In this document: one piece after another, positions 1 through 64,000 of the stretch
How positions within the stretch are numbered: position 1 is the first letter of the stretch
Layout of the letters: the number at the start of each line of letters is the position of its first letter
NCBI RefSeq assembly: GCF_041146345.1
Contig: NW_027191405.1
Coordinates: forward strand, 1,550,001-1,614,000
Origin: Neodothiora populina
Taxonomy: Eukaryota
Direction: 5' to 3'
Length of the DNA: 64,000 nt
Notes under the pieces: generated by a model
Told to the model about the DNA's origin: nothing
The model's database searches: none
The model's input: only the letters and a program-made list of their open reading frames with translations
Made by a program: the position numbers and the translations under genes

Positions 1-372
1 TGTCCCGTCGAATGTATAGCTGAGCAGCTCTGGGTATCTAAAGTTGATACTCGAGCACCATCGTCTGTGCAAACACAGGAGGCGTGCTCTTACGAGTTTC
101 TGATGACCGTCGTTGTCGAGACCATCTAAGCCCGTGATATATGCATGCATCAGCAAAAACAAAACAAGAGGCATCAAATATCAAATACAGGCCATGTCAA
201 TCACTGCTTTTCTTCAACAAACGCCATTGCATTTTACCTGTGCCCTTTGTCGATCCCTAATCTTATGAGTCTTGCGCCTAAGGGAACGAGGAGAGTGGTC
301 ATTTGCCACTTAGTCCTGTCTGCTTGAAACATTCATATCCCTTCGACCATCTACTAATCATCCTCTCTTCAG

Positions 373-1531
373 GCGTGGCTTTGGACGCCAGTCCAACAAA
401 GGTCCGCAGCAACCTCATCAACAGCAGAACAAGGGCGCTGGCGTCGCTTCTTCCCCTGTCTATCAGACTTCTCCGTCCTTGACCCCGTTATCCTCTCAGC
501 AACTCCCCAACTCCCCCGCCATGTCTTCAACCATGTCATTCGATAGCAACCCTGGCAGTGAAGGCGGCAACCAACACCGCAACCTTCCCTTCTTCTTCCG
601 TGAGAAGTACGCCACATTGATCGTCAAGGGCAACTTCATGACCCTCGCTGCCAAACCCGTCCTCATAGAAGAGGGGGAATGGCTCGCTCATCAAGGTGTG
701 TCTCACTATCCTTTTCTCCTTTTCACTTTCCACCGACAAAATACAGGATGTTGACAGTCGTCACAGTTGTTGAGCAAAACCGTCTATTGGATGGTATGCT
801 CAAGATCATACAAGAGCAGGACCGTAACACCGGCCTCCCCATCTGCAATACTCACTCCTGCCCTGCCATGACGGCCGGCAAGTAAGTGGTGTCCCTCTTG
901 TTCTGCTGCTTCACAACTGACCCAGGTCAACTCCAGCACAACTTACACTTGGCTCAACAACAACAAAGAATCCGTCCGCGTCCCTGCACCTCAATACATC
1001 TCGTACGTGCAGAAGTGGATAACAGGCAAAGTCACGGATCCCTCTCTCTTCCCTACAGAGACTTTCTCCGCCACGACAGCCCCTCCTCCTCTGTCATCTG
1101 CTTCGGCAGACCCCAACGCAACCTGGCTCGGTAAATCGAGCAACTTCCCTCCTAATTTCGGGGCCGATATTCGCAACATCTACCGCCAGATGCTCCGGTG
1201 CTACGCTCATATCTACCACAGCCACTGGATGGAGTTCTGGCACCTGGGCGCTTACAAGGAGTTGAACACCTGCTTCATCCATTTTGTGAATGTGGGCAGA
1301 CTGTTCGGTCTGCTCGGCGACAAGGAGCTGGAGCCCATGATGCCTCTTATCGACATCTGGCTGGAGAAGGGCTGGTTGCCCAGACCCGCTTCAAGTGGCG
1401 GCAGCACCACCAACGCCAGTGCTTCTGCTCCGCAACAACAGCAAAGCAAGAAAGAGAACTTTGGTGATCAGAGTGACAGGAGGGACATGCAGCCGCCTCA
1501 GAGACCTGCGTCATCAACGGGTGGACAGTAG
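373..1531 (+). CDS. MOB2: Mob1/phocein family kinase activator (MOB2-like), 5' exon not located
   Basis: Spliced frame reads RGFGRQS...IVKGNFMTLAAKPVLIEEGEWLAHQ|VVEQNRLL...CPAMTAG|TYTW...QMLRCYAHIYHSHW...LNTCFIHF. GT-AG introns lie at ~696-767 and ~881-937. An acceptor at 372 implies an upstream exon that I could not place. Confidence 0.88.
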
Positions 1532-2260
1532 ATGATTTGGGAAATACTGCGTGGTTGCCCTGCACCTCTTCTGGTCAAGAGGTATCTTGGCGATGTCACG
1601 TAAACAGTCCATATAACCACCACGCCGGCCACCTTGAATGCCACCACGAACGTACTGCCCAGTATGATCGAGGCGAGGAGGGTGTTGGATCAGAAAGGAG
1701 CAAAGCATTTCCTACGTCCATAACATGACGGATGAAGACAGAAGGGAAGTTGCATAAGACGATCCAAGACAAATTACTTCATATGCTGCATGCATGGCCC
1801 AAGGCGTTCATTTTGTTGTGTTTTTCTGATTGCGTTCTGTTCCAATTGGATCCCTCTGTATCTCTAGGATTAGCATTCAAAAGGACGTAGTAGCAACGGA
1901 AATCAAAGAAGAAAAAACACTAGCAATAACCCATGCTTGAGTGCCACATTGAAAGTTTGCATCCACAAAGACTACCTCAACCACTTCAATTATCGTTGTC
2001 CTCGAGGAAGTCGAGCTGCCTGATTTATATTCATCGAGTACATGTGACATGGTTCGAGGTCAGAGCGAAAACAAGGTCAAGACATGACAAAGTCAACACA
2101 AGACGATCACAAACCAAATTAATCCACAATCAAAGCTACACCCTCACAGAAATCACATTCAACAAACCCAATCAGATGCTGAAAGCAAAAAAATCCATAC
2201 GAAAAATTGTATATGTATATAAAAGAGCATATGGAAACATGATATGCAGTAACTGGGATG

Positions 2261-2294
2261 TTTTTTGTTTTTGTTTTTGTTTTTGTTTTTGTTT
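2261..2294. repeat. (TTTTTG)n microsatellite
   Basis: About 5 tandem TTTTTG units between the convergent MOB2 and ARF1 3' ends. Confidence 0.9.
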
Positions 2295-2895
2295 CGAATG
2301 AGATTTTTGGAACGCATGGATGCAGACGGGCAGACAGCAGCACTCCAAAGATAAGCAGAGCGATTGAAGTAAAAGTAATGGGGACGATAAATGCATCTTG
2401 TGGTCTCTTTCCACACACTGGCTTCAGACAATCGGTTCAGTGGTAAGCGTCGTATTGTTGTTGTTGATGTTGTTGTTGTTCGCTTTTTTCTGTCGGCCAT
2501 TGAAAGGCAAAGTTGACATGATCTTATTTTCTTCACTATCTCTTATCAAGCCTCTTATCATCTTTCCGGTTTTTGAGCTTTCCCTTCCATACTTGGATGG
2601 CATTGAGAAGCAATGTGCGCATGACTGTAGAGTCAAAAAAGTATTTCATTCTTCAATAAAGGATACACATTTGGGGGCGGGGAGGCGGACTTGGAACCGA
2701 CTTTCGATGACAGTACGATTCAAGAAGGGTTTTATAAGGTAGGAGGTAGAGACATGAGAGAGGTATGTTATCTGGAAGAGGAGCAGGGCCAAAAAAGAGT
2801 AAGAGAAAAAGAGAAAGGAAACCAAATCGTGGTATTTGAAACAACTGCTGACGTGATTGAATCGGTGATCGATGGGTTTTGCGATTTTTCTTCTT

Positions 2896-3686
<791 letters not shown>

Positions 3687-5230
3687 TTATTGGGTATGTG
3701 ATGAGAGGATTATGGAGCTTGAAAGTGTCGCAATATAAAGCGGGCAGTCTGCAACGTCGAATCAGATGTTAGCGGGCAGTCAATGATGCTCTGGCTTACA
3801 TGCGCTCTGGATTGTAGCTCGAAGCACGGAGTTATAAGACATGTTCGCTCGCGTCAGGCAGACGCTTAGATTGGAAGGAAGCGCAACTTGTCCACAATAA
3901 TGATCGTGTAAAGCGCGTGCGCAGGCACAACAATGCTGCAAGTAAACATAGCTGCTGCCTCTAATGATTGCAAGTGGGATTCCAAAATGGATGAAAACAG
4001 CTGTGACTTACGATTTCGTTACACTGGCCTTTGGTGGTATTGAGATGGAGAATTGTTTGGACAGGAGGTCAACAGCAGCGCAGTCAGTGAAGCCCAGACG
4101 TTGACACTCTGGCCAAGGCGATGAGGAGCATCACGTGCCCGATGGGCGTCTGATCCCTTTCCCTTGATTTTTGATTCGCGTCGTTCTCGTTTCGGTGAAC
4201 TCCACCTTGCTGTGATACAGTACTTGTCTCCCCCTTCTCCGCAATTCTGCCAGCTTTGGTCTTCTCCTATTATTGTCGTGGCATTGATTACACGTCAATA
4301 TTACTACTACAGTACTTCTACCGTTCCGAGCCTATGTTGTACAGCTGCCTGCTACTGGTGTCTTGAAAAAGGCCCCAGGATTCTCGCGGTTTGCCCCTTT
4401 CGTCGCACCTTCCAACAAATCAGACATCTTCTCCCCACTGTTTGTACCCGTACTTGTGTATTGTTTTGTACATATCTCTTGGCGTCATCTCCTATTTCAG
4501 CGCTGTCGATCCACTTCTCCTAAAGGCTTCTGCCAGATACTCCGTATACTTGTGCTTGTGCTATAAATACCCCAAACGTCTTGCAACGACCATCTTGAAG
4601 GGTTGATAGCTATTCTCGGGCTTGAACTTCAATTGTCATCATCGCTATGACACTCAGAGCAAATCGCAGCTGTTGCGTGCGAGAGTTCGAACAACTTGAG
4701 CTGTGTACAGGGCAAGAGTGGCAAGGCAATGTCAATATTTAAGTAAAGTGCAAAGTAGATATAGAATTTCACATCGTTCTGTGCTTTGAAAATGCTATCC
4801 ATACTACGCCTGGGTTTTCGCACTATTCAAAGGTTTCGTCATTCGAGTATCGGAGGGAGTTGCACTGCTGTCACTCGTCCGATCCAGAAAATATGACCCG
4901 AAGCCCGAACTTCACAGCTGAGCCAATTGCCGTCTGTGAGACTCTCGTGAGAACGGTCCGATGATGCTTCGTCTCTTGTTAACCAACCTTCTTCGCAACG
5001 TGAGTCTAGCCATCGACAGCAGAGTAAAGTGTCGTCACGTATCTTGTTCTCGTTGTCTTTCCCAGGAACGCATTCTCCAGAACAGGTTCTCAAGACGATT
5101 GCCACCTACCCTGTTTTCATCTTGGTGCTTGCGGAGGCAGACGACTCTAAAGACTGGCACGATGCCTGCTCTGACCTCATGTTGTTGTAGGCTGCAAGTC
5201 TCGCGGGCTTGTGCAAGGCTTGTGTGAACA

Positions 5231-6033
5231 TCAACCCTGGACCTTCAAAGATTTGACACCTTCGAGGAAGTCCACACCATCGTCCTCCTCCTCGTCCGCC
5301 ATCCTTGTAGCGATACCCTTGACCCAGAGCTCCCTGCCAGTCATCTTTTTCTCCTCTTTAGGCCCTCTCTTCTTCTTTTCCTCCAGTTCCCTCTGCTCCT
5401 CGGCTTTGCGTTTTAGTTCAGCCATCTCCTCCTTAAACTTGGCGCTCCATGCGAGGTAAGTCTCTGGTGTGACCTTTGTGCCCTCGAATTTTCTGTTTTC
5501 TTCTGCTTCTGCGGCCGCGGCCTCCATTTCGTGTATAGCCTCGACTGCTTTCTGTCGCTCACTGATGAGAAGTTCGGCGGCATCTTTTAGTGTCGTCACT
5601 AACGTGAAGACCATAGCCATGCCGAGGTTCTCTTCTATCGTGGGCTCAAGCACCTCTAGTAAGCGAGCCTTGTCCTGTTGGATGTCCAGGTGGGGGTATT
5701 TGGGCGCATTCGGAGGATATGATATATCGAGTCGTGGGGCTTCATCTGGGTAGTTTTCTGGGTATTGAACTTGGAGAAGAATCGTTGCTGGGCGTCGTTA
5801 GTATATGTCAACCACTGAGAGATTCTTTTCTACTCACGTGGCTCTTCTTCGGACTCCTCTTCTATGTGCACTTCTAACTCGATCGCTACTCTATACTCTG
5901 TCTCGGAGATATCTTTAGGAGGTCAGCATGGTCAGAAGCAATGTATCGAGTCATCTCGATTATTACCTGTGATTTCTTCTGGGAATATGGAATCGAGAAC
6001 TTCTCTCTCTTCCTGCTGTTCTTCTTTGCCCAT
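5231..6033 (-). CDS. GIR2: RWD domain protein, Gir2/DFRP2-like
   Basis: MGKEEQQEEREVLDSIFPEEIT start, YPENYPDEAP RWD motif, ENLGMAMVFTL, FEGTKVTPETYLAW and KMTGRELW C-terminal motifs. Two introns. Confidence 0.88.
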
Positions 6034-7675
6034 TCTGCTTTGACTTGTCTGTAAAAGACAAGTTCAGTCGAACGTACAAGGCAGAGATGTAAGTGTATAG
6101 GTATTGTTCTTAGCTCCACTCGGTCACTTTAAGTTGAACCTCATATATCGAAGCCCACTATCTTGCTTAAAGCTGGCGCTTGTGACGAAAGTTCGGAGGT
6201 GGTGCTCATTCTCCGCATTTGGCTCGTCGGGCAAAACCCCTCTATCGCTGCGCCCCACCATCTTGTCCAACTCTAGCTACAGACTGGCTGTATGATATTA
6301 TTGTGTAGCACATTCTCATCACTAATGACCGCGCTTCTGCGTGCTGATGGTTATCTCACAGCATCTTCATGTTCATTTACAACCATCGACGGCAGTTTCA
6401 AGACGGTATGTCTTGCACGGAAAGCCTTGCTCTGGAGGGGTTTGCAACAGAGGTACTGTAAGTGAAGTGAGGTTAAGAGCAGCTTATATTGTTGGCTCTT
6501 GCTACCGGTAGGCAGAAGTAGCCTTCAGAGACGCGCTGCCTGCGTTGTTGCTCCCTTGTTGAAATGTACACCTTACCACCTGTAGAATTGGCTCTACTGT
6601 GCCAGGTCATACCCACCTTAGCGGTCGTTCATCTACCTCTGTTGCACGATTGAAGGACGATTGTGTCAGAGGTTCTATCACCCTCTGGCGGCCAACTTAT
6701 TCAGAGATTCCAAATCTTCTGGTCCACTATCACGCAGCAGGCACATTCCGTACAGATGTGCATTGATACACGAAGTCGTCGTTGATAGTGACCACAGCAC
6801 TGCTGATACCACATGTCTGGTGCAGACTTCCTTGCGGGACCCATCTGGGATACGAATACCACAGCTCAGGAAACAACAACACTGATAATTCTTCAATAGT
6901 TTGAGTCTATGGCGATGAGGATAACAGGAATTGCCAATGTTATGAGGTTATGCGGATGTAGTAGTACCCCATGAAACAAAGGATCTGCCAACAATGCTGG
7001 AATCCAGCCGTGGTCATTCCAACCGTGTCGACGCACCTATATCGATTATCTGCAAGAAAAACTGAGTCAAAATACAAATCAAGCGACCGTGGCAATTAGG
7101 CGACCTGATCCTGTAGGCTGCCCTAAACGACTTTGCACGTATGAGATCCTCACTTGCGGGTTGGTCTTTGCCCACCTTTACCACCTACGCAATGAATATA
7201 CACCCTAGCCCTTGTCGATGAGCTGCGTTCAGTAGCAACTTGGATCTCGCGCAGTATTGACACGAGCTGTCTGCAAGTTCTGTAAGTGGCGCCTCGTGTA
7301 GATATGTCAGGTTAGCCTCATTTCTGCACATATATTCGGCAATCCAAAGCGGCAAGTTGTAAGTCCATATCGATCCTCGGGAAGGCTGAATGGTCATTCC
7401 TGATCATACAGCTCTGGTAAGCATGATTTTCTATAATGTCTAACGTGTACTTCATTTGCAAAAGAAACACAGTTTGGAACCCGCTTCATGCCGACCCCGC
7501 GTTTCCCCACCTTTTCCCCCAGATCAACCCGCTTGTCTACATGCATACTGAACGAATATCCATAAACTGTAGATCGCAAGCGACGTCCGTATATGATGGT
7601 CATGTATAAATACATCGCAGCGTTTTCAGCCATGGACGAGATCAATTGCACTCGCAGTGACATTGATCCTACGCC

Positions 7676-10449
7676 ATGGTTCAATTCAATGGCAAGCTCC
7701 TCGCCGTGGCATGCTTGTCTGCTTGTGTGCTGGCTGAAGACCTGAATGCATCCTCGGCTGTTGAATGGAGGACAAGCAGTGCACGTGTGAATGCTCTTAT
7801 TGAGCAATTGACAGGAGAAGAAAAGGTCACTCTTGTTACCGGTCACCTGAATCCTGGCAATCAGAATCAAGCTGGTTATGTGGCTCCAGTGCCTCGCTCC
7901 AACATTCCTGCGGTTCAATTGAGTGATGGCGAAGCGTAAGTGTGGCTGAGATTACAATGCTATTTTGAATATATTGACATTGGCTTGAAGTGGTATCAAT
8001 GTTGTGGTGAATGCCATTGCACCTCCGAATCAACTCAATATTGCCGCAACCTGGTCAAAGGCCGCGGCCTACAACGACGGCGTGATTACAGGTCGTGATG
8101 CAGCTCTACTGAATATGAGTAGGTGAAGTTCTGAGCGGCTGTATCATGAAATGCTGATATTATCCAGCTGTGGCTTTGGCTCCGCGTGTGAACATCCTTC
8201 GAGATCCGGTCGAGGGCAATCTCTGGCAAAGCTATAGCGAGGACCCTTTCTTGAATGGAGCGCTTGGTGTTGCGGCAATGAATGGTATCCAGAGCCAAGG
8301 GACCATGGCGAATTCTAAACAGATCGGACCTAGTAGTACTGGTGCCAGCTCTGGAGATCTAAACTCAATTGTTGATTTGCAGACACCCTACGAGGTATAC
8401 TGGGCTCCCCATGGAGAGCTTATAGATGCGGGAGTTGCTACGTTGATGTGCTCATATTCAAAGGTAATTAGGAAACATTATCGTATCCTTCAAGTCAGTT
8501 GCACTAACCACATCCTCTAGGTCAACGGAGTTCAGGCTTGTCAGTACCAAGAAATCAGCAACTTTGTGAGATCGGTGCATAACTTCACGGGCATCATGAT
8601 GTCGGATTGGGGTGCTACTCATTCCACTGCACCATCGATCGAGGCAAGTATGGATTGGGAGATGCCCTTTGGCACTTTCTACGGGCAGGCGCTATACAAT
8701 GATATCTACACATATGGCAATCTCTCTGAGACATACCTTGACAGAGCAGTCGGGCATATACTGCAGACCTACGAAGCATACGGTCTGCTGGACAAGACTG
8801 CGACCTCCATGTTACTTGACACAGGATCACTGAGTGCTGATGTCGAGACGACGGATGCTAATCTTGCTTACGATATTGCTGTCCGCTCTGGCATTCTTTT
8901 GAAAAATAAAGGGGCCTTGCCCATCTCGAATGATGCCTCCATCGCGGTGATTGGACCCAACGGTCTGCAGTACACCTCTGGTACGAACTTTGCAGAGAGA
9001 GCATTTGGATGTCCAGACCGTCGTATCAGCTCCCTCGTAGCTCTCGAGCAACGCAAAGGTGGCGCAAGTATACCATCCGCCGTTGGGATCGATCTCGAGG
9101 GCACTGTGATCCCTTCGAGCGCATTGATCAGTCTCAATGGCACATCAGGTCTCTCCAGAAACGATTCATTTGGGTTCACCGTCATAGATCAAGAGGTCGA
9201 TTCCGATGGGCTAGACCAATTGCCCGCGAACAGATCCTACACTTGGCAAGGCTTCATCCGTACCAACACTTCTGGGCTCTACCGTCTCTCTCTTCAAAGG
9301 GAGTTTTCCCTTCTGAACAACGGTAACAACAATAGCGACTATCACAATATCTTCAGCGTTGGATCTCTCGGCGTCAACGGCTCTCGTATAGCAAACGGAT
9401 ACCGCATATTCGGTGATGGTGGCATCAGGCCCTGGAGTTATTCCATCACTACTCGTGCTGGATGGGACAACATCGCCGCGACTGTTTATCTATCCGCTGG
9501 TGTGCACAACATCAGCTTCGGGATCGTGGGCGTGATCCAGCAACCAGCATCGGTGCGTCTCTGCTGGGTTACCCCTGAACAACGTGAAGCAGACATCACA
9601 ACTGCAGTCGACTTGGCCAAGACTGTAGACACACCCATAGTCTTCGCGTTCGCTCAATCGCCTGCGGCACAGGCCTTGACTCTCGACGCGTACATGGACG
9701 AGCTAGTCACATGAGTCACTTCCGCGAACGCCAACACAGTCGTCATCCTCAACAATGCAGAGCCAGTCTTGATGCCTTGGTTATCTTCTGCAGCCGCAGT
9801 GCTCGAGATGATATACCCCGGACAAGAACAAGGACACGCAACGGCGGATCTCCTCCTCGGCAATGCGAATCCCCAAGGTCGACTCCCTGTCACCTACCCA
9901 GCAAGTCTCAATTCGTCGCTGACCAGAAACCCCACCTATCCCGAGCGAGTCGCCACCGCGGATGGCAACGCCACTTTTTCCGAAGGATTGAACGTCGGGT
10001 ATAGATGGTATTACTACACCAACACTTCTGTCCTTTTCCCATTCGGGTATGGGCTGAGCTATACCTCGTTCGAGTACAGCGACATTGAGCTGTCGGGATG
10101 CGACGTCCACAACACCACTTCAAGCGACTCACTTTTCACCATTTCCCTCATCATCACCAACACAGGTTCAAGAAACGGAGTCGAGATTCCCCAGATCTAT
10201 ATCCTGCCTCCAACAGACGCAGGTTCAGCATACCCGACCGCGCAGTTCGCTGCTATCAAGCTCGTCGGGTTCGACTATGTCGAGCTGGAGGCTGGTCAGA
10301 GCAAGACCGTCGAGATTGGGGTCCCGAGACGGCAGATAGAGTTTTTCGACGTGGAGAGTAGAGAGTGGGTTCTCGCGAGGGGTGAGAGGGAGATTCTTGT
10401 CGCAAAGAATGTGGAACAGGTCGTGCTTAAGGGGTTTGTTGTCGTTTGA
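7676..10449 (+). pseudogene. Secreted glycoside hydrolase family 3 (beta-glucosidase-like; PA14-like insert and FN3-like C-terminus) with an in-frame TGA at 9712-9714
   Basis: Signal peptide, LTGEEKV, LMCSYSKVNG, MSDWGATHS nucleophile motif, YPGQEQG, NPQGRLPVTYP, EGLNVGYRWY and FPFGYGLSYTSF. Three GT-AG introns. The frame continues directly across the TGA (ELVT*VTSANANTVVILN). Confidence 0.85.
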
Positions 10450-10757
10450 TTTGTTGTACTTTTGTCCTCTTACATTGTGGAGTGGAGGGAGACTGTATCA
10501 ATGAAAACGAAGTCGATGACATGAAATTCGAAAGCCAAATGTAGTCATTGAACTGTGACCTTTTGTGTTTTTTCTTATTCTGGTGATTTTGTTTCTCCCA
10601 GGGGGTATCAATCTTTCTCTCCGTCTTGCATGCGCAAGCAAGTCTTGAGCCTCCTCCACGAGACCAGACGACGCATCTTTGACTCTGAACTTGCACGCAA
10701 ATTACAACATCCACACTCTGCCCCTTCCCTCCACTCTCTCAGAGCTCTCCACCCCCT

Positions 10758-11932
10758 CTACAAATTGCCCGCAAGCCCCAACACCTTAACGCCCCCCGGA
10801 TCACCCGCATACGCCAACCAATACCTCAACGGATGCCACGCAACAGTATTGACAACCCCCAGCGTCTCAAAGCGATGCACATACTCGCCCGTCTGCGCAC
10901 ACGCGACCTCGAGCCCCTTCTCGCCATCTTTATCCGGGCCGTGCGCGCCCACGACGTAGGTGCCGTCGAAGGAAAAGGAGACGCAGTGCACGCCGCCGGT
11001 CAGGGCCGACAGCGTGTGTTTGCAGACCCAGTCGTGCGTGTCCCAGAGGGTTATCAGGCTGTCGCCGCCGCCGACGGCGAGGAAGGAGCCGTTTGGCGAC
11101 GGGGACAGGGAATAGGCGGCGCTTGTGTGCGCGTGGAGGGTGTGGATATGGGTCTAGGGACTGAGAGTTAGTTTTGTGGTTCTGGCATGCGGGAGAGAAC
11201 AGAGGAGGGGAGGTGCGCTGTGCTGTGCCTTACCATGCTGGGCCAATCAAGCACCTTGACTGTGCCCTCGGACGTCGTGACGAAGAGCTCGCGGCCGGAA
11301 TTACTGAACGCGCACTGGTTCGTCTGTCCACTGCTCAGTTTTCCCTTCTCGTGCACGTCCAGCCCTTCGATCGCGCTCGTGGCCCCGTCGGACGAGACGC
11401 CCTTCCTGACGTCGACGACAACAATCACGTCGTCGCGCCTGCCGACAACCATCTGGTTTCCGTCCGGATGCCAAGTCAGAAACAAGCCTGCGTCTCCGAT
11501 CTTGACATCTTGCACACAGCTGCTTCTGCCCGCACTACTGCCCGCCGCCGCATAAGGCGACGCAGAAGACGACGACCCGCCCGCCGCCCCAGGACCAACT
11601 CTCACATCCCACAACCGCACGGTGCCGTCCTGCCCCGTACTAGCCAGCTCGCCCTCGCGCGTAGGGTTCCACTCCACCCTCTCGACGCTCCCCGTGTGTC
11701 CAGCCAGGTCCTGACTGCTTTTGACGTTCGGCCGGTCAGGGTTCCAGATGCGGATTTTAGAGCCTGTCGTCGTCGACAACGCGGCGCCTGTTGGCGACCA
11801 TGACAGCGCGCGGATGTGTGGCGGGATTGAAGACGGCCGTGTGGTTTCGGAGAAGAGGATGGGCTTTTGCGACGTGAAGGCGCGGCTGAAGGCGTCTTTT
11901 TTTAGGGGTTTTGAACGCGCTGGTGCGGGCAT
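10758..11932 (-). CDS. TEX1: WD40 repeat protein, THO/TREX subunit THOC3/Tex1-like
   Basis: WD repeats (IRALSWSPTG, GHTGSVERVEWNP, DGTVRLWDVR, LITLWDTHDWVC, SFSFDGTYV, VAWHPLRYWLAYAGD). One intron at ~11155-11233. Confidence 0.8.
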
Positions 11933-12663
11933 TCTGTGTGGGGCTTGTGCTGTGTGAGAATTTGTATGCGCGGGAGTGCTGGAGAGTTTTCGTCGTCTTC
12001 AGACGAAATGGGTGTTATGTACGAGTAGGTGGAATCGCAGATCCTCGCTGCTGCTCGTGATGCTGTGGAAGTTGAGGTGCCGCTGGACAGAAGATTGCTA
12101 TCTCGAATTGGTTTGTGTGTGCTGCTGTTGTGGTTCTGTAGAGCGTCCTGGACCTGGAAAGTGAGATGATTAAAGTGACCTAAAGATGGGCGGATCAATG
12201 CTTGTATGACAAGTTACACAGTCTCGATGTATCCATTGTCACATAGCTGTATAGCGGAGTGCCAAGGCTTGATGTTGGAGTCCGCTGCAGCTCACGACTA
12301 CTGCCAAGATCTCCGCTGGTATTTACTTCTGAGCGGAATTTGGACAAATGCAGTCGCAGCTGACGAAACCAATGGTGCAAGAACTCAGCCACGTGGTGTT
12401 GACATACTTACAGATGAGCTGATGCAGATCAGAAGGCGCTATGGTTTCCAGCATGGCATAAAACTGGCAAGGTCTGTATTGGTGGCTGTCGGAATAGGAA
12501 GTGAAGGTGTGTTCAATAGCAGAACACGATTAGATACATTTCCTTACGTCTAGGGACGGACTATGAACACAGAAGAGATTGCGTGAGAAGAAGCAAGGCT
12601 CACACACGTCAGCCATATGCCTCTCGTCTTCATCGTAACGATATCACGAGCGAGCATCCAGCA

Positions 12664-14178
12664 TCATCGACACCACATCAATAGCTCTCCAGCTATCCTC
12701 ATCGTCAGCAATGCCCAAAGCCAGTTATATGAGAAAATACAAGCTGCAGCCTTCGAACCAGCCACCTCTGTAGCTTCACTAGACGCTGCTGCACTAGTGT
12801 CACTTCCCTCTGACACCACTGACGGTGGAACACCAACAACAGTGAATGTTGTGACGCTGACAACGGTAGTGACAACGGTGATGGATGGCAAACTAGCTGC
12901 AAATGAGTCGACATCACTAGAAAAAGCCGATTTTGTTGGAGTGATGTGCAAAGTCTGCGTCTTTGTATGCACCTCCGTCGTAGGTATACTAGTGAGCGAC
13001 CACAGTGAGGTCACTTGAGTAAGTGAGGTAGAAGAGAGTGATGGAGCTGGTATTGGCGGCTCATATGGTGACTGCAATGAGGACGTAAATATGCTAATGA
13101 AGCTTCCTGCGAGTGTACCAAGAAGTGAGGTGGTTGTCGGTGAGGGATCTGATAGCGGCACAGACCCGGTGTTACCACTTATACTTGGAGGAGATGCGCT
13201 GATGGCGGGCTCATTTGTTCGAGTTGAACTCTCTGATTTGACCAATGTAGTCAACACAGTGGAAGATGAAACTATAATCAATCCTGATGACGACGATAAT
13301 TCTAGCAAAGTGCTTGAGCCAAGTGCACCTTCTGATGTACCAGACTCGATCAAGCTGGTTGCGTCAATGGACAGGGTCGGTCTACTGGTGAACGCCGCAG
13401 ACGAAGACGGCGCTACGATCGTCCAGCTTGACAAGATTGATTCGGAAGATTCAGCGATACTAAGTATACTTGTAGGAGTGTGTAGTTCGGTCGAGCCATA
13501 AGGGACTGTCCCAGCGATTGATCCTGCTGATACTGATGGACCGATCAATCCAGACGAAGTGGTTGTGATAGACGACTCTCCTTGGGTTGACGATGAACAA
13601 GATGCCGAAAGTGTTCCTGAAATGGGTTCTGCTGCAGGAAGAGTACGACCCGAAGTCATCGTTCGTGTGATGGGCACGGGTACAGATTGACCATCAGCAC
13701 TTGCTTCCGTGAAATACAGTCCACTCGAGGTCCTTGTCACATACACATCAGAGAACACCGTACTATTCTCATGGACAGTCATGGTCATGGTGATCTGCAA
13801 AGTGTCGCTGTCGCCCTCGATTCCATCATTCGAGGCCGAAGTGTTGTCTGTTGGCCATGCTATCAAGCGGTCTGCCGCAAATGAGGTATTCGTCGACAAA
13901 GTCCCTGGCGGGGCATATCTGAATTCGTTGCGTGGAGGCACCGGTGATGCTGGTATGATTGAAGGAAGGGAGTGGCTGGCAATAGAGCAAGCATGAAGCT
14001 CAGAAGCTGTGGCTATGCTATAGCCCATGAGGGAGACCAGCAGTGCTGAGGCCGAGCCAGTTCTAGGCGACGCGAATGAGCCTGTAATACTCGCATGAAA
14101 AGAGCCTTTCTGCAGAGACTCGGCATTTGACAATCCGATCAATAAACACAAAATAGTGAAGAAAGAATATGATGGCAT
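12664..14178 (-). CDS. Ser/Thr-rich secreted, probably GPI-anchored cell-surface protein
   Basis: Long intronless ORF. Signal peptide-like MPSYSFFTILCLLIGLSNA, very S/T-rich body, small-residue stretch followed by a hydrophobic C-terminus. Confidence 0.65.
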   Translation of the reverse strand: MPSYSFFTILCLLIGLSNAESLQKGSFHASITGSFASPRTGSASALLVSLMGYSIATASELHACSIASHSLPSIIPASPVPPRNEFRYAPPGTLSTNTSFAADRLIAWPTDNTSASNDGIEGDSDTLQITMTMTVHENSTVFSDVYVTRTSSGLYFTEASADGQSVPVPITRTMTSGRTLPAAEPISGTLSASCSSSTQGESSITTTSSGLIGPSVSAGSIAGTVPYGSTELHTPTSILSIAESSESILSSWTIVAPSSSAAFTSRPTLSIDATSLIESGTSEGALGSSTLLELSSSSGLIIVSSSTVLTTLVKSESSTRTNEPAISASPPSISGNTGSVPLSDPSPTTTSLLGTLAGSFISIFTSSLQSPYEPPIPAPSLSSTSLTQVTSLWSLTSIPTTEVHTKTQTLHITPTKSAFSSDVDSFAASLPSITVVTTVVSVTTFTVVGVPPSVVSEGSDTSAAASSEATEVAGSKAAACIFSYNWLWALLTMRIAGELLMWCR

Positions 14179-14932
14179 GATCAAGGAGTGACAAAAGATC
14201 CAAATTCGGAACTCGAAGCACCGCATGAATACACACCGGAAAGATCAAGACGACAACAGATGCAGATTTCATACACAATCACGGGCACTCCATTCTAGAC
14301 ATACCTTCATATCTTCCCGACGACGGTCGAGGCTGTACAAGCCATTGCAGTGATGTATCTGCGTAGGCGCCCGGCCTGGCGCTTGAGGTAATGTGACGGG
14401 CTACTCAGATATAGTAGATCCACCTAATTCATGCAGGCCTGGATGATCATGGACAGATTACGCATTTCTGGTTTCGGTGGTCGAGCTACCGAGCATTTAC
14501 GGTATGTAAGTTGTGAGATTGTCTGCAAAACGTGTCAATTGGGGACGAAGGGAGGAACCTATCGGGGTGTGGTTGAGCATCATGGGATTACATAAGCGAT
14601 TCGAGGTACCAACCTTGTGGCTATTGCATTGGACACAATAGTAAGGTGTGGAAGTCGACGTACAGACAAATAGCCTGATCGGAGTCGCAAGCGTCTTGGA
14701 AACAATGGCACGTGGGACCGTCATAGTTGTCAAGGAACATTAAAAAAGTTTCAATTCAATCGCTAAAAGACGGCCACAGGCGCCGGTGCTCAGTACTTGG
14801 ACGTAGCTGTCATTCATGAAAAGAGGATTGTGGTGGGTGCAAGAAAAGACCACAAAACGTCAATCCAGGCCAATACGAAAAAGGGGAGGTGCTGGGTAAC
14901 AGCTCAAATTTTCAATCAGTCCCCGGGGTAAT

Positions 14933-16701
14933 TTACTCCTCGGCCTCGAGAGGAGCCTCCTCGTCGTACTCCTCCTCACCCTCGGAGACGGAAGCCTCCT
15001 GGTATTGCTGGTACTCGCTGACAAGATCGTTCATGTTGGACTCGGCCTCGGTGAACTCCATCTCGTCCATGCCCTCGCCAGTGTACCAATGCAAGAAAGC
15101 CTTGCGACGGAACATGGCAGAGAACTGCTCGCCAATGCGCTTGAAGAGCTCCTGGATCGAGGTCGAGTTACCGACGAAGGTCGAGGACATCTTGAGGCCA
15201 CGAGGAGGAATGGAGCAGAGAGCGGTCTGGACGTTGTTGGGGATCCACTCAACGAAGTAAGAAGAGTTCTTGTTCTGGACGTTGCGCATCTGGTCCTCGA
15301 CCTCCTTCATCGAGACCTTACCACGGAAGATGGCAGAGCAGGTGAGGTAACGACCGTTGCGGAAGTCTGATGCGGCCATCATGTTCTTGGGGTCAAAGAT
15401 TTGCTGGGTGAGCTCGGGAACGCTGACGGCGCGGAAAGAGTTGGCGCCGCGGCTGGTGAGGGGAGCGAAACCGACCATGAAGAAATGGAGACGGGGGAAG
15501 GGAACCATGTTCACGGCGAGCTTACGGAGATCCGAGTTGAGCTGGCCAGGGAAACGCAGGCAGGTGGTGACACCAGACATGACGGCGGAGACGAGGTAGT
15601 TCAGGTCACCGTAAGAGGGGTTGTTGAGCTTGAGAGTGCGCATGCAGATGTCGTAGAGAGCCTGTGGGTTGAGGGAGTCAGCAAAAGCGCGCCTTGTGGA
15701 AGTCTTTCATGTTCAACCAACCTCGTTGTCGATACAGAAGGTCTCGTCGGAGTTCTCAACAAGCTGGTGGATGGAGAGAGTGGCGTTGTAAGGCTCGACA
15801 ACAGTGTCAGAGACCTTGGGGGAAGGCATGACGGAGAAAGTGGCCATCATACGGTCGGGGAACTCCTCGCGGATCTTGGAGATGAGGAGCGTTCCCATAC
15901 CGGCACCAGTACCGCCACCGAGGGAGTGGGTGATCTGGAAACCCTGGAGGCAGTCACAGCTCTCGGCCTCGCGACGCACAACATCGAGAACCTGGTCGAC
16001 GAGCTCAGCACCCTCGGTGTAATGACCCTTTGCCCAGTTGTTGCCAGCTCCTGATTGACCGAAGACGAAGTTGTCGGGACGGAAGAGCTGGCCGAAAGGA
16101 CCGGCACGGACAGCGTCCATGGTACCGGGCTCGAGATCGACGAGGACGGCGCGAGGAACGTACTTGTTGCCAGAGGCCTGCATTACAGACGGTCAGTGTA
16201 CGTGTCAAGTGATCAGAAGGCTGTCGCCCGATATCGCTACCTCGTTGAAGTACACATTCATGCGTTCGAGCTGGAGGTCGGAGGTGCCATTGTAGCTGTG
16301 CCATGGTCAGCAAGGAGTTGCGCGAACATCAGGCAGGCATGGTCCAGCGCATAGATGCTTCTCGACATGTCAATGGAGCCAATACTTACACACCAGAGCC
16401 GTCAAGGCCGTGCTCGCCGGAGATGGTTTGCCAGAAGGCAGCACCGACTTGGTTACCCTATTGGAAACGAGTGTTAATGCCGTGTCCTAGCCGAGTGCAG
16501 GAGGTGTCGAGGGCGAGCAACGTACGCATTGGCCGGTCTGGAGGTGGACCTGTTTGGAGAAAGTTGATTAGCAAAGCGACGTTTGTAGATAACCGGTTGT
16601 GCTTTCTGTTGACAAGAATTGTTGACGCGGGACAGGGAGAGAGCTGATCACGCGTGTCCACAAACAAAAGACGACGAGGGAAAACATACAATCTCACGCA
16701 T
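14933..16701 (-). CDS. TUB2: Beta-tubulin, 5 introns
   Basis: [28 protein letters not shown] tubulin signature, [12 protein letters not shown], acidic C-terminal tail. Confidence 0.98.
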
Positions 16702-17153
16702 ATTGACTGTTGTATGAGAATAAAGAAGAAGAAGAAGCAAGAAGACGAGGACCAGCTACTACGGCTTGAATTCAACAGAGAGGTTGTCGTTAAAGTTGTC
16801 TTGTCGGTGAAGAGGTCGAAGGGGGTAGAGGTCTTGCAGAGCTGGGCAGGAGAAGGGGAGATGAGGAAGATGAACCCACAGATGAATCCACTCCACCAAA
16901 CGGCTCCTGCTCGCTTTTGGTGCCAAGCCTCTGCCCACAACAAACCAATCGCTAGCGTGATGAAAACAACAACCACAACCACAGCCATGCGTCTTGGCGT
17001 TGATCAACCCCTGTCCAGCAAGGCTACAAGTACTGTACAGTACCTTATTTCGAATCCTACTGCCTGACCTAGACCCTGTACAGTAAATATCTATAATTCA
17101 AGCCACGGCAAGCACATGCATCTAATTCTGACCAAGACCAACACACGGCAACA

Positions 17154-18401
17154 TCATCGCATCCACCTCCTCCCGATCTCCACCGCATGCTGCTTCTGCA
17201 GAACCATGACATGCACTCTGTGCTTCCCACTTTGCATGTGCTGCATGATATCTACCGGCTGGAGCTGATCGACAATCTTGTTGACCCCATCCTCGACCCC
17301 GAGACCGTCGTACAGTAGCCACCGGCCACTTCCATCTTTGACGGGCAGACAGCTGGCGGCATACCAGTGAGCTTGATTCGCTCCACGCCTATCGTCTCTG
17401 ATGACGAGTACAGCGGGCCTGTATGTCAGGCGGACAAGACGACTCTGCCAAGTCTTGACGCCTCCGCCTCCATCTTGCTCGTTCGCATACTCGACATCAA
17501 AAGTGACAGGGCTGAAGTACTGATCCATCATATTGTCTGGCTTGGTGCAACCATGACCCCACAGCAACAGATGCGGCATACGGTCAAGAACCACGCGTTG
17601 CTGCTTGGGCGGAGCATTGCAATAAGGGCAACGTACTCCGTCGGCCACGGCAGAACTTTGAAAGTAGTGAGCCAATTGAGCTTCGAGCGAACGTGAATTG
17701 TCGTCGTTGATGAAAATACCATCTGTATCCACGACCCGTTGTGTGCCATACGCCGGACAGGTGCTACACGATTGCAATACTGCTCTAGTGAAGGATATTT
17801 GATTCAAAGGCGTCACATCTCGTGACCACGCAAAGGCAAAGAGGTTCTCGATGTCCATTCCTTGTTTCGGTATATAATGCATGCGTGCGTCAAGTTTGAC
17901 AAGCTCCATCACATTGTCGCGCAGCATGTCGAGCTGTTGCTGCGTGAGTTTGAATAGAGGAAGCCGGAGATACTCGATGACAGTCCTCGATAATGCGTCC
18001 ATCTTGTTCAAGTCCGTGCTATCGACGATGGTGTCGCATCTCACGCGGCGGATCTTGCAAACTTGTGATATCCAGAGGAAAGTGTCGACCGCGCATGAAT
18101 GATCAGAGTAAGCTGGCGCCACCAACGCGAAGGGGTCGATTTGTTCAAGACCAGGACTACCATCAGGGAGCATGCGAACCAAGGCCAGGTCATCCCGCGA
18201 GTAAGGAGGATAGATCATGTACCGTGTATTCTGGATCTGCCGGAGGATCTTCGATACTGGCGGAAATCGAGCCAATGTCAATCCGAATCGTTCATACAGA
18301 TCAATGCGATGACCCAGGACGTCTGTAAGTATCTGGTCCTTTCTTTTCTCGAATCGCTGGAACGCGGCAGCGCGCAACACATCTTGGTTACTTGCAGACA
18401 T
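17154..18401 (-). CDS. Intronless hypothetical protein with a USP/C19-like cysteine protease motif order
   Basis: 415-aa ORF with DHSCAVD (Cys box), CSTC and CPYC (Zn finger pairs), RMPHLLL, AHWYA (His box) and WLLYDG. Confidence 0.6.
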   Translation of the reverse strand: MSASNQDVLRAAAFQRFEKRKDQILTDVLGHRIDLYERFGLTLARFPPVSKILRQIQNTRYMIYPPYSRDDLALVRMLPDGSPGLEQIDPFALVAPAYSDHSCAVDTFLWISQVCKIRRVRCDTIVDSTDLNKMDALSRTVIEYLRLPLFKLTQQQLDMLRDNVMELVKLDARMHYIPKQGMDIENLFAFAWSRDVTPLNQISFTRAVLQSCSTCPAYGTQRVVDTDGIFINDDNSRSLEAQLAHYFQSSAVADGVRCPYCNAPPKQQRVVLDRMPHLLLWGHGCTKPDNMMDQYFSPVTFDVEYANEQDGGGGVKTWQSRLVRLTYRPAVLVIRDDRRGANQAHWYAASCLPVKDGSGRWLLYDGLGVEDGVNKIVDQLQPVDIMQHMQSGKHRVHVMVLQKQHAVEIGRRWMR

Positions 18402-19496
18402 GACAAAGATGTACTCTGGACAGAATGTATCTAGCGAGGTATGGGATCTGACTCGGTCTTGCGTGGACTAGTTGATTTGCATATGTATGATAATGGAAAA
18501 GAAGAGACTGACCTACCGAGTCACGATTTATAGCATTCACAACTCACATTCCATCTTGCGCGGACTCGGTCTTTGTCGAGTGCCTGCATCCGGCGATATC
18601 ACTCGTCTGGCGTTCTAGTCGATATGGGAGCACGACAAAGCACTCGCAGTGCACCAATCGCTGTTGCTCGAAGGGTGAGTGGAACAGAGAAGCCAGTCGG
18701 GTGCACATGACAGAGCGCACAATAGATACTATGCTTGTACTCGCGCATACTGCGCTACAGCTCGTGCACGATATTGGTGCGGTAAGATGTGCTCAGTCTG
18801 GCATTGACTCATCTCAGACTTTGATTCGAGATGTGGAAACCAGAAACTATAAAGAACTATAAAGACAGAGCAGCTGAGCGGAGCTGAGCTGTTGTTGAAG
18901 TGAACAGCGGAGCGGTGGGGCCTGTGACCAATGTTGCAACGTTCTTGGGACAACCACAAGAGTCATGCTCCGCGTCCAAGGATTTGTCAAACTTCGACCA
19001 TGAAACAGAAACACTCAGAGCAAGTCCCACGAATATTCTGGATGTATTATGTCATCGACGGGGCACAGTGCCTTGTTATATTGCTGACTTGACCGACGAC
19101 CGGTGTGTAGTGTAGATGTGCTGTACTAAGGTGCGCCAAGGCCTCTGTCAGGTTCGGGGCAGACATAAACAGAGAGAGTTTCGGGTGTTGCTGTTTGGCA
19201 ATGCAAACGGTAGCGCGTCATTCCCCGACCGGTAGCACAAGCACAACCTGAACCCTCCATTACCTCCTCTGTCACCTCTGTCTGACCGAATTACGCTGCT
19301 GCTTCATATCGTTACGATCGTTACGCTATTGCTTTCTCATTCTAATTTGCTGCACTGTCTTTTTTCTTCCGCGAGTCTTTATTATTGCACCTATGCGCTG
19401 ACGCGCGCCCACACCTTTTCTTTCCGCATGCTGCACCCATACCTCACCAATCGGCCATTCACTGCTTGAATACACACCGGCCCCAGACTCCGCCAG

Positions 19497-22400
19497 ATGG
19501 ACTCGCCAACCAGCGACACTCGTCCAAGGAGTGGCAGTCTGATGAACGACCAGCAATTGGGTCAGCACCAACCTACTTTCTCTCCTCCTTATAAACTTGC
19601 ACATTCTCCCAAGAAACCTTCCCCTCTCAGGCAATGCCATATCGCATCGCTCCCAAAATTAAACGACATCTCACCCACCAGATCCCTTTCTAATGATTCA
19701 TCTCCCACGAGAGATCGACGCTTACGAGAACAAACTTCAGCCGACTACTTACGTGAACTACGAACCAACCGCGCCGCGAGACTCAATGGCTCTAGACCGC
19801 CTCCGCCTTCTCGGCTGGCCAGCAAGCATCAGCGTCCATCCACCAGCGCTGGCGAGACCATCACCTCTACTAACTTCACCCATGGCGGTGACGATCCCTC
19901 GGAGACTCCGCTCATCGACTATCGGGCACACAGCCGCTCAAAGAGTGTGGAGACGGGTGGACGCCATATCTTTGCTGGAAGACCCTTGGTGCCCACTCCC
20001 TCGGCAGTCGGCTCACTACCTGTGATATTGGATGACGATGAAGTGCAGAAAGATCACAGCACGCCACAGGTGCCGCCAACCGAAAGTACACGACGAGAGG
20101 CAGGACGACCCGATACCGACTCCCTTGTGAAGGCAATGGACAACGTACAACTAGAAGAAGAAAATAGGATACATGCCGCGGCTCAGGACGAAGCGGCTGA
20201 GCTTGTCTACAAGCACCGCTCCGGAGACTTTGACCTGGTCGCTCAGGCATATCAGAACCCAGACGTTAGCCAGCAAGAGCCCAGGAAAGACTATCGCGCT
20301 CATCTACGTACCCGCAGCGCTTTGCCTTGGAATAGCGTACCGGACGAAAGCACACCGCCCAAGATGAAATCTATAGAGACCGTACAGCGTCCGTCCACGT
20401 CGTCATCGCCGAGCTCACAGAGTCGGATAGCAAAGCCATTTGCTGCCACGCCCGCGACAGAAGATCCTTTCGTTGATGCCATCACCCCACCTTCCAGCTC
20501 CAAAGGAAAAAGCTACGAGGCCCTGGCAGGTGCTGTTGCCAGTGATGTCGCTCAGTCACGGCGAAGAGCAAGCAGCGGCGCCAACAAACGGAAAACAAGC
20601 GATGGACAGAAAGCTGCATTTCCCAGTCCTGGCAATCACATCTTCGACGAATCCGAGGAGCAGTTGAAACATGCACGGGAAGCCGAAGCAGAGAAAGCTG
20701 CGGAAAAGGCTGCAGAAAAAGCGCAAGTAAAGGTAGATGAGGTGCCTCGTCATGTGCGCCGTAACCCCTTCGCAAGAGTACGGCAAGCGCAAGAGAAGTT
20801 TGAGCAAAAGGAATCACCGTCAGGCTATAGTATCAAGCGCTTTGACAGAGAAGAGGACAGTACCCCGAGATCTAGCTCATCGCTTTTGAGAAGACATGAC
20901 AGGATCGAAATATATCGTAATCCACCCTCACAATCTCGAAAAGCTGGTTATACCACAAACGATCTGCAACCCATCACACCCCCACCCACCATGGAGACCT
21001 TTAGCGATGCAGAATCCAGCCCGTTGATGAAGGACGGCAAGGAGATTCGAGGCGACGATATACGCGCAGCCACCAGCATGAAACGCAAGGACAGGAGCTC
21101 CAACCTGATACAACCGACCGCTGTCAGTGATAGCCCCGGCAGACCCATCGTAAGCTTCCAATCGGGTTGGAAGACCAAGGAAATCGAATTGAAAGAGGAG
21201 CGAGTTGAGGGTTTTTCCGACCACCCTATTCGAGATCAGCCAACACCCCCTCCCGAGCCTGTCAACGCCAAGGCTATGCCATACTCACCTATTCGATCGC
21301 ACCAGTCGCCGTTCGCTCGTCCACGACCATCACACACAGCTTCTGCACCGGTTCCCATCCCGCAAATCTCCACACCAGATGCGCCTACCCTGTCAGACAG
21401 GAGTGTCCCTGTCGTCAACCTTCCTGGTGGTATCCCTACGTTCAGCTTTCCCGATGACCCTGACTCACCGTCAAAGACACTTCCTGAAGAGCCGGGTGTC
21501 CCGAGCATTATGCTACCAGGTGACGACGACAAATCGCCACAGAAGAGCTCTGCGCCACATGGGGCTAGGGACTCTGTCCACTCTCGACCGGTGACTAGCG
21601 CGCGCCCTCTTCCTACGGCCCCGACAAGAACGTCTCCGTCCAAGTCGTTGCGGTCTAGACCACTGCCAACAACGACCCAGACCTCGCCGCTTCCTGAAGT
21701 ATCCCGACCTCATTACACGCCGTCCGTAAGACGCACGACTGCGTTGTGCGCTCATTGTGCTTTACCGATCGCAGGTCGAATCCTCAGTGCGGCAGGTGAG
21801 AGATTCCATCCGGGCTGTTTCAAGTGCCACCAGTGCGGTATCAACCTCGAGTGTGTCGCATTCTATCCGGAGCCCGAGCAGAAGCGAGGCGAGAGGGTAG
21901 CACGGATTCGACAGCGTCAGCTGGGTCTTGACACCCACATTCCGGAGGGAGTCTCCGAAGATGACATCCAGATGCTCGAAGAGCATGATGGCGATGAAGG
22001 ACTCCGTTTCTTCTGTCATCTCGATTTCCATGAAATGTTCAGCCCAAGGTGTAAGAGTTGCAAAACGCCTATCGAAGGCGAAGTTGTGGTTGCATGCGGT
22101 GCCGAGTGGCATGTCGGTCACTTTTTCTGCGCGCAGTGCGGCGATGTAAGAATTGTTCCTCACACGCATGGTGCACAAGATGCTAACACTTTCATTGCAG
22201 CCTTTCGATTCCTCCACACCATTCGTAGAGAAAGAAGGATACGCGTGGTGCGTTGGATGCCACACCAATCGATACTCGGCAAAGTGCAAACGATGTAAGA
22301 AGCCCGTGACCGAAGTTGTGTTGAAGGCACTCGGTGCTGAATGGCATACTTCATGCTTCACTTGTAATGTGAGTGATCGATCTCGTGCGTTCTTGACCTA

Positions 22401-22525
22401 CTTGCAGTAACTAATCACGTTCACAGGAATGCGATGGCCAATTCGAAGATGGAAGATACTATCTTCGTGGTGCAGACCAGAATCCGGTGTGTGTCAGATG
22501 TGAAGAGCGGAGACTCAAAGCTTAG
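19497..22525 (+). CDS. LIM domain protein (paxillin-like, three C-terminal LIM domains)
   Basis: Long P/S-rich N-terminus followed by CAHC...FHPGCFKCHQC, CKSC...WHVGHFFCAQC and CKRC...WHTSCFTCNEC. Introns at 22146-22200 and ~22369-22426. Ends CVRCEERRLKA*. Confidence 0.9.
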
Positions 22526-23947
22526 ACCTCTTGATCAGATGTCTTGTTCATGAGACAATACTTCCTAAGTTCTAAATTGCATAGCGAGATATGAGGCGTT
22601 CTTTCTTCCTTGTTAATTTGCATAGCGATGGCGATGGATGATCTACTTGTTGACTTTATTACTAGCGAATGGTGTATGCTTTTAGAGATGCAGCTTTTCG
22701 GGACAGGAGTATCGTATATAGGGCAAGGGCCAAGGTGGATACTACAGCAGGTAGGTAGTTGTAAGTAAGGTACCCTACTGTACCGTATGCAACGGTCGGA
22801 TCTCGATAAGAACTTTAAATTGTGTAAACAGACCGACACGTCTTCTCGCGAACACAATGAAATGAGCTATCTGGGATATGAACAAATTCGCACCCGCTGC
22901 TACCTAATTACTGAGATATCCAGTAAGAGTTGTAAGTCTGCACTAATTCCAGTGATCATTCTCCCACCGGTCAGTGCATTGATAATATCACAAGGTGCAC
23001 TTCGATTGAGACCCCAAAAGGTACGTGCGTCATGTCAAGAAGGGCCCATGAGTCGCAAAAACAACACCAACAATGGCCCCTGAAAGCATGCACGTTTGCA
23101 TTTTATGCGGCCGATGCAGCCAATGCAGGTAGCCGTCTCCATTCCCACAGTGTGTTCAGGTTCCCTTCCAGAAGCCGAACGTGCAGCAGCTTTGCCTTGC
23201 TGTGCTGTGCAGTCACTACGAGCCGCCAGTCCAATCGTGTCGTTTTGTCCCCGTTGTTTCGTTCGTTCGTTCCGTGCCTTGTTTTTATCTTAAATTCCCT
23301 CCTCTATATCGTCTTCGGAAGCTAAACCCAGCGTCGTGCAGCCTCATCATACTTGTATATCATCATTGTCCGAGTTCCCACGCAACCAACCCATTTGCTT
23401 TCTGTAAATCACCGCCTAGATGACTCGTCTCGGCCCAGTCTTGCCTTTCATTTGTCCAATGTGTTACTACTCTGTTCTCGTGTATTCCTGCTGATCCTGA
23501 CTCTGTTTAATTTCCCGAGCCCTCGGTCTAAAATAACTTGTACCAAAGCTTCGGAGGCACTTGTCGACTCGCCCGCGCACCACTTTACTCAATCCGTACT
23601 CTATTACTACTGGACCCCTTGACTTGTGCAGTTCTGACAGAGGACGAGGACCAGGACGAGGACCAGTCCTGTGCATCGACAGCATCTGAGCGAGTCCAGA
23701 GTTCGCTCATTGCTGTTTGGTGCCGATCAAAGGTATAGCTCTTGAATACCATCTCCATTCTCCAATGCCCAAAGACCACCGCGGTGTTACTGCTGTCGCT
23801 GCTGTCACGGACACGGCCACGGACACGGCCACGGTCACGCCTGCAGCTGTTGTAGCAATTCTTGCGTACATGCTAGGACCAGCCATGCTGACTTGAGTCT
23901 TTCTTTTTCCTGCCACGATAGGTCAAGTCGACACGACGAACTCCACC

Positions 23948-26900
23948 GTGTCGCCCTCACTTCCGCCCACTGCTACGCCGCCCCGTACAGAGACAAGTAA
24001 ACCCAGGAACTATGTCAGTACTCTAACGAGCTCGCCTGCTCAATCTCTCTGGACTGCTCCCACCGGCAAGAGATCCGAAGACTCGTATTACGCCTCTTCC
24101 CCGAGTCCCGCACGACGACACTCGGTACGAGACCACGCACACTTGCAGCCTCGATTCACCGTCGACACTCCCTCGACCGGTCCCGCCAACTCTGTGAGAG
24201 ACGGTCTCTCAGAAGACGCCAACACCTACTACACCGCCAGCTGGGGATCGCCCTACCCTCTTGCTTCCAGAGAAGCCTTACTCGATTCCTCTGCCCGCCT
24301 CATCGCAGAACAAGCCAGGACAAGACCTCCCGGCAGTGGCAGCGAGAGTCCCACAGATATACCCCCATTTGGATTGGACTATTTACTACCCTCACGCATT
24401 CCCACACACAGTCGGGACGTCACTCCTCTTTTTGGTTTAGAGCATTTGATACCCTCACGTCTTCCTTTACAGCAATCACACCTTAATCAAGCCTTCCGGG
24501 AATCTCTTCCGTCACCAAGAGAGCCCTCCCTGCAGCCTGCAGACCTAACACCGGTCAGACACCAGGTCACGCGTAGCCTGACCGAGGATTGGGTCTACCA
24601 ATACACATCCGGTCATTGGCGTTCTGAACGGGGCAATTGGCTGAGCGACGAATCTGCTGGAAGCGACACTTCGTCAGAAAAGAGCGAGGACTTCAAGACA
24701 CCGATCCCATTCACTTGGTTCTCTGGACGTCATAGACGTCGGAATTCAACCTCGGTCGATAGTCCCTCATTGACTCGTATTGGCATCCGACGACCGTCCT
24801 CAAAGCACAGTAGTCAGACTACCGATAGCTTCAGGAGGCACAAGAGCAGGCAAAGCAACGTGACATTGAAACAGGAGGACTTTTGGAATATCACGAAACA
24901 GGACGAGTCCAAAGCAGAAGGCGATATGTCGCTCTTCGAAAGTAGATGGGCTGCTGATACAGCAAAGCAAACGCAAGAGGAAGACAACAAAGAGAACTTC
25001 GATCACAGTATGACGAGTAATTCGACACCGGCTTCTGCAGACCAGACCTCGGCCATGCGAGCGGCTGAAAAGCCACAGGTCCTCATGCAGAGGCCTGAAA
25101 GTGTAACCCAAATTGCCCACATAGACAAACCGCTGCCTCCTCCACCTCCTCCTGAGGAGGCCGAAGACGGTGTTGGGGTTTCCGATAAGGGTGTCTCAGA
25201 CAAAATATCCCATCCACCAGTCCCCAAAGATGCATTGTCGGTACCGCTGCCACGACAAAGAACAAAACTGAGTTGGAAGGGCAAAGCTTGTTGGGTTGGA
25301 TTGCCCGAGACTGGCCCCGATGCTTACGGTCGACCTATACCAATGACGGCCAGACAGGTAGACGAGCGAATCAAACGTTTCCAGGACGCCGGGTATAGCA
25401 CTCGAGGCTTCGATGTTGAGGGTTATTGGTCTGGCGGTGCTGTTTCGCAGAGCCGAACAATGTATCCTGATCCTTCCGACGATGCCGTGGCAAGACAGGA
25501 GAGACAATTTCAGGTTCGCGTGCCGAACCCAAGACTCTGGAAGGAGTACATGGACCAGCAAATCGAAGCAAAGCTTGCAGCTTTGGGCGTCAGTCTCGGT
25601 GAAGAGCCTGCCCCCGCGCCACCTCCTATGTCACGACAAGCGTCTGGTCATTTTCCAGGGAGGATCTCACCGAACAATATCGCCGCATCAATCGCTGCTG
25701 GCTCGCATCGGTCGACTCCATCGCTTGCTCATTTCAGCACCGCCGGCCATTCTCACTCCGCATCTGTAGCCTCACCTCTCTCGATGGGAGGCCCACCTGG
25801 ACATATGCAAAGACATTCTGTGTTCGGTATGCCGTTTGGCTTCCCTCAGCAACAGACGGGCCATTCTGGCCTACCTGCCTCCACCCCAGGCCAACATTTC
25901 AATATGAGTGGCATCTCGCGCGGCGAGTCGCCAGCCCTGGAGAGACTGAGATCGGACAGCGTAGGTCCCCTCAAATCACCGCACTCCCCGTTCACGGGTA
26001 TTCCACCATTTGGCATGTCCAAGAGTCCGCAGATGAATCCCGAAATGGTGAATGTGCCACCTCATCTGAGGCATCAATCTGTTTACTCAAGTTTCTCGCC
26101 TCAGCCTTCGATTACGCCTGGGATCCGACCTCAAGCTGTGCTTCCGGAATTGCGCGAGGACGAAGAGGAGCAGGTTCCAGATTATTTCGCCGGTGTCATG
26201 CCCGAGTCTCGTCAACCAGAGATTGCGCAGCCGAGTCCTCGTGGACGTGGTCACAGCCACAATATCAGCGAAGGTCTTGAAAAGGACATACAAGAAGCAG
26301 AGTACCACTTGGAAAGGTCGATCGAGCGCGAGATGAACGAAAGCGAAATCCATCCAAGATTTGGCGACAGCACTCGATCACAAGCGAAGCAAGCACAACA
26401 GGCATATGTTCCTCCAGGTAAGCGTGCTAGTCTGGGTATGAACGGTCAGATCGAGCGAACTCCTTCGGCGCCGCGTTTGCCATCCGAGGGACTGACTGGT
26501 GCAGGCTACGGAGCCCCCGGGCAGAACAACATGGTCAAGCCTAGAGGTCATGGATCTAAGCTCAGTGTCGCTGCGCCAGAGTTCAGGTTCCAACCTGGTG
26601 CATTCCCGCAGACTTTCGCTCCCGCTAGCTTTGCGCCTACGCCTGAGGAAACTCTGGAAGATGTTCACGTCCAAGTACCGAATCTGCCGCCAAACGGATT
26701 CGGTGGATTCGGCGGCACTACTTTGCCGTCTTCCAACTTCGATTTCTCGTCTTCTGTAACGCATATGCCCCCTGTCATCCCTGAGCCGACACAAACCGAA
26801 GCGCAGTTTCCTAGCATCTTTGGCAATGTTAGCATGTCCGATATGGTCAAGCCTGCCAAGAGATCCAAGGCTGTCGCTATAAAGGCTCCTAGTACCCCTG

Positions 26901-29900
26901 CAGAGCCTGAGAAGGCAGAGAAAGAGGACGAGAACGGCCGTCTGTTGCCGAGTGATGATCGGCAGAAGAGAGCACGCACTCAGCGTGCAGCTGGCAACGA
27001 TGTACCATTGTTTGCCGTACCGCCGAAGTCGACTGAACGCAGACCGTCACCAGTGATGCCTGTACCGGAAGAGCTCAAGTTGGGTGACAATTCATCGCCT
27101 GATGACGATAAGATTGCAGCGCCTGTTGTGCATCCCAAGCAAGATATCAGATCAAACTATAAAAACACAACCTCGAACGGTCTCGAGACTCTGCCAGAGG
27201 GACCTCACCGAGAGGAGCATGAGCGGAAAACTTCGAGTCATTACGGCCACACAAAGAACTCCAGTTCGCTGTCTGCATTGGCCAAACCATTCGAGTTCAA
27301 ACCGGGCACTACCCCTACATTCTCACCTCATGCGCAATCTCGAGCACGAAGCCCTGGCGCTTTGGAGAGCAAGCCTGACTTGAGTCCGGCCCGTGTCTTC
27401 TCACAAAACCGTGGCGCCAGCAACAACCACAAGGCTGTGGAAAGTCTGTCTTACAATACCTCCCCAGAGCCTCATAAATCATCGTACCCTCTACCCCCAC
27501 GTCCCCAAATTCAATTTCCCGAGCCTACCTTTGATGAGATCGATGCTGTCATGCAGCAACTCAACGATGATTCGGAACAGTCGCATACTTTTGCGAATGA
27601 GCACATCCGTACCGGCACGCCGGGATTGGACTCCAGTGTGGTGGTGCATCATCCTGGGATCAAGCATATGCGTCATGATGCGATCAGTCCGACTCCTGAT
27701 CAGGATCCTTTCCACAGACGCAGGGATGAGCCAGACTCTCCTCCCCCGCGACAGAGCTTCCCTGCTGAGCGACTCGAAATGCCGTCTGGTCCGTCTATAA
27801 ATTGTCTCAACCGCGGAGAGGACGTGCCCATGAGTGAATGGTCAGACGACTTGGACTTGGATGAAGACCGGGTCCAGACTCGTAGCAGGTTCTTTGATGA
27901 CAGGATAGACTCTATTGTCGGCAACATATTGCAAGATCGCCTCCAGCCGTTGGAGAAGAGCCTGCAGCAGATACACAGAGCGATCAGTACGAGATCCATC
28001 CGGGACAGGTCCAGGCCTGCTACTGGCCGGACAACTTCTGCCGTAGAAAGCGACGCCGACGATGAGGACGATCTACCGGCTGAACATCCTCCTTTCCGAC
28101 CTCTGTCTAGCAGCAACGACAAACGCGCCCAGCAAGTCAAGGCTGCTGTGCTCGAAGCCTTCGCCATCCAAGAGGCGAACACTGTGCACAAGACGCCCGG
28201 TCTATCTTCTGCGTTGGAGATCCACCATGCACTCATGGACATGAACACGACCATCGCTCGCATCGCTGGCGCTCACCTTGATGTTGACGACGTCAAGGCT
28301 ATCGTCGAGGATGCTCTGCACCGACACAGCCGCGCCTTGGTTCCTGCGGGTTCGAAACGTGGCTCGCCAAACCCCGAGGCCGAGCGCAACCATAAGCGTG
28401 CAATCACTGAGCTAGAAGGCCGCTTCAATGAAACCTTGGCTGGCAAGTTAGAGGAAGCGAACCAACGCCGTCTCATTGAAGAGCGGGAAGCCGATACTCG
28501 GAGACTTCTTCGTCTGGCTGAGGAGGAGCTTCAACTTCTGCGCGCGACCACTAGCGACCAGGACCAGAGGATATCCTCACTGCAGAGAGAATTCCAGCTA
28601 TCACTCGATCGTGCCGAGGAGGCAGAGAGTGCTAAGAGGGAGGTTGAGGCAGCAAAGAGAGAGACCGAGGCAGCCAAGCAGGATCTCGAGAAGCAGCTCT
28701 CTGATGTTGAAGCGGAGAACTCCGCATTCGAGTCTACCTTGGAGGAGTATCGCCTGTCGAGCAACAAGTGGAGGCAAGAAGTCGATGATCTGAACAGCGA
28801 GAATGAAAGCCTGAAAGGCACTGTCAATGACTTGAGAGCCCAGATTGCGGACGGCCTCAACATCCGCGAGAACATGCGTGGCAAACTCGACAAGATTCAT
28901 GCTGACATGGCTGATGCTGCCGAGCAACTGGCCACGGAGAAGTCGTCCTGGCAAAGGCGCAATGAAGACCTTCAGAAGAAGGGCATCATCTTCCAGGCCC
29001 GTCTTGAGGGTGAGATCAGCGTTCGTCGCAGCTTGGAGGAAGAGATCCAAAGCTTGAGGATTCAGGTCCACGAGGGCGTTGCCTCGAAGATTCACCTTGA
29101 GCAAGCGCTCCGCTCAAACGCAGCACAAGAGGATATCATCAACACGCTCAAGGCTGATTTGGCCGCTGAACAGACCCTTGTCGCACGTATTGAGCGCGAC
29201 CTACACGAAGCTAGAGAGTCTGGCCGCGCTGAGGTTCAGCGTACGCAGATGATCATGGAATCGAACATCGAGGCAGCGAACGGTCAAGCCGCGATCATAC
29301 GTTCCAGCCTGGAACACGAGCTCCACTTAGCCAAGAATGCGATCGATGATCTGAGAATGCACGCGGATACAGCAAAGGCACGCCATGAGCTCTTGCTCGA
29401 AGAAGAGGCAGATCTCCGACGTGATGCTCTTCGTAGGGTCAATGAAACCAGCAGCGCCACTTTGAACGAGCTTCGCGAGAAGCACGAGAATGCTCTACGA
29501 TACATGAAGGTTCAACATGAAAAAGAACTCACAAACGCTCTACAAGACAAGCAACGTGACGAGGAGTACTACCAGAGCCGCCTGAACCTCTCGGACGATC
29601 AAGTCACGCATCTGCAAGAAAGAGTGAGCCACCTCGAGGAAAGACTACAGGTCGCTCAATCAGCCGCCAAGGCGGCAGCCAGACAAGCTCAAGCTGCGAA
29701 GAATGCAATGCCTGTGCCACAAGCGCCGATTTCGCAAGCTGCACTCGATTCGGCAAAGACATCGAATGAGCCAGAGAGGGTCTCTCCACAGGCGTTGAGG
29801 GAGTCCATCCTCGTCCTGCAAGAGCAATTGCAGGAACGTGAGACCAGAATCGAGTCTTTGCAGGGGCAGATCAACAGCCTCGATACGACAGCACCTGCCA

Positions 29901-31225
29901 AACTGAAGGAGCGCGACACGGAGATTACATGGCTGCGTGAGCTTCTGGCCGTGAGAAACGAGGACCTCTCTGAGCTGATCCGTCAGCTTGAGAAGGACGG
30001 TTTCGATCGCGAGGCTGTACGTGACTATGCCATTAGGATCCGTGCAGGCATCCAGATGGAACAGGCAGAGAAGGAACGGCTCATCTCTGCAGGCACCAGC
30101 AAGGCTGCTCAAGCGGTCGCAGGGCTAGTCAATGTCGCCTCACCGGGTGCAGCAAGACTTGCATCCGCATGGGGCAATTGGAGGAAGGGAAGAACCGAGT
30201 CCAGCTCTAGCTCGCGTGCTGCAGCTCCAGCTCCAGCGTCCTCGGCGCCGTCGGCAAGTAGAACAAGCAGAGCTCTCGGTAAAGCACCATCGTCTGCGCC
30301 TATTCTGCGAGCACAGTCACAAGCTCTTCGCCCACGCTCCACAGACAGACGTGCTGCTACTCCCTCAAAGCCAAACGCTCCCTCGGCTCTTTCTAGCTCG
30401 GGCATCTTTGCCGGACTGATGACGCCTCCGGCGTCGAACTTGCGACGCACGCCATCTCCGGACCCATCCTCATCTTCAGCAGCGATGGGTGCAGCACCAA
30501 TGGAAGTAGAGATGTCGGGTACGATGATGCCCCAGTACCAGCAGGGAACCGTCAATCCAGCATTCACTCAAGCCCCACCACCTGGATTTGGACCCCGGAA
30601 GTCCAGTCCTCTGAGCCAGACGGACGACTCGGCGCCAGGCCTGTTCGGCGGCTCGGGCTACGACAGCGATGCCGAGGTTGGCCCTGTGCCCGAGGGTAGT
30701 CTCGGAGGCGACGATGATGTGCTTGGAGGTGGAGACGAAGACGATGATGACGACGATTTGCTGAACGAAGCTGATGTTGGACGGGGTGTTCTGGGCGCTG
30801 TGTCGCCTAAGGCTGGAGAGGACGAAGACGAGGAGGAGAAGAAGAGGGAGGAGGAGGTAGAGGTCAAGGCAGAGGCGCAGCAAGATCACCACCAAGACCA
30901 GCATCGCCAAGACCAGCATCAGCATCGGCATCAGCAGCAGGAACAACAAGTCAAAGCAGAAGAGGAAGAGGACAAAGACTCGCAAGAGGGCCCCTCAGCC
31001 AGCGGCGACAACTACACCTACAACAACGGCATCAACGGCAGCAGCGGCTACGAAATCGAACGTCACGGTCAGCAACAAGACAACATGAACGGGAGGCCTG
31101 GAGACGAGGACGGAGACGAAGACGACGACGAAGACGACGACGACGATGATGGAAACAGCATGTGCATGAACATGGCCGAGGAGACGCTGGGTCGTAGTCT
31201 GGCTGCTGAATTGGAGAACCTGTAG
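23948..31225 (+). CDS. Very large low-complexity/coiled-coil protein (type often labelled 'myosin class II heavy chain' in fungi, but no motor domain seen)
   Basis: 2425-codon open frame with a heptad-rich region at ~28380-30090 and an acidic tail. True start uncertain: splice acceptor at ~23921, possible ATG at 23765. Confidence 0.85.
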   Translation: MSPSLPPTATPPRTETSKPRNYVSTLTSSPAQSLWTAPTGKRSEDSYYASSPSPARRHSVRDHAHLQPRFTVDTPSTGPANSVRDGLSEDANTYYTASWGSPYPLASREALLDSSARLIAEQARTRPPGSGSESPTDIPPFGLDYLLPSRIPTHSRDVTPLFGLEHLIPSRLPLQQSHLNQAFRESLPSPREPSLQPADLTPVRHQVTRSLTEDWVYQYTSGHWRSERGNWLSDESAGSDTSSEKSEDFKTPIPFTWFSGRHRRRNSTSVDSPSLTRIGIRRPSSKHSSQTTDSFRRHKSRQSNVTLKQEDFWNITKQDESKAEGDMSLFESRWAADTAKQTQEEDNKENFDHSMTSNSTPASADQTSAMRAAEKPQVLMQRPESVTQIAHIDKPLPPPPPPEEAEDGVGVSDKGVSDKISHPPVPKDALSVPLPRQRTKLSWKGKACWVGLPETGPDAYGRPIPMTARQVDERIKRFQDAGYSTRGFDVEGYWSGGAVSQSRTMYPDPSDDAVARQERQFQVRVPNPRLWKEYMDQQIEAKLAALGVSLGEEPAPAPPPMSRQASGHFPGRISPNNIAASIAAGSHRSTPSLAHFSTAGHSHSASVASPLSMGGPPGHMQRHSVFGMPFGFPQQQTGHSGLPASTPGQHFNMSGISRGESPALERLRSDSVGPLKSPHSPFTGIPPFGMSKSPQMNPEMVNVPPHLRHQSVYSSFSPQPSITPGIRPQAVLPELREDEEEQVPDYFAGVMPESRQPEIAQPSPRGRGHSHNISEGLEKDIQEAEYHLERSIEREMNESEIHPRFGDSTRSQAKQAQQAYVPPGKRASLGMNGQIERTPSAPRLPSEGLTGAGYGAPGQNNMVKPRGHGSKLSVAAPEFRFQPGAFPQTFAPASFAPTPEETLEDVHVQVPNLPPNGFGGFGGTTLPSSNFDFSSSVTHMPPVIPEPTQTEAQFPSIFGNVSMSDMVKPAKRSKAVAIKAPSTPAEPEKAEKEDENGRLLPSDDRQKRARTQRAAGNDVPLFAVPPKSTERRPSPVMPVPEELKLGDNSSPDDDKIAAPVVHPKQDIRSNYKNTTSNGLETLPEGPHREEHERKTSSHYGHTKNSSSLSALAKPFEFKPGTTPTFSPHAQSRARSPGALESKPDLSPARVFSQNRGASNNHKAVESLSYNTSPEPHKSSYPLPPRPQIQFPEPTFDEIDAVMQQLNDDSEQSHTFANEHIRTGTPGLDSSVVVHHPGIKHMRHDAISPTPDQDPFHRRRDEPDSPPPRQSFPAERLEMPSGPSINCLNRGEDVPMSEWSDDLDLDEDRVQTRSRFFDDRIDSIVGNILQDRLQPLEKSLQQIHRAISTRSIRDRSRPATGRTTSAVESDADDEDDLPAEHPPFRPLSSSNDKRAQQVKAAVLEAFAIQEANTVHKTPGLSSALEIHHALMDMNTTIARIAGAHLDVDDVKAIVEDALHRHSRALVPAGSKRGSPNPEAERNHKRAITELEGRFNETLAGKLEEANQRRLIEEREADTRRLLRLAEEELQLLRATTSDQDQRISSLQREFQLSLDRAEEAESAKREVEAAKRETEAAKQDLEKQLSDVEAENSAFESTLEEYRLSSNKWRQEVDDLNSENESLKGTVNDLRAQIADGLNIRENMRGKLDKIHADMADAAEQLATEKSSWQRRNEDLQKKGIIFQARLEGEISVRRSLEEEIQSLRIQVHEGVASKIHLEQALRSNAAQEDIINTLKADLAAEQTLVARIERDLHEARESGRAEVQRTQMIMESNIEAANGQAAIIRSSLEHELHLAKNAIDDLRMHADTAKARHELLLEEEADLRRDALRRVNETSSATLNELREKHENALRYMKVQHEKELTNALQDKQRDEEYYQSRLNLSDDQVTHLQERVSHLEERLQVAQSAAKAAARQAQAAKNAMPVPQAPISQAALDSAKTSNEPERVSPQALRESILVLQEQLQERETRIESLQGQINSLDTTAPAKLKERDTEITWLRELLAVRNEDLSELIRQLEKDGFDREAVRDYAIRIRAGIQMEQAEKERLISAGTSKAAQAVAGLVNVASPGAARLASAWGNWRKGRTESSSSSRAAAPAPASSAPSASRTSRALGKAPSSAPILRAQSQALRPRSTDRRAATPSKPNAPSALSSSGIFAGLMTPPASNLRRTPSPDPSSSSAAMGAAPMEVEMSGTMMPQYQQGTVNPAFTQAPPPGFGPRKSSPLSQTDDSAPGLFGGSGYDSDAEVGPVPEGSLGGDDDVLGGGDEDDDDDDLLNEADVGRGVLGAVSPKAGEDEDEEEKKREEEVEVKAEAQQDHHQDQHRQDQHQHRHQQQEQQVKAEEEEDKDSQEGPSASGDNYTYNNGINGSSGYEIERHGQQQDNMNGRPGDEDGDEDDDEDDDDDDGNSMCMNMAEETLGRSLAAELENL

Positions 31226-32325
31226 GCTTGACTCTGCAGTCGTCTCTGGCACATCGAGGGGTTGGTAGGTAGGCACAAGCAGGCTTACTCCAAAAATTGC
31301 TGGATGGAGTCGGTGTTTTTCTCTTTGTCTCAGGTCAAGGAGAAGAAGGGAAGCGGAGGAGGATTCCATCATCAATACTGAAGGATCGGTAGACGAGAAG
31401 GGGGAAAAGACTCGGGTATGGGAGGAGAAATAAACTTATTTGCACCAAAAAAGTCGGAAGAAACACGTTGTATGTGAGTAGTGAGTTGTAAACAAAGACG
31501 AGAGCAAGAAATTGTATTATTCTACGGGGATCTAAAAAGGCTTTTTTCTCACATGGTGATGATGGCGGCAGAAAAGGGAGAAAAGGGAGAGGTGTGGGGA
31601 AATAAGAACAGATCATATCAGACAGAGACAGAAATTGAACCGCCGCCGCAGTAGTAGTATAGTAGTACGATAGTAGTATTAATCATAAGCATCAGCACAA
31701 CCACCATCGCTCAGCAGCAGTGGCACCTCACATATACCCAAACGTCGCACACGCAGCATGTGGTCAGAAGCTTTCTGGTTTGGTACGAAAAGAACAACAG
31801 TGGTATTGATTTTGATAAAGAAAAAAAGGGACTCCTCCGATAGGTACAAGCTCCGATGCTATGCTTTCGATACGCCTTTCCTTCCCTGCTGACTTTGGCA
31901 TTGACTGAATTTCAGCTCGAGGGACCAAATGATAACAAGAAAAAAATCCAGAAACGCCTCCGGCTGTCTTTCGTGTGTGCAATTTGCTGCCTTGTGCATT
32001 AGAAGTGTCACGAGAAGCGTGTGTCGTTCTATGCCTGGTCATGTCTCTTGGCGCAAGAGGTCGGTCATGTCGTGGTGTTCTTATCCGGCGCATTTGGGTT
32101 GAGATGCACTGACGGTTCGAGTGTATTACAGGACAGTGTCCGCTTGCGAGGGTCTGCGATGGGCGAGATAGAGCGGCTTTTGTACAAGTCTCATCTGGTG
32201 AGGTCAAGCGGGCGGGAGAATGGTGCGATGGTCTGAGTCCTTTGGCAGTGGACTTGGTTGGCGCAGAGTGATGGTGACACATGATGGTTTATTCTATGCT
32301 GGGAGTTCGTATGGCCGCACAGCAT

Positions 32326-32663
32326 CTATCGTGCCTCGAACTGGATCATTCTGGGCAGAAAGCATTAGTCAGCAGGTGATCATGACAGCCCTGAGAAAAA
32401 GCGTCTCGTCTCGTCTCGTCTCGTCTCGTCTCGTCTCACCTGTTGGTGCGTTGCTTGTAGAGCACACGGTATCCGCACTCCTTGCATCTGATGGGATCGC
32501 CTCTCTTCAGGGTGACCTTGGTGTCACAGTCTCCACAGAGGTATGCGACGGGGCGGTTCGAGTCCTCGAAGGGTGCAGAGGTGGATGCGAAGCCGGTGCC
32601 TGCTGCTGCTCCGCCGGCGTTCTGGGAAGAGAGGTCCGGGGCTGTGTATTGTTCGCGAGACAT
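32326..32663 (-). CDS. RPC10: RNA polymerase I/II/III shared subunit RPABC4 (Rpb12/Rpc10)
   Basis: YLCGDC...[25 protein letters not shown]. One intron at ~32351-32439. Confidence 0.95.
32402..32436. repeat. (CGTCT)7 microsatellite in the RPC10 intron
   Basis: Perfect pentamer tandem array abutting the splice donor. Confidence 0.92.
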
Positions 32664-33362
32664 GGTTGGATTTGTCGATTATGTCGATTATGTGGATAGG
32701 TGCGGTGATAGCAGCAGTGTTGGTGGTGATGATGGATGGACAGACACAAAAGACCGAGAGAGGGAAGATGGAACTTGTAGATGCCAAGACTTGACATGTG
32801 CTGCGCTCTTTCCCTCTTCTTCCTCTCCTCTTCTGTCGCCGGAGTCTCGGCGCTCTTCCGCCCGCGAGTAATTGCAATGGTTAATGGTTGCCTACTGCAT
32901 CAGGTGCGGTGAAAATGGCTGGAACATGACAAAGAACGTCCAAGCACCCGGTCTATCTTACCTTACCTTAGGTATTGTACGGAGTACTTGTCTCGCTGCG
33001 ACAAGCCGATGAACTGATAAGGCCGTGTTTTTTTCTTTATCGATTCCTCATTTTATCGCTGACCAACACACGTCGCCGTCATTGGGTCATAGTCCGACAA
33101 CGGAATCCGCTCCTTCTCTCGTCGCTCTATTGTTTCCTTTGCGCATCTGGTCGTCGTCTTTTCTTTCTTTTCATGTAATGCAGAATAATGCTACAGTGTC
33201 CGGTCTCATCCCACACTCCTTTTTGGATACTGGTCTTCCTGTGCAATTGCCTCACGTGACACGAGACCCCTCCAAGAACATATCTTGTCGTAGCCCAGAG
33301 GGTAACCCATTTTCCGCCACCTTTGCCATTGCAGGCGCCGAAGAACATCTACCACCACAGCC

Positions 33363-35366
33363 ATGTCGGCCATCCTGAGCGCAGACGATCTCAACGATTT
33401 CATTTCTCCCGGTGTCGCGTGCATCAAGCCCGTCGAGACCCTGCCCAAACAGCAACCATCAGACTCCACCAGCAACCCTTACGAAGTCACGACCGAAGAC
33501 AAAGTCGCCGCAGCCGATGCTCCTCCCGCCTCCATCTCCTTGACCGACTGTCTGGCCTGTTCGGGCTGCGTGACGTCTGCCGAAGCCGTCCTGGTATCTC
33601 TCCAATCACATGCCGAAGTTCTCTCCACCCTCGACGCATACCCTGAATTGCCTGTACCCTCTTCGACACAGACCGACTTGAAGGGTCAGGATGGCAAGAT
33701 CTTCATCGCGAGTGTCAGTCCACAGACGCGCGCGAGTATAGCAGCCACATACAACGTCAGCGAAGGACAGGCCTCGAATATGATCGCACAACTATTGTCG
33801 GGGCCTCGAGGTCTGCGCAGCGGGGGAGCAAGCCACAGCGGCTTCACATGGATCCTGGACACCAACACCCTACGCGACATCGCCCTCGTGTCGGCAGCAG
33901 ATGAGGTGGCCGCGTCGCTGTCTTCAGACCCAACGAGAGAAGAACAACCGAAGAAGCCAGTACTGGCCTCTGCGTGTCCAGGCTGGATCTGTTATGCTGA
34001 GAAAACACACCCCCACGTCCTGCCGCATATCTCTCGTCTCAAATCACCCCAAGCGCTGGCTGGTACCTTGGTCAAGAGTGTCCTCGCCCGTCGTTTTGGT
34101 CTACGACCCTCGCAGATCTGGCACCTGGCCGTCATGCCATGCTTTGACAAGAAACTCGAAGCCTCACGAGAAGAACTGACAGACATGCACTGGGACGATG
34201 CCGTTTCAACGCCGCACCAGCAGCGAACAGGCATCAGAGACGTCGACTGTGTCATCACCGCCCGTGAACTCCTGATGCTGGCCGAAGCACGCGACATTTC
34301 TTTCCCTCTGCTCCCACGAACACCACTGCAGCGTTCGTCTGCTTATCGCCCGCGTTTCCCTGATCCTCGACTCGACTCTTTTCTCTTTCCCTCCGCCGCC
34401 GCTTCGAAAGCGAGGAAGCAGACCGACGCGGCGGCGGGAACGAGCGGAGGATACCTCCACCACATTCTTCACACCCACCTACACAACCTACAAACAACCA
34501 CTCATCCTGAGGCGCGCATCGTTACAAAAAGAGGCAGAAACGCAGACGTCATCGATTACGAGATTGTCGCCGACAGCCGCAACGAAGAAGCCGAAGTCTT
34601 GTTTCGTACAGCACGCTACTACGGCTTCAGAAACATCCAGAACCTCGTCCGTCGACTGAAACCCGCCCGCGTCTCAAGACTACCCGGCGCCGCGGCAAGG
34701 AGCGCTGTTCGCAAGCCCATGGGCAGGACAGCAGGCGGCGCTGCCACGCCTGCGCCTGCCATGCAAGACTATGCGTTCATAGAAGTCATGGCCTGCCCAG
34801 GCGGCTGCACCAACGGCGGAGGCCAGATCAAAGTCGGCGATGTAGCATCCCTGCGCCTTCAGGGTGTCCCCGAGGCACCACACAATGACGACAATACCGG
34901 CGCTGGTATCTCAAGCGGGATCGAAAACGGAAGCCCAGAGCAAAAAGTCTTGCCCGCACAAAAGGAATGGCTGGGATTTGTAGACGAAGCTTACTTTTCC
35001 GCCTCTTCCTCTCTGGACGACGACGAGGACGAGGACGACGCCTCTTCCCCAGCTGACACGCCAATGACAAACGGCGACAGCACAGCAGCAAAGGCCGAAA
35101 CGATCATAAACTCCATCTCTCACACTCAGATCTCACACGTCGTCTCCCACTGGTCTGAATTGACCTCCATCGACGCCGAGAAGCTCATCTTCACTTCTTA
35201 CAGGAGAGTCGACAGCGACGTGGGTGACCAGAACGGTCAGCAGGCAGAAGACTTCGTGTCGCAAGATAGTGTTGTTGGTGAGAAGAGCAGAAGACCGAAG
35301 AAGAAGGCAATCAGTGACGTCGAGAGAGTGGCTGGGTTGGCTAATTCTATTGGTGGAGGATGGTAA
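33363..35366 (+). CDS. NAR1: Cytosolic Fe-S cluster assembly factor Nar1 (iron-only hydrogenase-like)
   Basis: [88 protein letters not shown]. Confidence 0.96.
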
Positions 35367-35757
35367 GGTTCTTTGTTCACATCTTCTTTACCTCTTCGTT
35401 TCACCGTTCTGGGTTCTCGCTTCATAAATATACCTATATATCGGATGCCTTTTGGTTTGGGAATGGAAAGCATTCTGCATAGCGCCCTGCGGGGTTTGAT
35501 TTTACGGGGCTGGGTTAAGGAATCAAGGGATACAGTACAATACAGGCCCCCCATCCACGATTAGCATATGGGACATGACTACGAGTCCTACATTTATACA
35601 ACATGCATGCATATACTTGCAATCTCTATCTCTTCGAAACAATACCAGCAAAACGTGTGTCCCCAGATACACAAGTTTTCATTCAAAGCAAGGAGGCGTA
35701 GGCCAAGCACATGCAGGGGTCCAGCCACAGCCAGCGACGCAAAGACCAAGAGAAACA

Positions 35758-37662
35758 TCAACCCATCGCCGGGCCCGCAGAAAACGTTGTCGCCCTCGTC
35801 GTCGACGTTGACGACGACGACACCAACTCCGACGAAGCCGGGGACGAAGCCGCCGACAACGAAAGCGGGTAAAATATGTCCATATCCCTGGGAACATACA
35901 GAAACGGCTGCGGCTGCGCCAGCCCGACAAGGCAATTCCCCAGCACCTCTACCGCGCGCGCGGCGACGACATTGCGATCTTTGGTCACGGACAAGAAATC
36001 CACACAGCGCCTGACGTCGTCGACATAGCCCGCTGACGCCCGAGGGTCGGCGAAGCGGGCCTCGACGACGAGCGTGATAGCCGCCGAAAACAGATTCGAG
36101 GCGATGGCCCAGGGCCGGTGGCGCGCCGACGCGGCGGTGTAGCGGTCGTCGACCAGCGAGACGATGGCTTGGGCTGAGCCGACGCAGATGGCTTGCGTGC
36201 GGGCGTGAGAATTGGGTTTCTGCACCCATTGGTCTTGGAGCACGCGGTTTATCGCCATGCGGTAGTACAGGATTGTCATGGAGAGGTTGTTGCGTTGCCA
36301 GGAGAGCCAGGGCCGAGTGCTGGGGTGGTCGGGCGAGTGCGAGGGCGAGTCTTCTTGCAGGTGGATTGGGAGGTCGGCGATGATGTTCGCTAGCGCTTCG
36401 TCGCTGTGTAGGACTAGAGCTTCGAGCTCGTCGGGGCTGTGGCGCGCTGTGGTCAGCGAGGTTCGGAATCCGTGCCATAGTTTGGATATCGCTATCATGG
36501 CGAGGTGGTATTGCACTGCACGCGGACGTGGTCGTCGTGGTGAGTGATCGCATGGGAGAGGGCTCTGGCCTTCGAGCTCTTCGTCGTCGATGTCCAGGGG
36601 CAGTGCGACGTCGAAGTCTGTCTGTCTCACCAAAGGCAGTCCCAGGGGTCGCTGTAGCCATTCGCAAATCACCAAAGTCCACCATACGCGACGACGGACT
36701 TCGTTGTCGAGGATGGATGCCGACATGTGATGCGAATCCGAGTCCAGGTGGAGGTTCTGGGCAATGCGTAGCCCGCTTGCTAGATGGGTCGAGTGCAGAC
36801 CAAAGTCGCCCATACCCTTGTACAACCCCAACAATATGGCGATGGTCTGGACCGTCCGCATGTTGTGCTGTCGCATAAAGTCTGCTCTGTTCAAGTAGCA
36901 AATCGACGCTTCGTACCAGTTCTCAAGCACTGTCGCGACGTGATCGTGAGGCAGCCCTGCCATTACTGCTTCTTGCTCGTCAAGGAACAACAGAGTCACT
37001 GCGAGGAACCCATAATATATTGCTAACCAGGACGGGTCCGTATGCAACGCTGATTGCGTGTTGGACCAATACATTTCATGTTCTCGTCGGAATGTTGGAA
37101 CATGCACTGCAAAGTGGATCCACGATGTCCACACGATGCCGTGTTCCACCAGATATTTACTGCAGCCTCGAGTCGGAATGAAAACATCGTTAGGCGATGA
37201 CACCGCAGATGGACGCTTCGCATTCAGGTCGGCAGGGTGTACATAGTTCTCAAAGGCTTCTGTGATTGTAGGACTGCCACCAAGTACCCACGAAGGGTCC
37301 ACCAGTTCAGTAGGTGCTTGAGTGTTAGTTTGAAGAGCGAGTTTCAGACGTCGATTTTCTTCCAACAGGTCCGAGTACGACAGACTGTCAGGCTTTCCGG
37401 TGACTCCCCTGACCATGGAAGTCAGTGACGTCTCATGCGGTCTACAGTGCGGGTTCAGTCCGTACGATATGATCTTGCCTTTGACACGAACAGTCTCGCG
37501 AGTGCAAGAGGTCTCTAGACCTCTAGCTATACATGTTTGGCAGGGTATATTTTTGTCACATTTTATCCGTTTCTTGGAACATCTTATACACGAGCGAGGC
37601 ACTCTCTGACTGCATCTTATTTTGGAAGATGTCGATTCCGCTCCACTGAAACTCTGGAACAT
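35758..37662 (-). CDS. Zn(II)2Cys6 fungal transcription factor
   Basis: SCIRCSKKRIKCDKNIPCQTCIARGLETSC binuclear cluster and a fungal TF middle domain (EVRRRVWWTLVICEW). Probable in-frame 57-nt intron at 37409-37465. Confidence 0.9.
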   Translation of the reverse strand: MFQSFSGAESTSSKIRCSQRVPRSCIRCSKKRIKCDKNIPCQTCIARGLETSCTRETVRVKGKIISYGLNPHCRPHETSLTSMVRGVTGKPDSLSYSDLLEENRRLKLALQTNTQAPTELVDPSWVLGGSPTITEAFENYVHPADLNAKRPSAVSSPNDVFIPTRGCSKYLVEHGIVWTSWIHFAVHVPTFRREHEMYWSNTQSALHTDPSWLAIYYGFLAVTLLFLDEQEAVMAGLPHDHVATVLENWYEASICYLNRADFMRQHNMRTVQTIAILLGLYKGMGDFGLHSTHLASGLRIAQNLHLDSDSHHMSASILDNEVRRRVWWTLVICEWLQRPLGLPLVRQTDFDVALPLDIDDEELEGQSPLPCDHSPRRPRPRAVQYHLAMIAISKLWHGFRTSLTTARHSPDELEALVLHSDEALANIIADLPIHLQEDSPSHSPDHPSTRPWLSWQRNNLSMTILYYRMAINRVLQDQWVQKPNSHARTQAICVGSAQAIVSLVDDRYTAASARHRPWAIASNLFSAAITLVVEARFADPRASAGYVDDVRRCVDFLSVTKDRNVVAARAVEVLGNCLVGLAQPQPFLYVPRDMDIFYPLSLSAASSPASSELVSSSSTSTTRATTFSAGPAMG

Positions 37663-38220
37663 GACTGAGTCGGCGAAACTCGATCTAGATCTTGGTCTGA
37701 TCTAGCTGCCCACCCGGGAGCGGTAGGCCGAGAAGGGCGTGGACCTCAGTGAGAGGCTTCCCTCGGCGGTTCTAACACAATGCACAGAGCATTCAGTGGC
37801 GAGATGGAGTAAGAGTGATCAGCCGTTCATGAGAGCAACAGGCGTTGTAGATTTTGTACTCGGGCGAGTTGGAACCTAGGCGAAACATACACATGGCGCT
37901 CGCCATGTTATTTAAACGTATTTCGATGACATCCGCAAGGGACACTTATCGGACGTCCTACATTAAAGATACCGAAACCCCCATGACAAGTAGCCGACAC
38001 GGGGATCGGGCCGTAGATAGTAGTGGTTCTCGCATAAGCCAGGAGTCCATTCAATACTTCTGTATGAGGCTGATGAACAATAATATCTCGTACATCGTAG
38101 CACACTCTGCATATATCATCACGTCCAACATTATCCAAGTCGCTGTCCAATGGTCCACTGCTGGGGTCAAGTGCGCTAAGGGTCAGTCTCGGGCGAGATA
38201 GTCAGCTACTCCACATCTGG

Positions 38221-38243
38221 TGGCCGAAGTGCATGTTCGGCCA
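38221..38243. promoter_or_regulatory. Inverted repeat TGGCCGAA-N7-TTCGGCCA, candidate Zn2Cys6 binding site
   Basis: Perfect 8-bp arms containing an everted CCG-N11-CGG, upstream of TATAAA (~38344) in the TF/dioxygenase divergent promoter. Confidence 0.4.
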
Positions 38244-38398
38244 GTATTGAGGATAGCCACCAGCAGGAGTGATACATAAAATGACTGGCTTGCAAGACAT
38301 AAGCTCAGCTCTTTCAAAGCAGCCTTGCACTTATCACGGCAACTATAAACGCCATCTCATATTTACAAACCTATCAGTAGAACTACACAACAGCCAGA

Positions 38399-39520
38399 AT
38401 GCCTCATGCCGTCCAGGATTCGGCAAGGCTGGATGATACCGTCGTTTATGGCGATTGGCGTGATGAGCTGTTCCGCGACGGCGTAGTCGTCGTTAAAGGG
38501 GCCATTGCCAAGGAGAGGGCGCAAGACTATGTCGATGAGATGTTCAAGTGGGCCGAGAAGTTTCCGTACGGATTCGACAAGAACGATAAGTCCACCTGGA
38601 CTCCTGAGCATCTACCAGCCCATATCAAGGGTGGTATGTATGGAGGATATGGATGCCAGCATGAAAAGTTCATGTGGGAAGCAAGACAGTATGTTCTATC
38701 AACCAGACAGTGCATGTCTCGCACTAAGTCATGACAGGGAGCCAGGTGTTCTAGAGGCATTTGCCAAAGTCTGGGGCACTGACGAACTTTTGGTTTCCTT
38801 TGATGGTTTCAACTTCACCTTACCCACCGGTACGGCGCTACCTCAGACACAGCCCTGGCCACATGTCGACCAATCACCAAAACGTAAAGGCATGCAGTGT
38901 GTGCAAGGCATCATCAATCTTGCGCCTAATGGTCCGGATGATGGCGGCCTCCTATGCATGAAAGGATCTCAGAAGATCAATGAGGAGTTTTTCAAGACAC
39001 ATCCCGAGGTTGTGGAGCGTGCCACTTGGGGCAGCGCTGATTGGTTTGGCTTCGATGAGAACGAAGTCAAATGGTTCACAGACAGGGGCAGCAAGCTCGT
39101 CAAAATATGTGCCGATCCTGGGGATCTGATTCTTTGGGACTCCAGAACCATGCACCACAACTGTGTTCCAACTACACAGAACGTCAGATCAGTCATCTGT
39201 AGGTTTCTCTTGCCTTTCGACTCGAAGGTGCTAACGTTACAGATGCTTGTTACACCCCGGCAACATTCGCTCATCCAGATGACCTTAAGATGAAGGCCGA
39301 ACTTTTCGATCAGAGGACGGGCACGGTAGGCTCCCCTGAAGGCCAGCTTCGGGATCTTGGCTGACATGCATAGACTCACTGGCCACACGCAAATCTTTTT
39401 CCACATGTCGCAAAACCACTGCGACTTGGTAAACCGGATCCAGTAGAGCGGAGTGCTCCATTTGAGGAACCTGTCGTGACGGAGCAGGTACTGAAGCTTG
39501 CTGGACGAGTACCATACTAG
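38399..39520 (+). CDS. Fe(II)/2-oxoglutarate dioxygenase, phytanoyl-CoA dioxygenase (PhyH)-like family
   Basis: WGTDELLVSFDG, PWPHVDQSP (HxD), VQGIINLAPNGPDDGGL, GDLILWDSRTMH (distal His), THWPHAN. Three introns. Confidence 0.85.
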
Positions 39521-40411
39521 CTGCGCTTCGATTTTTGCGATGTCATGATAGGGAGCGCTGTTGTCATAACTCTTCGAGCGAGCGTAGGCAGCAGTCCATG
39601 CGAGACATCCTTCATTTCGTAACGATATATGCTAGAAGTTAATGCCAATGTCATCACATTCTCTTATGTGTAACAAATGTCGCAAGGTCTTTTTAAGAAA
39701 AGACTTGAGCAGTGTGAGCACAAAAAGAGGAACATGCTGCTATAGATCGAAGTAGGCGGATTGCTTCTCTAGAGATCGACGAGTGAGAGTCACTGTACCA
39801 ACGAGCACAGGAGGAACATTTCGGTGCGTGGAGCCCTCGAAAGAAGCGGGTCGTTATGTTTCTCGGATGGCCAATTTGACTTACTATAGGACATACCCGT
39901 GAGCAGCCGCCTATTATAATCTTTCGAGCGGTGGGCAAGTGAGAAGAAGTGATGCTTCGTAATAGACTCTAAAGGAGCCCGGGTCAAGTTCGATGTGGCA
40001 TATTGTTAGATGAGTCCCATCCGGGACGTAAGCTTGGTGGCTCACAATCGTGGCTTCAATGCAGCTCGCCGGGATATCAATGGCGCGGCGGGATCGCAGA
40101 AGCGGTGCGCTCTCGAGGGAATGCGCAAACTCCAGACTGGAAATCTTACATTCTTTGCCCTCGATATATTCATGTTTGGTTCCAGGGAAGAGAGAAAGGA
40201 AAGGTACCTAGTGGTATTAGAGAGATGGGTTGTTGGCGAAGTAAGGTTTATCAAGATCACGTGATGATAAGTTCTCGCCCGCTCGAAGTCTTGGCGGTCC
40301 ACAGGGCAAAATTTCCATCCAGCCTCAAATTCGTTCGCCTCTTCTCCTCCACCCAAGACGAAGCACCGCGCCAATCCTCACCAATAGATACGTTTATTGG
40401 AAGACTGCAAA

Positions 40412-41183
40412 ATGTCCAAGATCACAGTCGCCGGAGTGCGCACTAACGTGCAGCAACTTCTTGAGTACTCTACCGAGACCAAGAAGAGAAACTTCCTCGA
40501 GACCGTCGAGCTCCAGATCGGCCTCAAGAACTATGACCCTCAGCGTGACAAGCGTTTCTCCGGAACCGTCCGCCTTCCTAAGGTCCCTCGCCCTGGCATG
40601 GCCATCTGGTACGTTCTGGACAATTGAGGATGTAATGAGATTCTTCGTGACGGCAACTGACCGATCACTACAGCATCCTCGGTGACCAGCACGACATCGA
40701 TCGTGCTAAGCACTTCGGTGTTGACGCCATGTCCTCCGACGACTTGAAGAAGCTTAACAAGAACAAGAAGCTCATCAAGAAGCTCGCCCAGAAGTACGAT
40801 GCCTTCATCGCTTCCGACTCCCTCATCAAGCAGATCCCTCGTCTGTTGGGTCCTGGTCTCTCCAAGGGTAAGCGCGCAGAACGTATTCTACACGTGAATC
40901 GTTTCTGACATTTTCTGCAGCTGGCAAGTTCCCTACCCCTGTCTCCCACGCCGAGGATCTCGCTTCCAAGATCAACGAGGTCAAGTCCACCATCAAGTTC
41001 CAGCTGAAGAAGGTTCTCTGCATGGGTGTCGCTGTTGGCAACGTTGAGATGACCGAGGATGAGCTTATCGGAAACATCATGCTTTCCATCAACTACCTCG
41101 TCTCTCTTCTTAAGAAGGGCTGGCAAAACGTTGGAAGTCTTACCATCAAGGCTTCCATGTCACCTCCCAAGCGTCTCTACTAG
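40412..41183 (+). CDS. RPL1: 60S ribosomal protein uL1 (L1/L10a)
   Basis: [10 protein letters not shown]...[28 protein letters not shown]...[23 protein letters not shown]. Two introns. Confidence 0.98.
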
Positions 41184-42380
41184 AGGGCATTTATTTGCAC
41201 CGATAGTCGGCGTCAGAACCGTAGCAATGGCTTTCTAGATGAAAATCTGAATGATTCGCTACGACCACAACTTTCTCCACCTTTTGATGTGCCTACGTGC
41301 CTTGTCAACGACTTGTTGTCCGTGATGAACCATAAAAGAATAATATATGCCTGTAGCTAGTCAGCTGCGACCAAAATGTCGAGTTATATGCTGATCTGTG
41401 GACTATCATAATTTGCTAGGTTCCTAGTACTTAGTGGATGGAGTACTGCGTGAAGGGAGAGGAACCAGAAATAACCATCTGTTTGAACGTCCTATAATTA
41501 TCTTGGCATCAGTGGATGTGGATATTTAGGTTGATTGGAAAGGCAGTAAGAAAAATCTGCGATCGTCCAGCAGTGATACGCATTTTCTCAAGCTACAGAA
41601 TCCCCTTCAACAACCTGCAAATTTTGCAAGCAAATCGATGGGAATGGCAATAATTTTCTTCCAAAGAAGGGTATGTCGCAGCCGTCCCACACCCACGATC
41701 CACTGAAGCGGAATCCACGCAGGTGATTAGGTTGACGGACGCGTCCTTCTATGCGCTCGGGAACGGAACGAACTCCATGGAGAGAGGAGAACACTCAGCA
41801 AGCCTCCGAAGAGGAAACGCAAAGTGACATTAGTCACCTACTGATAGATGAGGAAAGAAGAGTGTTGAGATAGAAGGTGCTTTTATGTCGAAATCTGAAC
41901 GCTTGCTTACTAAGGCGAGGCCGAGCTTTTGCGTCTGAGCGTCTGAGCGTCGCTTGCAGCCAAGTTGGCCCGTTCATTCGGCTGTACTGTACAAGTATGC
42001 CCAGGGCTGGTCAGTCGAAATAATGCTTGAGCGACTTCCGAGGGATGAATCCAGCAGCACTACCATTTATCTGCCTGCATCATGCATACATTCACTGTAC
42101 ACGAACCATCGTAGCGGGCATCAAAGTGAGACTGATCTACCCCTGGGACTGTTCGACAGCGATAAGCAGGTCTAGTCGTCGTATGGCTGGGTGGTCCCCG
42201 TAAGGTCCCCGGATTCACCGATATCCGCTTGACGACTGTCCTTGTCGTTCTTGGTTTCCTACCATCTGTTCTCCTGCTATTGTGCCTCTCTGTGTCAATT
42301 CATTCTGAGCATGCTCTGGTCTGGCGGAAGTATCAACAACTCGAAGATTGAACAGGTTTTTAGCTGCTATTGGTGTGATT

Positions 42381-44285
42381 ATGTCAAGATCTAGTAAGGG
42401 CGAGTGTGCTCGGCCATCGCCTTTGGCTTGCATCGAATGCAGGAAACGTCACCTGAAATGTGATGCCTCATTACCCATCTGTTCTCGCTGCTCGTCAGCT
42501 GCATTAGAGTGTGTGTACACGCCATCTCGGCGAGGGTATCGAGGACCGTCGAAGAGGAAGGACAACAGACAGCACGATCAGTCGCGGAGAGCACCCCGCC
42601 AGTCGATAGAGCGGCGAGCATCCAATACCTCTCACAACGCAGCAGTGGATTGGCCGCTATTACGCCCGATAGAACAAGTCGACACGGAATTCACAAGTAA
42701 TTACACGTTCCAATCGAGCTCAACAGGTGATGATATCGGCAATGCTCTAACCATGTTCGGCGCCGAAGGTACTATACAGTTACAAGATCAGCTACCCACG
42801 ACATATCTCGACAGCAGCGCTGAACCTCGTGCTGGTGCAGACGTTGGTGTCGGTTCTCGCGCTGGTACTGGTACTGGTACTGGTACCGATGACGATGCTT
42901 ATGGTGACGAAGACGACGATGATCCCCAGCTTGTCAATCTCTACTATGCAAATTTCCATGGCGCTCACCCTATGCTCGTACCTAGAGCTTGGTATGCAGA
43001 TCAACGTTATCCAAGCTACTTGCGCCATGTCGTACAGTTCATTGGAAGCCACTTCTCTCCTTCCGTCTCGAGTGATTTCCTATCAAGGGATGCATATAGT
43101 AAGCTGCAAGATACGAGTATCAAATCGCCGTTCATGGTGCAGGCTCTTTTACTCTTCTCGATCGCGCTGCATTCTCAGACTAAGCTGAAAGAAGCAGAGA
43201 AGACCCTCGCTCGTGCCGTGCAGCTATCCCTTGAACTGGGGATGAATGGGCAAGATTTCGCTACCATGAACGGCCGACAGCAGCCCATCCTCGAAGAGAG
43301 TCTGAGGAGAACTTGGTGGGAGGCGTACATTCTTGACGGTTACACAGCTGCTCTTCACCGCAAGCCGGGCTTCAAGACTAGTCACGCAAATTTAAAAGCC
43401 CCACTGCCATGCGAGGAGACTGCCTACGCCGAAGGCGTCTGTATTCCAAGTCCTCCCACCTTAACTGAGTTCGACATGAGGCTCTTTGCAGATGAAGAAA
43501 TACAGTTTTCTTCGTTTTGCTACCGCATCGAAGCAGTGAGAATCCTCTCACGGGTCATTGCCATCGCTGGGACTGATGAAGTTCACGGAGATCAGGTTCA
43601 AGCAGTGGACAATGCTCTGGCCGGATGGGTCCACCATCTACCACCGACTAAAGCAGACATTATCAACAGCTTCGGCGAAGTCGATGAAATGCTGTTTCAA
43701 GCGCACATGATCATACAGTGCTCCAATATTTTCCTTCATTTCCCGCGGAGCGACCTCTTGTCCACTCTACCGGGCACAGAGGAGATCGCCTGCGCCAGAG
43801 GGAATAAGCAGATGTACCCAGCATCGACGCAGCATATCCACGCTGTCAAAGCTACAGATGGCTCGAAGGAGCTTTCAAATCTAGCAGCTCTACGATTACC
43901 TGTCCAGAAGCATACACCCCTCTTCATATGCGGATTGGTGCTCAGCGCCGTCGTTCAGCTGTCCGCATGTGCGGTGCACGCATGTCATTGTATGGAACAG
44001 CATCGAGATAGAGTCACTTTGATTATAGGTGTACTCAAATCTCTAAGCCAGCATTGGCCACTTGCAAGCCAGGTTCTGCAACAAATCAAGCGCGTTGGAT
44101 CAGAGGTTCTACAGGTTCGCAGTAACACCCAAGCGACGGTACCGCCAGAATCATCAGCGCATGATAGTGGAGTGGATGTTTCTCATTGCATGGATGACAA
44201 TTCGTGGATTGATCTCTTTGTGGGTCAAGGCCTCGCTGGTCTCCCATTCTTTGAAACGACTGCCACTTTCGAGCGATCTCCTTGA
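42381..44285 (+). CDS. Zn(II)2Cys6 fungal transcription factor
   Basis: ACIECRKRHLKCDASLPICSRCSSAALECVY cluster, YYANFHGAHPML and ESLRRTWWE middle-domain motifs. Confidence 0.93.
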   Translation: MSRSSKGECARPSPLACIECRKRHLKCDASLPICSRCSSAALECVYTPSRRGYRGPSKRKDNRQHDQSRRAPRQSIERRASNTSHNAAVDWPLLRPIEQVDTEFTSNYTFQSSSTGDDIGNALTMFGAEGTIQLQDQLPTTYLDSSAEPRAGADVGVGSRAGTGTGTGTDDDAYGDEDDDDPQLVNLYYANFHGAHPMLVPRAWYADQRYPSYLRHVVQFIGSHFSPSVSSDFLSRDAYSKLQDTSIKSPFMVQALLLFSIALHSQTKLKEAEKTLARAVQLSLELGMNGQDFATMNGRQQPILEESLRRTWWEAYILDGYTAALHRKPGFKTSHANLKAPLPCEETAYAEGVCIPSPPTLTEFDMRLFADEEIQFSSFCYRIEAVRILSRVIAIAGTDEVHGDQVQAVDNALAGWVHHLPPTKADIINSFGEVDEMLFQAHMIIQCSNIFLHFPRSDLLSTLPGTEEIACARGNKQMYPASTQHIHAVKATDGSKELSNLAALRLPVQKHTPLFICGLVLSAVVQLSACAVHACHCMEQHRDRVTLIIGVLKSLSQHWPLASQVLQQIKRVGSEVLQVRSNTQATVPPESSAHDSGVDVSHCMDDNSWIDLFVGQGLAGLPFFETTATFERSP

Positions 44286-44323
44286 GGCTGCGGCGAGGTT
44301 GGCTAACAGGGCAGCTGCAGGCG

Positions 44324-44375
44324 ACCTCGGCAGGGCTTTCCGTCTGAACGAACGCCGAGGCATGACGCCGAGGTT
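44324..44375. promoter_or_regulatory. Cluster of GCCGAGG motifs upstream of the Cys-rich microprotein gene
   Basis: ACGCCGAGG at 44352 and 44365 (direct repeats) and inverted ACCTCGGC at 44324. Each contains a CGG/CCG triplet typical of Zn2Cys6 half-sites. Confidence 0.4.
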
Positions 44376-44556
44376 GCTATTACCACCTCCATAGCTTAGG
44401 CAAGATACATCAGCTCACGTAGGCTCGTGATAATCATAATAAGACCAAGCTAAGCTACCCTTCAACAACCACCACTCTCAACATTGACGATATTCGAAGA
44501 CATCCGGAACCACTTTTGAGCTACACAATCCCGACTTCTGATCTTCGAATTACAAC

Positions 44557-44784
44557 ATGTGCAGAAAACAACAGTGCTCCAAGTGCAGTACGTTCACCGT
44601 GATCTAGTGTCTGCACACGCAAGCATTATGCTAACACAAAATCACAGACAAGGCCTCCTGGTTCGGCTGCGGCTTGCATGTCCCCAGCGTAATGGACCAG
44701 ATCCCCGAGAGCGAGCGCTGCACCTGTGAACCAAAGGTCGAGCGCGAGGGCAAGAAGTATCCGCCCAAAGCTGAGATGGCCTGA
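44557..44784 (+). CDS. 55-aa cysteine-rich microprotein (two exons; absent from the ORF track)
   Basis: ACAACATG start context. Intron 44588-44647 has GTACGT donor, GCTAAC branch and CAG acceptor. Spliced product: MCRKQQCSKCNKASWFGCGLHVPSVMDQIPESERCTCEPKVEREGKKYPPKAEMA*. Confidence 0.85.
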
Positions 44785-45563
44785 CTTCCTTCTGGATGTG
44801 TCGTCTCATAGGCGTCATGCTTGCTTGGAGTGTTGATCTCTGCGTTCATTGGAAGTAGGGGCGCGGGCAGAGAGGGACGGCCAGCGATTCGGAGCGCGTT
44901 GATGCGTCCTAGTGCATAGAGACTTACATAAATCTCTGTTTTGCTATACTTGGAGATAGACTATGCTTGGATAATTTATTGCCGCCTAATCATATATCCC
45001 ATTGCTTCTTGTGATTTTCTGTTCGGTCGACCCATAATGACTTTGAGTGCTATCGTCTATCACTAAGACCATATCGATGCTATTCACGGACCAATGCAAG
45101 TTTGTAGCTTATTGATATGTAGAGCACCATACACGTCGCAGACCCCCCCGTATGAATGTTCACCGTCATCGCACATGTTCGAATATCTCCAAAATAGCCC
45201 ATTACTGATCGATCGACGCACGCATGGCGAGAGAGAAACATTTCGGGGAAATTGTAAGGAGCAAGCCCCAATGGACAGGGTCGCCCTCGAGAACAGCAGC
45301 TGGATGGATACCACATGTTCGAAACGCATTTAGAGCTCCACTACAACGACATGTCACATGTAATGGTATACACAAATTTCGTAGGTTGTCAAAATTCCGA
45401 ATTCAGCATTGTGACTATATACACAAGACCAAAAAGCAAGAAAAAGCGCAAAAACTCAAGGTGGGTATCGAGCAATCGACCAAGAGGACTCCTCAAATCT
45501 CATCACCGATCAAGCAACCAAGGCAGCAACACCAAAGCAATGCAAGTCAGAACCACCATCGTA

Positions 45564-46672
45564 TCAAAAGACCAATGCAGCGACCATGCCCGAAGAAAAC
45601 ATCGCAGCTACTGAAACAAAGCTCGAAAGTGAAAACGTGGCGAGTCCACTGATGCCGTGTCCGGATGTGCAGCCGCCCGCGATACCAGCACCGAATGCCA
45701 TGATCGTGCCTCCGAGGATTGCCTTGACGGGCTCCACGACAGTGCCTGGAGTTGCGCTCGCGGGGGGCGGGAAGTGGTGCGAAAGGACGACACTAGCCGA
45801 GGTTATGCCAAGAGCGAACACAGTCGCTGGTGCAAGAAGTTGGCTGGTAGCTTGTGGGTCGAAGATGCTCGATCTGAATGTGCGTTGCAAGTAGCGGCCG
45901 ATGTTCTGATACACTCCAGAGCAGCCGACGGAGTGCTTGTTTAGCAGAATGGAAACTCCTTGCGCGGCTCCAATGGCAAGACCACCAGTGATGGGCGAGA
46001 TGAGGCCTGCAAGTTGCGGCTGTGACTTGTGGGGGTCTAGGCTGGAGGCGATATATAGAATGGCCATGCAAGTGGCTTCCCAAGCGACCACCATGGTCAA
46101 AGGGTTAGCTTCGAGCGTCGCAGTGATGGTCGGCTCTCGCGATGAAGTCGATGTTGCAAGTAAGACCGTAGCATCAGATTGTTTCTCATGTGACTTTCGG
46201 AGAGATTGAGTCCGAGCTGGCTTCGTATGTTGGAGATATGGCAGCGCAAGGACGTAACCAAGGCCACCAACGACAGCACCGATGAGAGTGAATGTTCCGC
46301 GGCCGGTTCCAGCCTGCACGAGGACAGTGCCTGGGCATGCGCCCGTCAGAACCATCCCGGCACCAATCATGGCACCGCCAATGACGTTGCCATCATATGG
46401 GAAGAAGCCCAAGTTTCGAGGCTCTCTGACTTTCAGTGTCGCATAATGCGTCTGATTTGCAACATGCAGCACGATTCTGATATCAGATTAGTAGCGCTTT
46501 TGGTTCCCTCATCGTAAAAGAATGCTTACGCGCTGACACCACTTGCAGTGACGAAGGATTTCAGCATATGGAAGTTCGTCAAATTGAACTGCGTCAAAAT
46601 TACGTCTGGTGAATAGACGCCTGAGGCAAAAAGTGCAGCGCCAAAGGCTGCGCCTGCCTCAAATTCGGCCAT
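45564..46672 (-). CDS. YeeE/YedE family sulfur-compound (thiosulfate-type) transporter, two-repeat membrane protein
   Basis: MAEFEAGAAFGAALFASGVYSPDVILTQF exon, intron 46477-46529, then GGAMIGAGMVLTGACPGT and GGTIMAFGAGIAGGCTSGHGISG signature motifs. Confidence 0.88.
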
Positions 46673-47511
46673 AGCAGATGCTCTCACAATGGTGGTACAG
46701 AAAAGTGTAAGAGTAAAGCACGTGGGTGGCGTTGATAAGGGAAAAAGCAGATCTTCTGACCGACCGAACTGAACTTGTACGGCCACCATAAAACTTCACA
46801 TACCTAAGGTACCTTAGAACAGCTCACTTACACTGACGGGGACGTTGGCGTGCTTTCACTATGGTCGCCGGCTGATCTACCTGAACGGTTCAGTGCGCTT
46901 TACGCTTCCACGCTATAGGGTTCTCTTCATCACAAACAATGGAAGCGAGATTCTGTCTGGATATGACCAAATGAATCAACAGACGTTGTGGCCCGCGCTC
47001 TTGACATAGGACTGTAACATTCGGTTTGTCCACATGATCATCGAGACTTTTGAGTTCATGGGCACCGCTGCTTGTTTAGTAGTAGAGACGCGCTTTTCCT
47101 CCAGTGCTATATGCTATTATATGTGTTCCTCACCGCGGATCTGATCCTTCTGCCAAGGATAGACGATCACTTGTCCGTTATTCTTGGCGATAAAAGTGAC
47201 GTTGTGGGATGCCCACATCACCTCGCTCACAGCATCAGAACTTCCTGTGACAACCATCGAAGGATGCATCGCCGCTGTCTAGCGGGCGAGCAACGATGTT
47301 TGTGGTCTTGGTTCATTTATATCGGCAATCGGCTCCTATCGCCAAGACCGTAGTGAACAGATATGATGGGCGAAAGTTCAACCCTAACGACGTAGGATTG
47401 GTCGAAATTGGCAGTTTCGACTCATGTCCCTCTTTACGAGTAGTATAGCAAGCGAAAAGTGGACATAACAGGATGGTCGTTTGACGTCTTTCCCAATCCT
47501 TCGCGCGTATA

Positions 47512-48281
47512 AGCTTGGCAACCTGAGGTTGGTCCCACCTACCTTTGGTGCGCTTTAGACCATACTGCAACCTTCTACAGTAATCAACCATTCTACGTCG
47601 CGTTACTTATTATATTCAATTGAATTGACCTTATATTATTGATAAAATGGATCAACGCGAAGTCATGTTGCAAGCGGCCCTTCAAGAGCTTCAAAATCAC
47701 CCTGAAAAATTAATTAAAGGCACTGTACGAGAATATGGCATGTCCGCAACAACGCTTCGTCGTCGTCGCGACGGAGGCATTAATCAACGTACTGCTCAAG
47801 AGCCTACACAAAGGCTTGTTCCTATTCAAGAAGAATTCCTCGTCAATTGGATATTACAGCAAGATTTGCAAGGTTGTGCCCCCTCTCCGAAGCGTGTTCG
47901 CGATATGGCTACACATATCCTTCGTTTACATAACGACAACAAACCTTTAGGGGTTAATTGGCTCCCTAAGTTGGTAAAGCGTAATCCAAGGATTGCCTCT
48001 GTAATCGGACGTAAAATCGAGGCCGCGCGAATTCATGGAACCTCGCAAGAAGCTATACAATTGAATATGAGGCCTCTAAGGCCTTGAAGGTAGCGAAGCA
48101 ACCTAATTTAGATGCTCAAAAAGCTGCAGAAGCCCTTAAAAATATATCCATAGAGGCATGTCTCCATAGATGGCAATTGAATTGAATTTTATCCATTGAT
48201 ATTCCAATATTTCATCTAAAGGTTGCAGTATGGCCCAAAGCGCACCAAAGGTAGGTGGGACCAACCTCAGGTTGCCAAGCT
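47512..48281 (+). mobile_element. Internally deleted pogo/Fot1-type (Tc1/mariner superfamily) DNA transposon, 770 bp
   Basis: ~63-bp terminal inverted repeats (AGCTTGGCAACCTGAGGTTGGTCCCACC...) with 2 mismatches, flanked by TA at 47510-47511 and 48282-48283. The interior is AT-rich. Confidence 0.92.
47647..48185 (+). pseudogene. Truncated transposase (HTH + CENP-B-type HTH only; DDE domain deleted)
   Basis: TVREYGMSATTLRRR, QRLVPIQEEFLVNWIL, LGVNWLPKLVKRNP. After ~48060 an out-of-frame C-terminal remnant ends ACLHRWQLN*. Confidence 0.85.
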
Positions 48282-48635
48282 TAAGACTTTCTATAACGCT
48301 TGGCACCATGCTTTAGCAGTTACTTTGACTTATGCTTTTGCCTATTGTGATCGAGCTGTGGGAGTTCTGCGCGCTAATATTGAAATCTACTCATTCACAC
48401 AACTAGCTGAAACTTGTGTTACACGGGCTTGACTCCTTGAGATGGAAGAAGTCGACGTCATAAGGCTCTGAGTCGGACATGAGGTATGGTATTCGATAAA
48501 ATAAACACCAAGAGGTAGTATGCAGGAGACGGCCAGAAGCTTTGCTATCGATACCTTGAAAGCCTACCAAGCAAAGTCACTAGAAGCACTCACCGAATCC
48601 TCGTTCACTTTGGGTCAACTGCATTCTAACTCAGC

Positions 48636-49397
48636 ATGTGGTACTCAAACAAGGCGTGCCTGCTCGGATTGGCCATCTTCGCTGCTGGCTTTCCATCTGC
48701 CACCCAGGCTCAAAGCTCAGATGCAGGCTGCTCTGTATTCAATGGATTAGACCCATTCACGCGAACGGGCTCTCAAACCTACCGTATCAGTTTAGGGATA
48801 ACATGCACGACCGATTATCCAGGCTTCGCCCGCGACAGATGTCCACTGGAAGCTCACGGTTTCATTGAAGCACAACGAACAGACAACTTCTCGAGTGCCG
48901 TGGGATCCACCTCACAGGACTCACTGGCGACTTGGAACACCATTATCGCCTCTCTCGATGATGACTCACTCCTCTTGAGGGAGACGAATAGCTCGCGTTC
49001 GGCTCTGAACCAGACGACCTTTTTAGGCTATGCCGGCAACGTGACCGCTTATATCCCACTGAACACGTCTTCTTACGTCGGATTTACCATAGCGTACTTG
49101 TGCCAATCTGGTACAGTATCTGGGTGCCGCGATGGTTACATCGCCAATGACACCCTTGTCGAAGGTTGCATTCCATTGTATCACAACAGAACTCGCACCG
49201 ACAACATTACTCTGCCTACTTGGTGGGGTACGATAGGTCCGGTGACCACCGATGCGGAGACCGTCCAAAACATGACGACGAACATGTATGCGGAGGAACC
49301 TCAGAATGACAGCAGTAATGATGTGGGCCGGATTGGGATGAGTTTTTCTGTCATGACTGTAACCCTGCTGGCCATTTTGGTATCTGTCATTTCATAG
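48636..49397 (+). CDS. Secreted, probably GPI-anchored hypothetical protein
   Basis: 253-aa intronless ORF with a signal peptide, 6 Cys in the mature part, several N-x-S/T sites and a hydrophobic C-terminus. Confidence 0.7.
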   Translation: MWYSNKACLLGLAIFAAGFPSATQAQSSDAGCSVFNGLDPFTRTGSQTYRISLGITCTTDYPGFARDRCPLEAHGFIEAQRTDNFSSAVGSTSQDSLATWNTIIASLDDDSLLLRETNSSRSALNQTTFLGYAGNVTAYIPLNTSSYVGFTIAYLCQSGTVSGCRDGYIANDTLVEGCIPLYHNRTRTDNITLPTWWGTIGPVTTDAETVQNMTTNMYAEEPQNDSSNDVGRIGMSFSVMTVTLLAILVSVIS

Positions 49398-49475
49398 ACG
49401 TAGCATACCACCCTTTAATGACGAATCTGTGAGATGCCGAAAGGATTATATGTGACATTTTTTAACTGTCCTTCC

Positions 49476-49594
49476 ACGTACGGCCACAGGCAGCTGAGAA
49501 CTGGGCATCCCGTCCGCTCTGCCAGACATAAGCAGTTGACCGGCTGATTAGTACTACGGTGGGTGACCACGTGGGAATCCCAGCTGCTGTACGT
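49476..49594 (+). rRNA. Dispersed 5S rRNA gene
   Basis: 119 nt ACGTACGGCCACAGG...CATCCCGTCCGCTCTG...TTAGTACTACGGTGGGTGACCACGTGGGAATCC...GCTGTACGT with pairing termini. Followed by a T-run Pol III terminator and preceded by a TATA-like element at about -30. Confidence 0.95.
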
Positions 49595-50127
49595 TTTGAT
49601 CTTTTGATCTTTGTTGCTCCACTTCAATCTTTTGCTCGTCGAATCGTCTCATGTGGGATGTGGCTGGCTGAGTTCTACAGATGGTGGAAGGTGGAGTAGC
49701 AGCCCACAGCCACTGGCAAGACGCATCCAGATGTGTGTCATTCTCAGTAATAATCCATATGTTGCTGTAATTGCAGGTTGGGGTCGCTCGCCTTAATATG
49801 TGTGATGATCTTGCGTGAGAATACCCAATATGAAGGATTATCCAATATGGAACAAACCCCTTGTCTATCCCGATATTACTCTATTTGGACACCGCATATG
49901 GTACCTGCTTGGGAAGGTGTCTCGAAAGAATGCTCCATCTGTTAGCACAAAACTACTCATGTTCCTCGGATTCGACTCCAAGCACTATATAGATTGTCCT
50001 TGAGCCTCGACTGATGAAAGTCACTTTGCCTTTACCACTGGCTATCCAGTCCTCCTGTACCATTTTCACACTCTCTGTTCTATGTTGCACCATGGGTGCT
50101 GCGACGCTGATACAGTTGTATCGTACT

Positions 50128-51964
50128 ATGCCGGGCAGAATCGCCTCTAAGAGCCCATATTATATCTTGAGTGTGGTGTATGTACCTAAATTCGGCGAGA
50201 CACAAGAGCCTGCAAAAGCTAACCCATATAGTTGCTCGGCGATGTTCTTAGATCTGTGTAACCTGAGCGCCATCACAATCGCTTTACCAACCATTCGCAA
50301 TGAATTCAATGTTGCTGCGGGTGATCTGCAATGGGTCATTTCAGCATATGCTCTTACAGTAAGAGACTCGCCACACGGGAATAAAGTATCCGATGTAGTA
50401 ATCATGAAAACGACAGTTCGGTGGCTTCTTGCTTTTGGGTGGACGGGGTGGAGATATGTTTGGGTAACGATGACAATAGATGGTATACTTCTGCTGCACA
50501 GCTGATACACAGACAGTCATCGCCGAGTCTTGATCTTTGGGATTTGCCTGTTCACTTTGTTTAGTCTTATCTGTGCACTTGCACCTACATTTGTTGGTCT
50601 TGTTGTTGCGAGAGCGTTTCAAGGCATCGGTGCTGCCTTTACGATACCGTCCGCCCAGGCTCACATTGCACTGCACTTTCCGAGTCCAGCTCAGAAGGCA
50701 AAAGCGTTGGGTCTTTGGGGTGCTTCGGGGTCTCTAGGTTTTATGTAAGTCATTCGTCACGATCGAACCCTGCGGGATTAATCTGTGAGAAAGCCTCGGC
50801 CTGGTTCTTGGAGGTGTTCTTACCAATTTCCTGGGATGGCGGTGGATTTTCTGGATCAGCCTCATCCTCTCCGGCATTGTATTACTTGCAGCTCTTCTGA
50901 TGCTTCCTCATCGCCCAGCAGCCCCCTCCTCCGATCGTAACGGCAACGAGGACGCCAACGAGGAGGTGCAGCGTCCGAAGAAGTTCGTGCACTCCCTTCG
51001 TGAACGACTGATTCGATTTGACATTGTAGGTATCGCAATTGGACTACCTGGCATTCTTCTATTGACGTATGCTTTCACGACGGCAAATTCGGTCGGATGG
51101 CACACGACCCGAATTATCGTCACTTTTGTACTTGCGGCAGCTCTTCTGACCATCTTCGCTTCTCACGAGCGAAATGCTTCTCAAGCAATTCTGGCACCAC
51201 ACCTTTTCAGATCGCCATCGTTCGATTTGGCGCTCGTACTTGCAGTCAACACTTATGCAGTGCGACAGGGATGTACCTATTTCCTCACGGTACAGCTACA
51301 GTCCTACGGCAACAGTCCCATCTATACCTCTGTTCTGTACATTCCGCTCGGTATCAGCGCATTGGTCACCAATACTTCTGCCGGTCGATTGGTTCCTATT
51401 TTGGGCGCTCGATTCATGTTCATCGTTGGCTGGGCTCTAGCTATACCGGGCGTTCTCTTGTTCGCTTTTATCACTGAACATACCTCGTATTGGCGCTTCA
51501 CATTTCCTGGCATGATCCTATATATTGCTGGTATCGGGGCAGTCTACATCACATCCAAACTCGTGGTTGTTTCATCGGCCTCGAAGAGTGACCAAGGTGC
51601 TGCAGCTGGGGTGTTCAACGTCGCCCTGCAGGTTGGTGGGTCGGTTGTTGGACTCGCAGTCCTGACAGCAGTGGGTCAGGAAATCGAGAAGAAGTACGGA
51701 GACGCAAGCCTTCCTTCTGGCACACTCAGCCATGTTGGGTATGAGAGCATCTACTTCAGTTGCGTCATACTCTGTGGTATAGGCTTGCTGATTAGCGTAT
51801 TTGCGATCAAGGTCCCTGATAGCATGCGTGGTAGCTATTGGCACAAGCCTGGGCAAGGTGCAACACAAGCTGTGCCAGAGACGTCGCCGGCGGGTCTGGC
51901 GGAGGGGGATGAAGTGGAACTTGTAGTTATGAACGGCAACAGCACTGCGATCCCGAGGAGCTGA
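50128..51964 (+). CDS. MFS transporter, 14-TMS DHA2-like drug/H+ antiporter
   Basis: AMFLDLCNLSAITIALPTI, LQWVISAYALT|FGGFLLLGGRGGDMFG|HRR, ARAFQGIGAAFTIPSA, QGAAAGVFNVALQVGGSVVGLA. About 4 introns. Start codon approximate. Confidence 0.88.
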
Positions 51965-52990
51965 TGTCGGGCATCCCATCACGCTTTGGTTGAGCAAGGG
52001 TCCCTGTAGAAGTCGAGGCAATTCCGAAAGATGATAGCACTGATTACTGCGACTTCGCCGTATGCCTGAATTGAAGCCTCATATCGAACCGGTCAGAGTA
52101 CAAGTACGTCGATAATGTCAAGAAGAACCGTAGGCGGGACATGGATACATAAGGTAAGGTGAGGTACCTTGAGAAAGGTACAAAGTCCGGCAGATGTACC
52201 AACGAAGGTCAAAGTGAACCTAAGCAATGGTACGTACTGTATGTATTGAACTCTCGACCGAGATTCATGAGATGTGGTGAAACTCATGAGGCTCGACAGT
52301 GAGAGTTGAGCTTGCCAAGATAGAGGCATCCCACGAGAGGTGCAATAGATTGAATCACAATATAGGCACGCGAGTGTCTGCCTGACAAAAGCATCCTTGA
52401 AGCTGTAGAGAAGTCATTTTATACAACCTTGCAGCTTGAGGTCCTGTCTCGCAAATCTCAGGTAGCTTTGAGATGGTGTAGAGAGACAAGTTGATCCAGA
52501 GGTCAAAGCAGACCGGCACGAGGCAACGAAGGGTGGAATTGATCACAAGTATACACGAGTAAGCTTTGGTAATCCGGGCTTATACAGCAGCGTCAGCGTG
52601 TGTTTTTAGTGGGCGTTGCGCAGAGCCCGATTCGCACATGCCACATACCGGCATCTTGTCAGTGCTAAGCAGCAGCAGAAGCAGTGGCAGCAACAGTGCA
52701 GAGTATCGACAGCAGCAGCAGTAGCAGTAGTAGCAGTTACTAGTAGCAGAAGCAGCAGTCCATCTCCAATCCATCACTTACCTTATAGTGCATCGACAAA
52801 ATACTTTGCATACATACAGCACATCATCCATCCAACCCTTTCCCCGTGCTTCCCATCCCACTTCTTATATACACATTCACACACGCACAAAACTCTCTCA
52901 CTGCGCCGTTGCTGCAGCTCCACCGCCGAGTTGCACCAACCCCTCCATAATTCTCTTTTACCAAGAAGTCAACCATCAACACCGCTCAAC

Positions 52991-53593
52991 GTGGCTTCAC
53001 ACACATTACGCTCACCATCCTATCACATTCAGTCAAGGACCCTGAGCTATTTCGAGCAGCAGATCGCGCCCGACAGACAAGCGCTGCAGGATTGGGCCAC
53101 AAAGGTTCCACGACCACGCGAGGAACCCCCTCAACGATATCGATTCGTTGCGCAACTCATCACCGCCATCAAAGCCACCCAGACCAGCAAGACTCTTGGC
53201 CAGTGGCTCCGCGTTCTCTGTCAACATCACACCGAACTTCACTTTGCACCTGTCGCCGACCTCGCGAAACCATCGCCCGCCGAAGCACCAGCCGTCGCCG
53301 CACTCGTCGCCCAGCAACGGTGCATCCCCTGGGTAGAGAAGCTCATCCAAGCACGCTACAGCGAAGAGAAACAAGCCGAAGCGGAGTTCCGTTCTAGAGT
53401 GCGCGAACTACTCTCGCTTCCAGAACCTTCAGCGTTCGATCAAAAGACCAGTCTAGCGCACGAAAAAAGACCGAGAGTCGAGTTCGAGAAGAACGACAGC
53501 GAGTCATCAGCCCTTGCAGAGTCGGAAAGGAAGAAGAGGAAGCTCGTCGAAAGTCAGTGGGCAGATCAATTAATCAACCATGTCGTCCAGTAG
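52991..53593 (+). other. Candidate non-AUG (GUG)-initiated ORF overlapping the CKB1 start codon
   Basis: Part of a 325-codon stop-free frame with no Met. In-frame GTG at 52991 in CTCAAC-GTG-GCT context. The stop lies inside the CKB1 CDS (ends at 53593). Confidence 0.45.
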
Positions 53594-54839
53594 TCAGGTT
53601 GCCGAATCATGGATCTCGGCCTTCTGTGGCCTGGTTGGCCATGAGTATTTTGCCGAAGTCAGCGAAGACTTTATCGAGGACGATTTCAACCTGACCGGCC
53701 TGCAATCTCAAGTGCCCATGTACAAGGAGGCGCTGGAGATGATCCTGGACGTGGAACCCGAAGACGATGACATTTCTGACGAAGACGATGACGATGACGA
53801 CCGCAGCGACGACATGGAACCGTCGTATCATGACCCTTATGTTTCGCGGCGCGAAGAGCGCCGCCACTTGCGCATGGCCTCAGACCTGTCCGTGATCGAG
53901 TCGTCCGCGGAGATGCTGTACGGCCTTATACACCAGCGCTTCATTACTTCACGCCAGGGTATTCAGCAAATGGCAGAGAAATACGAAATGGGCCACTTTG
54001 GCTTCTGTCCACGAGTCTTCTGCGGCAGTGCCAAGGTGCTCCCTGTCGGCTGCTCTGACATTCCCGGGCAGGAGACGGTGAAGCTGTTCTGTCCCAGCTG
54101 CCTCGACGTCTACACCCCGCCAAACTCGCGATTCCAGTCCGTCGACGGCGCGTTTTTTGGCACAACCTTCGGCTGCCTCTTTTTCATGACCTTTCCTGAA
54201 CTCGATGTCGGTGGTCAGAAGATTGTCGTCTCTACGCCTAGCCTGGCTGACCAGCAACCACTGGAATCGTCGAGACGCAGATCCTCACTTACATCGTCCG
54301 TGTCGAACAACACTGCGACACCCACGGCCGCGTCAAATACTTCACATCATCACGGTCACCATAAGGAGAAGACTCTACCCCCACAACCTTCATCTATCAA
54401 CGGAATGGCTTCTCACAACCTCGCACCAGGCCTAGGCAGCGGCAACATTTACGAACCACGCATCTATGGATTCCGAGTCTCTGAATTTGCCAAATCGGGG
54501 CCGCGAATGAAGTGGTTGCGAATGCGACCGGCTGATATCAACGAGCTGAACGAGGTAGCAATCTGGGAGCAAGTGCGGGCATACTCAGAGCAGCAGCCTG
54601 ATGCCAGCAGTGGTCCGTCGGCAGCAACGGACTCTACAGCGGCGGGTGGGAAAGAAGGCGATGGCAGCGAGGACATGGACGTTCTGGACGAAGAGGAAGA
54701 TCCAGAAGAAGGTTCGTTAGAGAATGCAGACGAGCAAGCGCTGGCAGGCGGCGCGTCGGCCTCGAACGGTAGCAGGAGAGCAGCGGGCGGTAGGAGGAGA
54801 GTGGGCGATGACATAGAAGGTGGAGGAGCAAGAGTCTGA
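53580..54839 (+). CDS. CKB1: Casein kinase II regulatory subunit beta (Ckb1 type)
   Basis: [48 protein letters not shown]...[12 protein letters not shown] zinc finger, [20 protein letters not shown]. Confidence 0.96.
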
Positions 54840-55587
54840 TGGGTCGCGCTCGTGTCTCTTTGGATTTTCTCTTTGAAAGCGCAGATAGCGAGGGGCAGGT
54901 TCACTGGGTGGTGTGTGTGCAGAGTGGAGATTCGATTCCTTGAGCATATAATAGGGTTTTCGCAGGGGGTATGCGATTTCTTGCTTCTTCCCCCAATGGC
55001 GACGGACGGTGCGTATATGGGATGATGGGTAGGAGGAGTCGCAATAGGTAAACTGTTGATGTACTACGCATCAGCGAATGCATGGTGGCGTTTATATTCC
55101 TGATTTGTTGCTTTGCAACGGCCGATCTGGTTTTGATGCGCTTTCTGATGTTTGGATTCTTGATTGACGAGAGGGTCTAAGTGATATTTTTGGTATCAAT
55201 GACATAGATCACAAATAAATGCTTGCCAGGTCGAAACGTAGAGTAAATCCAAAGTTCACATTGGAGACTTGTGCTAAGAATGCAAATGACGATCGAATCA
55301 CTGGCTTCTTCTGCATCAATATATGTAGTATCGATTCATCACGATGCTAGACATACTACCGACCCAAGATCCACTCCTACAACTAGATGGCTATAATTTA
55401 TGAGAGGATGGTCGCCTCGGGGGTGATGTCAGATCTCCGCAACGACGCTATACCCTTCCAGGACAGCACGCATTGCGTAGCAGTGACAAAGTCTCCAGTT
55501 TCCAACAAACTACATCATAACAGGTATATTACTTCTGACCATCTCGACGTTCAAACACATTCACGGTCTGCGCGTCTGAAAAGAAGC

Positions 55588-55844
55588 ATGACTTCGAGAG
55601 CACCATCGCTGGTCTGCCTACGGGCACTACGAGCAATCACAGCGCCCGAGGCACGCCGACGGTGTCTTCTAATCGCCCCTACGTCTTCGGTGGTGCGGTT
55701 CTATGCAACCACCCCCCTTCGCAACCACAAGCACAACCAACACCTACGCCTGTATCATCATCACCGAACGATGACAAGCCCAATGCTTCCACCGCCTCAT
55801 CTACAACACCACCCCCAAACACCACCACGACGAAGCCAGCCCCC

Positions 55845-55880
<36 letters not shown>

Positions 55881-56732
55881 CTTCAATACACCGGCCGCCC
55901 CAAACCGACCGCAGAACCACGCCCGGACCTCCTCGACCCAGCAGCAAAAGACACAGACGACCCGATCCCGCGCCCGCTCGCACGACCCATCGGCGTGCCC
56001 ATCCCGCCACAAGCAGGCGAGAACAGCGGCGTCGACAGCCGCAGCTGGAAGCAACGGCGCGACGACTTCGTAGACTACGAGAAGCACATCGCGCGACGCC
56101 AGAAGCTGGCCTCTACGCTGTACAGACCGTATTTCAGGGATTTCAGCGCCATGCGCCATTTCAAGGGCAAGACGTTCCTCGCGAATGAGAGGTTGTTTCG
56201 GGCCGAGCAGGCGCTGTGGTTTCCGAATTTGAGAGGGTTGACGCTCGAGGGTGGGGCGCAGGCGAGGGATACCACGCCTGTGTTACAAGGGAAGGTCTCG
56301 GTTTTGACGCTCTATTCTAGTGCGTGGGGAGAACACCAGGTCAAGAGCTTTGTGGACGAGACGCAGAACCCGGGCGTCGCGCAGCTGTTGAGCGAGTATA
56401 AAGATGTGGCGCAGGGTGTTGAGGTCAATGTCGAGCCGAACACTGCAAAGTGGTGGCTCGTCAGGGCCTTCATGTATAGACTGAGAGCGGTCAGAGAAAA
56501 GGCGCAGTGGGGCAGGTACTTTGTCGTCAAGAGCGGAGTCGACGAGGAGTTGCGCACTGCGATTGGCGCGCTGAACTCCAGGGTCGGGTATACGTATCTG
56601 TTGGACAGAGAGTGTAAGATCAGATGGGCGGGTAGTGCGCAGGCCATGGAGGATGAGAAGGAGAGCTTGCTGAATGGGTTGAGGAAGTTGGCCGCCGAGG
56701 CGAGGGCGGCGACCAAGGCTACGACTAAGTGA
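55588..56732 (+). CDS. ATP10: Mitochondrial ATP synthase assembly factor Atp10 (apparent frameshift near the 5' end)
   Basis: PRPLARPIG, ENSGVDSRSWKQRRDDFVDYEKH, YFRDF, LWFPNLRG, VGYTYLLDRECKIRWAGSA. The ATG and targeting peptide at 55588 are in a different frame from this body. Confidence 0.88.
55846..55878. repeat. (CAG)11 trinucleotide repeat (poly-Ala in the ATP10 frame)
   Basis: Tandem CAG units following a C7 run. Confidence 0.9.
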
Positions 56733-56960
56733 ACAACAACAACAACAGCAGCCTCTTCTTTCTTTGTGGTGGATGATGGCAATGTTAATGATAACCAAAA
56801 AGCAAAAATCTCTCCTCGATCGATTCATGATACCGCTCTGCTCCCTGTCTATACATATAATGTACCAAAGCGGGTAGTATTGTCGCCAATGAAACTCCCC
56901 GAACGCCATACCATAACCGGCCTGCAAATGTGTGGGAAATAGCGCAACTTTTCTCCTTGA

Positions 56961-57756
56961 TCATGACAGAGACCAGAACAGCAAAAAGCAAAACGCAATA
57001 AAGCTGCCGAGAATAATGCCATCTCTCCTCTTCTTGTTTCCGATCCTCTGAATCAATCCATTGATGCCCGGCACCTGACTGGCCGCGCCCACAATCCTGC
57101 GGTTGATATTGGCAAACGTCTCCCTCTGCAGGCCAAAGTTCTCGTTGATGGCATACGCCTGGCTCAGCACGCTGTCGACCATATTGTGGCTGTTGTCGAT
57201 GCGCCCCCTCTCCTGCAGCATGTACTCTGCCTCTGCGTCCTCCGGGTGTTGCGAGCGGTAGGCGTTGATGTCGCTGCGGACGTTGGAGAGCAGGTTCGCG
57301 CGGTCGCGCGAGGAGCTGATTTGCGATTTCAACCGGTTCAACTCCGTGCGGTGCTGCGTCAAGATCTCGCGGTGGCGCGCCAGGTTCGTGGACTTGAGCG
57401 CCGAGGCTTGCGCTTCGGAGTCCAGGAGTCGCGTCAGTTGGGACAGGAGGGCTGAGCGCTGCAGGCGTCAGTCAGGGATCGGTTGTTGCGCCTTTTGGAA
57501 GGGACAGGAAATTGTCATACTCGTTCTAGGATGTCTTGCAGTTGTGACTCGGTCTTGGATTCGTCGTCGGTCGGCGTCGGCGGGATGTTGGACATGGAGG
57601 CATATTGCGAGTATGTGTGGAAGAGGGCGTCTGTCTGTCGGTTGGTTAGCTTCGTGGTGTGAGGAAGGAAGCAGAGCTGGGAGTGGCGATTACTTGAGTC
57701 TCTAGTGATCGCGCTTGTTGCCTGAGCTGGGCCCAGCTGCCCGAAGGTGCGGCCAT
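56961..57756 (-). CDS. GOS1: Golgi SNARE Gos1
   Basis: MAAPSGSWAQLRQQARSLETQ|TDALFHTYSQ..., RDRANLLSNVRSDI, ERGRIDNSHNMVDSVL, KKRRDGIILGSFIAFCFLLF C-terminal TM. Two introns. Confidence 0.94.
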
Positions 57757-57814
57757 TGTGTACTGAGGGTGGAGTATAGGCAGGTGGTTAGTGGCAGGTA
57801 ATTTAGTAGTGGTC

Positions 57815-57852
57815 GTAGCAATAGTAGCAATAGTAGCAATAGTAGCAATAGT
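57815..57852. repeat. (GTAGCAATA)4 tandem repeat in the GOS1/RPL35 divergent promoter
   Basis: Four perfect 9-mers. Confidence 0.88.
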
Positions 57853-58196
57853 TACCTTGTCTCCCCGTCTCCACAAAGAAGCCGCAACACATGGCGAGTG
57901 ACGTTGCCTCGCTCGGGTCGGCCTTGGCATCGCTCGAAACGCCGACCGTCGAGTGAGGTACTTGCATAAGATACATCTGTTGCAAGGGGAAGGGTCCAGA
58001 TGACTGCACGCACAGAAGTCGGCCAGATGCAGACTAGCGCTTGAGACGAGCCCACCGAAGAATTTCCATTAAGCGACGCCGACTTGCCGCAACTCCCCAA
58101 CTCATCGCGAAATCTGCACTGAGGATTTTCGAAGAAGGCAGGACTGACAATTTACGACCCATCCCACCGTCTCTCCCCACTAACCCATCAGCAAAA

Positions 58197-58980
58197 ATGG
58201 TGCGCAATCCCATCATCCTCTCGGAGACTCCATTTCGACTTTTCTCTGCAAAACACAGGACGAAATGCTGACTCCTTCTCGCTGTAACAGTCCGCAAAGG
58301 TTAAGGCCGCCCAGCTTTGGGGAAAGAACAAGGAGGAGCTCCAGTCCCAATTGACTGAGCTCAAGAGCGAGCTTGTGCAGCTCCGCACCCAGAAGATCAC
58401 CGGTTCTGGATCCAGCAAGCTCAACAGAATGTGCGTTTCTTCCCCTTTGGTCTTCGAATGCATCACGAGGGAGGAGGACGAGGGAGGAGGGAGAGGGCAG
58501 AAGGACTCGATCGCCAGGGGTCCCGACGTGGGGGAGAGGAGGAGACGATGACGATCAGAAGAAGAAAAAGAATCGCGAAAGAATTGAGAGACAGGAAGAA
58601 AATGGCCACAGAACATGATCGCTGATTTCTCTTCTACCAACAGCCACGACGTCCGCAAGTCGATCGCCCGTGTCCTCACCGTCATCAACATCAACCAGCG
58701 CTCGCAACTCCGCATCTTCTACAAGAACAAGAAGTACCTCCCTCTTGATCTCCGCTCCAAGCAGACTCGCGCCATCCGCCGTGCTCTTACCAAGGACGAG
58801 AAGAGCATCGTCTCGGAGAAGCAGAAGAAGAAGCAGATCCACTTCCCCCAGCGCAACTTTGCCGTCAAGGTCAGCAACAACCTCTTTTTTCAGCAGCAAT
58901 CTCGCCCTACATTGTCTACGGCGCGCAATGTCTATCGTTAGTGACTCTACTGACACCTTCTCTCTCCACAGGCCCAGTAA
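58197..58980 (+). CDS. RPL35: 60S ribosomal protein uL29 (L35)
   Basis: [20 protein letters not shown]...[20 protein letters not shown]...[19 protein letters not shown]...[11 protein letters not shown]. Three introns. Confidence 0.96.
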
Positions 58981-60168
58981 ATGTCGTAAAATTTTCTCCT
59001 CGTGGCGCTCTTCTTCGGGAAATGATATCTGGCTGGACACTGCTGCAATTCATCAGGTTAGCGATGTAGCTCAAAAAATGCGCATAAATGATGGCGTTGA
59101 AAATGAGATTACGCTGGGTACAAAAATAACCTACGTTTTGATGTCCTACAATCCGAGCGACCCCGCTTTTTCTTCTGTCTCACATCATCTCAAGGCTCAC
59201 GATTTGCGTCACTCATGCTTGCTCATCCATGCTCAGCATATGCGTGATCTGAGGAAAGGGGCGACAGACGATTTTCCTTGTCTCCACCAGACGCACTGAG
59301 GCAGATCCGACGCCAGTTTCTTCGTTGCAGATGTGTCGCAATGGACCGGGATACGTATCACCAGCGGTGCTAGTCAAACGAAAAATGATATCTTCCCGAT
59401 CGAACAAAAAAATATTATTATCCCCGGATCATCGCTGCTTGCACTGTAGCATACTTCCCGGTCTGCATTTCACTTTCGATCTACCATGGTCACTACTGCT
59501 TCCATATTTCCCACTGGTCTGACATGTCGAAGCACAATTGGACTCATGCCAATGCGACGAAACACCCTAATGTCGATCCTATCTTCTGTCAGCCAGCAGC
59601 TCTATGGTATGATGTACCTCATTGCAACCCCTAGAGCAGTGCCTGTGGTACATTATAAGTTGTTTTCTTAAAGGTCATCGTTGTTACCTCGTGACGTAGT
59701 GTCATATATCCTAGCGTGAGTTCCAGTTGATCAAGAGACTCCTAGTGTAGAGCGTACAAGTCCGCGCAGCCTAAGGTAGGTGCATAAGCTCTGTTATCGT
59801 GATGCACTACAACAGAAAGTAATACTTGGTGTTACCGGTCGTGGTCGACATGTTGCACGGCTTGACGTCTTGTCTTATTTATCATTCAATCAGTAGATCA
59901 GTGAAGCTTAGGTATTGACAAGCATGAAATCGGGTTGCTTCTTCTCGGCTTTCTCGTTGATTGCAAGCTGGGTGGTCGAGTCTTCGGGTCCTTGTCTATT
60001 GCTATCCCCCTTCCCACATGTGATCAGGTACACCAGCCATAGAAGTGGCAGATTGCTTTTTCGTGCATTGCCATTTTTAATCTATATATATATGTATAAC
60101 TTTTCCCGATTCTGTCACACCCATAGAGATGGGAACGAGGAAAAGAAGAGAAGACATGATGAAAACAA

Positions 60169-61453
60169 TCACATGCCCTGCATCTCCTGATCATCTCCAT
60201 CGTCATCGTCATCGTCATCGTCATCATCATCGATCCCATCCCACTCGGCCTCATCCTCATCATCATCCTCCGCAGGCGGCGGCCCAAGCACATCATTAAG
60301 CCGCCCTACCAACTCCTCAGCATGCTCCTTGAGTCTCTCATCCTCGTACTCGAGCGTCCTGTACAGCTTCAGACAACTGAGCAGCCAGGCGCGAGAATTG
60401 CGCAACACAGCCATGATCTCGGCGTTTTGCGCCCCGGCATCAGACATGTCCGATTCGTCAGCGACTGCCGCGGCGCGTTTCTTTTCCGCGACCAGGTGCA
60501 GGCACCACCCGCCTAGATAGGCGGCTTCGACGGACTCGTCGTCTTCGAGCGCGAGCCGCTCGAGTACGTCCATTGCTTCTTCTTCCATTTCGGCTTCCAT
60601 TAGCAGGCGCGCGAGCGAGACGCGTGTCGGGAAGTCCGGGACTAAGGGGTCTTCCGGGTCCAGGCGGCGCCACAGCGAGATGCTGCGTGTGAGTGCTGAG
60701 CGGGCGTCGTCGAGCTTGAGCTGTGAGAGACGGATCGAGGCGAGGGTTTGGAGCACGGAGGGCGAGTCCGGGGTTACGAGGAGGGCTTCGGTTATTAGTG
60801 ATTCGCAGCGGGCTTCCGCGTCCTGTTCCCATCTGGTTGGTGTCAGTCAGATCAAGTCAAATCGAGGTGAAAGAGCGTAGGGGATAAAAGACTTACGATA
60901 GATCCGTCATGTAAACCTCAGCAACGGCGCACAAAGCCTCGGCCAACTTCTCTCTCTTCTCCTCGAGCTGCATCTCTCTCGCTTCCTTTTCTTCATCCGA
61001 AGCGCGTGCGACGTCCTGGTTCTCGAGCGTCGAGATCTCATGCTGCAGCGCCCGCACTCCCTTCTCGAACCACCCTACACTCTCAGACCCGCCCTCCTCG
61101 CACAACTGCGCCAACCAGAGAAACTTCTCTGCGCCGCCGCCCAGAGCCTCGGGGATCTGGCCCTCGGGGTCGAGTTCCGTGGCTTGGATGAAGTATGCGC
61201 GCGCGTCCTCGACATTGCCCAGCTCGACGTTGACTTCTCCCAGAAGATTCAGCGCCGGCAGTTGCAGTTGAGGCTGGGAAGGCGGCAGAGCCGCGAGCAG
61301 GCGCTGGGCGGTCGACAGGGCGGCTTCCGGGTCGGTTTGCTCGAGGTGCGCGATCGCTTGCGCGTACAGCTGTTCTGGCGTCTCGGTTGGTGCTGTTGTC
61401 GTCGAGGCGCCGCTGGCTTTTGCGCCGCGCGTGTCGTTTTTCGTCTTGGCCAT
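60169..61453 (-). CDS. ACL4: TPR protein, Rpl4 assembly chaperone Acl4-like
   Basis: TPR helices, EKFLWLAQLCEEGG, LCAVAEVYMTDLS|WEQDAEARCE, LQTLASIRLSQ, VEAAYLGGW, acidic tail. One intron at ~60833-60896. Confidence 0.8.
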
Positions 61454-62103
61454 TGTGGATTGAGATTCTTGTCTCTTCTTGCTCGTTTGGATAGGAGTAT
61501 GGATCCGGGGTGTGTGCAGCTTTGTGCTGAATGGCCTGCAGAAGGTCGATAGGGGCGAATCGTTAAGCCAATTACTTGTAATACTAGTGGTGAGCTGCTG
61601 CGCAGTTTCAAAGCGACCAGCGCAGAGAGTATCAATGGCTTCAATTTTGTTTCTGCTCTTTTCGAAAATAAATGTCGCGTAGGAACTTCAACTGCTTCTC
61701 CAACTTTTTAGAGAAACATTTTGACGCTTGGACCAGAGATTGCGCGGAGACGTCATTTTGCTAACGCCGAGCGTGCATGGCTGCCTTGCCTTGTGTCTTT
61801 CTTCTTACTACCATGCCTTATATTGTTGTAAGGTCTGCAAGTGTTGGATGTGAGCGAGCACATGCTGTCTCAATTGAGCCAACGGTAACACACTTACGAG
61901 TGAGATCACTCCAGTGGAAATCCTTCAGCAATCAGACTAGAATGTAGTCAAGCGTCCTGCATGCTACAGGTGTTTTCATACTTGGAGGACTACATCAAGG
62001 CCTAGGTTGACGTGGGAAACCATGTCTTTGTGTCGGCTCACTACTTTCCATTTCATTTCATTGCTTCTCGCTTTCTCTTCTTTTCCTTTTCCTCTATTAG
62101 ACC

Positions 62104-64000
62104 ATGAGTAAAATGCAGACTCCAGAGCAGAAAAAGGTTGCGTTCGACCAACTATATGCTTTGGATCAGTCGGACGGAGAGGGCGACCCTGGCCTTTCCG
62201 CTTCACTAGAAGCACTGAGTGGCAAGCGATTACACAATTCAGATACAATTCCATCAACCACAACGAGAAAAAACACATCCATAAATCGCTCGGTCTCTAC
62301 TCCATTTCCTCCTGGTGGACAATTACGACATGTGGAAGCAATCACGGTAAACTCGTTATCAGACGAGGCGGACATGGTCAAAGAAACACAGTCACGGCAA
62401 CTCAGGAGAAGTGCAACAATCACTGGAGCCGAGAAGGGCGCACCCGTCACATGCTCTTCATCAGCCATTCCTAGAGCACTGGGTAAACGTAAACGGGATG
62501 CCGAAATCAAACTCGCCCCTGAAGACCACCGTGTTTTCTCCGGGCTACACTTTTGTACATTCGAGGCATCTGACAATATTCATTGCATCACAGCTGACAG
62601 CAAACAATCAGACTTCTTCCCAAATGACGAAATCCACCCCGCTCGTCGTGCAAGAATCATCAAGGCGCTAGAGTATGGCGCGACCTGGCAGAGAGAATGG
62701 AGCCCATCCATCACTCACCTCGTGGTCGACAACAGCATGAAGTGGGACAGTGTCCTCAGCTATCTCTCCACCAGAGGTGGTCTTCCTTCGAAAGAGATCC
62801 CTGTGCGTCGCAATTCAGTCGTGCCATAGAACAGAGAAAAAGCTAACTTCTCCAAGCCAAATGTTGTTGTAGTCAACGAAGACTACCCTTCCGATTGCAT
62901 CACCTATCGTGTCATGGTGCATCCCAAGCAGATCCAGTATCTAGTCAATGGGTATACTCCGCCTGTAACTAAGCCTACAGAGACTGCAGAAACAAGTGCG
63001 CAAGCTGTACCCGTCACAGGGTCGTCACAGGTCTCGGATGAGTCGCTGCAACCCAAGCCCCCTGGAAGCAAAGTCAGGGCCAAGCAGCCACAAACTCCGT
63101 CGAGAACAGAGGAGACGCCCAGTCTACCATCAGCCGCTGCAGCACCATCAAACGAAAACAGTAACGAAGGCAGTAACGGACAGACTGGTGGGGACGAGCT
63201 TGACGCCGCCATTCGTGATGCCAAGGGCATCGATGAATCGGTATGTGTTCCTTCTGAGCATCCATCGTGCTAGAGGGACAGTGCACTTATATCAACTTCA
63301 GGACATGCAAGATCAATCAGAGGAACCAACAGCAACAACAACAGCACCTTGGCAGCAGAACTTCCAGTGCATGCACAAACACACTGGAGGCGCCAACGAC
63401 ACCAACAACACCGGGCCAAACACACGCACCTTACAAATCCTGACCGAGCTATCAGACTACTACACAACCATGCAAGACCCCTGGCGCTCAAAATCCTACC
63501 GCAGCGCCATCGCCACCCTCCGCAAACACCCCACCCGCATAACAACCAAAGCGCAAGCCCTCAGCCTGCCGGGAATCGGCGACTCAATCGCCGAGAAAAT
63601 CGAAGAAATCGTGCAAACCAACCGGCTGCGCAAAGTCGCCTACACGACGCTCGACCCCACGCAAAAGATCCTCCAGACCTTCCTCAAGATCCACGGCGTG
63701 GGCTACCCGACGGCCTCGCGCTGGGTCGCAGCCGGCCACCGCACACTGCACGACGTGATGAAAAACGCCGCATCTCTCGACCTGACGCCCAACCAGCGCA
63801 TCGGAATCGAGCACTACGACGACTTCAACGCGCGCATCCCGCGCTCCGAAGTCGAGCGGCACGCGAACATCGTGCGCAGCGCACTACAAGGCCTGACGTC
63901 GCCATCGGAGACCTACGCAGTCTACACCATGGGCTCGTACCGGCGCGGCGCCGAGTCGTCGGGGGACATCGACCTGCTCATCACGGCGTCGGCGTCGACT
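62104..64000 (+). CDS. POL4: Family X DNA polymerase (pol lambda/Pol4) with BRCT domain; runs off the 3' end of the window
   Basis: BRCT (ITHLVVD...EDYPSDCI), lyase domain (SYRSAIATLR, LPGIGDSIAEKIEEI), IHGVG HhH, RIPRSEV, MGSYRRGAESSGDIDLLIT catalytic motif. Confidence 0.93.

Follow-up and report, generated by a model that had tools for sequence, protein, structure and literature searches.

A Zn2Cys6 factor, a Cys-rich microprotein and a YeeE/YedE transporter in Neodothiora populina: probable core of a fungal reactive-sulfur detoxification regulon

In bacteria, the bigR-blh operon of Xylella and Agrobacterium and the yedE1-yedE2-pdo operons are described, in the available text of the relevant papers, as serving sulfide and polysulfide detoxification (PMC5823870, PMC10812762). 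The latter paper describes YedE1E2 as an importer of zero-valent sulfur found together with pdo, and it refers to its Figure S2 for yedE co-occurring with PDO/SQR “in bacteria and fungi” according to STRING (PMC10812762). Self-regulated removal of sulfane sulfur is likewise reported, in the accessible sections of one article, for the CsoR-PDO-TauE-rhodanese circuit of Streptomyces and the cst operon of Staphylococcus (PMC7533328). Among fungi, the available passages on Candida albicans describe a Zcf2-Ssu1-Cdg1 circuit in which a zinc-cluster factor controls both the tolerance of reactive sulfur and cysteine dioxygenase (PMC13170222, PMC10374912). According to the 2026 paper, no route of reactive-sulfur detoxification other than Zcf2-Ssu1 had been known in this yeast before (PMC13170222). 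The sensing and removal of sulfide, polysulfide and elemental sulfur by filamentous fungi is little understood, and the present analysis offers a candidate regulator, a candidate DNA element, and targets.

The window analysed is a 64,000-nucleotide stretch of the Neodothiora populina genome (contig NW_027191405.1, positions 1,550,001 to 1,614,000). Between its positions 42381 and 46672, the original prediction had placed three adjacent genes, for a Zn2Cys6 transcription factor (TF), a Cys-rich microprotein beginning about 270 bp after the TF, and a YeeE/YedE transporter convergent with the microprotein; ORF, family-model, and homology evidence confirms all three genes as real, in this arrangement. 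The TF is encoded by an intronless plus-strand ORF (42381..44285; 634 aa), with the binuclear cluster (PF00172, aa 16-51, 42 bits) followed by the fungal TF domain (PF04082, aa 186-348, 55 bits). A single 267-nt contig within the TF was recovered from an RNA run and is uninformative on expression. On the same strand, 271 bp past the TF stop, the microprotein gene comprises exon 1 (44557..44587; ATG at 44557), carrying C-x4-C-x2-C, a single 60-nt GT..AG intron (44588-44647), and exon 2 (44648..44784; stop at 44784), carrying W-x-G-C-G-x-H ... C-x-C. The product is 55 aa long, a public protein of 55 aa (P0001) matches exon 2 at 100%, and an intron at the same point, following codon 10 in phase 1, was detected in 9 of 14 microprotein-bearing relative loci; an intron read-through form is ruled out by in-frame stops. 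The transporter (351 aa; PF04143, 125 bits against a cut-off of 27) lies on the minus strand, where exon 1 (46530..46672) encodes a DUF6691/PmpB-like N-terminus free of Cys and exon 2 (45564..46476), beyond a 53-nt intron, encodes Cys95 (GACPG) and Cys317 (GGCTSGHG); it is separated from the microprotein by 779 bp, stop to stop. YeeE, microprotein, and TF each have one match in the 24-Mb N. populina genome, so their adjacency is not due to gene-family size.

Conserved linkage of the three genes, along with linked persulfide dioxygenase (PDO) and sulfide:quinone oxidoreductase (SQR) genes, was what the original prediction had proposed to look for in other fungi, and it was found. The TF has 570 relatives at E<=1e-20 among 6683 candidates; the survey covered 80 fungal loci of this TF subfamily, collapsed to 32 groups. 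A partner gene (YeeE, microprotein, Blh-like PDO, SQR, DUF1275, or cysteine dioxygenase, CDO) lies nearby in 14 groups, and in 9 of the 16 groups with at least 2.5 kb of flank on both sides; none was seen in 18 groups, 7 of them despite long flanks. By partner, the groups number eight for YeeE, eight for PDO, six for the microprotein, four for DUF1275, three for CDO, and two for SQR, in at least six gene orders, and the partner-linked loci are scattered across the whole TF tree. The TF, microprotein, and YeeE are kept together in five groups. For example, they occupy consecutive locus tags in Aureobasidium pullulans, while the TF and YeeE stand five locus tags apart in two Pseudogymnoascus genomes; in two named genomes, the TF match and the YeeE match are on different contigs. 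The linked PDO finds its best match in Blh (NF040641, 281 bits), in the dioxygenase part only, and matches the bacterial MBL-fold structures 9G8T, 4YSK, and 4EFZ at E 1e-70 to 1e-57, and the linked SQR is similar to human SQOR (E 8e-90). In Penicillium, a 448-aa TF neighbour considered as an SQR was rejected, the protein being an FAD monooxygenase.

The linked genes also share a promoter element, CGG(C/G)GAC, which was found de novo upstream of them. It stands upstream of 20 of the 27 partner genes, whereas 7 of the 114 control upstream regions contain it; in the 27 partner promoters, 500 shuffles gave a mean of 2.2 and a maximum of 7, and the reversed motif occurred in 4. Held-out TF promoters carry the element in 11 of 22 cases (p 2.5e-6), although such p-values overstate independence because several promoters were counted for divergent gene pairs and the loci are related. 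In the window, the TF promoter holds an array (42194..42229) of two direct-repeat sites, 42194-42200 (-187) and 42205-42211 (-176), both read on the minus strand, and then further CCG half-sites; this candidate autoregulatory element is kept in the nearest relative locus, L003. The YeeE promoter (46837..46870) has two sites in opposite orientation, 46837-46843 and 46864-46870, 165-198 bp 5' of the ATG. No strict site occurs in the microprotein promoter, where a 16-nt and a 12-nt block identical in L003 (44319..44373) hold one-mismatch versions of the element. Genome-wide in N. populina, paired elements gave 42 matches vs 60 for the reversed control, mostly inside coding frames, and the 35 inspected yielded no additional regulon members. 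Judging from these promoter sequences, the TF putatively binds CGG(C/G)GAC, including in its own promoter.

From the genes themselves, their linkage, the conserved residues, and the promoter element, we infer that the trio is probably the core of a shuffled fungal detoxification regulon for reactive sulfur (sulfane sulfur, polysulfide, sulfide), and that this regulon is probably autoregulated. Specifically, excess polysulfide or persulfide would activate the Zn2Cys6 factor, which would then bind CGG(C/G)GAC half-sites and induce the three genes of the trio, its own included, as well as PDO, SQR, DUF1275, and CDO where these are linked. YeeE would pass zero-valent sulfur over the membrane via Cys95 and Cys317 to glutathione, as bacterial YedE1E2 does. 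In full clusters, PDO would turn glutathione persulfide into sulfite and SQR would oxidise H2S. The N. populina locus is best read as a reduced version of such a cluster. Checks with two proteins and one NCBIfam model, and of 8 MBL-fold matches, found no Blh-like PDO in the window or the genome, so that the oxidation step is either missing or unrecognised there. An SQR is present, unlinked to the trio; the element is absent from the 900 bp upstream of it, and its 10-kb neighbourhood contains polyketide-synthase-like frames and other ORFs, with no PDO-like frame.

The microprotein belongs to a family without a Pfam entry, with 975 representatives at E<=0.001 in fungi and bacteria, in which six Cys and one His are invariant or nearly so. 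The original prediction had cast it as a YeeD/TusA-like partner of the transporter, an idea that fails on several counts. TusA/YeeD proteins, as defined in the available text of PMC11073785, include a CPxP motif with the active Cys, and this motif is absent from the microprotein alignments (A3, A5); none of 44 members matched the TusA family, and YeeE neighbours none of the bacterial homologues (0/59 loci). Moreover, TusA/YeeD (PF01206) has about 80 aa with two helices on a four-stranded sheet, whereas the AlphaFold2 model of the 55-aa microprotein (mean pLDDT 88.7) predicts short hairpins and one short helix. In fold searches, no structure reached E<=0.001 or Z>=2, from which fold novelty does not follow. 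By its sequence and predicted structure, the microprotein is an unclassified six-Cys-one-His family, not YeeD/TusA-like. Of 30 loci with actinobacterial homologues, 8 have a gene with a rhodanese domain no more than 1.5 kb away, vs about 0.24 expected, and 10 have rhodanese, TauE, or CsoR-CstR neighbours, with PDO-rhodanese genes among these settings; rhodanese or TauE also accompanies 5 of 29 homologues in the phylum Myxococcota. Two thirds of the actinobacterial and most of the myxobacterial loci show no persulfide genes within 1.5 kb, and the myxobacterial neighbours include ECF sigma factors (10/29) and OsmC (5/29), which suggests broader thiol stress. As our leading but tentative proposal, the microprotein would use the six Cys and the single His to fold round zinc, its thiolates serving to take up or buffer sulfane sulfur. 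Alternatively, the whole module could answer general thiol, electrophile, or metal(loid) stress (e.g., selenium species, thiol-reactive fungicides, or zinc/copper), with sulfur enzymes as optional extras and a metallothionein-like microprotein. This is unlikely, as the recurrent fungal partners of assignable function are sulfide, persulfide, and cysteine enzymes, and the microprotein, unlike metallothioneins, is built on a defined hydrophobic core with Trp, Gly, and His residues that do not vary.

A rival reading is thiosulfate uptake for sulfur assimilation, in the manner of E. coli TsuA-TsuB and with the microprotein as a YeeD-like acceptor. The self-regulated sulfur unit of the original prediction is itself supported, being conserved and, from its linkage and shared element, probably co- and autoregulated; the assimilatory role is quite unlikely. 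In its favour, the transporter is a PF04143 (Sulf_transp) member, and Cys95 and Cys317, invariant in all 118 YeeE relatives, align to the essential C91 (loop B) and C293 (loop D) of S. thermophila YeeE (6LEO). A CACGTG lies upstream of YeeE at 46719, and the failure to find a PDO in the genome would fit as well. On the other hand, the TsuA NCBIfam equivalog models score far under their cut-offs (NF052577, 54 of 400 bits; NF041049, 29 of 645 bits), and the loop-A Cys (C22 of S. thermophila YeeE, C25 of E. coli), a YeeD-interface position, has no equivalent. No Cys precedes GACPG in the window's protein (P0006) or in 16 of 17 other full-length relatives compared, and the 118-row alignment has no Cys-rich column there. 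Because the C22A mutant of the S. thermophila protein retained complementation, thiosulfate transport is compatible with the absence of the first Cys. The microprotein lacks CPxP and the TusA fold, and in an all-against-all comparison of neighbours no assimilation gene recurs; sulfane-sulfur detoxification is likelier than assimilation because the partners are oxidative enzymes (PDO, SQR, CDO). The sequence itself resembles the zero-valent sulfur transporters PmpB/PmpA (YedE2/E1) more closely than TsuA: its halves show 36% (DUF6691/PmpB) and 44% (PmpA-like) local identity, vs E 1e-4 for S. thermophila YeeE, and each contains one of the two conserved Cys, with a DUF6691-like N-half and a GCTSG motif in the C-half, albeit in a single chain and with modest scores. 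PDO is a frequent neighbour in the relatives' loci, proximity to pdo being among the traits that characterise PmpB/PmpA.

The TF itself has conserved Cys residues outside the zinc cluster (C344 in 118 of 120 sequences, C517 in 93, C380 in 89, and C530 in 88), which are candidate sensor residues. A thiol-sensing role had been suggested for its ACAVHACHC patch (43965..43991, plus strand; aa 529-537). The patch is present and partly conserved as C-x2-H-x3-C (C530, 88/120; H533, 77/120; C537, 79/107); as a literal Cys/His cluster it was rejected on the alignment counts of C535 (29/120) and H536 (17/107), and it is not established as a sensor because it is only partly conserved. Conceivably, YeeE and the microprotein form a sensing arm that admits trace external sulfur and relays a signal to the TF, rather than serving bulk detoxification. 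SoxT1B offers a precedent in the available text of PMC11582611, locus L027 keeps the TF and microprotein alone and L021 the TF and YeeE alone, and N. populina retains the trio without a detected PDO. This is nevertheless very unlikely: the microprotein's homologues in bacteria occur beside regulators of unrelated kinds (CsoR/CstR, ECF sigma), which does not point to a partner dedicated to the TF, and many TF-PDO-SQR loci have no YeeE or microprotein nearby. Finally, that the three genes are decaying leftovers of a larger cluster and no longer a working unit is highly improbable: the undetected PDO, a Gly at YeeE position 312 where 109 of 118 relatives have Arg, the remains of a Tc5-type transposase 1 kb upstream of YeeE, and identities to top relatives of 41-55% for YeeE vs 76-80% for the TF region are outweighed by three intact frames with canonical introns, the promoter footprints kept in L003, replacement of Arg312 in close relatives too, and the same PDO-less order over 10 kb of flank in Aureobasidium (L006).

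Under the detoxification reading, uncharacterised fungal YeeE proteins gain a likely role and a tiny-protein family gains its first functional context, with relevance to how fungi live in sulfidic niches or at low oxygen and how they deal with elemental-sulfur fungicides. A bolder and rather doubtful extension is that the TF subfamily is a dedicated persulfide-responsive regulator of filamentous ascomycetes, acting via CGG(C/G)GAC on an SQR-PDO-YeeE regulon, and that Actinomycetota, myxobacteria, fungi, plants, and some animals share, in the 55-aa protein, an unrecognised carrier or buffer of sulfane sulfur. If true, this protein would be a component so far missing from the picture of persulfide detoxification across kingdoms.

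No description of the fungal cluster, TF, or microprotein was found in the literature searched, most subscription journals lying outside its reach. Of the known systems, TsuA-TsuB (YeeE-YeeD) shares the transporter superfamily and the C91/C293 equivalents, but differs in the C22 position, the TsuA scores, and its TusA-like small protein. The Zcf2 circuit is similar in that its zinc-cluster factor controls a CDO, the enzyme whose gene is linked to the present TF subfamily in 3 of 32 groups; its targets, as described in the available text, are SSU1, CDG1, and AOX2, unlike the YeeE-PDO-SQR cluster. The microprotein's actinobacterial homologues occur in loci of the CsoR-PDO-TauE-rhodanese make-up, whereas the fungal regulator family and PDO type differ from those of the CsoR circuit and cst operon, for which the accessible description mentions no small Cys-rich protein (PMC7533328). 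In contrast to bigR, cst, and CsoR-type operons, PDO is present in only a quarter of the fungal groups and undetected in N. populina. As in the available accounts of bigR-blh and yedE1-yedE2-pdo, a regulator, a Blh-type sulfur dioxygenase, and YedE/YeeE proteins are clustered; however, the fungal regulator belongs to the Zn2Cys6 factors and not to the ArsR repressors, a single YeeE chain stands in place of YedE1-YedE2, the match of the PDO to Blh is confined to the dioxygenase part, and a recurrent DUF1275 protein, not TauE, is found together with the Cys-rich microprotein. With these differences, the cluster looks like a fungal counterpart of the bacterial sulfur-detoxification operons.

The Zn2Cys6 transcription factor (TF), microprotein and YeeE/YedE transporter genes of the original prediction are all present in the window. 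The TF gene (42381-44285, + strand) is a 634-aa open reading frame (ORF) without introns that matches PF00172 and PF04082. The microprotein gene, starting 271 bp past the TF stop, has a single 60-nt intron (44588-44647) and encodes 55 aa, while the YeeE gene (46672-45564, minus strand; PF04143) encodes 351 aa and has a single 53-nt intron. Each has one match in the 24-Mb N. populina genome. Exon 2 of the microprotein is matched at 100% by P0001, a public 55-aa N. populina hypothetical protein, and the intron position recurs in 9 of the 14 relative loci bearing the gene. Short tandem repeats in the TF gene (42852-42919) encode a GT-repeat and an acidic tract not seen in relatives. A ribosomal protein L1 gene (about 40412-41183) lies between the trio and a second, unrelated Zn2Cys6 factor 4.7 kb upstream (35761-37701, minus strand; PF00172, PF04082). 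Some 1 kb upstream of YeeE is a Tc5/pogo-type transposase DNA-binding remnant (47647-48087, + strand; PF03221), followed by a DUF6060 protein with a signal-peptide-like start (48636-49397, + strand); in some relatives the remnant's place is occupied by a divergent gene for a Blh-like persulfide dioxygenase (PDO).

A metagenome scan with the TF alignment yielded 173 relatives. The best 80, each with at most 10 kb of flanking sequence, were sorted into 32 groups at 75% identity, and their neighbours were identified among six-frame ORFs by HMM and all-against-all searching. The predicted linkage is kept in these relatives: TF, microprotein and YeeE occur jointly in five of the 32 groups, and PDO and sulfide:quinone oxidoreductase (SQR) genes are also linked. 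Among the best 80 of 173 loci, partners included PDO-like MBL-fold proteins (25), YeeE (16), the microprotein (14), DUF1275 (12), cysteine dioxygenase (CDO; 5) and SQR (4); by TF group, the counts are YeeE 8, PDO 8, microprotein 6, DUF1275 4, CDO 3 and SQR 2. At least one partner was found in 14 of 32 groups, and in 9 of the 16 with at least 2.5 kb of flank on each side; the other 18 groups showed none in the flank searched, many being short contigs and seven not short. In NCBIfam, the PDO neighbour best matches Blh over its sulfur dioxygenase part, scoring 281 bits where the full-length model requires 625; it also matches the bacterial MBL-fold structures 9G8T, 4YSK and 4EFZ (E 1e-70 to 1e-57). 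The SQR neighbour matches human SQOR at E 8e-90.

At least six gene orders occur among the TF loci: that of the window (L003, L004, L006), TF-YeeE-PDO (L016), TF-PDO-SQR (L013, L017), YeeE-DUF1275-microprotein-TF-PDO (L032, L039), TF-DUF1275-PDO-YeeE (L028), microprotein-TF-ABC-DUF1275-PDO-YeeE(-CDO) (L065, L072) and TF-CDO (L045). Shuffled gene orders and varying outer neighbours favour selection on clustering over inherited synteny. By chance, a single-copy gene would be expected less than 10 kb from the TF in under 0.1% of genomes this size. In a midpoint-rooted FastTree phylogeny of the TF (40 sequences, 401 columns), partner-linked loci are scattered throughout, their nearest named TFs belonging to Dothideales, Pleosporales, Eurotiales and others. 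In A. pullulans, the trio carries consecutive tags (D6D02_06200-06202), and in two Pseudogymnoascus genomes five tags separate TF and YeeE. Counting against linkage, TF and YeeE matches fall on separate contigs in Dothideomycetes NU459 and in Clohesyomyces, and in Penicillium the TF is adjoined by an FAD monooxygenase.

Individual loci offer further variation. For example, the metal-binding motif of one PDO homologue (L030, 11557-12591, + strand) is degenerate, with HxHxDH absent; this possible pseudo-enzyme sits beside the TF and has the promoter element described below. The recurrent DUF1275 membrane protein (L028, L029, L032, L033, L039, L061-L072) is a candidate sulfite or thiosulfate exporter substituting for TauE. 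An ABCG-type transporter adjoins the TF in three groups (L053, L055, L061-L072, L075), and a sodium:neurotransmitter symporter family gene immediately follows one TF-PDO-SQR trio (L017, 15820-17871, + strand). Finally, the Venustampulla TF model (P0159) has a fused N-terminal thioredoxin domain, probably a neighbouring gene merged into the model.

When k-mers and dyads were compared without bias between 42 partner promoters and 400 background windows, CGG-N-GAC came out on top (35/42 versus 58/400), the middle base being mostly C or G. Of 27 partner promoters (one per TF group and gene), 20 have CGG(C/G)GAC at 90-400 bp upstream, relative to 7 of 114 ORF-upstream control regions, a mean of 2.2 (maximum 7) in 500 dinucleotide shuffles of the 27, and 4 of 27 for the reversed motif; related loci and shared divergent promoters make these counts and those below non-independent, and some control DNA is non-promoter. 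By gene, it is found in 5/7 microprotein, 6/8 YeeE, 5/8 PDO and 4/4 DUF1275 group promoters, and upstream of CDO in L045, L047 and L048 but not in L068 and L072. TF promoters, held out from discovery, contain it in 11 of 22 cases (p 2.5e-6) after removal of eight loci whose TF promoter also serves the microprotein. The window has two sites in the TF promoter (42194, 42205), an array also kept in L003, and two in the YeeE promoter (46837, 46864); its microprotein promoter has one-mismatch versions only, inside two blocks identical in L003. Since zinc-cluster factors usually target CGG half-sites (PMC10374912), it is natural to infer that the clustered TF binds this candidate element, its own promoter included. 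At 0.39 per kb, the 7-mer is too common to be useful alone for genome-wide target prediction.

The window transporter is a YeeE-family member by sequence. Cys95 and Cys317, invariant in 118/118 fungal-type sequences, are the aligned counterparts of two Cys reported as essential in S. thermophila YeeE, C91 and C293 (PMC7449682). Identity as TsuA was rejected: fungal YeeE shares these two Cys but lacks the loop-A Cys, and TsuA models score the window protein far below cut-off. A different residue, Cys184, is retained in 110/118. The halves of fungal YeeE resemble bacterial DUF6691/PmpB-like and PmpA-like proteins (grouping after PMC11582611), and PDO-coupled import of zero-valent sulfur is reported for the PmpB/PmpA (YedE1E2) group (PMC10812762); fungal YeeE most likely works like YedE1E2. 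The closest Atlas structure to the window YeeE (P0006) lies in a rotifer-dominated eukaryotic cluster (TM 0.80); animals also possess YeeE-like transporters.

No PDO was found in the N. populina genome with two protein queries, one model and examination of eight MBL-fold matches. Its SQR is on a different contig from the trio and lacks the element, and it has three unlinked DUF1275 genes. Because Aureobasidium (L006, 10 kb flank) has the same PDO-less trio, this reduced form is shared and probably functional. Candidate routes for disposing of imported or buffered sulfur are glutathione/thioredoxin reduction to H2S or an unrecognised oxidase.

The microprotein family comprises 975 representatives at E<=0.001, with no convincing Pfam match across 44 members. 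The pattern C-x4-C-x2-C-x4-W-x-G-C-G-x-H-x13-C-x-C is invariant across 14 bacterial and fungal rows, and its six Cys and one His would bind zinc; the protein may also react with sulfane sulfur. Ten clusters looked up gave named members in several ascomycete classes, basidiomycete yeasts and one leech, Helobdella robusta (annotated homologue P0385); as a lead only, two further clusters, one plant-dominated and one actinobacterial, come from the ESM Atlas. In bacteria, it occurs in 40/401 genomes of the phylum containing a Tessaracoccus genome and 58/301 of that containing a Myxococcaceae genome. Among the 30 best-scoring of 44 actinobacterial matches (120 ORFs via a coding filter, making counts lower bounds), at least eight have a rhodanese-domain gene no more than 1.5 kb away, in seven cases an MBL-rhodanese fusion (one of them scoring only weakly for MBL); a density of about 2.5 per Mb (48 matches in 19.5 Mb, five of these genomes) would predict about 0.24 of 30 windows. 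TauE and CsoR/CstR-family repressors each occur in at least four loci, and any of the three in at least ten. The 29 myxobacterial-phylum loci, excluding that of one unpublished genome (G600) among the 58, include rhodanese (4), TauE (2), YgaP-like TM (4), DUF302 (4) and disulfide oxidoreductase (4) neighbours. These bacterial and fungal contexts suggest that two kingdoms independently set the microprotein beside persulfide/thiol-stress genes. Loci L179-L206 of the myxobacterial phylum also feature ECF sigma factors (10/29) and OsmC (5/29), possibly an undescribed thiol-stress regulon.

The AlphaFold2 model of the microprotein (pLDDT 88.7) has short hairpins and one helix, and a structural search with it gave no match. 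Its proposed role as a YeeD/TusA-like partner was rejected: it has neither the CPxP motif nor the fold (definition in PMC11073785), and YeeE adjoins none of 59 bacterial homologues (30 actinobacterial, 29 myxobacterial-phylum). Its genomic contexts do not mark the microprotein as a YeeE-specific partner. The suggested thiol-sensing TF patch, ACAVHACHC, is conserved only in part: C530, H533 and C537 are retained in 64-74% of TF rows, the literal patch being confined to the nearest relatives, and C344 (118/120), H196, H453 and H487 are more constant.

A literature search, mostly without subscription journals, found no account of the fungal cluster, regulator, element or microprotein. C. albicans Zcf2 provides a functional precedent for the TF (PMC13170222, PMC10374912), and yedE has been reported to co-occur with PDO and SQR in STRING, in both bacteria and fungi (PMC10812762). 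The cluster logic itself is already known in bacteria from the bigR-blh operon (PMC5823870), which with the CsoR circuit shares the logic of the fungal cluster; likewise, the Streptomyces sulfane-sulfur circuit (PMC7533328) has the same make-up as actinobacterial microprotein loci (rhodanese, TauE, CsoR/CstR). The fungal cluster is probably a version of this known bacterial logic, with an uncharacterised cross-kingdom microprotein as a component.

Follow-up and report, generated by a model that had tools for sequence, protein, structure and literature searches.

The question raised by this locus is whether a short stretch of fungal DNA that is missing from a plain list of open reading frames encodes a protein and, if so, in which process that protein takes part. 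The window, by which we mean the whole 64,000-nucleotide stretch of Neodothiora populina DNA analysed, had been predicted from its letters to hide a two-exon gene for a 55-residue microprotein with a good start context and a canonical intron, as follows.

44557..44587, forward strand: coding part of exon 1, with Met1, Cys2 and a CxxC (Cys7, Cys10); identity with P0003
44588..44647, forward strand: 60-nt GT-AG intron, phase 1
44648..44784, forward strand: coding part of exon 2, with KxxWxGCGxH, CxC, a fungal YPPK-like tail and the stop

A spliced gene for a cysteine-rich protein of 55 residues

These coordinates are right and the signals are all present. The ATG at 44557 has an A at -3, the intron runs from a GT donor at 44588 (GTACGT) to an AG acceptor ending at 44647 with a branch-like GCTAAC at 44632-44637, the unspliced frame contains two in-frame stops inside the intron, and the stop codon is TGA at 44782-44784. 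GC3 is 0.82 in exon 2, and the GC content of the intron is 0.45. Splicing yields a product of 55 amino acids that is 100% identical to P0003, NCBI AAFC00_005533, a 'hypothetical protein' of N. populina, and that carries six cysteines and one histidine within 37 residues (Cys2, Cys7, Cys10, Cys18, His21, Cys35 and Cys37), as had been claimed. The gene is therefore real; the letter-for-letter match also means that it was known to gene predictors, so that 'hidden' holds for the plain list of reading frames and fails for the NCBI annotation. The 24-Mb genome contains one match.

Of 90 candidates scored with a five-sequence profile, 89 were relatives; where these bear a name, it is that of a hypothetical or uncharacterised ascomycete protein. 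Basidiomycete yeasts also encode the microprotein. All six cysteines, the histidine, Trp15 and the flanking glycine are invariant in 38 full-length fungal rows. Of 80 fungal metagenome loci, which come down to 49 once near-copies are removed, 69 have a GT-AG intron one base past the Cys10 codon, 8 lack it and represent transcripts or intron-less genes, and 3 could not be parsed; this shared position indicates that the gene model is not a product of chance.

One family in fungi, bacteria and viral contigs

The original prediction had placed similar peptides in Actinobacteria and proposed an uncharacterised cross-kingdom family, to be checked by an HMM search with neighbourhood analysis. A motif pattern built without Met1, Cys2 and the C-terminal cysteine matched at least 122 stretches in GTDB, and 125 bacterial ORFs derived from the matches were listed, with two duplicate loci removed. 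Residues outside the pattern were recovered with it: an ATG or GTG followed by a cysteine stands six codons ahead of the pattern in 125/125, Cys35 is present in 123/123 complete ORFs, and a Shine-Dalgarno-like run precedes most of them. An HMM made from fungal sequences only scored 124 of the 125 at E <= 1e-3 for a library size of 1.8 billion, which argues for homology beyond a mere shared motif. Homologues with the Cys/His pattern were thus found in both fungi and bacteria. The predicted CxC ending needs correction: it closes 69 of the bacterial ORFs whereas 44 end in CxGH, 9 in CxGxH and 1 otherwise (2 are cut), so that the final ligand in bacteria is Cys or His. An attempt to find covariation of this last-position swap with other columns was discarded as dominated by sampling, and two GTDB loci from a first scan with the fungal pattern were rejected as both antisense to real genes.

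Most bacterial hosts belong to Actinomycetota, and Chloroflexota, Myxococcota and Acidobacteriota are also represented; the microprotein occurs in 8 of 100 evenly drawn Actinomycetota genomes. The family counts 2841 clusters at 90% identity, out of 2953 candidates, and 1234 clusters at 50%. Together these data define a single family that spans Dikarya, several phyla of bacteria and a number of viral contigs, with seven conserved Cys/His positions. In a tree of 52 cores and 38 columns the fungi form one side of a branch with support 94/91 (unstarred), from which neither donor nor direction can be read. None of five members matched any Pfam or NCBIfam family even at E up to 1, and a PDB sequence search with the microprotein gave none, apart from one chance row at E 0.12. 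Neighbours in the ESM Atlas are unnamed clusters, one of them mostly Streptophyta on three records and to be taken as a lead only; a PANTHER family without assigned function may exist.

Several features of the mobile and paired copies were observed in passing. The family is encoded on eleven viral contigs (L245-L255). They include low-GC contigs with a giant-virus-like look, 97-482 kb long (L248, L254, L255), and phage-like contigs in which the copies are led by Shine-Dalgarno sequences (L245, L246). The top BFVD match is a Yasminevirus protein, itself uncharacterised (prob 1.0, TM 0.60, 37% identity, E 1.4e-3). Among plasmid records, 75 carry the gene (34 of Rhodococcus, 16 of Clavibacter, 7 of Mycobacterium), and in 29 of the best 30 plasmid rows no listed gene lies under the match, in a gene table that is itself incomplete. 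Several bacteria have two copies side by side (L011:4983-5831, L038:4983-5415, L091, L093, L008), one of them His-ended, as CxG(x)H and often with an FF-x-RLFGR-like tail, and the other short and CxC-ended.

Bacterial copies are linked to persulfide-detoxification genes

Flanks were analysed for 80 of the at least 122 bacterial loci, 78 of them distinct, with genes called by our own script; 148 nearest neighbours were scanned in Pfam, 139 second neighbours took their labels from blastp against those alone, and representatives were named in NCBIfam. With strict labels, a core sulfur gene (CsoR-family repressor, rhodanese, MBL-rhodanese fusion, CoA-disulfide-reductase-rhodanese, TauE, YeeE, YeiH or SQR) was found in 40/78 loci, as compared with 41/78 before 4 looser labels were dropped. 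At least two such genes occur in 25/78 loci, one lies within 200 bp of the microprotein in 24/78, and the proportion among full-length loci is 25/41. Thioredoxin genes are present in 14/78, YeeE adjoins the microprotein in 1/78, and a P-type ATPase is a nearest neighbour in 1/78. The claim of relatives near rhodanese and sulfur genes was borne out: genes found next to the copies are of the rhodanese, persulfide-dioxygenase-like, CoA-disulfide-reductase-rhodanese, TauE and His-less CsoR-family types.

Adjacent CsoR-family repressors carry cysteines at X and X+29 (Cys-x28-Cys) and no histidine at X+25, the copper position, in 29 of 30 cases, the remaining one being unparsed; 0 of the 29 parsed repressors has the Y-position histidine of a C-H-C copper site. 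The persulfide-responsive repressor ScCsoR of Streptomyces coelicolor has the same cysteine spacing without the histidine (Cys37/Cys66) and leaves DNA on persulfidation (PMC7533328), and the x-C-x-C fingerprint is that of persulfide sensors (PMC11672702). A TACC-n-GGTA box is located within 120 bp upstream of 55/125 bacterial ORFs, often about 40 bp ahead of the start, as compared with 0.9 in shuffles and 13/390 distant unlabelled genes, and it fits the published ScCsoR box ATACC-n6-GGTAT (PMC7533328). The box is kept in 17 of the 38 loci that have no sulfur gene, which leaves 21/78 with neither. In 50 of 101 sampled genomes, a close repressor match (at least 79 bits, a threshold put at a gap after the scores were seen) occurs in 5/8 Actinomycetota genomes with the microprotein and 5/42 without it (p 0.005), or 5/40 and p 0.006 when the unpublished genomes G006 and G023 are left out; 3 of the 8 have no close match.

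These results demonstrate that the bacterial microprotein is linked both to persulfide-detoxification genes and to the His-less CsoR-family repressor box. The copies show the two marks of a ScCsoR/CstR-type persulfide regulon, namely a His-less x-C-x-C repressor and an upstream box, and we are highly confident that they belong to such a regulon. The closest known system is the S. coelicolor ScCsoR (SCO0620) circuit pdo-tauE-csoR-rhod, which shares the repressor type, the box and the partner genes (PMC7533328). No cysteine-rich microprotein is named in the passages that describe this circuit; a gene this small may appear as hypothetical in the supplements to PMC7533328 or to studies of CstR networks. 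Fungi also differ from this circuit in that they lack such a repressor and have a Zn2Cys6 factor in its place.

The fungal neighbourhood suggests a sulfur link

The following features surround the microprotein gene in the window.

33363-35366, forward strand: NAR1-like hydrogenase-fold gene, within 12 kb upstream
35758-37662, reverse strand: second Zn2Cys6 factor gene, within 12 kb upstream
38529-39293, forward strand: PhyH dioxygenase gene, within 12 kb upstream
42381..44285, forward strand: Zn2Cys6 transcription factor gene (PF00172 and PF04082); its stop lies 271 bp ahead of the microprotein start codon
44319..44334, forward strand: conserved promoter element AGGCGACCTCGGCAGG, a variant of TCGGCGAC, the motif of the fungal family; possible binding site of a Zn2Cys6 factor
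44350..44360, forward strand: second conserved promoter block GAACGCCGAGG, 11 bases, identical in contig L146
45564..46672, reverse strand: convergent gene for a sulfur transporter of the YeeE/YedE family (PF04143), 351 aa, its two exons separated by an intron at 46477-46529
46864..46870, reverse strand: a single CGGCGAC, 198 bp ahead of the YeeE start codon; weak, as 8.6% of control windows have one
47647-48087, forward strand: Tc5-type transposase DNA-binding fragment, just past the YeeE promoter

The YeeE gene (PF04143 E 2.8e-31, 109.7 bits against a curated cut-off of 27) lies 779 bp downstream of the microprotein and is the sole PF04143 match in the 24-Mb genome. For one named gene, the probability of lying this near by chance is about 1e-4 to 2e-4, and it is roughly tenfold higher for any sulfur gene, which is relevant here as the adjacency was spotted post hoc and any of 10-20 sulfur genes would have qualified. 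This single-copy, thiosulfate-transporter-like neighbour suggests an overlooked metal-holding sulfur-stress protein common to fungi and bacteria. Contig L146 has the same three-gene order, with a factor 64% identical, the microprotein and the last 25-40 YeeE codons at the contig end. A related Zn2Cys6 factor also flanks the microprotein in L128 (42%), L170/L175 (38%) and L140 (31%), and the L170 factor has the factor at 42381..44285 as its best match in the N. populina genome (E 5.6e-39 vs 9.5e-6). Both L170 and the related L178 carry, 1.3-2 kb downstream of the microprotein, a gene whose domains (cytochrome b5, Moco, dimerisation) are arranged as in sulfite oxidase. The factor at 42381..44285 is thus a candidate regulator of the microprotein.

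Across 80 other fungal loci, many of them on short contigs, the neighbour is YeeE in 1/80 and the Zn2Cys6 factor in 5/80, and sulfite oxidase is confined to one lineage. The remaining neighbours at 49 loci are unrelated to sulfur; 120 of 128 picked ORFs were scanned, the omitted 8 being factor ORFs or duplicates. The NAR1-like, second Zn2Cys6 and PhyH genes showed no link to the microprotein in other fungal loci. A DEAD-box helicase lies upstream in six loci (L150, L161, L171, L173, L189, L197), and an FMN oxidoreductase of the Old Yellow Enzyme family lies downstream in three (L167, L204, L205). A bacterial persulfide dioxygenase query had no match in the N. populina genome, which is not evidence of absence, and a literature search for fungal YeeE returned nothing.

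In the promoter of the microprotein, all 16 bases of AGGCGACCTCGGCAGG are identical in L146 (16/16) within diverged surrounding DNA, and TCGGCGAC is present in 18/44 fungal microprotein promoters as compared with 7/359 control windows, a gap that is still large even though its p-value is flattered by the discovery of the motif on these same promoters. CGG-bearing sites are typical of Zn2Cys6 factors (PMC10374912), and the adjacent factor would bind the CGG-bearing motif of the microprotein promoter. Within the 1.5 kb scanned upstream, a span that may miss promoters of long genes, TCGGCGAC is absent from the matches in the N. populina genome to SQR, Moco (three), rhodanese domains (seven), the SSU1 family (three) and cysteine dioxygenase (one), so that no wider fungal regulon is shown. 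A genome-wide 11-mer scan gave 27 hits against 16 in the control, mostly in coding or tRNA genes, and revealed no regulon; L225 lies within a dihydrolipoyl-dehydrogenase-like frame and three hits are in tRNA genes. The arrangement resembles the Zcf2 regulon of Candida albicans (SSU1, CDG1, AOX2), in which a fungal Zn2Cys6 factor acts in reactive-sulfur defence (PMC13170222, PMC10374912), and differs from it in that the motif is missing upstream of the SSU1-family and cysteine dioxygenase matches.

We lean slightly towards a sulfur role for the microprotein in fungi. The strongest competing account, which we consider unlikely, is that the sulfur link is bacterial only and that the fungal gene is a general oxidative or electrophile stress gene whose YeeE and sulfite-oxidase neighbours are accidental. 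It would explain why most of the 49 distinct loci have no sulfur neighbour, why flavin oxidoreductases and DEAD helicases recur beside the gene, and why the motif is missing from other fungal sulfur genes. Against it, two different sulfur genes occur in separate lineages with the same regulator ortholog near each (window, L146, L170). Functional neighbours are rarely kept together in fungal genomes, and missing linkage therefore says little. What is new in this work is the fungal side, absent from the original prediction: an adjoining gene of the YeeE family, a regulator linked to the microprotein and elements in its promoter. Should the fungal link prove true, it would provide a candidate sulfur-sensing regulator with its DNA element, and would place fungal YeeE in the context of a partner; if a sulfur module is shared across kingdoms, it offers a first handle on the role of eukaryotic YeeE proteins.

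Predicted structure and candidate metal sites

An AlphaFold model built on 139 rows (pLDDT 89.8, pTM 0.68) has strands at 3-6 and 13-16 that form a hairpin with the CxxC at its turn, a helix at 22-26 and a C-terminal hairpin. PDB fold searches with the model gave no significant match; models of 55 residues score poorly, and a new fold is not thereby proven. The CxxC knuckle followed by Lys and Trp recalls zf-CW/treble-clef domains, and CW domains are among the Foldseek rows, none of them significant at this small size.

The microprotein very probably binds metal. The swap of the last-position cysteine for histidine is one that a metal ligand would tolerate and a disulfide would not. Met1 is removed from proteins that start with Met-Cys, leaving a free N-terminal amine, and seven side-chain ligands together with this amine make eight, enough for two tetrahedral sites; a ligand role of the amine would also account for the fixed place of Cys2 directly behind the start. 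We infer that residues 2-37 hold two metal ions, most likely zinc, with Cys7, Cys10, Cys18 and His21 (knuckle and CxxH before the helix) as putative ligands of site A, and Cys2 (thiolate and alpha-amine after Met1 removal), Cys35 and Cys37 or His as those of site B.

Metallothioneins are defined by a very high share of cysteine, the absence of aromatic residues and little regular structure. The microprotein differs from them, classic fungal ones included as had been proposed, in its cysteine content of only 6 in 55 residues, its invariant histidine and Trp15 (38 fungal rows), its ordered hairpin-helix model with strands and helix at pLDDT ~90, and the lack of a profile match. It is placed outside metallothioneins, TusA/YeeD and every scanned family. 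Small size, cysteine richness and presumed metal-thiolate character are nevertheless shared with metallothionein-3 (PMC12618007) and mycobacterial MymT (PMC11672702).

A possible sink or relay for reactive sulfur

The reading that we prefer, and to which we give an even chance, is that the microprotein forms a metal-thiolate microdomain on its own and serves in the stress response to reactive sulfur (persulfide/polysulfide), acting as a two-site zinc-thiolate persulfide sink or relay. A rise in sulfane sulfur would induce the gene, in bacteria by persulfidation of the His-less CsoR-family repressor and in fungi by the linked Zn2Cys6 factor acting through the CGG-bearing motif. Metal-bound thiolates would take up sulfane sulfur, sparing other thiols and zinc sites, and the loaded protein would be reset by thioredoxin or a CoA-persulfide reductase or, alternatively, would hand its sulfur to rhodanese and dioxygenase. 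In N. populina it would buffer sulfur moving through the adjoining YeeE-like transporter. In metallothionein-3, zinc-bound thiolates are able to store sulfane sulfur, and thioredoxin resets them (PMC12618007); this precedent for storage, together with the thioredoxin genes at 14/78 bacterial loci, favours a persulfide sink or relay over a metal buffer, a sulfur carrier or a copper gene. The microprotein probably works like a zinc/persulfide metallothionein inside a known kind of bacterial regulon, and the sink chemistry itself falls somewhat short of even odds. A wider version, speculative and less probable again, would have an ancient two-metal microprotein of unsolved fold with an N-terminal cysteine ligand as a dedicated sulfane-sulfur sink or relay common to bacteria, fungi and some viruses, around which fungi rebuilt an inducible persulfide module (Zn2Cys6 sensor, TCGGCGAC element, YeeE or sulfite oxidase).

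Alternatively, the protein could be a metal buffer that is induced with the sulfur regulon and, much like a small metallothionein, only catches zinc or copper that sulfide stress sets free or sends to the wrong place, without itself carrying sulfur. Seven Cys/His within 37 residues, a tiny and often orphan gene with its own box (17/38 loci without sulfur genes) and copies on plasmids (75 records) and viral contigs are in keeping with this. We regard it as quite unlikely, as the fixed ligand spacing, the invariant Trp and Gly and the ordered fold contrast with the variable cysteine runs of metallothioneins, and about two ions would be a low capacity for a store.

A dedicated sulfur carrier or enzyme partner is more doubtful still. 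Here an exposed Cys2 would accept sulfur from YeeE, rhodanese or dioxygenase in the manner of YeeD/TusA, or the protein would hold an Fe-S cluster instead of zinc. Cys2 is invariably the first residue after Met, and the His-ended CxGH forms recall the CDGSH motifs of Fe-S proteins. Bacterial YeeE requires a small cytoplasmic cysteine acceptor, and the YeeE-YeeD (TsuA-TsuB) thiosulfate uptake system likewise sets a YeeE-family transporter beside a small cysteine protein (PMC11073785). Against a carrier, no CPxP motif was found in the microprotein alignments A2 and A3 and no TusA fold match was obtained, in contrast to YeeD; YeeE linkage is rare across the family (1/78 bacterial loci), and no fixed partner is retained across loci. 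That the gene belongs to the copper response of a CsoR/RicR regulon as an analogue of MymT is highly improbable: the box is similar to those of copper-sensing CsoR and RicR (PMC7533328) and orphan copies could answer to either repressor, but 0/29 parsed repressors have the copper-binding histidine, their scores of 31-43 bits are far below the RicR cut-off of 175, a P-type ATPase is nearest in only 1/78 loci, and the linkage, unlike that of MymT, is to persulfide and not copper repressors.

If the persulfide reading is right, it adds to a defence so far described as enzymes, transporters and sensors a widespread small effector that had gone unnamed, being below most length cut-offs and spliced in fungi. 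In the literature searched, mostly outside subscription papers and supplements, no paper describing the family was found.

The C-terminal tails vary. Six fungal forms (P0023, P0099, P0112, P0184, P0188 and P0193) end in a cysteine followed by three residues, which we take to be CaaX-like and a hint of prenylation, and the tails of bacterial microproteins often look amphipathic. Together these ends suggest that some family members may be anchored to membranes.

Follow-up and report, generated by a model that had tools for sequence, protein, structure and literature searches.

The CKB1 genes of many filamentous ascomycetes, which encode the beta subunit of the kinase CK2, are shown by comparison to carry what appears to be a CUG- or GUG-initiated N-terminal extension under purifying selection. 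This conserved extension is the firmest result of the analysis. The gene studied here, in a 64,000-nt stretch of the genome of Neodothiora populina (hereafter the window), is an unusual variant, with the near-cognate frame out of register with the CKB1 AUG in this assembly (by its offset and by a TAA at 53571). The reading that we favor for the window, with moderate confidence and from features of the sequence, is that this frame would be a genuine upstream ORF, overlapping CKB1 on an mRNA that codes for two proteins through leaky scanning. We put forward more tentatively a fuller proposal: an unreported, selected CUG or GUG start ties CK2-beta isoforms to start-codon stringency, and the extension has split off here as a 200-aa nuclear protein made from the same mRNA. 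If true, fission of a non-AUG extension would here have given rise to a dual-coding transcript in a fungus.

The in-frame extension of CKB1 in relatives

We scanned metagenome contigs for relatives of CKB1 and kept the best 80 of the 143 recovered; 43 loci remained after near-duplicates and loci with less than 390 nt of upstream sequence were dropped. Across the 43, the opening in frame with CKB1 ahead of its AUG has a median length of 56 codons, versus 22 and 24 in the other two frames (Wilcoxon p 0.007). A strong-context CTG or GTG lies in frame at 25 of the 43 loci, versus 2 and 1 in the other frames, by a filter (purine at -3, then GC, TC or GA) chosen after the data had been viewed. In many relatives this AUG-free, in-frame region encodes conserved peptides, and the same peptides occur at the N-termini of many among 120 proteins listed. 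From the near-cognate codon to the AUG, dN/dS was 0.25, 0.04, 0.25 and 0.18 in four clades (21 of the best 80 loci, from the Cladosporium clade, the Aureobasidium clade and two further clades) in frame 0 only; the shifted frames gave 1.0-1.9, and the 150 nt farther upstream gave 0.75-1.14. Within the extensions, each of the 27 pairwise gaps is a multiple of three in length, against 154 of 217 gaps just upstream that are not, the pairs being non-independent. The leucine of a [KT]LA motif is encoded by CTG in 11 of 11 loci, versus 17 of 74 other leucines, a comparison in which the codon was picked by its peptide motif and the loci are partly related. The excess of in-frame CTG and GTG codons, with purifying selection extending to that codon, suggests a CUG- or GUG-initiated extension of CKB1 in these relatives, 17-84 codons long in those analysed.

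The extension is not universal: in-frame openings are short in L023 and L025, sister to the window's clade, and in many members of the clade L037-L052. In the Cladosporium clade, leaders are ATG-free for 619-892 nt, and several non-coding blocks are common to L002-L005, L007, L009, L013 and L014. A conserved LSAAFEKACxIxEVALD-like motif, possibly a binding or phosphorylation element, ends the extension in Cladosporium and Mycosphaerellales (L013, L017, L018, L021, L022, L024 and L059) and is found also at the N-termini of proteins P0013-P0119. A hidden Markov model of this motif ('LSAAFEKAC..EVALD', 51 sequences) matched neither the window's frames nor the extensions of other clades; its match to P0010 is circular. 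A short AUG-initiated uORF recurs in L023, L025, L065, L006, L010 and L011, at about 250-330 nt before the ATG of CKB1. It reads Met-Glu-stop in L023 and L025 and has 4-10 codons in Aureobasidium; it is absent from the Cladosporium clade and from the window. In many relatives' loci, the last upstream ATG is 220-380 nt from that of CKB1.

A non-AUG start on fungal CKB1 is provisionally new: the literature searched, which left most subscription papers outside it, holds no report of one. CKB1 is not mentioned in the available portions of two further papers (PMC5487733, PMC7049704), nor is an isoform or start codon in those of two papers on fungal CK2 (PMC11381320, PMC8878131).

The ATG-free frame and the 200-codon ORF in the window

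CKB1 of the window (53580..54839, + strand) is an intronless CDS whose product, of 419 residues, matches PF01214 (E 2e-66) and groups with named fungal CK2-beta proteins, two findings that identify it as CK2-beta. A quick tree of 104 proteins places it in a clade with Delphinella, Dothideomycetes NU459 and Aureobasidium (SH-aLRT 96). The gene now lies between an MFS transporter and ATP10. In most relatives checked, a Zn2Cys6 transcription-factor gene is directly upstream of CKB1; here it is about 58 kb upstream, and the rearrangement can be seen in regions L101:3057-5598 (G000:C14:1543057-1545598) and L101:7656-8547. At the position that CKB1 occupies in relatives, L101 has a small ORF of about 70 codons on the minus strand (~6450-6680) before a likely intron, flanked by the transcription-factor gene and the next gene.

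The earlier note on this DNA had drawn attention to a long, Met-free frame that overlaps the start of CKB1, and its description of the letters holds throughout. The frame runs stop to stop from 52610 to 53593 on the + strand (327 codons plus TAG, or 325 from TTG 52616), and its stop, TAG 53591..53593, reaches 14 nt into CKB1 in another frame. No ATG occurs in any of the three + frames from 52641 to 53579. The consecutive + ATGs, at 52638 and 53580, are separated by 942 nt, the longest such gap on either strand of the window and second in 464 kb of the contig on both strands (956, 942, 914 and 866 nt). Dinucleotide shuffles of 52641-53579 (n=2000) had a mean of 6.3 ATGs, with a probability of 0.0005 for none and likewise 0.0005 for a fully open frame. 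The last upstream ATG begins a 28-codon ORF (52638..52724, +) that is probably either upstream of the transcript start or within a possible leader intron. One candidate intron, 52559-52678, has the donor GTAAGC at 52559, a weak CTAAG branch and CAG at 52675 or 52678; its removal would excise ATG 52638.

Other long gaps are known from the same contig. One of 914 nt (24012-24926) lies inside a 2442-codon frame of the window (23897-31225, +), the first 343 codons of which are Met-free. Toward its 5' end is a signal resembling a branch site and acceptor, which points to a spliced gene, or alternatively this could be a second non-AUG case; a search for an in-phase ATG exon established none, and the part from the first Met has no match in Pfam. 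Two more gaps lie in the flanking contig G000:C14, 956 nt near window-relative position -78023 (+) and 866 nt near 128915 (-).

A periodic fourth-order coding model, trained with 84 long ORFs that lie in 400 kb of flanking sequence of the same genome, divides the open frame in two. Its 5' 127 codons (52610-52990) score -0.13 per codon and are non-coding-like, which limits the coding-like ORF to the last 200 codons instead of all 325. The part from GTG 52991 (52991..53593, +) scores 0.135 per codon, near the 0.163 of CKB1 itself. A 510-nt core scores 0.175, a value that ranks at the 78th percentile among 214 held-out gene segments and was attained by one of 29 alternate-frame and one of 52 antisense stop-free frames. 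Over 52991-53572, the ORF's frame scores 0.152 and the others -0.03 and 0.00; none of 1000 dinucleotide shuffles reached that score, and 10 reached the same frame contrast. The cumulative signal is lowest at 52976, with a near-equal minimum at 53030, and climbs from there to 53550-53570, so that the onset falls where the GTG of best context is found; the codon model is unable to decide between starts at 52991 and 53033. GC at the three codon positions is 0.64/0.44/0.59, compared with 0.58/0.46/0.58 in genes. The lack of ATG is itself unusual for coding sequence: among 321 windows of 589 nt from this genome's training CDSs, which hold 9.6 ATGs on average, none is ATG-free, the 914-nt gap in frame 23897-31225 being an exception outside that set.

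The proposed GUG start (52991..52993, +), in the context CTCAAC-GTG-GC, has A at -3, G at +4 and C at +5. Among 56 near-cognate codons between 52865 and 53577, it ranks first by a context matrix from the same genome, a noisy one built from first ATGs, and third by a second matrix built from relatives' starts; among the 12 CTG and GTG codons, it ranks first by both. A TATA-like TTATATA (52865..52871, +), a putative element, is present where the earlier note had pointed to one. Just ahead of it is a motif, CATCCCACTT (52854..52863, +), common to the CKB1 upstream regions of related Dothideomycetidae. The form ATCCCACTT begins at 52855, 724 nt upstream of the CKB1 AUG, and 9 of 17 Dothideomycetidae CKB1 loci have it 300-900 nt ahead of theirs; it is expected about 0.01 times per 1300 nt and has 5 copies in 464 kb. 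CATCCCACTT may thus mark an ancestral promoter or leader region. CKB1 has parted from its usual neighbor yet retained the motif, which suggests that the ORF lies within that ancestral leader region. The motif is close to the start, 135 nt from GTG 52991 as compared with 350-550 nt in six relatives, and transcription could therefore begin downstream of the GTG.

The predicted product is a helical protein of 200 residues without known homologs. Its best match in Pfam, at E 0.04, is below the cut-off. Searches found no homolog among 490 proteins of near length, 3446 longer candidates, or 1.84 billion representatives at E 0.001, and no match in 35 stretches of viral contigs; the protein is absent from an exact-sequence collection, and protein and DNA searches of its own genome returned only the ORF itself. 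A tblastn search of the best 80 of the 143 CKB1 loci gave a best E of 0.015, outside the leader, and when the protein was aligned pairwise to 239 leader frames, all matches were of low complexity, with top raw scores of 43-53. The ESM Atlas returned clusters of helical repeats at 0.90-0.92 that have few features in common with the protein, which serve as a lead only, and a recognition score of 1401, under the 2300 mark of known families. Single-sequence AlphaFold models are helical but unconfident (pLDDT 45.5 and 43.7). Near the C-terminus is RKKRKL (53528..53545, +), which we take to be a putative nuclear localisation signal; KKRK or five basic residues occur in 11 of 179 200-aa windows from the same genome. 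As a guess, the protein could bind or modulate CK2 in the nucleus as a helical partner, which would suit an extension that had been freed from the subunit.

The mechanism that we propose for the overlapping ORF begins with a CKB1 transcript whose 5' end would lie upstream of 52991, giving it a long leader. A minority of scanning ribosomes would start at the strong-context GUG and make a separate, helical and possibly nuclear protein of 200 residues, halting 11 nt after the CKB1 AUG; in Neurospora, GUG starts are said to capture a few percent of ribosomes. Most ribosomes would bypass the GUG by leaky scanning and, with no AUG in the next 590 nt, go on to start CK2-beta. The GUG would be this lineage's counterpart of the CUG or GUG that opens the in-frame CK2-beta extension in many filamentous ascomycetes, the extension frame having been lengthened and shifted out of register. 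Since that frame is out of register, near-cognate initiation would give a free protein and draw ribosomes from CK2-beta rather than lengthen it, and the ratio of products would track the start-codon stringency set by eIF1 and eIF5.

The junction and competing interpretations

The earlier note had suggested that leaky near-cognate initiation makes a second protein. What stands of this is the strong-context GUG, the ATG-free leader and 200 coding-like codons in the window, and in relatives a near-cognate codon that is kept, in frame. The conserved frame in relatives that the note itself had proposed as a check did not turn up: the best 80 of the 143 CKB1 loci contain no homolog of the window's ORF, and the leaders of 41 relatives contain no coding-like out-of-frame ORF, their selected near-cognate frames being in frame with CKB1. 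The note had also taken a TAA shortly before the CKB1 ATG to exclude an N-terminal extension. The TAA is present (53571-53573), but relatives do extend in frame, and the exclusion rests on nine bases of one assembly.

Those nine bases are the junction (53571..53579, +), which begins with the TAA in the CKB1 frame, includes the TCAACC context of the ATG, and is the sole place where a one-base difference would set ORF and CKB1 in register. There, a single wrong base count in the assembly, or an indel private to the strain, could hide a fused protein that starts at the same GUG, with an extension of about 197 residues and a CK2-beta isoform of about 616 residues beside the 419-aa form. We hold this to be a serious but clearly less probable alternative to the overlapping ORF. 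In-frame extension is the state of relatives (25 of 43 loci), Aureobasidium included, and is present in protein records from the window's own clade (P0007, P0010), while the split form is found in no relative. The coding signal continues to 53550-53570, and the ATG depletion and the context of the GUG fit a fusion equally well. Against it, the error would have to be confined to nine bases with no homopolymer and no run longer than two, and the relatives' extensions span 17-84 codons in the loci analysed. The absence of any longer protein with this sequence among the 3446 candidates adds weak evidence. Two contigs from run X1, probably DNA, match 404 nt of the region (51683-51859 and 52870-53096) without a difference, the junction lying outside them.

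A scan of 464 kb for switches of frame also speaks for a real split. It returned 20 candidates, of which eight have strict intron signals and one is the CKB1 junction. Judged by eye, with uncertain sensitivity, the other 11 show no clear indel-type break: they are intron-like, have one frame open throughout, or seem to be antisense to a gene. A relaxed intron finder has no power to discriminate, as it responds at 150 of 300 random places. Two further observations favor a real split: the 2442-codon frame elsewhere in the window is intact, and in the frame of the upstream ORF, a stop occurs within 14 nt of the CKB1 start in 3 of 43 relatives (median 98 nt).

It is improbable, in our judgment, that the region is simply a non-coding leader purged of ATGs, its open frame and coding score being products of composition. 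Leaders in the Cladosporium clade are likewise ATG-free, over 619-817 nt, and unconserved stop-free frames of 173-205 codons occur in other leaders (L011, L003, L015, L025) with scores near zero, so the length of the ORF proves little by itself. The long frame of L025 is disrupted by 1-nt indels in its sister L023, which rules out an ORF that had seemed common to the two. The blank homolog searches and the low Atlas score also suit a non-coding leader. The coding score does not: none of the 1000 shuffles attains it, nor do any of 41 relatives' CKB1 leaders, four of which reach the frame contrast, two of them (L023, L025) without a known coding frame. The onset of the signal at the best-context GTG and the gene-like GC by codon position likewise argue against composition.

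An ordinary spliced orphan gene, with CKB1 on its own short leader, is quite unlikely. Its ATG would be 52227 (or 52062 or 52115), joined through a 0.8-0.9 kb intron to CAG 53032. Donors GTACGT and GTATGT do follow ATG 52227 (52227..52244, +) in phase with CAG 53030-53032, a weak CTCAC branch is present, and the codon model is equally content with a start at 52991 or 53033. However, no canonical CTRAY branch site occurs between 52382 and 53691, and the donors are about 265 nt past the MFS stop, in a TATGTA-rich stretch that presumably belongs to a 3' end. An intron of 0.8 kb is about ten times the usual fungal length. Splicing would leave unexplained both an ATG-free coding region (0 of 321 windows) and the shared motif, which would sit in the intron.

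Least probable of all is a joining of the two frames by recoding or splicing: a programmed +1 shift in 53574-53593, ahead of the TAG, would fuse them, but at GTC GTC CAG TAG we know of no +1 tRNA re-pairing and no established shift site that matches, and an intron from GTGCGC 53399 to CAG 53597, in phase and with a TTAAT branch, has a weak donor and would delete coding-like sequence and the conserved MSSSSQ start.

Significance and comparison with known systems

Work on CK2, a central kinase, has in fungi dealt with heterochromatin (Neurospora) and appressorium formation (rice blast). A selected CUG or GUG extension of CK2-beta across several classes of molds would be missed by standard annotations, and expression constructs begun at the AUG would be without it. 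Should the junction prove to be an indel, the conserved extension of relatives is unaffected; if the split is real, the window offers a candidate for a dual-coding mRNA in a fungus, one that encodes an orphan protein of full size, and shows how a non-AUG extension can turn into a separate gene. CK2 phosphorylates eIF5, with an effect on start-codon stringency that a review calls open (PMC12045569), and a near-cognate CKB1 start may therefore form a feedback loop. Such a start makes a CK2-eIF5 loop directly testable.

For the relatives, the closest model is cpc-1 of Neurospora and other Pezizomycotina, described in the accessible part of PMC5487733 as having a near-cognate-initiated N-terminal extension, a long leader and a strong context of A at -3 and G at +4. 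Relatives' CKB1, in the same subphylum, resembles it in conserved, strong-context near-cognate codons upstream of the main AUG, and has an in-frame opening, a strong-context CTG or GTG in 25 of 43 loci, and purifying selection up to it. By the same partial account, cpc-1 has several near-cognate codons and two AUG uORFs, whereas the CKB1 loci have one CTG or GTG; in the window, unlike cpc-1, the near-cognate frame is out of register and has its own stop. Plant CK2-beta, as far as the excerpt of PMC3137599 goes, also bears an added N-terminal segment, of about 90 residues, which in maize lowers holoenzyme activity and stabilises the subunit. It might by analogy be a model for a fungal long isoform, although the plant extension belongs to the standard protein and the fungal one would need near-cognate initiation.

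The arrangement AUG-N8-UAG at the junction resembles termination-reinitiation signals of the form AUG-nx-stop with x = 2, 5, 8 or 14 (PMC5972666, seen in part). A spacing of 8 is also a consequence of how the two frames relate, CK2-beta needs no more than leaky scanning, and UGGGA (TURBS motif 1) is absent from 53301-53600, which places the junction outside the TURBS type.

For the window, the nearest parallel is human POLG/POLGARF, where, according to the portion of PMC10742948 available, a near-cognate codon in strong context opens a long out-of-frame ORF for a protein of about 25 kDa and POLG is made by ribosomes leaking past. The window likewise has a strong-context near-cognate codon opening a long out-of-frame ORF (200 aa) that overlaps the main start. 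The ORF has a gene-like codon signature, and homolog searches for its product were blank. POLGARF, on the same partial evidence, begins 53 nt ahead of the main AUG, has an extensive overlap, is conserved and depends on a stem-loop. The window's ORF differs in being nearly all upstream, with a 14-nt overlap, no known homolog and no strong hairpin after GTG 52991 (-9.8 kcal/mol over 60 nt).
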